Source of the DNA: Salpingoeca rosetta
Taxonomy: Eukaryota > Protista > Choanoflagellata
Length of the DNA: 22,223 nt
Assembly: GCA_033442325.1 (NCBI GenBank)
Contig: JAWQFM010000015.1
Coordinates: 1,466,687 to 1,488,909, forward strand
Direction: 5' to 3'
This document shows positions 1 to 22,223 of the stretch, one piece after another. A model generated the notes under the pieces. The model did no database searches. It worked only from the letters and a program-made list of their open reading frames with translations, and was not told where the DNA came from. The first letter of the stretch is position 1. Each line of letters starts with the position of its first letter. The position numbers were made by a program, and so were the translations under genes.

Positions 1-56
<56 letters not shown>
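1..56. repeat. (CA)n microsatellite, i.e. the (GT)n start of intron 1 of the TSP1 gene
   Basis: Perfect AC dinucleotide run from the window start to the splice donor. Confidence 0.95.
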
Positions 57-58
<2 letters not shown>

Positions 59-242
59 GCTTGAAGCGGGTAAAGGTGCCACCGCCACAGGGTGCCGAGC
101 AAGGCGTGTAGCCCCAGGACCACACACAGCCATTGGCATCCGTCATGGGTGGCTCGCCATCCTGCTGCGCCAACGCTGGGAGGCTGAGACCAACCCCACC
201 CAGCACCACCGCAACAACCACCACCGTGAACACCTGCGCCAT
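57..242 (-). CDS. First exon of a secreted/cell-surface protein with a thrombospondin type 1 (TSP1) repeat; the rest of the gene lies beyond the left edge
   Basis: Not in the ORF track. Reading the - strand from ATG at 242 gives 62 codons: MAQVFTVVVVAVVLGGVGLSLPALAQQDGEPPMTDANGCVWSWGYTPCSAPCGGGTFTRFKQ. It has a hydrophobic signal peptide (ALA/QQ cleavage-like site), then a W-S-W..PCSxxCGGGTxTR TSP1-type motif, and ends at a CAG|GTGTGT donor running into the terminal (GT)n. Confidence 0.75.
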
Positions 243-722
243 CTCTGACTGGCGTTGTTGTGTTGTTGATGATGGGAAAATTCGTGGTTCTGGGACACGC
301 ACGCACACGCAAGATGACGCAGGATGACGACATCGTGATCATCACATCACCACAAGGCCCTAAGGCCAGACCCCTTCAGCTTTTCACCCTTTCGTGTTCA
401 CACTACTATCAGCTGTTCCAGTGTTCCATGACTTCTTGCATTGATTGCTGTCTTACTTGGGACTTGTACCGCTGCCCTGTTGTTTGAGTGTTTGAGCGCA
501 AGTCCTCTGCCCCCCACCCCCCGCGCGCCCAAGTCCCGCCATGCGCACTCAACACTCGTTTCGGGTCGCTGAAAAGTTTTCCCACACGCCAGGACGGCAG
601 AAGGCCACAGCGGTCAGGCGGGCGCACCATTCGCCCAAAGGACAGTGTTTTGCTCCTTCATGATCCAATCGGGGTTCCTGATGGCCACATTTCACCCCCG
701 CTCCACACGCCAAACGTCGAGA

Positions 723-2291
723 ATGGCTGCTGCCAAGTCCATGTGCCGCTTGTGGCCGGGCGTCACCGTCGCCAGCGTCGCCGTCGTTCTGCTTGCGCTG
801 TGTTTGCTGCATAGCGTACCACCTGTCTCCGCTGTTGTGACTCGCTCCGTGACGCGGGGAAACGAGACCGTCACCCACCGCACCTTCGTTGTTGCCGCTC
901 TCAGCGACAAAGGTTGGTGATGACGCAAATCGACAGACCCACTTTGAACTTTTGAGCCTGGACCGAAAAGGAGTGCTTCTGTCTGACTTCTGTCTGGTTT
1001 GGCGTGTGGGGAACGACATCCAGCAGTCTGCCTCATCATCATCTTTGAAAGACACTTGGATACAGCCAATGAATGTGCTTCGAGTTTCGTGGTGACAACA
1101 TGTACAACGCTGAAGCGCACACCTTTCCTCCAAACTACATATCCTCACGTCTTGTCCCCTCCTTGAACACATACACACATACGTACATACACACATACAC
1201 ATACGTACATACACATACATACACAAATACACGCACGCACATACACACACGCATGCACACGCACGCACACAAATAGGCTTTGACTACTTCAACAAGACGC
1301 TCGCACCCACGTTCGACGTGTATCTGAACCGTGTGCTGAGCGAAAAGTACGACGGACTGGTGTCCGTCGTCACGTATCCAACGCAGTTTAAAGATCTCAT
1401 TGACGATGGCCTTGACGACAAGTATGACTTTGCTTTCACCAACCCGGCGCTGTTCACCTGCGTGGAGGCAGAGCTCGGGATGTCCGCACTGCTTACACTG
1501 CGTCGCTTTGATCTCGGTGAGGCTTGGTCCTGCCTTATGGATGTTGTTGTGTTTGTTCGTGTGGGTTGGCCCGCGTTGGGTTTCGGGACAAAGCACACAC
1601 AGGCGAGGCGCCAAGATGTTCTTGGTCACTCACTCTCTCCTGCTTGCGATATGATGATAGGCGAGGAGCTGAGCCAGTTTGGCGGCGTCATCTTCACACG
1701 TGCAGACCGCGACGACATCAACACCCTGCATGATGTGATCAACAAGCAGGTCGCCGCTGTGTCTTTCATCACGTTTGGTGGCTTCCAGTCGCAATGGGGC
1801 AAGCTTCGCGCCGCAGGCGTGGACTTTCTCGTCGACACGGAACAGGTGATTGGCACGAAGTGAAACAGCACGTGCTTTGCGTCAATGTCTCTGTGTCAAA
1901 TGCATGAAATAATGTGTGTGTATGTGGCTGCTGGGGGAATCTTGCCTTGCTTGAGTGCGTTTGGCAAGGTGTTGACTTTATGTTAAACTCGACCAGTACG
2001 GTCCGCTTCTGTGTCCACGCACACGCAAGACCTCCACGTATCTCACCACGTCAAAACGCTGTGGTTCTGATTTAACCCCTCTCTCCCCAGGTCAAGTTCA
2101 CTGGAGATGAGAACCTTGTCGTGGAGGAGGTCATGGAAGGCCGAAGTGACATTGGCTTCGTCACCACAGGCGTTCTCGAAGGTGTGTGGTTGTGCGATTG
2201 TAATGTACGCGTGGGACGTGCGTTTGGTTGTTTGATCGTGGTGCGCGTGAGTGGGCACGTGAGTGAGAGAGAGAGTGTGTGTGTGTGTGTG

Positions 2292-2324
<33 letters not shown>

Positions 2325-2974
2325 TGTGTGGGTGAATGAGCATATGAATGTGCGGCTGTGCCCTTGTGTGCTTGTGCTTATGTGTATCCATTTGTGCTGG
2401 ATCTGCATACCATGTACATTGCGCACGACTGGGCGTCTGCTTGTGTCTCACTCTGCAACTGCCACCGTCTACTGCATTCTGTTACCACCCACTCACGGTT
2501 CAGCCCAAGTGTTCAATGGAACGCTGGACCTGAAGCAAGTGAAGATCCTCGAGGCCGAGAACGTCATCACAACGGAGGGGAACGTGTTTCCCTTTATCAC
2601 ATCAACGGAGGTGCTTTCCCCTGAATGGGCGTTGGCTGCGCTCCCGACCGTTGACTGGCAGGTATGGTGTCAGCATACACGCCTGGCCATTCACCACTGT
2701 AAGCACTCCTGCGGAGTTGCAGAGAGCCCTAGCCAGCACGCCAAACGAAAACTTGCGACTCCACTCTTGCCACATTCACCAACCCCGCACACCCACTAAC
2801 TCACCCTCACCTTCGCACCCACACTCATAACCACTTCGTGTGCCATGGGTTAGATTCAAGTGGACGTGATGGATGCTCTGATTGCACTCGAACCAACTTC
2901 TGAGTTTGCCATTCAGGGCCGCTACGCTGCTTGGCAGGCACCACTCTCCTACACCGTCACCCGTGCCCTCCAGG

Positions 2975-3046
<72 letters not shown>

Positions 3047-4839
3047 AGTCTGACGTTTGTACTTGCTGGCACCGTGGGCTAGTTATCCTGCTGCATTCTG
3101 TGTTCGTTTGGGCAATCAGTGCTCCCATTCATATGCAACCCTGCGGAACACGTCTACTACATGCACACATACACACACGCATGCACAAAACTCGCTCACA
3201 CTCACACATCCTCATCCACACTCGCTGCCCCTCTTGCCCCCTCTCTAACACGCATGCACACACACACGTATGTACACGCACATGTCTTAGGTGTCCCTCG
3301 GGGTGATGTTTGCGGATGGTCTGGGCTCGTTCTCCTGTGTACGCACCAAGTCCATCATTGAGGCCGTCGTGTGCCCGTTTGGATTTGTCAAGAAGTCTGA
3401 TGAGGAAGTTGCCATGGGCTGTGAGCTCGCAGGCATCGACTGCAGCGAGGGCTACGACTGCCTGTGCCAGCCGTGCAAGCCAGCGTGCCCGGCCAACGCC
3501 CGCCTCCTGAGCACGGGCGACTGCGAGTGTGAGCCTGGCTACGTCCAGCTCGGCACAGCGTGCGCCCCTGTGGCCGTGCTCGTCATCACCATCCTCATCC
3601 CGCTCACAGCGTTTATCGTCGTCATTGTGCTAGTGGCCATGCGCTATCAGCAGAAGAAGGTCGACACGCTGTGGCACATCCGCCCCTTTGAGCTCAAGTT
3701 TGAGGACCCCGTTGACGTGCTTGGCGTGGGCACGTACGGTGTGGTTGTCAAGGCCGAGTACCGTGGCACGTCCGTCGCAGTCAAGCGCGTTGGTCCACCA
3801 GACCTCCACCGCAGGCGCACGCACGCCAGCCTGGCCACCCGCGACAAGCAGGGCGTGCTGAGCCCGGCTGTGCTTGCAGGCATTCGCGCCGCGCAGGGGT
3901 CGAGCTCCAACTTCAAGCGCAAGTCCCCAAGGAGCAAGCGCCGTTCAAAGACGTCAAGCACAGTGCTCGGGTCCATCAAGACGCGAGAGAGGAGAGCCAT
4001 GGAGTACATCGTGGAGGTGAGGTGGCAGGCGTGTGTTTGTGTATGTGGTGGTGTGAAAGATGTGCGCGGCGTGTGTGTGTGTGTGCAAGGTGTGTGTAAG
4101 TGTGTGTGCGCGCGCGTTCGTGCGTGCCTACACAGCTGTGAGTGAGCGTGTGGCAGCTTTCAGCGAGCTCAAGTCGAGCGCTGCTCCCTGTCAACCACTC
4201 ATAGACTCATATGCACCCGCATGTACTCCTGCTCATGGTGTTGGCCGTTATAGGTGTTTGATGAAGCTGCAGACCAAGCACAGGGCCACCAGTCGACAAC
4301 CAGGTAAGTGCAATGAACGACATGACGAGACAGCTGCTGCGGAGGATTGGGAAGGGGGGGGGGGAGCTAAGGCTTCGGTGAGGTACCTAGGCTGATGTGT
4401 TGCATGACGCAGACCTTGGTCCTGGCGGTGTGATTTGCATGAGACGACTCACTCCTTGAATCACGTCTTCCTTTTCACGGTGTTATGCAAACAGGGCCCG
4501 GACCACCAAGTCCGGAGAGCAGGGCGGACGCACGCTGTTTGGGCGCATGCTCGGAAAGGCGAGCACACGCGCCACCCTGATCAAGATGAGGTGGGTTTGC
4601 TCGTCTGTTTGTGTTTGTTCGTGGTACTAGCCCTGTATTGTATGCTGTGGCATGCCCTTGTTGTGGGAGTGGATCGTGGTTGCATGCTGTCACGAAGGTG
4701 CCGGCGATGCACCTCCCAAAGTGCGGTTGTCATTATGCATACGCGCTCGCCCTCTTTCTTTAATCATGCGCTCGCATGTTAACACATGCACACACACACA
4801 CACACGCATACACGCACGCGCACGCACGCACGCACACAC

Positions 4840-4879
<40 letters not shown>

Positions 4880-6233
4880 GCACACACACGCACACACACA
4901 CACACACACATGCACACACACACACACACACACACAGGGACAACTTCATTAAGGAGATGCGCACGCTGTCCAAGCTGCGGCACCCATGTGTGACGACGGT
5001 TATGGGAGCGGTGATGATCAAAGGATTTGAGCCGATGATGGTGATGGAGCACATGGACCTGGGAAGCCTCTACTCCATCCTGCACAACGAAACCATGGAG
5101 CTCGATGGTGAAACACGGTACCACGTGGTACGTAACAGTAAGGGCACGGTGTGTGGTGAGTGCTGTTGCGGTTGCGTGAGCTATGTGCTTGGTGTTAACA
5201 CCACTTGACCTTCTTTGCCTCGCTGCGTCACACCTCATGATGAGCCACCACATGATCACTGCCATTATCACACAGACGATCGATGTTGTCTCTGGCTGCC
5301 GGTTCCTGCACTCCAGCGATCCGCCCCTGATCCACGGCGACCTCAAGTCCCTCAATGTCCTCGTCGACTCAAAGTTCCGCGCAAAGGTTAGCTGGTGTGC
5401 TGGTATGGGTGTGTGCGTGCGTGCGTACATGTGTGTGTACATGTGTGTGTGTGTGTGTACATGTGTGTACATGTGTGTACCTGTGTGCGTGCGTGCATGT
5501 GTGCGTGCGTGCATGTGTGCGTGTGCGTGTGTGCGTGTGCGTGTATTTGCAAGTGTGCATAATTCGCTCGTTGTCAGCGCTCATCCTGGATCCCCACTGT
5601 TCCTCGCAGGTGTCTGACTTTGGCCTGAGCGAGTCTGGGAGCGGTAAGGCGTGCGGCACCCCGTACTGGATGGCCCCGGAGGTCCTGCGCGGCGAGCCAA
5701 CCAGCGTCGCCTCAGACGTCTACTCCTTTGCCATTATTCTGGTGAGTTGGGTATGATGGCGTGTGTGTGTTTAGGCATGCGTGTGTACCTTTGCACGTTT
5801 GCACGATTGCACCTTTGCACCGTGTCTTTCGTTCGTCCCTCATACTCTCATACTCTCGCACCAACTCACACGGTTTGCTCATCCCACCACCACCACCACC
5901 ACTGCCTCCAACCAGTTTGAGATCTTCAGCCGCAAGGACCCGTACCCGGCAGACACTGATCTCGAGAACACGTTGAAAGAGGTGATCAAGCGCAAGCGCC
6001 GTCCGCTCGTACCGGCCAACTGCCCCGATGTCATTGCGCAGCTGATGCGGGAGGCGTGGCACCCCGACCCGGATCGCCGGCCCTCCTTTGACGAGCTGGC
6101 CCGCCGCTTTGGGCACATTGACCCCTCTGATTGCCGTGTTGAGGAGTACAGCAAGAAGGGCAAGGACTCGAACAAGGTGCTCGAGGACGTCTTCCCGCCA
6201 CACATCGCAAAGGCCCTTCGCGAGGTGAGATGT

Positions 6234-6306
<73 letters not shown>

Positions 6307-8269
6307 ATACACGTGTGTGCACGTTTGTGTTTTTGTGTGTATTTGTGCGTGAATGTAATTGTGTGCTGCACCCTTTGCACCGGATGCACTTCTCCTCCGC
6401 ATACCCTCAAGTTGCAACCTCCTCCATTGTGCCCGCCTTTCCTCATCCATCCATCCAACCCTAAACCCACAACCCTGCTCTCTGCTCCTCTCTTCCTCTC
6501 CTTCGCACCACGTCGCACCACCAGGGCAAGAAGATTGAGCCCGAGCACCACGACTGCGTGACCATCTTCTTCTCGGACATTGTGGGCTTCACCACCATCA
6601 GCTCCACGCTCAACCCGCAGGACGTCATGAACATGCTCGATCGCCTCTACACCAAACTCGACGCCCTCGCCGACGAGATGGAGCTCTTCAAGGTCGAGAC
6701 CATCGGCGACGCCTACATGGCAGGTGCGGTCACAAGGTGGTGTGGGGGCGGTGCTTGTGTGTTGTGTGTGTGCATGTCTATGTGCGTGTCTGTGTCTCTG
6801 TGTTGCCTTTCACGAGTCTCATCGATATGATACGCAAGTTTTTTCGCTTCCTCACCATCATCACACGTCCCCTCTTGTCCTCCTCTCCCACCCCCTTCAT
6901 ACTCTCAGTGACGAACCTGTTGAAGGAGCAGAAGGACCACGCTGCGCGCATCGGCCGCTTTGCCGTTGCCGCCATCAAGGCCGCCAACAGCACGCTGATC
7001 AAGGAGGACGAGCCAGACCTCGGCTGCGTCAACATCCGCGTTGGCTTCCACTCCGGCCCCGTCGTTGCAAACGTCGTTGGCACGAAGAACCCGCGATACT
7101 GCCTCTTCGGCGACACGGTGCGCATTATGTGTGTGTGTGTGTGCGTGTGTTTGTGTGTGTGTGTGTGTTTGTCTGTCTGTGTATGTATGTGCGTGGGTGT
7201 GTCTGTGTGTGTCTGTGTCTGTGTCTGTGCTTGTGTGTGTCTTTGTATGTGTGTGTCTGCCACTGTTGTATCACGCCTTCTTTGCCTGCTCTCTCCCCAC
7301 CCCTTCTCCCCACCCTCTCGTCACGCATCCTCACGCCAACCCTCGTCAACCAACACATCCTCCACTCCCCCACCCCCACTACCCCAGGTCAACACGGCGT
7401 CGCGAATGGAGAGCAACAGCGAGAAGAACCGCATCCACATGTCTGAGGCCGCGGCGGAGCTGGTGTTGCAGCAGGCGCCAGACATGCTGCTGGAGCCACG
7501 CAAGGCAATGCACATCAAGGGCAAGGGCAAGATGCAGACGTACTTCCTGATTGCAGACGACATTGACCACGCCAGCAGCAGCGACACCGCCGCGCTGTTT
7601 GAGACGAAGCGCAAGGCGAGCAGTGGCGCCCACGACGCTGCTGACGACATGGCTGCTGCTGATGAGACAGTGCTGAGGGAGGCGGAAGAAGAAAGCGACG
7701 AGGCGGCAGACACCATGGCACGCAATGGTGATGTTGATGGCACCACCGAAACGGAAGCACCTGCAACGCCCAAGCGTGGACTGGAGCGCCGGGTCTCGAT
7801 TTCAAGCATTCTGCACGTGATCGGAGGCAACGACAAGGTCAGCAATGACAACCCCAGAAGCGATGCCAGAGACACATCGCAGCTCGATGGCAAGGGCGCA
7901 TGTGGCCCTTCGCGTTCGTTCTCGCGAACGACGAGCGATGCCGGCGTCGCGGACATGGCCGCCCAGTTGCGCGGTAGCGATGGTGAAGACGACGACGACG
8001 ACGACGACGATGGTGATGGTGCCAGTGTGAAGCTGAACTCATGGATGGGCAAAGCAGCGGGAAAGCATCCGCAGCGCAATGGCAGCGATGCTAGCAGCGG
8101 CGGCAGCAGCAGCAGCAGCGCAGCGAGCACAAGCAACAACGGGAGCACAAGCGGGTTTGGCTCAGACGACATTGGCCAGAGCAAGACTGACGCCCAGGGT
8201 CACAGGATGGCATGGACGGTGCAGGACACATCGCTCAACGACGCCGACAACAGCGAAGTCCTCATCTGA
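723..8269 (+). CDS. Receptor kinase-guanylyl cyclase (~1295 aa): signal peptide, PBP2/Phosphonate-bd-like ectodomain, Cys-rich EGF-like region, TM, TKL-type protein kinase, signalling helix, class III guanylyl cyclase, acidic/Ser-rich tail
   Basis: 16 phase-consistent GT-AG exons: 723-912, 1277-1516, 1661-1845, 2091-2181, 2504-2661, 2854-2973, 3291-4016, 4254-4303, 4495-4590, 4938-5127, 5276-5386, 5610-5741, 5916-6224, 6525-6723, 6909-7117, 7388-8269 (3888 nt). Ectodomain motifs: [40 protein letters not shown]: [24 protein letters not shown]. Kinase: [50 protein letters not shown]. Cyclase: [62 protein letters not shown]. Confidence 0.93.
2974..3043. repeat. Intronic (GT)n microsatellite beginning at the splice donor
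   Basis: CAG|GTGTGT... near-perfect run. Confidence 0.9.
4785..4936. repeat. Intronic (CA)n/(CACG)n tract abutting the splice acceptor
   Basis: The run ends ...CACACACAG|GGACAAC at the start of exon 10. Confidence 0.9.
6235..6305. repeat. Intronic (GT)n microsatellite
   Basis: Perfect run about 10 nt after the exon 13 donor. Confidence 0.9.
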
Positions 8270-8280
8270 GCTGAGGCGCG

Positions 8281-8314
8281 TTGTTGTTGTTGTTGTTGTT
8301 GTTGTTGCTGTTGC

Positions 8315-8359
<45 letters not shown>
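8281..8359. repeat. (TTG)n trinucleotide microsatellite in the probable 3' UTR of the receptor cyclase
   Basis: Begins 11 nt after the TGA; two CTG interruptions. Confidence 0.9.
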
Positions 8360-8569
8360 GAATCATCGCGTGGGTGTGTGAGTGCACGACGTGTCTCAGT
8401 TGTGCCGGGTTCAGCTTATTATTACCAGGGAGAGAGGAGAGGAGGTGATTTGATGACTTTTTATCGCGTTCGAGGCGGTGTGTAACTGCCGTTGGGTCAA
8501 TATACATGCATTCATGCACATACCAAGGGAAATGCGAGCACAGGCACCATCAACCAGATCACAATTAGC

Positions 8570-9281
8570 TCAGCTGCCACGTCGCTTTCCCACCCTGACG
8601 ATCGTGTGGAAGTGCGCGTGTGAGTGAGTGAGTGAGTGAGTGAGTGTGTGTTTGAGAGAGAGAGAGAGAGAGTGTGTGTGTGTGTTTGAGTCAGTGGTAT
8701 CTCATGGCAGAGACTTGGTATGCACACGATACACACTGCGTGTACACGATACACTCACACTGCATGAAAGGCACCACAACGGGGGTGCTGGCGCAATGAC
8801 TGACTTGTATGTTTGGAGGAAGCGAACGCGTTGTGCCGGCGTGACGTCGACCACGAGGCGATGCAGTTCATCCCTAAGATTGTGGTGTTTTGGGTGAGCA
8901 GAGATGTGTGACCGTGGTAAGCATGCCATCGTACGCTTCGAACATACACCGCCTCGCAAACATGCAGCAAGACAGATCTGCGCGAGCGTGCCGACGAATA
9001 AACGAAGCAACAGCGCGTCCACGAAATACCCGTTCCAGGAGGGAGGCAGAGAGCGACAGAGCGACAGACAGACACAGGCACAGACACAGGCACAGACACA
9101 GGCACAGACACAGACACACACCGAGCTGCTTGAAGCTGTGCGGATGTGCGAGCGAAGAGCATGTGATCGGCCTTGTCGTGCGATGTGCGAAGATCGTCAG
9201 AGAGCGCAATCGAGTCCTGAACCCACGCACATGCGCATGAAGCGATGAGGGAATAAGCGCGTGCGTGCGTGAGCGTGTGCT

Positions 9282-9360
<79 letters not shown>

Positions 9361-10127
9361 ATCAGTTGTAAATCGTGGCACTCATGCACCAAGCTGAACC
9401 GCTGCAAATTATGCAGCACAAACACACACAGACACACAGACATACCAGAATGGTCCGTGTGATGGACTGGCACTTGACAGTTCGCAGCATACGGCGAATG
9501 AGGTGTCCCCGAAACACAGATGCAATGCACGTGGCTGCAGCGTCTGCATCCCAGGTGCGAAGAACCGGCCGGCGTCGAAGTTGTTGTTGTTGTTGTTGTG
9601 GTGGTGGTGGTGGTGGCGGTGGTGCGGCAACAACATCACGCCGATGCTGATGCAAGTGGTGGTGTTGGCTGGTGCTTGCAGTGGTGGAAGGCATAGAGCT
9701 TGTTTCCAGCAAAATGTCAGCACTACTCAGGACGCCATCGTCGTCATCACTCCAGGGCTCTTCCCCCGCTGACGACACTACGACGTTGACTGCGCGCATC
9801 TCGTTGACAATGACAGAGGAATGCTTTGCCGGCGATGGCACCATGGTCAGAAATTGCGGCTGCAAGTCTTGTTCGCTGTCCAAGTCTTCAGACTCACGAC
9901 TCAAGCGCATGCCCCCGTCATTCCCATCGTTGTGCACGGTCTGTGCGTGGTGCATCGGTGGTTGTTTGTAATCTCCGTTGTTGTTGCCATTGTTGCTGCT
10001 GCTTGATGGTTTGTGCGGCTGTGATTTGTGGGTGCTGGTGTGTGGTTGGGCTGGTGCAGTTGACGTTTGGGGTCCGGCGGTGCTCAGGCGCAACAGCAGT
10101 GCAGCAACAGCATCTTCCACCTCATCC

Positions 10128-10200
<73 letters not shown>

Positions 10201-10763
10201 GGTTTGCGATTTGTACAAACAGCGGTGGGTATTGCTCTCGTTTCGGGAGAGGGAGGGACAGGCCCAAGTCTGGGTCTTCTGTGGCCGCTGCTCTTGTTGT
10301 TGATGATGGCATTGCTGTTGTTGTCCGGGAGGAGGAGGGCGCACGGCCCGGTTGCTGCTGCCGTGAGGTTGGCCGAGAGCGAACGGGGGACAGTGGCAAG
10401 GTGATGCGCGCATGGCGTTTCGCCTGAGACGAGCTCAAGACCGAGCGCTCGTCCGGCGAGTCGTTTCGCTCATCACGTACGGCGGTGCTGTTGTGTGTGG
10501 TGGCCGCGGCGGCGGTTGAGCGGAGCCCAGTTTCTTCTCTCTTTGCTGCATTGTGCATCGCTGCCGTGCCTCTTTGCTTTGTGAGGCGGCTCGCAACAGC
10601 ATGGCACTGCTGGCGAATCAGTGCAATCTCCTGGCGCTTCTCCGGCGATACCTGTGTGTGTTGAAGGAGGGGGAACGAGGAGGGTTTGAACCAACAACAA
10701 AGGAGAGAGTGACGGCAACAAGCATGCACGGAAAATGGCTTTCGTGCTCGCTTTCCCCCCCCT

Positions 10764-10826
<63 letters not shown>

Positions 10827-11281
10827 CACACACACACACACACATACGCACAACGGATGCACACAACGGATGCACACAGCAGATGCACACACAGATGCAC
10901 AGGGACTGACCACTGGTGGGAGGATTGGACGGCCAAAGTACTTGATGGTGGATGTGTACGTGTCTACACGCGACCGTCTGAGGGCGAGCGAGCTGGACAG
11001 GCTGTCCAACAGCCTCAGGGGATCATCCTGGCTCACAAACACGCTTCCCTGTCCACGCGTGCACAGATTGGTGTGAGTACATGATGACGCATTTGCGGGT
11101 GGCATGAACCAGCGGCACATGTGCTGTGAACGCGAGAGAGGAAAGAGAGAGGGACAGAGAGAGAGAGGGAGGGAGGGAGGGAGGAAAACGGAAGTGGGGG
11201 AAGCGAGACAGACATTGCGGGGGAGGGGGCGAGAGTCACTCCAAGACAAAGACAGCTCACCAGTCGCGAGGTTGTCACCAT
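8570..11281 (-). CDS. CCP110: CP110 (centriolar coiled-coil protein 110)-like protein, ~510 aa, with an IQ-like C-terminal block and a 25-Gln tract
   Basis: Proposed exons (-): 11281-11261, 11027-10911, 10651-9446, 9216-9122, 8873-8805, 8594-8570. All are GT-AG and phase-consistent; the first and last exons are least certain. The N-terminal TIKYFGRPILPPVVSPEKRQEIALIRQQ resembles the CP110 N-terminal block (IRFHG..IL.PLL..EKRKEM, recalled). The C-terminal IASVFRGHLIRRMLRT.K...I.RTILD...AQLQAARDELHRL...PAQRVRFL resembles the CP110 C-terminal block (KGFLTRRLMQT...AQLRAAL..IH.IF....ERMSIL, recalled). Confidence 0.75.
9285..9359. repeat. Intronic (GT)n/(CA)n microsatellite in CP110-like intron 3
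   Basis: Perfect dinucleotide run. Confidence 0.9.
10127..10201 (-). repeat. Coding (CAA)24CAG polyglutamine tract (25 Q) in the CP110-like gene
   Basis: In-frame pure CAA run within exon 3. Confidence 0.9.
10766..10843. repeat. Intronic (CA)n microsatellite ((GT)n on the coding strand) in CP110-like intron 2
   Basis: Near-perfect run. Confidence 0.88.
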
Positions 11282-11380
11282 AGTCGGTGGTCGTCGCTGC
11301 CGTTGCAAAAATTTCCAAAACACGTTGGGCAGGAAAGACACAACAGACGCTGACTGGCTGCTGCAACAACCAGGAAGAAG
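11282..11380. promoter_or_regulatory. Putative very compact bidirectional promoter/5' UTR region between the CP110-like and Gon7-like genes
   Basis: Only 99 nt separate the two divergent proposed ATGs; there is an AT-rich patch GCAAAAATTTCCAAAA. This depends on the 21-nt CP110-like exon 1 being correct. Confidence 0.4.
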
Positions 11381-11549
11381 ATGAGCGAGGTGGTGGCTGA
11401 GGTTGAGGGCCCCGGCTGGACTGAGGTGGTGAAGGTGCCGCGCGGCAGCGCGGAGACACTGTCCAGTGTGCTTGGCACTGCGAAAGAGCAAATCAACGCA
11501 GCCATCACCAAACACATGGAAGGCGACACAACACAAGAAGGTGTGTGGT

Positions 11550-11587
<38 letters not shown>

Positions 11588-11973
11588 CGTGTGCGTGTGT
11601 GTGTGTGCGCGCGTGTGTGTGCGTGTGTGCGTGCGTGTGTGCGTGTGCGTGTGCGTGTGCGTGTGTGTATGGATGCCATGTCTATGCACCGTGCCTTTAC
11701 ACCGCGTCTATACACCGCGCCTATGTACCGCGTCAATGTGTGGCGTTGATGTTGCTGCGCATTGCTATCGTGACCATCAGGTACTCAGCTATGCCTTCCA
11801 ACCCTCAACATCTCACCCGCTGTCGTCGTTCTTGTTTCTAATTAGATGTATCAAAGGACTACCTTGACGCAGACGACGACGACGACGACGACGATGAGGC
11901 AGCGGAGGGCGCCCCGCACCAAGACAAGGCGGCGACGACACAAAGCAGCAAGAAGCCTAAGACGGATGCGTAG
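11381..11973 (+). CDS. GON7: Small 95-aa acidic protein, probable Gon7/C14orf142-like KEOPS (EKC) complex subunit
   Basis: Two exons, 11381-11540 and 11846-11973 (phase-1 GT-AG intron), give [95 protein letters not shown]. The layout is an N-terminal beta-hairpin, an amphipathic helix (..QIN..IT..ME), an acidic tract and a KKPK tail, matching Gon7. The gene model is more certain than the family call. Confidence 0.62.
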
Positions 11974-12392
11974 CGCATGCAGGCTCTCGACCGGCTTCTT
12001 GTATGCTGGGCGACGCAGCTGCGGGGTCTTGCCTTGCTTGCCCACACGCTTGTTTCGCTTGCCAGCCATGGTATGTTATGCTACACCACACAGCTGAAGA
12101 CGTTTTCTTCAGTTCATCATGCTTTTGGACACACACATCAACATAGACAAGGCAGAACTACACTGGCAATGAGCGTTCGTATCCATCGACACAAGGGATG
12201 AACCAACACGTGAGGGAGACAATACATAGTGACGGCGACAACGCGAGAGCAAGCCCTAGATGTGTAACAACAGTGCGCGCGCGCGTTTGTGTGGGTGTGT
12301 GTTGGCTACACGATATGCAATCAATCCGAGCCAACGAAGCGATAACACAACACGAAAGCACGAAGCCAAGAAAGCACGAAAGCACGAAAGCC

Positions 12393-12755
12393 TTAGATCT
12401 TGCCCGCTGGCAGCTCACACGCGCGGACGGCCTGGTGGAGGCCGTGCTTGAGAAAGTAACGGCGGAGCGCGGGCCAGTTGGTGATCTTGGCACTGCAGTG
12501 GCCCGGGTGCACGCGCACGAGGCCCGCGGTGTTGAGGGCGGTGGGCTTCATGCCAAGCAGGTGCTGCAAGGCGCGGAAGTAATGATTGCCATGTGGGCCT
12601 GTCAAGTCTTCATAGAAGATCTACAAAAGTAAGGGGGTGGGGGTGGGTGCGTGTGTGTGTGGGGGAGGGGCGGAGGGTGAAAAGGGGATGGAATGGAGGG
12701 TGGTGAGGACAGAGAGGTAGAAGGAGACAAAGAGGTAGAGAGCGAGAGCAACGAC

Positions 12756-12842
<87 letters not shown>

Positions 12843-14540
12843 AGACAGAGACACAGACACGCACACACGCACGCACACCTCTGTGTAGAGGATGCGGTGT
12901 GGGTAGAGGTGGAGCAGGAGGCGATATGCAAACGCCACGCCCTGGCCTGCGTTTGCAAAGCCAATGCAGCACGGCACGTCAAAGTCTGACTGTGCCTGCG
13001 CGGTGACAACAGACATGTCGTGGGTGACGGCAGTCACCACCTCCTCTGTAAACGGATCCGTGATGGCGGTGTGTTGGCACCACGACATCAGGATGGCCTC
13101 GTCGCCTGTTGGGTGTCGCGTGTGCATGTGTGTCGGTGTGTGTAATTATGTTAATGTGTGTGTGTGAGAGAGAGAGAGAGAGGGCACGTGCATGTATGTG
13201 TGTATGTATGTGTGTGTGTGTGTGTTAGCAAGGGTGAGTGAAAACGGCAATCACCACATGTCAGAGTGCACACTTCGCAATACACACATTGCACGACGTG
13301 TCAACTCTCATGAGTGCACACACCCCACGTACCCTGCGCGGCGCTGTAGACACTGTCGTCGTCGTCGTCATTGTTGCTCCCACTGCTGGCGTTGTCATTG
13401 TTCGTCTTGCGAGGAAAGAACGAGAAGAACCCATCACCATGGTCTGCCATACATGCATGCACCGCACTGGTCACTCTCGACAGTGTTGTTTGTTGGGGGG
13501 GGGAAGGGCCGACGTTGTGCACCGATACGACCTAACAATCAATAGAGACAAATACACAGACAGACACACACACACACACACAGACAGGCACAGACACGCA
13601 CACACAGACAGGCACAGACACACACGGACACAGACACACAGACACAGACACAGACCGACACACAGACACACACAAGACACACAGACAGACAGACAGACGC
13701 ACACACAGACAAACGCAAACCTTGTTGGCGCGTGAGGTCGCGTTGCACGCCCTGGTCCAGTTCTCGCTGCAGCGAGACGGTGAGCAGCCCGAGGGCGGCC
13801 GTCAAGTCGTCATTGGGCGGCAGCGCATCCGCCGCCGTCACCACCTGCTCAAACCCGACCATCGCCGCGCTCTCGTTGTCCAGCGCAAGCCCGCGCACCA
13901 GTTGCTTGACGATGGACGCGGCCGCCTCCGCCTGCTCCCTGCGGCGAGCGGAGATGCGGGGCAGGATGGCGTGGATGGCGCTGTGCTCCGGCGCTTCCAG
14001 ATGCGCCATCAACTCGAGCGCAAAGTCGCGCGCCTTGCTGGACTGCCGCAGCTGGATCATCAGGCTCAGCGCGTGCGGGATGAGCAGCACGGAGCGGCGC
14101 GCAGCGGCTGTGGTTGCCGTGGTGAAGGCGGACCAATATGAGCGAAGCGCAGCCACGGCGTCGTCCGTGTCGTTGGACAGGTACCCAAGGAACACCACCG
14201 TGTTGTCCTGGAACTCAAACGTGTCTCCCATGCCGAGGATGTCAATCAGGTGCGGGATGCTGGACCGGTTCAGCAGCCGGTCAACCATTGGCCGCGTCAC
14301 CCCATAGAAGTAGGTGCGGTTCACCACCCCCAACACATACTCCGCATTGGCGCTGGGGTCCTCCACGCTCCTGCTGCTAATGCTGCTGCTGCTGCCTGTG
14401 ATGTTTGTGCTGATACCTGTGGTTTGGTCTGCATGCGCGATGCCCACGATGATGCTTGCAGCCACCACACACCAAAGCGTGATGACGGCAACGGTTGCCC
14501 TAAGCCGCCGCGTCACAGGCGCGCACTTTCCGTCCCGCAT
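12393..14540 (-). CDS. Secretory-pathway sulfotransferase-like protein (NodH/Stf0-type P-loop fold, divergent), ~461 aa
   Basis: Four phase-consistent exons (-): 14540-13721, 13443-13333, 13105-12879, 12620-12393. N-terminal signal peptide/anchor VAVITLWCVVAASIIVGIAHA. The C-terminal IFYEDL...ALQHLLGM...LVRVH.G..SAKITNW.AL pattern matches the YEDL..FLG..KIH...I.NW tail of NodH/Stf0-like sulfotransferases. ISARRREQAEAAAS resembles the 3'-PAPS-binding R...S motif. Confidence 0.65.
12758..12878. repeat. Intronic (CA)n microsatellite ((GT)n after the donor on the coding strand) in sulfotransferase-like intron 3
   Basis: Near-perfect run ending at the donor site. Confidence 0.88.
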
Positions 14541-15227
14541 GGTTCCTTTGATATCGCTGTGATGAGGTTGTGGCTATGGTGTGGTTGTGGTTGTTGATTG
14601 GTTGCAGGCTGCTTGGTTGATTGGTTGTTGGGGTCGTGGGGGTGGCCTTGTGCTTCGCTGCCGTCGTCTGCTAGCTGCTGCTGACCCAAAATGACACCCA
14701 ACAAACCAACTGGCCTGCCGTGCACCTGCTGGTGTGATGAGGAGACAGGCAAACAACGATCGTGATGCCTCGGAGGCCGTGTTGTTCTTGTGTTCCTTCC
14801 TCCCTGAGTCCCTTGTCGCTCGCTCGCTCACCCGCCGCCCCCTCTCTCTGCGTTGCGCACGTCCTAAAATAAAAACAATCACAGCGCTTAAGCAGTCGTG
14901 AACACGCGTGGGCAGTGTAGTCCGTGTGCCCGTGTGTGCAGTCAGCCGCTGTTCTTTGGTTGGTTGCCTTGCTCGCTTGCTTCCTTCGCTTGCTTGCTGT
15001 GCGTCTGCCTCCTGCCATCATCATCATCATCGACTGCATTCTGCTGCAGAAGCAAGAGTTCTCACAACCGTCCTCTTCGGTGCTCCGTTGCCCAACGACG
15101 ACAGGCGACATACAGACATATACACGGATATCTAACCATCGATCACAACCATCAAACGCACGCGCTCCACCACACCACACACCCACACCCACACCACACC
15201 CACACCACACCCACACACGCGCGCACA

Positions 15228-17735
15228 ATGGTGATGACGCGCGCTGCTTCCTGGTGGTTGGTGGTGGTTGTGGCGACAGCAGCAGCATTGCTCAGCGGCA
15301 CACGCGTGTGTGCCCAAGACTATGGCCTTGTCGTGGAGTATGACGCCACTGACGACGCCAACAACCACAACTACAACCACAACGCCAGCAGCAACCAGCC
15401 TTCGCTGCATGTGAAAAGCCGCGGGCATATCCACGTGCAAAGTGGTCAAGGGCAGCAAGGGACGCGACAAGGGCAAGCAACATCAAGGGCAGCAACAGGA
15501 GGGCAAGGGCGCGTGGTGGTGAACAGTGTGCCGGTGGTGGACCAGTTGAACAACCTGTCGCAGGCCATTTTCGATATCCGCGACCAGCTCCTCAACATCA
15601 GCGCGGCCACATCTGCCTCCCGCGCAAGCAGCAGCAACAACGCTGACAACAACGACATCATCAACAGCAACAGCAACAGCACCAGCAATGCGGGCGCCGA
15701 CTGCGTCGTGGACACCTTGTTTGTCCTAAACTGTTCCGACCCCATCTCACGCGCGGCGTTTGTGCTGTACAGGATTTGCGGCGTGTACGCGGTGGAGGAC
15801 TGCTGCTGTCCCGAGATCGCTGCAATCACGAGCATCGCCACGCACATTGCCGTCGCGCCCCATGAGCAACATCTGCGCTTTCCGGCATTGGAAACAATGG
15901 AGAGTCCCATCCGTATCTCAAACACAAAGCTTGTCTCTATCCGCTTTGACGCGCTCAGCTTGGTTCCATCGCACGTCTTCATCAGCTCCAATCCCCATCT
16001 CGTGGAGGTGCACGCGAATCAGTTGACCTTCGTACGCTCAAGCGTTATTTTCCGCGACAACGCACAGCTGGGCATCATCAGCATGGCCAACCTCTCTTGG
16101 GCTCGTTCGGCGGTGCGGGTGGTGAACAGCCCGAGATTGCACAGCATCAACTTCGACAGCCTTGCTCGGGTCAACATGTTTGTACTGTCGAACACGGGCC
16201 TGGCCAGCCTGCGCTTGGGGCACAGCGTGCCACTCTTCGTTGGCCAGAGAGTCTTCCTCACGGACAACCGCAACCTCGCTACCGTCGACCTGCGCAACGT
16301 CAGCATTAACCGGTTCTTGTACGTTGATGCGGCTCAGGTTGCGGCCTTGGACTTTGAGCAGGTGCGACGGACCGGTGCAACACTCACCATCTGCTGCTCA
16401 GTCAATGGCGGCGACAGCAACAGCGACGACAACAGCAACGACAACAGCAACGACAACAGCAACGCCACCACCCTCAACCTGGCTGACCTGCTGCCGCGCG
16501 AGGTGCCGTTCTCGGTCATGTTTGACCAACTTCCACACATCACCAGCGTTGTCAGCGGCGGCATCAACAGCATGGCTGGCGATCTCGTCATCAAATCAAA
16601 CGAGCGCCTCGGTGCTGTGGACCTGTCCAGCATCACGACCATCAATGGCGACCTTCAAGTCTCCGACAACGCCGAGCTCACCTCCCTGCTGCTCAGCCCG
16701 GCGCTGACGCAGGTGCTGGGGAACGTGCTGCTGTTCAGCAACAACTTCCAGCACGCGCCCCTCGGCAGTCTGCGGTCTGTTGGTGGCGCCCTGCAGCTCT
16801 TCGGCAACAACATCACCGCCCTGGACGGGCTCGGCCAGCTCACCTCCATCGGAGCCTCCCTGGACCTGAGCTCCAACCCGTTGGGCACACTCGACATGAA
16901 CGACCTCCCGCCCGTCGCCGGCAGCATCTTCCTGCGGCTGTGCGGCCTCACCACCCTCATCCCTCCAACCAGCAGCAGCAGCAGCATGGGTTTCACGCGG
17001 ATCAACGGCACGCTCGACCTGTACAACAACTTGCTCACCCACTTTGATGCTGGCGCCATCACACACGTTGCTGGCACCCTCCGCGTCTACAACAACAGGC
17101 TGCGCAGCGTGGAGTTTCGTGGGCTGACGTACATTGGTGGCGCTCTGGACCTGTTTGGCAACGCAATCACGAGCATAAGCCTCGAGCCGCTCACACACGT
17201 GGGCGGGGACGTGAAGCTGGCCAACAACGCCCTGACGCACGTCTCATTTGGCAGCCTGGCGGAGATAGGCGGCGGCCTGATGCTTGGCACGAACGCATTT
17301 GCCTCGCTCGCCTTTACCAACGTGACGCGCATTGGCAAGGACCTTGAGGTGACGTCGATCCACTCGCTGACGTGGTTTGACTTTGGTTCGCTCCGCTCAG
17401 TTGGTGGCCACGTGCATGTGACCGGCAACGGCCTGCAGAGCCTGAGGTTCGGCGACCTCACGCGTGTAGACGGTGACCTGAGTCTGTACCTGAACGATTT
17501 GACGGCCATCTCCTCATGGGGTTCGCTGTCGCATGTTGGTGGAGACCTGCAACTGGACGGCAACAGCTTCACCTCCCTCAACCTCACGTCGCTGGCCTTT
17601 GTCGGTGGTGAAATCAGGGCGTCCCACATGCCGGGCATGGCTCTGTTGGACTGCGCTGGATTGGGGCTGTGTCTCTGCGTTGATCCCAACATCATCGTTT
17701 CAACACGCTGCCCTCCTCCCTGCTCCGAGTGCTAG
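15228..17735 (+). CDS. Secreted receptor L-domain / LRR-like beta-solenoid protein (~835 aa, intronless)
   Basis: Lies inside ORF 14898..17735. First ATG at 15228 is followed by signal peptide [30 protein letters not shown]. There are many ~22-aa repeats of consensus LxxVGGxLxLxxNxLTxLxFGx (e.g. [45 protein letters not shown]), many N-x-S/T sequons, Cys-rich caps at both ends and no TM helix. Confidence 0.88.
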
Positions 17736-17747
17736 CGCGCGCATATG

Positions 17748-17995
17748 TGTGTTGGGGGGGGGGAGGGTGGTGCGAGTGTAGTTGTGTCGGTATGTGTGTG
17801 TGTGTGTGTGTGTGTGTGTTGGGGGAGGGTGGTGCGAGTGTAGTTGTGTCGGGATGTGTGTGTGTATGTGTTTGTGTGTGTGTGTGTGTGTTGGGGGAGG
17901 GTGGTGCGAGTGTAGTTGTGTCGGGATGTGTGTGTGTGTGTGTGCGTGTGCGTGCGTGTGTGTGTGTGTGCGTGTGTGTGTGCGTGTGTGTGTGG
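17748..17995 (+). repeat. Three copies of a ~35-nt G-rich unit (TTGGGGGAGGGTGGTGCGAGTGTAGTTGTGTCGG) separated by (GT)n spacers, just 3' of the L-domain gene stop
   Basis: Core AGGGTGGTGCGAGTGTAGTTGTGTCGG starts at 17764, 17826 and 17898 (spacing 62 and 72 nt). Confidence 0.9.
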
Positions 17996-18134
17996 CTTGG
18001 CCATCTCTGCTTGACTGCTAGCTCTGTAAGTGATTGATTGACCGATGTGATTCACATCGTCGTATGTAGTTTGTGTCATTTTAATCGAAGCCACCAACAA
18101 TGCAACACGCACGTGATGGCAGATGACAAGTCCA

Positions 18135-18147
18135 ACACACACACACA

Positions 18148-18191
<44 letters not shown>

Positions 18192-18233
18192 CACACACAC
18201 ACACAGACACACACAGACACACACACACACACA
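18135..18233. repeat. Intergenic (CA)n microsatellite
   Basis: CA run with occasional GA/CG interruptions. Confidence 0.88.
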
Positions 18234-18442
18234 TGTAAGTCAGTGCCACGCGGGGGATGACTCATCAAGTCACGACAGCACAAACAAACAAAAAGAGGGT
18301 GGAACGGACATCCTTCTTTTCCTTTGTCTTTGTTGTCTTTGTCGCTTGCTTGCGCGCATTTTCCCACTGCTGTCCGCACACCCTCCGACAACAACAGCCA
18401 CAGCAAAGAAGGGACGAGGAGACAGACGACACAGACAAAGCC

Positions 18443-21400
18443 ATGGACCCCGGCGGCGACCGCGTGAAGCTGCTGGACCTGGCTGAGGAAGGCAATGTGG
18501 TCGAGCTACAAGCAGACAGACACGGGCATGGTGAGCATGCCATGGTTGCCTACGCTTGGACGGATGAACACAACAGCAGCAAGCAGAAACGCCACCGTTG
18601 CGGCAGCATCATGGGCGACACTGCTGCGATCAAAATGAGCTCTTCCACGGACATGGCCGGCAACATGGACGCAGCCACCACCACCACCACCACCTCCGCA
18701 ACGACTGGCCAGCACCGAGCCCGCCGCGCATGCAAGTGGCTCACTGGCCTGATGGCCTTTTCCGCAGTCCTCTTTGGTGTCTCGCTTGGCGTGTCGCTGT
18801 ACGTGCTGCTGCACAACACCAACATGGACGACGCATCCCTCAACGCCGTTGACATCTACATCATCGACACGGCTGCCTCCGACGGTGGCACACTCGCCTC
18901 CTCACCGACGCCCCCACCACAGAACCCCAACAGCGGCGGCAGTGGTGGCGATGGGCCGCCAAGCTCCTCGTCATCATCAGCGTCATCGTCAGCGGGCACC
19001 GGCGCGCCTGCAGACGTGGTCATCACCTTGAACGCCACCTTGCCAGACATCGCCAGCGCCCACACCATGCACATTGGAGAGGCAAGCTGTGCCATTCTGG
19101 TGGGCGGCGAGGACCTGGCCCTGGCAGAGCTTCCCGTCGGCGTGAGCCTCGGTGCAAGCCACCACCGGACCATTGTCACCAACGTGACCATCCGCGTGTC
19201 CAGCCTCGAGCGCATTGGGCACCTCCGCTCCTCCTTCCTTGCGTCCCTCCACCACGGCTCTCAGCAACAGCTGCCGGTCGTGACGGCTCGTTGCCGTGTC
19301 CCTGTGGATGTGGACGTCTTTGGTGCCATCCACGTCGGGCCCTTCACCCTGGACACCACCCTCAACATCACCGACATCCTCACCAGCCTGGGCCACAGCG
19401 CTCTCGCCTACATGGAGGCGCAAGGTGCATCTCCGCCACAGCCGGATCAGCCGTTCACAAGCACCAGCAGCACCACTACTACCAACAACAACACCAACAA
19501 CAACGACAACACCAGCGACCAAGACCCCAAGCCCGGCGTGGTTGGCGATGGTCGTCACAACGCGGATCCAATGTACCACACCCACGTTGGCCAGCAGCAA
19601 CAACAACAACAACAACAACAGCAGCAGCAGCGCGGCACAGAGGAGGCCGCCTCGCTGGTGCTGCACGTGACGGGGCTGAAGTCGACCACGACCGCCACCC
19701 CAGTCACCATCGGCTCCTTCCCCGCATCGCTTGTGCGCTCTCACCTTCCCCTGGACAGGGCAACCCTGCACCTGCCTCAGTCCACCTTTCTGCTGTGGAC
19801 CAAGACGCCTGCATTGGTCTCTCTGTCCTCCAGCGCGCCCTTCTGGGAGACGCTGCCAGAAGCAGGCCCGCTGCGCCCATGCAAGCTTGGAGAGGACGTC
19901 GTGGTGGTGGGCTTTCACGACCACAGCATCCCGCTTGTCCTCGGTGGGCAACTGCAGGCGGATGTGCACGTGGAGGTCCTGTCAGCATCAGCAACGCTTG
20001 ATGTCGACGGTAGCTATGCAGCAGAGGCCCTGCTCGCCAAAGCCGCCGCGTCCAGCTCTAGGGCTGGGGCCGGTGGCCTGCTGCCACTGCTTGGCAGGCA
20101 GTTTGGCACGGCGCTGCTGTCTCAACATGCCACCACATACTTCCGCTCTGCACAGAAGCGGGACAACGTGCTCACGCGTGCTCTCGGCCATTTCCACCTC
20201 GCGCAGGAGTACAACCCCGACGCCGGCAGTGCTGGTGGCACCACCGACGCAGATGCAGACGCACTTGTGAACGCCTTGCTGCCGCCAGACCTACACGACA
20301 CGCGCTCGCACCTGTTGCACGCCATCAACAACGCCACAGATCACCGCCGCCGCCGCCGCAATGACGACGACAACGACACCAGCGCTGACGCGTGGACCCG
20401 TCTTGGCTTTGCCCTGCGTGCCCGCTTGTTTGATTCGCTGAGCAGCAGCGCCCAAGGCGGCATTGCCGGCAACGTCACTGTGATGACAGGCGCCCTGGGC
20501 AGCGTCAAGGACAACGTCATCGTCACCCTGAGTGGCAGCCTCTCTGCGCACGGCAGGGTGCAGGGCGCAGGCATTGGTGCATTCAGCTATGACAGTCGCG
20601 AGCAGAACGCATGGGCTGAGGTTGACATCCACGCCCCGCAGTGGCCAGCAGCGTGGCTGAACATGTCGGCGTCCGCGACATGGACAGGCAGTGGCGCAGA
20701 AACGCACGTGGTCTTGCACCACTCCATCGCGTTCCAGAGCACGGGCGAGACCATCGTCGGCCACGCGACAGGCACCCAGCAAGGTGCCCACACATCGATT
20801 CAGCACTCGCTCGTGAGCAGTGACGATGACGGGGGCGTGTGGGGCATCCACGCGTGGCACGCCAACATCAGCGCTTGGAATGTCCCGCAGGGCGCACGGG
20901 CACGCGTGTGTGTGAACAGTAACAGCACCAGCGGGCGTGACGGCGATGGCGGCGATGGCGGTGATGGTGGGGTCTTCATTGACGGCACGGGAGTGTTTAG
21001 CGATGATGCGTGGGAGAGCATTCGTGCGTTGTGGAACGCCAGTGTGAACGGCAATGTGCGTGATAGCGCGGTTGCCGTGACGACCACTGCAAAGTTCAAG
21101 CGCCGCGCAGATCTCCCCGCATCCCCAATGGCGTGTCATTTCCTCTCAACGGATGACGAGCACATCGTGTTCGACTTTCGCATGCATGGGGAGGCGCATG
21201 CTCACGCACTCCTGTACGCCGATGCAACGACAACAGAGACAGAGAGCTACCGCATCCTGGACGTTGACGTCCCCGCTGCCGGTTTGTACGTGAATGGCGA
21301 GACGCTGTTCGCCATCAATGACTGGTACAAGTTCCAGGTGGTGCAGGGCCGGTGGGACGTGTACAATGCAACCCCACCAGCCACCGACTTCTCGCTGTCG

Positions 21401-22223
21401 TGGCTAACGGCGGTGCAGGTGCAGGAGGAGTATGGGACGGTGGCGTGCAACATCCTGGTTGAGCGTGGCGGGTACGTTGAGACGGATGTGTCGTGGTCTG
21501 GGAGCGACCGGTTTGCGCTGACGATGCACGCGAACGCGACGACGACTGAGACGGAGAGCTACCGCATCCTGGACGTTGAGGTGCCTGCAGCGAGCCTGGA
21601 CGTGAACGGCGAGACGCTGTTTGCCATCAATGACTGGTACAAGTTCCAGGTGGTGCAACCGCAACCGTACGCGTGGAACCCGGTTCCGCGGACCGACTTC
21701 TCGCTGTCGTGGCTGACGGCGGTGCAGGTGCAGGAGGAGTATGGGACGGTGGCGTGCAACATCCTGGTTGAGCGTGGCGGGTACGTTGAGACGGATGTGT
21801 CGTGGTCTGGGAGCGACCGGTTTGCGCTGACGATGCACGCGAACGCGACGACGACTGAGACGGAGAGCTACCGCATCCTGGACGTTGAGGTGCCTGCAGC
21901 GAGCCTGGACGTGAATGGCGAGACGCTGTTTGCCATCAATGACTGGTACAAGTTCCAGGTGGTGCAGGGCCGGTGGGACGTGTACAATGCAACCCCACCA
22001 GCCACCGACTTCTCGCTGTCGTGGCTGACGGCGGTGCAGGTGCAGGAGGAGTATGGGGACGGTGGCATGCAACATCCTGGTTGAGCGTGGCGGGTACGTT
22101 TGAGACGGGATGTGTCGTGGTCTGGGGAGCGACCGGGTTTGCGCTTGACGATGCACGCGAACGCGACGACGACTGAAGACGGAGAGCTCCGCATCCTGGA
22201 CGTTGAGGTGCCTGCAGCGAGCC
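18443..22223 (+). CDS. Large type II membrane protein with a LEA_2-like beta domain and a 103-104-aa tandem repeat array; 3'-partial
   Basis: Lies inside ORF 18257..22084; probable start GCCATGG at 18443. One TM at 18737-18811 (WLTGLMAFSAVLFGVSLGVSLYVLL) follows basic residues (HRARRACK). It is followed by a LEA_2/WHy-like strand pattern (~19013-19370), polyQ/N linkers, RRRRR at 20345-20359 and a beta-rich region, with repeats from ~21225. The stop at 22082-22084 comes from a +1 G relative to the earlier repeat copies and is probably a sequence error. Confidence 0.82.
21225..22223 (+). repeat. Coding tandem repeat, three full units plus the start of a fourth; periods 312, 309 and 318 nt (the last includes net +6 indels)
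   Basis: Anchor CGCATCCTGGACGTTGA begins at 21251, 21563, 21872 and 22190. The units are nearly identical in DNA apart from a 33-36-nt variable segment. Confidence 0.95.

What the first reader, a model, noticed from the sequence alone, without database searches (positions are those of the whole stretch)
723..3330. Receptor guanylyl cyclase whose ectodomain looks like a bacterial phosphonate/PhnD-type periplasmic binding protein
Seen: the spliced ectodomain has [71 protein letters not shown]...PEWALAALP and WQAPLSY. Known: this ordered motif set is characteristic of class II (PBP2) Phosphonate-bd/PhnD-SsuA-transferrin domains, as in TtrS-like bacterial sensor kinases. Animal receptor GCs instead use a class I ANF-receptor Venus flytrap. 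Inference: a small-anion/nutrient-sensing cGMP receptor built on a bacterial-type sensor. The domain is split by six introns, so it is long-resident and not contamination. I recall similar architectures in algae/diatoms, so horizontal or ancient origin is open. This is the best candidate for an uncharacterised signalling system here.
Basis: partly seen in the sequence, partly recalled or inferred. Interest (0 to 1): 0.8.

Follow-up and report, generated by a model that had tools for sequence, protein, structure and literature searches.

The report
Choanoflagellate cGMP receptor with bacterial-type sensor
This is a real 16-exon choanoflagellate gene for a cell-surface receptor that makes cGMP and whose outer sensing domain is of the bacterial PhnD/TtrS (class II binding-protein) type instead of the animal type; the design is already present, unstudied, in databases for diatoms, green algae and other choanoflagellates, and this copy has lost the usual anion-binding residues.

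Summary
Observation confirmed. A 16-exon, all GT-AG gene (window 723-8269, + strand, 1295 aa) encodes signal peptide, PF12974 Phosphonate-bd (class II binding-protein) ectodomain, Cys-rich stalk, one TM helix, TKL-type kinase and a GTP-type class III cyclase. Six introns split the ectodomain.

The spliced ectodomain aligns end to end with bacterial TtrS-type sensor domains (112-182 bits). A model of the 60%-identical Microstomoeca roanoka orthologue (pLDDT 95) matches PtxB, HtxB, ArrX and PhnD, not ANF receptors.

It is not unique:
- At least 14 of 16 PF12974 loci in this genome (Salpingoeca rosetta by paralogue names) sit upstream of a cyclase.
- Public paralogues are named "TKL/DICTY4/DRK protein kinase".
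- The same collinear architecture occurs in diatoms, Tetraselmis, a pedinophyte and Choanoeca.
- No paper describing it was found.

The "small-anion sensor" reading is weakened for this copy. The family-wide Arg is Thr230, the His/Gln at PtxB's oxyanion His is Glu212, and the LYPEW Tyr is Ser274. The orthologue and three paralogues share these changes.

The scan's first readers flagged the same receptor type at three other loci of this genome.

The parts
723..8269 (+). Whole coding region, 16 exons, 1295 codons plus stop. Exons: 723-912, 1277-1516, 1661-1845, 2091-2181, 2504-2661, 2854-2973, 3291-4016, 4254-4303, 4495-4590, 4938-5127, 5276-5386, 5610-5741, 5916-6224, 6525-6723, 6909-7117, 7388-8269.
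   Evidence: Hand-built model; every intron is GT..AG and the frame is kept. It is collinear with M. roanoka P0284 at 66.6% identity over 1060 aa with no gap at any junction.
723..833 (+). Signal peptide or N-terminal hydrophobic leader (aa 1-37).
   Evidence: One of only two hydrophobic segments in the protein (Kyte-Doolittle scan); read from the sequence.
885..3296 (+). PF12974 Phosphonate-bd / class II binding-protein sensor domain (aa ~55-330), spliced from the end of exon 1, exons 2-6 and the start of exon 7. It is interrupted by introns 913-1276, 1517-1660, 1846-2090, 2182-2503, 2662-2853 and 2974-3290.
   Evidence: Pfam hits on the exon pieces. End-to-end phmmer alignment to bacterial PF12974 sensors at 112-182 bits. 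The family profile hits PtxB at 1.8e-15 and ArrX at 8.8e-10. The orthologue model matches PtxB, HtxB, ArrX and PhnD.
2109..2111 (+). Codon of Glu212. It sits at the position of the oxyanion-binding His155 of P. stutzeri PtxB. This position is His in 20 of 26 bacterial sensors and Gln in 41 of 50 other eukaryotic members.
   Evidence: Profile alignment, ligand residues from PMC5700983, column counts.
2163..2165 (+). Codon of Thr230. It replaces the Arg of the GFVRTD motif, which is Arg in 26 of 26 bacterial and 49 of 50 other eukaryotic members.
   Evidence: The same change is Ser in the M. roanoka orthologue and Thr in three S. rosetta paralogues.
2617..2619 (+). Codon of Ser274. It replaces the Tyr of the LYPEW motif, which is Tyr in 26 of 26 bacterial and 42 of 50 other eukaryotic members.
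3336..3563 (+). Cys-rich stalk (aa 344-419, 11 Cys).
   Evidence: Cys positions. Homologous stalks are found only in the eukaryotic relatives (the 'cysTM' hits). Pfam gives only a weak hEGF hint, E 0.74.
3567..3641 (+). Single transmembrane helix (aa ~421-445).
   Evidence: Hydrophobicity scan.
3705..6116 (+). TKL-type protein kinase domain (aa ~467-830, spliced). Motifs: GVGTYGVV 473-480, VAVK Lys493, Glu625, HGDLKSLN 702-709, DFG 722-724, APE 741-743. A ~120-aa basic insert lies at aa 497-617.
   Evidence: Motif positions. Relatives carry PF07714/PF00069. 50-54% identity to diatom kinase-cyclases.
6549..7561 (+). Class III cyclase catalytic domain (aa ~875-1060, exons 14-16). It has the metal-binding Asp in FFSDIVGF and IGDAYM, the GTP-type Glu924 in KVETIGD, Cys997 in RYCLFGD, and Asn/Arg in NTASRMES.
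   Evidence: PF00211 hits on the exon pieces. Motifs. The reading of the specificity residues rests on established knowledge of class III cyclases.
7562..8266 (+). Low-complexity acidic/Ser-rich C-terminal tail (aa 1061-1295).
   Evidence: Translation. It is not conserved with the M. roanoka orthologue.

Best explanation
The gene encodes a type I membrane receptor of a protist family with this layout: signal peptide, class II (PhnD/TtrS-type, PF12974) Venus-flytrap sensor, Cys-rich stalk, one TM helix, TKL-type kinase, homodimeric GTP-specific class III cyclase.

Proposed mechanism (inferred, not shown): a small extracellular ligand binds in the cleft between the two lobes. Lobe closure is passed through the rigid Cys-rich stalk and TM helix to the kinase domain and the dimeric cyclase, changing cGMP synthesis.

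The sensor descends from the subfamily used by bacterial TtrS-like histidine kinases and GGDEF proteins. In this copy, its M. roanoka orthologue and three S. rosetta paralogues, the putative cleft residues are remodelled: Arg to Thr/Ser, His/Gln to Glu, Tyr to Ser. The ligand is therefore probably not a phosph(on)ate-like oxyanion. A neutral or cationic small molecule is more likely.

The gene is one of at least 14 PF12974-cyclase genes in the genome. Their cleft residues fall into at least three types, which fits a diversified chemoreceptor repertoire.
For: Shown:
- Gene model and architecture.
- PF12974 homology over the full domain.
- Class II fold of the 60%-identical orthologue: pLDDT 95.1, top Foldseek hits PtxB, HtxB, ArrX, PhnD and AioX at E 6e-19 to 1e-13, TM 0.67-0.80.
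- No ANF_receptor match at the locus.
- Cyclase catalytic and GTP-specifying residues are present.
- 14 of 16 PF12974 loci have a PF00211 match 4-5 kb downstream on the same strand.
- Collinear full-length homologues in M. roanoka, Choanoeca perplexa, S. rosetta paralogues, diatom-like sequences, Tetraselmis and Pedinophyceae.
- Cleft positions mapped through the PtxB profile alignment and the published ligand residues. They lie at the N-termini of two lobe-2 helices and the end of a strand in the model's secondary structure.
- Column statistics and paralogue comparison.
Against: - No ligand, no cGMP measurement and no expression data.
- The cleft assignment rests on a sequence-profile alignment at about 18% identity to PtxB; I had no coordinates to verify side-chain orientation.
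- Loss of the conserved Arg, His/Gln and Tyr could equally mean a decayed, non-binding site.
- The kinase looks catalytically competent, so cGMP may not be the only or the main output.
Confidence: 0.72

Rival explanations
1. One reading: the ectodomain senses a small inorganic or organic oxyanion (phosphate, phosphonate, sulfonate, thiosulfate or tetrathionate) and reports nutrient status through cGMP.
For: The domain belongs to PF12974. Its solved members bind phosphite, phosphonates, arsenate and arsenite. The nearest bacterial relatives are labelled TtrS. The Thr181-x-Gly-Gly turn still sits at a helix N-terminus, where backbone amides could hold an anion.
Against: PtxB's S124-T125-S126-H155 ligands align to T-F-G...E in this protein. 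A Glu in place of the oxyanion-binding His would repel an anion. The subfamily's near-invariant Arg is Thr. One paralogue (C12) keeps His, Arg and Tyr and is a better anion-sensor candidate.
Confidence: 0.12
2. The ectodomain of this copy no longer binds a ligand. It serves as a dimerisation or scaffold module, or needs a co-receptor, and the protein is regulated from inside, for example by the kinase domain or phosphorylation of the basic insert.
For: Three of the most conserved subfamily residues are lost. Pocket positions vary widely among paralogues.
Against: The same three replacements are kept between S. rosetta and M. roanoka and in three further paralogues. The rest of the domain stays 60% identical with all structural motifs (FGG, DxG, PEW) intact. 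This looks like a conserved new state and not decay.
Confidence: 0.13
3. It is a canonical animal-type receptor guanylyl cyclase (ANF-receptor ectodomain, pseudokinase homology domain), and the PhnD resemblance is spurious.
For: The overall order (ectodomain, TM, kinase-like domain, cyclase) and the HG-LKS-N catalytic-loop variant recall animal RGCs. The genome also has two loci where an ANF_receptor match lies next to a cyclase match, on contig C9.
Against: There is no PF01094 hit in the window. PF12974 homology is strong and the fold is class II. The kinase-cyclase half is 50-54% identical to diatom proteins, but only 38-44% identical on short pieces to the C9 ANF-type gene of the same genome. 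In a quick tree (SH-aLRT only) the five animal sequences in hand split off on a long branch with 100% support; several of them look like atypical or merged models. Asp704, DFG and APE are present.
Confidence: 0.01
4. It is bacterial contamination or a very recent bacterial insertion mis-joined to a eukaryotic cyclase gene.
For: The best non-eukaryotic matches are bacterial sensor kinases at up to 182 bits.
Against: Six spliceosomal introns lie inside the domain. A eukaryote-only Cys-rich stalk follows it. An orthologue exists in a transcriptome of another choanoflagellate. In a careful tree, all 26 bacterial sensors lie on one side of a branch (99/99) and all eukaryotic ones on the other.
Confidence: 0.01

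Closest known systems
Salpingoeca rosetta 'TKL/DICTY4/DRK protein kinase' proteins (EGD74805.1 / XP_004992450.1 / F2UDV5; EGD75740.1; EGD78530.1) and Microstomoeca roanoka EP00043_P017580
   Same: Same full architecture: PF12974, stalk, TM, PF07714/PF00069 kinase and PF00211 cyclase. They are collinear with the window protein. The M. roanoka protein is 66.6% identical over 1060 aa and F2UDV5 is 50.8% identical over 1030 aa.
   Different: These are paralogues or an orthologue, not this gene; records of the window's own genome seem to be withheld by the tools. They are named only as kinases or 'guanylate cyclase'. F2UDV5 keeps the Arg, His and Tyr cleft residues that this gene has lost.
Diatom and green-algal receptor kinase-guanylyl cyclases (e.g. 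Pedinophyceae CAG9460527.1, Tetraselmis striata EP00873_P018919, Rhizosolenia and Seminavis proteins)
   Same: PF12974 plus kinase plus cyclase with the same Cys-rich stalk. 32-34% identity in ectodomain and stalk, and 50-54% in the kinase-cyclase half.
   Different: In diatoms the same kinase-cyclase chassis also carries PF01094, PF13416, PF13458, PF12849 or PAN ectodomains. The diatom-like P0183 gene is intronless, and the pedinophyte gene has one intron near the signal peptide. Most of these relatives keep the Arg and Gln cleft residues.
Bacterial TtrS-like sensor histidine kinases and GGDEF proteins with a periplasmic PF12974 domain
   Same: Same sensor subfamily, with shared motifs FGGVIF, S-x-GG-x-Q, DxGFV, FPF-ST and LxPEW. 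112-182 bits to the spliced ectodomain.
   Different: Their outputs are HisKA/HATPase, PAS and GGDEF, not kinase plus cyclase. They have no Cys-rich stalk. Arg, His and Tyr are invariant in them and replaced here.
PtxB / HtxB / PhnD / ArrX / AioX periplasmic binding proteins (PDB 5O2J, 5ME4, 3P7I, 6X6B, 6ESK)
   Same: Same class II two-lobe fold and same Pfam family. ArrX and AioX also act as sensors for histidine kinases (PMC8050422).
   Different: They are free periplasmic proteins. Their STS-H oxyanion site is not conserved here.
Animal receptor guanylyl cyclases (GC-A/NPR1 type)
   Same: Single-pass receptor with a Venus-flytrap-like ectodomain, a kinase-like domain and a GTP-specific class III cyclase with Glu/Cys specificity residues.
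   Different: Animal receptors use the class I ANF_receptor fold and a pseudokinase. This protein has a class II PF12974 fold and a kinase with Lys, Asp, DFG and APE intact, and it falls outside the animal sequences sampled in a quick kinase-cyclase tree.

Membership tests
Pfam PF12974 Phosphonate-bd (PhnD / class II periplasmic binding protein) | Profile HMM match above the curated cut-off of 27 bits | tested here: met
   29.9 bits on exons 2-3 alone, and exon 4 continues the profile. The orthologue and relatives score 66-84 bits. All 57 top protein-language-model neighbours are PF12974.
Pfam PF12974 Phosphonate-bd (PhnD / class II periplasmic binding protein) | Two-lobe class II fold | tested here: met
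   Tested on the 60%-identical M. roanoka orthologue, not on this protein. AF2 pLDDT 95.1. The Foldseek top 42 PDB hits are PtxB, HtxB, ArrX, PhnD, AioX, GpxB and XAC2383, followed by transferrin lobes.
Pfam PF12974 Phosphonate-bd (PhnD / class II periplasmic binding protein) | STS-H phosph(on)ate-binding residues (PtxB S124, T125, S126, H155) | tested here: not met
   They align to T181, F182, G183 and E212. This lowers the claim 'binds phosph(on)ate', not the fold membership.
TtrS-type fused sensor subfamily of PF12974 | Conserved motifs FGGVIF, DxGFVRTD and LYPEW, with near-invariant Arg and Tyr | tested here: inconclusive
   The backbone motifs are present (FGGVIF 150-155, DIGFV 225-229, PEW 275-277). 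The Arg is Thr230 and the Tyr is Ser274.
Animal receptor guanylyl cyclase (RGC) family | ANF_receptor (PF01094) class I ectodomain | tested here: not met
   No PF01094 match in the window; eight matches over the cut-off elsewhere in the genome.
Animal receptor guanylyl cyclase (RGC) family | Kinase homology domain that lacks the catalytic Asp (pseudokinase) | tested here: not met
   HGD with Asp704, Lys493, Glu625, DFG and APE are all present. Activity itself was not tested.
Animal receptor guanylyl cyclase (RGC) family | Class III cyclase with GTP-specifying Glu and Cys and a full catalytic set | tested here: met
   KVETIGD (Glu924), RYCLFGD (Cys997), FFSD and IGD metal-binding Asp, NTASR.
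Animal receptor guanylyl cyclase (RGC) family | Kinase-cyclase module groups with animal RGCs | tested here: not met
   In a quick tree (SH-aLRT only) the five animal sequences split from all protist kinase-cyclases with 100% support. The kinase part scores only 43.6 bits to a fish RGC model, against more than 480 bits to diatom proteins. The animal sample is small and partly atypical.
Protist PF12974-stalk-TM-TKL kinase-cyclase receptors | Collinear homology over all modules | tested here: met
   Single HSP over aa 21-1078 to M. roanoka. Ordered HSPs for ectodomain, stalk/TM and kinase-cyclase to diatom-like and green-algal proteins.

The most novel reading that the evidence does not exclude
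The window gene, its M. roanoka orthologue and three S. rosetta paralogues form a derived receptor subtype. Their remodelled cleft (Glu212, Thr230, Ser274 in place of His/Gln, Arg, Tyr) would recognise a non-anionic cue, for example an amine or a bacterial or prey-derived metabolite. The family of at least 14 PF12974-cyclase genes would then be the long-sought chemoreceptor repertoire through which choanoflagellates turn environmental and bacterial signals into cGMP, and possibly kinase, signalling.
Probability: 0.12. Interest if true: 0.8.

Novelty: new variant of a known kind. Interest (0 to 1): 0.5.

Why it matters
[quoted passage not shown] They respond to bacterial and environmental cues, and cGMP controls behaviour in at least one species, yet the surface receptors that feed cGMP signalling are unknown.

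This locus shows that most membrane guanylyl cyclases of this genome do not use the animal ANF-type sensor. They use a bacterial-type class II binding domain on a Cys-rich stalk, a module that other protists also attach to class C 7TM receptors, histidine kinases and plain kinases.

That gives a concrete, testable set of candidate chemoreceptors: a soluble ectodomain for ligand screens, and established knock-out methods in the host. The remodelled cleft of this subgroup offers a natural specificity switch to study. The value is tempered because the architecture is already visible in public domain annotations and is widespread in algae.

Tried and rejected
I did not send those places to any search tool afterwards. 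The only hint of expression is that two probable RNA runs hold 0.46 of the sampled words while exons make up 0.52 of the stretch; this is not evidence.
The orthologue was folded instead.
- Finding the gene's own public record: neither the representative search nor the word searches returned it. A tool note says records of the window's genome may be left out.
- A single-sequence PDB search with exons 2-3 gave nothing; the family profile was needed.
- Shared ancient introns with algae: not found. The diatom-like gene is intronless and the pedinophyte gene has one intron in the leader, so introns say nothing about vertical descent versus eukaryote-to-eukaryote transfer.
- Donor or origin: the ectodomain tree leaves the eukaryotic backbone unresolved. 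The choanoflagellate clade is not nested in the diatom clade, and the four long-branch rows are unreliable.
- Literature: nine full-text searches found no paper on a PhnD/PF12974-type ectodomain on a eukaryotic cyclase. The library lacks most subscription journals.
- Class I ANF fold and contamination were considered and rejected; see the rival explanations.
Full report
**1. What is in the sequence**

The window is eukaryotic DNA: 52-65% GC per 1-kb window, with many CA/GT microsatellites inside introns. From three-frame translations I built a + strand gene of 16 exons, 723-8269. All 15 introns are GT..AG and the frame is kept, giving 1295 residues.

Exons 1-7 encode everything outside the membrane, so six introns interrupt the ectodomain, as stated.

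The model is independently supported. A transcript-derived protein of Microstomoeca roanoka (EukProt EP00043_P017580, P0284) aligns at 66.6% identity over 1060 residues. There is no gap at any of the 15 exon junctions, and only a 1-residue gap three residues after junction 1.

**2. Architecture**

Only two hydrophobic segments exist: aa ~10-37 (leader) and ~421-445 (TM helix). The order of modules is:
- A PF12974 domain (aa ~55-330).
- A stalk with 11 Cys (aa 344-419).
- The TM helix.
- A kinase domain with Gly-loop, Lys493, Glu625, HGD (Asp704), DFG and APE, and a ~120-residue basic insert.
- A class III cyclase. It has both metal-binding Asp, the Glu (KVETIGD) and Cys (RYCLFGD) that specify GTP in known guanylyl cyclases (established knowledge), and the Asn/Arg pair.
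- An unconserved low-complexity tail.

**3. Is the ectodomain really PhnD-type?**

Yes. The evidence is:
- Exons 2-3, read through the in-frame intron 2, already pass Pfam's cut-off for PF12974 (29.9 against 27 bits). Exon 4 continues the profile at positions 140-168.
- A six-frame scan of the whole genome places a PF12974 hit on this locus. No PF01094 ANF_receptor hit falls here, although eight loci elsewhere pass that model's cut-off.
- Protein-language-model neighbours are all PF12974.
- The spliced ectodomain aligns over residues 23-289 of 308 with a bacterial fragment labelled TtrS (112 bits). It scores 182 bits to a bacterial hybrid histidine kinase.
- A profile of 79 family ectodomains hits PtxB (1.8e-15), a phosphonate-binding protein (5JVB), ArrX (8.8e-10) and AioX in the PDB.

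I could not hand the spliced sequence to the folding tool. I therefore folded the orthologue's ectodomain, which is 60% identical, using that alignment. The result was pLDDT 95.1 and pTM 0.90. The best Foldseek matches are PtxB, HtxB, ArrX, PhnD and AioX (E 6e-19 to 1e-13, TM 0.67-0.80), followed by transferrin lobes. No ANF receptor appears among them.

**4. It is a family, and it is in the databases**

The genome is 55.4 Mb in 68 contigs. It has 16 PF12974 loci, and 14 of them have a PF00211 cyclase match 4-5 kb downstream on the same strand. Two other loci on C9 pair an ANF_receptor match with a cyclase match, so the animal-type design also seems to be present.

Paralogues found by a word search are public proteins named "TKL/DICTY4/DRK protein kinase [Salpingoeca rosetta]". 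UniRef calls them "guanylate cyclase", and their precomputed Pfam domains include PF12974, the two kinase models and, in two of the three, PF00211. They match the query locus at 88-97% identity.

The same collinear architecture occurs in:
- Choanoeca perplexa.
- A pedinophyte (CAG9460527.1).
- Tetraselmis striata.
- Thousands of diatom-like sequences.

In the diatom-like sequences the kinase-cyclase chassis also carries PF01094, PF13416, PF13458, PF12849 or PAN ectodomains. Conversely, the PF12974-plus-stalk module is also fused to class C 7TM domains, to histidine-kinase/receiver modules, and to kinases alone.

**5. Relationships**

In a careful tree of 81 ectodomains, the 26 bacterial sensors (PAS, HisKA, HATPase and GGDEF outputs) lie on one side of a branch supported 99/99. 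All stalk-bearing eukaryotic sequences lie on the other side. Output types are intermixed among the eukaryotes. Within this sample that fits one origin of the eukaryotic module followed by domain shuffling. The sample is only the best 150 hits to my query, and there is no outgroup.

The window protein groups with M. roanoka (100/100) and then with S. rosetta F2UDV5 (99/91). The deeper backbone is unresolved, so neither vertical descent nor algal transfer can be claimed.

The kinase-cyclase half is 50-54% identical to diatom proteins. It is only 38-44% identical on short pieces to the C9 ANF-type gene of the same genome. In a quick tree (SH-aLRT only) the five animal sequences I had split off with 100% support; several of them look like atypical or merged models.

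Intron positions are shared with the C12 paralogue. They are not shared with a pedinophyte gene, which has one leader intron, or with an intronless diatom-like gene.

**6. The ligand site**

In PtxB the phosphite oxygens are held by S124, T125, S126 and H155 (PMC5700983). The profile alignment puts these on Thr181, Phe182, Gly183 and Glu212 of the window protein.

In the orthologue model, the equivalents sit at the N-termini of two lobe-2 helices, and Thr230's equivalent sits at the end of a strand (secondary structure). These are the usual cleft positions in this fold. This is an inference, because I had no coordinates.

Across the family:

| Position in the window protein | Bacterial sensors | Other eukaryotic members | Window protein | M. 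roanoka orthologue |
|---|---|---|---|---|
| 212 | His in 20 of 26 | Gln in 41 of 50 | Glu | Glu |
| 230 | Arg in 26 of 26 | Arg in 49 of 50 | Thr | Ser |
| 274 | Tyr in 26 of 26 | Tyr in 42 of 50 | Ser | Ser |

Among 15 other S. rosetta loci:
- Two (C33:71k and C1:2908k) share the full Glu/Thr/Ser state; C33:218k shares Glu and Thr but has Ile at the third position.
- One (C12) keeps His, Arg and Tyr.
- The rest have a third pattern: D-F-A-S at 181-184, His/Gln/Pro/Ser at 212, and Gln/Pro at 230.

The changes are conserved between species, and the rest of the domain is intact. I therefore read them as a changed specificity and not as decay. Replacing Arg by Thr and His/Gln by Glu argues against an oxyanion ligand.

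**7. Verdict**

The receptor is best filed as a member of a widespread but unstudied protist family, not as an animal-type RGC. The proposed anion ligand is unlikely for this copy.

Nine full-text searches found no paper on this architecture. It is, however, visible in public domain annotations. First readers of this scan flagged it at three other loci of the same genome.

Limits:
- There is no fold of the exact protein.
- There is no functional data.

Noticed in passing
window 57-243, minus strand: Start of another gene that runs leftwards out of the window. It has an ATG at 243, a hydrophobic leader, and then WSWGYTPCSAPCGGGTFTR, which reads like a thrombospondin type 1 repeat. Read by eye.
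   Followed up: no
window 3705-6116 (kinase domain; insert aa 497-617 encoded by 3795-4016, 4254-4303, 4495-4590): The kinase keeps Lys493, Glu625, Asp704 (in HGD, not HRD), DFG and APE. It carries a ~120-residue basic, Ser/Arg/Lys-rich insert between strand 3 and helix C, partly on two tiny exons. The M. roanoka orthologue keeps blocks of it ([21 protein letters not shown]). The protein may therefore have two outputs, as another first-reader note (s1-443250) suggests.
   Followed up: partly
G000 contigs C21:508-542 kb and C22:480-562 kb: Tandem clusters of three near-identical PF12974-cyclase genes on each contig; their cyclase matches have identical scores. This points to recent local duplication of this receptor family.
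   Followed up: partly
P0026, P0008, P0030, P0067 (metagenomic eukaryote-like proteins): Class C 7TM receptors (PF00003) whose ectodomain is PF12974 plus the same Cys-rich stalk, in place of the usual ANF_receptor Venus flytrap. P0026 has the highest-scoring ectodomain outside the choanoflagellates (194 bits).
   Followed up: partly
window 8276-8360, 9580-9640 and 10120-10200: Long (GTT)n / (GTG)n trinucleotide runs directly after the stop codon and inside the next gene region on the other strand. Introns of the cyclase gene hold (CA)n/(GT)n runs of 60-150 bases.
   Followed up: no
G000:C9:1797000-1806500 (L014) and C9:1818700-1823350: Two loci where an ANF_receptor match lies next to cyclase matches. 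These are probable animal-type receptor guanylyl cyclases in the same genome, far more distant from the window gene than diatom proteins are.
   Followed up: partly

What the first reader, a model, noticed from the sequence alone, without database searches (positions are those of the whole stretch)
3700..7550. Kinase domain appears catalytically intact: a dual-output kinase + cyclase receptor rather than a pseudokinase rGC
Seen: GVGTYG loop, VAVK lysine, alphaC glutamate (KEM), HGDLKSLN with catalytic Asp and Asn, DFG and APE are all present. The cyclase keeps both metal-binding Asp (SDIV, IGDA), the GTP-specifying Glu (KVET) and Cys (RYCL), and the N/R pair (NTASR). Known: metazoan rGC kinase-homology domains generally lack the catalytic Asp (HGNLKS-type). 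Inference: either an ancestral-like or an independently assembled receptor with two live enzymes. It is also a non-RD kinase with a very short activation segment ([18 protein letters not shown]).
Basis: partly seen in the sequence, partly recalled or inferred. Interest (0 to 1): 0.72.

Follow-up and report, generated by a model that had tools for sequence, protein, structure and literature searches.

The report
Choanoflagellate receptor: intact kinase plus guanylyl cyclase
This Salpingoeca rosetta gene encodes a cell-surface receptor in which a protein kinase that looks fully functional is fused to a cGMP-making enzyme; it belongs to a large, unstudied protist family, and the same genome also carries the animal-type receptor whose kinase is already dead.

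Summary
Nine GT-AG exons (3291-8269, + strand) encode a transmembrane helix, a TKL-type Ser/Thr kinase and a class III guanylyl cyclase. Every kinase catalytic residue is present: GVGTYG, VAVK, alphaC Glu, [14 protein letters not shown]. The cyclase carries the GTP-type Glu/Cys pair.

The gene is from Salpingoeca rosetta. It is one of at least 14 paralogs in this genome that keep H-G-D. Databases hold more than 2,400 relatives (diatoms, choanoflagellates, Balamuthia). In 206 of them the catalytic Asp is kept in 202 of 202 aligned sequences. Kinase exons show dN/dS of 0.006-0.18, about as constrained as the cyclase.

The kinase-linker-cyclase module aligns collinearly with human GC-A, where HGN replaces HGD. 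The kinase alone is closest to the active kinase CTR1.

New here: the same genome also has an animal-type rGC on contig 9 with a degenerate kinase domain (no Gly loop, HGR, DYG). The dead-kinase and live-kinase lineages therefore split before animals and choanoflagellates diverged, so this gene is not an animal-rGC ortholog frozen in an ancestral state.

Paralogs are already annotated (TKL/DICTY4 kinase; guanylate cyclase). This scan noted the same family in other windows of the genome. Kinase activity is untested, and no RNA evidence could be obtained.

The parts
723..3290 (+). Upstream exons of the same gene: signal peptide (ATG at 723) and a PhnD-type (Phosphonate-bd) binding-protein ectodomain. 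The exon limits here were not re-derived by me.
Evidence: The ORF at 645-920 has a signal-peptide-like start. Pfam PF12974 matches 1318-1860 at 3.5e-7. tblastn of paralog P0121 maps residues 55-319 to 1276-2973.
3291..4021 (+). Exon holding the Cys-rich stalk, the TM helix (3570-3638), the kinase N-lobe with the Gly loop GVGTYG (3723-3740) and beta3 VAVK (3774-3785), and then the first part of the basic Ser/Thr-rich beta3-alphaC insert.
   Evidence: Acceptor ag|GTGTCC and donor AG|gtggca; open frame of 243 aa. 73% identical over its whole length to the matching exon of annotated paralog P0121. The N-lobe aligns with the CTR1 Gly loop and Lys.
4495..4590 (+). Small exon holding the second part of the beta3-alphaC insert (ends ...ATLIKM, and the split codon gives R).
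   Evidence: GT-AG junctions. This exon is the only way to keep the frame between 4021 and 4938. It corresponds to the 51-aa exon of P0121 (residues 561-611), which ends ...ATLARMR.
4938..5127 (+). Kinase exon running from alphaC (FIKEM, Glu at 4954-4956) through beta4, beta5 and the hinge to alphaE.
   Evidence: Pfam PK_Tyr_Ser-Thr 2.2e-10. 87% identical to P0016 residues 611-673. dN/dS 0.07-0.09.
5276..5386 (+). Kinase exon with the catalytic loop HGDLKSLN (5333-5356). The catalytic Asp is at 5339-5341 and the Asn at 5354-5356.
   Evidence: 97% identical to three paralogs. dN/dS 0.006-0.075. Aligns to HGNLKSSN of GC-A and HGRLKSTN of GC-C (through paralog P0121).
5610..5741 (+). Kinase exon with DFG (5616-5624), a 22-residue activation segment, the P+1 loop and APE (5673-5681), and the alphaF Asp (5712-5729).
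   Evidence: Pfam Pkinase 8.7e-10.. 93-100% identical to paralogs.
5916..6224 (+). Kinase C-lobe (alphaF-alphaI, with the Arg of DRRPSF at 6072-6089) and the linker helix [16 protein letters not shown] (6177-6224) that leads into the cyclase.
   Evidence: Pfam PK_Tyr_Ser-Thr 1.8e-8, reaching the end of the profile. Maps contiguously on P0016 residues 755-857. The linker aligns with the LPxxVAxxLKxG segment of GC-A.
6525..6723 (+). Cyclase exon 1: first metal Asp (FFSDIVGFT 6567-6593), then the GTP-specifying Glu and the second metal Asp ([11 protein letters not shown] 6690-6722).
   Evidence: Pfam Guanylate_cyc 1.8e-17..
6909..7117 (+). Cyclase exon 2: Arg of [10 protein letters not shown] (7031-7060) and the GTP-specifying Cys (RYCLFGDT 7094-7117).
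   Evidence: Pfam Guanylate_cyc 7.2e-26 for the ORF that spans this exon and the next..
7388..8269 (+). Last exon: the transition-state Asn/Arg pair (VNTASRMES 7388-7414), the end of the cyclase (about 7560), a 236-aa acidic, Ser-rich tail that ends in EVLI, and the stop codon at 8267-8269.
   Evidence: The tail evolves fast (dN/dS 0.5-0.7).

Best explanation
The stretch is the cytoplasmic half of a real, multi-exon Salpingoeca rosetta gene for a single-pass receptor. Its domains run in this order: signal peptide, PhnD-type binding-protein ectodomain, Cys-rich stalk, TM helix, TKL-group Ser/Thr kinase, short linker helix, class III guanylyl cyclase, and a disordered acidic/Ser-rich tail.

Shown:
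- The kinase keeps every residue needed for phosphotransfer. It is a non-RD (HGD) kinase with a 22-residue activation segment and a beta3-alphaC insert of about 117 residues.
- These traits, and the catalytic residues, are conserved across a large family in choanoflagellates, diatoms and Balamuthia.
- The cyclase carries, on one chain, both metal Asp, the Glu/Cys pair of GTP-specific cyclases and the Asn/Arg pair.

Inferred:
- The receptor works as a homodimer whose two cyclase domains form two symmetric cGMP-making sites, as in animal rGCs.
- Ligand binding outside re-sets the dimer.
- The kinase is catalytically alive. Its most likely main substrate is the receptor itself, in trans, on the basic Ser/Thr-rich insert and the Ser-rich tail. 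Phosphorylation would then tune cyclase output, as multisite phosphorylation by unknown kinases does for animal GC-A and GC-B.
- Phosphorylation of other proteins is possible but has no evidence.

The gene is a member of this protist family. It is not an ortholog of animal rGCs, whose dead-kinase form is present separately in the same genome.
For: Gene structure:
- Nine exons have GT-AG junctions, a continuous frame and one terminal stop.
- The junctions k2 to c3 map contiguously on the transcriptome-derived relative P0016 (residues 611-1049). They also agree with the annotated paralog P0121, which is 100% identical to the C1 locus.

Domains:
- Pfam gives PK_Tyr_Ser-Thr, Pkinase, Guanylate_cyc and Phosphonate-bd.

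Organism and annotation:
- Paralogs are named 'TKL/DICTY4(/DRK) protein kinase [Salpingoeca rosetta]' by NCBI and 'guanylate cyclase' by UniRef.

Kinase intact:
- All motifs are located.
- The best solved relative of the kinase is the active kinase CTR1 (148 bits). TAK1 and TNNI3K follow at about 110 bits. The GC-A kinase-homology domain scores below 100 bits.

Conservation:
- 14 loci in this genome show H-G-D-L-K.
- In 206 family proteins the counts are: HxD Asp 202/202, beta3 Lys 150/150, alphaC Glu 170/172, Asn 200/202, DFG Asp 201/202, APE Glu 202/202.
- Family hallmarks are a Lys-to-Glu spacing with median 126 aa and a 22-aa activation segment in 128 of 195 proteins.

Selection:
- dN/dS is 0.006-0.18 for kinase exons and 0.03-0.32 for cyclase exons. 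It is 0.45 for the insert and 0.5-0.7 for the tail.

Relation to rGC:
- One collinear alignment with GC-A (E 1e-77) and with GC-C.
- The Foldseek best hit is the GC-A intracellular domain (E 1e-34, 484 columns).
- The AF2 model is confident for the kinase core and the cyclase and has low pLDDT in the insert.

Separate animal-type rGC in the same genome.
Against: - No enzyme activity has been measured for any member of the family that I could find.
- I obtained no RNA evidence for this particular copy. The runs that hold the stretch are not on record as RNA.
- A 117-residue insert sits in the N-lobe, between the ATP-anchoring Lys and its partner Glu. It could hinder the Lys-Glu bridge.
- The activation-segment block of the AF2 model has only moderate confidence (pLDDT 59-72).
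- Motif retention shows selection for something that needs these residues. It does not show that the target is the receptor itself.
- The window's own full-length protein did not appear in the protein searches. Whole-module comparisons therefore rest on paralog P0121, which is 73-97% identical per exon.
Confidence: 0.6

Rival explanations
1. The kinase domain binds ATP and acts only as an allosteric or regulatory and dimerising module of the cyclase, as the animal kinase-homology domain does. The intact motifs do not translate into physiologically relevant phosphotransfer.
For: The module is collinear with GC-A and GC-C, and the GC-A intracellular domain is its best fold match. Animal KHDs bind ATP through the beta3 Lys without catalysis (PMC4718504). 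The long N-lobe insert is unusual for an active kinase.
Against: ATP binding alone does not need the catalytic Asp, the catalytic-loop Lys/Asn or the P+1 loop. Animal rGCs, and the animal-type rGC of this same genome, lost exactly these residues. Here they are invariant in about 200 relatives. The exon carrying HGD has the lowest dN/dS of the gene (0.006-0.075).
Confidence: 0.15
2. A true dual-output receptor. The kinase phosphorylates separate downstream proteins and so opens a signalling branch that is independent of cGMP.
For: The substrate-binding elements are fully conserved ([10 protein letters not shown]+1 loop, alphaF-alphaI). The closest solved kinases (CTR1, TAK1) are MAP3K-type kinases that phosphorylate other proteins.
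Against: No substrate, docking motif or partner is known. Kinase and cyclase stay fused across the whole family with a conserved short linker, which suggests functional coupling. Nothing here separates trans-substrates from self-substrates.
Confidence: 0.2
3. It is the choanoflagellate ortholog of animal receptor guanylyl cyclases, preserving the ancestral state in which the kinase was still active.
For: Choanoflagellates are the sister group of animals. The module is collinear with GC-A. Some family members even carry an ANF_receptor ectodomain (PF01094 together with PF07714 and PF00211).
Against: S. rosetta has a separate gene on contig 9 (with a probable twin copy that I did not examine beyond a PF00211 hit) with ANF_receptor, EGF repeats, TM and a kinase-homology domain lacking the Gly loop, with HGR in place of HGD, DYG and WTAPE. 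That domain matches GC-A at 114 bits, against 46 bits for the best true kinase. This is the better ortholog candidate. The window gene's kinase is nearer to CTR1 than to GC-A. Its cyclase exons are 72-76% identical to diatom proteins. Its ectodomain is PhnD-type, not ANF-type.
Confidence: 0.07
4. A recently duplicated, unexpressed or decaying copy of the family with no function of its own.
For: There are many paralogs in the genome. I obtained no RNA evidence for this copy. The annotated protein of this locus did not turn up in two protein searches.
Against: All nine exons are open with canonical splice sites. dN/dS against two paralogs is far below 1 in every catalytic exon, although dS reaches 0.5-1.9.
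Confidence: 0.04

Closest known systems
S. rosetta paralogs annotated 'TKL/DICTY4(/DRK) protein kinase' (NCBI) and 'guanylate cyclase' (UniRef), such as P0121 (contig 1), P0080 (contig 12) and P0001/P0002, with their relatives in diatoms, Monosiga brevicollis and Balamuthia
   Same: Same architecture (PF12974 + PF07714 + PF00211). Same HGD catalytic loop, 22-aa activation segment, long beta3-alphaC insert and linker. 73-97% identity per exon to P0121, with the same intron positions.
   Different: A distinct locus (contig 15), with its own insert and tail sequences and a diverged ectodomain. No member of the family has been studied biochemically, as far as the library searches show.
Animal receptor guanylyl cyclases GC-A/NPR1 (PDB 9bcv, 9bcs) and GC-C (8fx4)
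   Same: Single-pass receptor with a kinase-like domain, a linker and a class III GTP-specific cyclase. One collinear alignment from alphaC to the end of the cyclase (E 1e-77). Best fold match.
   Different: The animal domain is a pseudokinase (HGN or HGR; DYG in GC-A; degenerate P+1 loop). Animal rGCs have an ANF_receptor ectodomain and a linker about 20 residues longer than in this gene and paralog P0121, though not longer than in every family member. They have no beta3-alphaC insert.
Animal-type rGC of S. rosetta itself (contig 9, about 1818-1823 kb, loci L019 + L044; a PF00211 match near 1803 kb on the same contig may be a twin copy, not examined further)
   Same: Same genome. Also a TM receptor with a kinase-like domain and a guanylyl cyclase.
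   Different: ANF_receptor plus teneurin-type EGF ectodomain. The kinase-homology domain has no Gly loop, HGRLRS, DYG and WTAPE. It matches GC-A at 114 bits, against 46 bits for the best real kinase.
CTR1 / Raf-like and TAK1-type TKL Ser/Thr kinases
   Same: These are the best sequence matches of the kinase domain among solved structures (148 and 110 bits). It shares the Ser/Thr-type catalytic loop DLKxxN and the GTPxWMAPE P+1 loop.
   Different: They are RD kinases (HRD) with activation segments of about 28 residues, controlled by phosphorylation. They have no cyclase, no TM segment and no N-lobe insert.
Kinase-cyclase fusions with putatively active kinases reported from mimivirus (Biswas et al. 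2009, J Mol Evol 68:587; contents recalled from memory, the paper is not held, and it is cited as ref 139 of PMC4718504)
   Same: A protein kinase domain with catalytic residues fused to a class III cyclase.
   Different: Not checked here. My scan of IMG/VR found only RD-type TKL kinases without a cyclase.

Membership tests
Animal-type receptor guanylyl cyclase (RGC group) | Single-pass receptor with a kinase-like domain followed by a C-terminal class III guanylyl cyclase, collinear with GC-A | tested here: met
   TM helix at 3570-3638. One collinear phmmer stretch with GC-A (E 1e-77) and with GC-C, through paralog P0121. Foldseek best hit is the GC-A intracellular domain.
Animal-type receptor guanylyl cyclase (RGC group) | The kinase-homology domain is a pseudokinase: the catalytic Asp is replaced (HGN/HGR) and the Gly loop is degenerate | tested here: not met
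   HGDLKSLN at 5333-5356 and GVGTYG at 3723-3740. GC-A has HGN and GC-C has HGR at the aligned position.
Animal-type receptor guanylyl cyclase (RGC group) | ANF_receptor (type I binding-protein) ectodomain | tested here: not met
   The ectodomain matches PF12974 Phosphonate-bd, not PF01094.
Animal-type receptor guanylyl cyclase (RGC group) | The kinase-like domain is nearest to rGC kinase-homology domains rather than to true kinases | tested here: not met
   CTR1 148 bits and TAK1 110 bits, while GC-A is absent from the best 60 (below 100 bits). In contrast, the contig 9 gene of the same genome scores 114 bits to GC-A and 46 bits to its best true kinase.
Active eukaryotic protein kinase, TKL group, Ser/Thr type | Pfam kinase domain with all catalytic residues: Gly loop, beta3 Lys, alphaC Glu, HxD Asp, catalytic-loop Lys and Asn, DFG, APE, alphaF Asp, alphaH-I Arg | tested here: met
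   The same residues are invariant or nearly so in 206 relatives and in alignment A2.
Active eukaryotic protein kinase, TKL group, Ser/Thr type | Canonical spacing of about 16-20 residues between the beta3 Lys and the alphaC Glu | tested here: not met
   About 117 residues here. The family median is 126. The insert has low confidence in the AF2 model.
Active eukaryotic protein kinase, TKL group, Ser/Thr type | Measured phosphotransfer activity | not testable with these tools
   Needs a recombinant protein assay. No published assay was found.
Class III nucleotidyl cyclase, guanylyl-specific, homodimeric | PF00211 domain with two metal-binding Asp and the Asn/Arg transition-state pair on one chain | tested here: met
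   Guanylate_cyc at 1.8e-17 and 7.2e-26. The residues lie at 6567-6593, 6690-6722 and 7388-7414.
Class III nucleotidyl cyclase, guanylyl-specific, homodimeric | Glu and Cys at the two base-specifying positions (adenylyl cyclases have Lys and Asp) | tested here: met
   KVETIGD and RYCLFGD, aligned to the same residues of GC-A and GC-C. In the family, Glu is 190/193 and Cys is 143/185.
Class III nucleotidyl cyclase, guanylyl-specific, homodimeric | cGMP synthesis and dimer formation demonstrated | not tested
Dimerisation is inferred from the mechanism of class III cyclases.
Protist binding-protein / TKL-kinase / guanylyl-cyclase receptors (database family, annotated TKL/DICTY4 in S. rosetta) | Architecture PF12974 (or another binding-protein domain) + PF07714 + PF00211, with an HGD loop, a 22-aa activation segment and a long beta3-alphaC insert | tested here: met
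   73-97% identity per exon to annotated member P0121. The two proxies used for this gene, P0121 and P0016, fall in a choanoflagellate clade with 100% SH-aLRT support.

The most novel reading that the evidence does not exclude
The live kinase is the receptor's own priming kinase. It phosphorylates the basic Ser/Thr-rich beta3-alphaC insert and the tail in trans within the dimer, and this sets cyclase activity. On this reading the family shows the state from which animal rGCs evolved: they lost catalysis and handed priming to still-unidentified kinases. S. rosetta carries both the live-kinase and the dead-kinase forms and is genetically tractable. It would therefore let one test directly how and why a receptor's kinase became a pseudokinase.
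Probability: 0.25. Interest if true: 0.7.

Novelty: new member of a known kind. Interest (0 to 1): 0.45.

Why it matters
Animal receptor guanylyl cyclases (the ANP, guanylin and retinal receptors) carry a dead kinase domain. Its origin is unclear, and the kinases that prime these receptors are unknown.

This gene belongs to a large family with more than 2,400 database relatives. The family is prominent in diatoms and present in the closest relatives of animals. In it, the same module keeps a kinase that looks alive and is under selection as strong as the cyclase.

One choanoflagellate genome holds both forms. That dates the loss of catalysis to before the animal-choanoflagellate split. It also offers a natural comparison in an organism where genes can be edited.

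The ligands and outputs of these receptors are unknown, including in diatoms, which matter ecologically.

The individual gene is an ordinary member of an already annotated family, so its value is as an entry point to that family and not as a discovery in itself.

Tried and rejected
- RNA evidence. The look-up of sequencing runs listed three raw RNA-seq runs of the species. Nothing was laid.
- Spliced model. Exons were searched one by one by reference. The stored proteins P0121 (a paralog) and P0016 (the closest transcriptome relative) stood in wherever a full-length sequence was needed.
- The window's own annotated protein did not appear in either family search. I cannot say whether this locus is annotated as one gene.
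- Trees that include animal rGCs. No animal sequence could be obtained. The third word search, seeded with the kinase-homology domain of the contig 9 animal-type gene, returned only three close protist or metagenome relatives.
- Horizontal transfer from diatoms. Rejected as a recent event. Diatom and MMETSP sequences form one clade (98% SH-aLRT), and choanoflagellate sequences form several deep lineages outside it. The root is unknown.
- Giant-virus link. An IMG/VR scan with the family alignment found only ordinary HRD-type TKL kinases at 27-33% identity, with no cyclase nearby.
- Literature. The Monosiga kinome paper (Manning 2008) is not held. Searches found no study of kinase activity in this family.
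The large representative-protein search was not used, because the family was already clear.

Full report
WHAT IS THERE

The window is contig 15, 1466687-1488909, of a 55.4-Mb genome in 68 contigs. The organism is Salpingoeca rosetta. Paralogous proteins that are 100% identical to other loci of this genome carry the NCBI names 'TKL/DICTY4(/DRK) protein kinase [Salpingoeca rosetta]' and the UniRef name 'guanylate cyclase'.

The finding lies in a multi-exon gene on the + strand. Its introns are full of TG/CA microsatellites.

From 3291 to the stop at 8267-8269 I read nine exons:
- 3291-4021
- 4495-4590
- 4938-5127
- 5276-5386
- 5610-5741
- 5916-6224
- 6525-6723
- 6909-7117
- 7388-8269

All junctions are GT-AG. 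The frame is continuous, there is a single terminal stop, and the nine exons encode 952 residues.

The small exon at 4495-4590 is needed to keep the frame between 4021 and 4938. It matches the 51-residue exon of the annotated paralog P0121.

The six junctions from 5127/5276 to 7117/7388 map without a gap onto residues 611-1049 of P0016. P0016 is an ORF from a transcriptome of a related organism, so it supports these junctions independently of gene prediction.

Upstream exons (723-3290) encode a signal peptide and a PhnD-type binding-protein ectodomain. Another report of this scan covers that part (s1-443189).

Exons were searched by reference, and P0121 or P0016 stood in where a full-length sequence was needed.

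CHECK OF THE OBSERVATION

Kinase:
- GVGTYG 3723-3740
- VAVK 3774-3785
- FIKEM 4945-4959
- HGDLKSLN 5333-5356
- DFG 5616-5624
- APE 5673-5681
- alphaF Asp 5712-5729
- the Arg of DRRPSF 6072-6089

Cyclase:
- FFSDIVGFT 6567-6593
- [11 protein letters not shown] 6690-6722
- RYCLFGDT 7094-7117
- VNTASRMES 7388-7414

Single exons reach Pfam E-values of 2e-10 for the kinase and 7e-26 for the cyclase.

The catalytic loop DLKxxN and the P+1 loop GTPYWMAPE are of the Ser/Thr type.

In direct alignment, through the paralog, human GC-A has HGNLKS and DYG at these places and GC-C has HGRLKS. A published motif table of rGC pseudokinases also shows HGN and HGR (PMC2754085).

A basic, Ser/Thr-rich insert crosses two introns between them. 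It contains three [RK][RK]x[ST] sites.

IS THE KINASE KEPT FOR CATALYSIS?

Three lines of evidence say yes, at the level sequence can reach.

First, the genome. A PF00211 scan found 49 exon-level matches. Fourteen loci have an upstream kinase exon that reads H-G-D-L-K:
- this gene;
- contig 1, two loci on contig 33, and contig 12;
- a second subfamily of nine on contigs 14, 21, 22, 34 and 36 (VHGDLKAKN or VHGDLKTKN).

Second, the wider family. Word searches returned more than 2,400 proteins at E<=1e-10. Nearly all of the listed ones combine PF07714 and PF00211. They come from diatoms (Seminavis, Cylindrotheca, Thalassiosira, Nitzschia, Chaetoceros and others), Monosiga brevicollis, other choanoflagellate-like transcriptomes, Balamuthia and marine metagenomes. 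Their ectodomains are PF12974, PF01094, PF13416, PF12849 or 7tm_3.

Residue counts in the 206 retrieved proteins:

| Residue | Kept |
|---|---|
| HxD Asp | 202 of 202 aligned |
| beta3 Lys | 150/150 |
| alphaC Glu | 170/172 |
| Catalytic-loop Asn | 200/202 |
| DFG Asp | 201/202 |
| APE Glu | 202/202 |

The residue before the Asp is Gly in 169 proteins and Arg in only 6, so the family is non-RD.

The long Lys-to-Glu spacing (median 126) and the 22-residue activation segment (128 of 195) are family traits, not peculiarities of this copy.

Third, selection. dN/dS values against the contig 1 and contig 33 paralogs:

| Region | dN/dS |
|---|---|
| Kinase exons | 0.006-0.18 (lowest in the HGD exon) |
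| Cyclase exons | 0.03-0.32 |
| Insert | 0.45 |
| Tail | 0.5-0.7 |

A domain kept only as an ATP-binding scaffold would not be expected to hold the catalytic Asp, the Lys/Asn of the loop and the P+1 loop invariant. Those are what animal rGCs lost.

WHAT IT RESEMBLES

Whole module (through P0121):
- The best solved relatives are full-length GC-A (E 1e-77) and GC-C (E 3e-61).
- Each aligns in one collinear stretch from alphaC through the linker to the end of the cyclase.
- An AlphaFold2 model of that module has mean pLDDT 82.8. The kinase core and the cyclase score 86-98 and the insert scores 33-54.
- Its best fold match is the GC-A intracellular domain (E 1e-34, 484 columns, 35% identity).
- The linker of this gene and of P0121 is about 20 residues shorter than in GC-A, although other family members have GC-A-like lengths.

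Kinase alone:
- The best match is the active plant Raf-like kinase CTR1 (148 bits).
- TAK1 and TNNI3K follow at about 110 bits.
- The GC-A kinase-homology domain is not among the best 60.

So the fusion as a whole looks homologous to that of animal rGCs, while the kinase retains the character of a working TKL kinase.

THE SAME GENOME ALSO HAS THE DEAD-KINASE FORM

Following a cyclase hit on contig 9, I found a gene on the minus strand at about 1818-1823 kb (L019, L044). A PF00211 match near 1803 kb on the same contig may be a twin copy; I did not examine it further. The 1818-1823 kb gene encodes:
- an ANF_receptor domain and teneurin-type EGF repeats;
- a TM helix;
- a kinase-homology domain with no Gly loop, HGRLRS instead of HGDLKS, DYG and WTAPE;
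- a cyclase whose sequence is strikingly animal-like.

Its kinase-homology domain scores 114 bits to GC-A, against 46 bits to the best true kinase, KSR2.

This is the better candidate ortholog of animal rGCs. The pseudokinase form therefore already existed in the common ancestor of choanoflagellates and animals, alongside the live-kinase family. The window gene is a member of a separate old family, not the animal lineage before its loss.

A family tree of 52 named members (kinase core plus cyclase, with the insert removed) puts all diatom and MMETSP sequences in one clade (98% SH-aLRT). The choanoflagellate sequences fall in several deep lineages outside it. A recent transfer from diatoms is therefore not supported, and the root is unknown.

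I could not bring animal sequences into the session. The decisive joint tree remains to be done.

HOW IT MOST LIKELY WORKS

Shown: the domain order, the intact catalytic sets of both enzymes, and their conservation.

Inferred from the established mechanism of class III cyclases and of rGCs:
- The receptor is a homodimer.
- The two cyclase domains form two symmetric GTP sites.
- Ligand binding to the PhnD-type ectodomain re-sets the dimer through the TM helix and the kinase.

Inferred, with less certainty:
- The non-RD kinase, with its short activation segment, needs no activation-loop phosphorylation.
- It phosphorylates the neighbouring chain on the Ser/Thr-rich insert or tail and so tunes cyclase output. 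GC-A and GC-B require multisite phosphorylation by kinases that are still unknown (PMC3348905 and PMC9672810, abstracts).

Phosphorylation of other proteins (true dual output) is possible and untested. Choanoflagellates have PKG, cGMP-gated channels and cGMP phosphodiesterases downstream (bioRxiv 10.1101/2022.02.14.480389). That paper leaves open whether particulate (membrane-bound) or soluble guanylate cyclases supply the cGMP.

LIMITS

- No RNA evidence for this copy. 
- No activity data exist for any family member that I could find.
- The window's own protein did not surface in the protein searches, so whole-module comparisons rest on a paralog that is 73-97% identical per exon.

VERDICT

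The gene is a new member of a known, already annotated but biochemically unstudied family. This scan has noted the same family in other windows of this genome (s1-431381, s1-436271, s1-436531, s1-436537).

Noticed in passing
L044:336-3368 (-) and L019 (genome contig 9, about 1818-1823 kb); possible twin copy near contig 9 1803 kb: An animal-type receptor guanylyl cyclase in the same genome. It has ANF_receptor, teneurin-type EGF repeats, a TM helix, a degenerate kinase-homology domain (no Gly loop, HGRLRS, DYG, WTAPE) and an animal-like cyclase. Its KHD scores 114 bits to human GC-A against 46 bits to the best true kinase. The 1803 kb locus was seen only as a PF00211 hit.
   Followed up: partly
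window 3291-7558 compared with L031/L023/L028 (contig 33, about 222 kb): Synonymous divergence from the contig 33 paralog drops from about 1.0-1.2 in the 5' exons (3291-4016) to 0.06-0.2 from the HGD exon onwards. This mosaic suggests gene conversion or partial duplication between paralogs.
   Followed up: no
window 8255-8266: The protein ends in EVLI, as does the contig 1 paralog. Other choanoflagellate members also end in x-hydrophobic motifs (VDV, SHV, SVV, EIV, ADI, VEV). This may be a PDZ-type C-terminal ligand.
   Followed up: partly
window 3795-4019: The beta3-alphaC insert holds three basophilic [RK][RK]x[ST] sites (RRRT, KRKS, KRRS). This is the consensus of cyclic-nucleotide-dependent kinases, so feedback by PKG is conceivable.
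   Followed up: no
It lies in the intron between the HGD and DFG exons and bears on none of the conclusions.
   Followed up: no
window 14898-17735 (+) and 18257-22084 (+): Two very long uninterrupted ORFs of 945 and 1275 aa. The first has a Receptor L domain match (6.5e-9). The second has no Pfam match.
   Followed up: no
window 9365-11459 (-): ORFs with weak matches to the CaM_bind family (PF16025), below the Pfam cut-off.
   Followed up: no
L002-L009, L017 (contigs 14, 21, 22, 34, 36): A second subfamily of nine near-identical kinase-cyclase genes, several of them in clusters on contigs 21 and 22. The cyclase domain is on a single exon, and the motifs are VHGDLKAKN/VHGDLKTKN with DFGLSQK(Q/R)RFGCGTP(F/Y)WMAP before an intron that splits the APE codon region.
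   Followed up: partly
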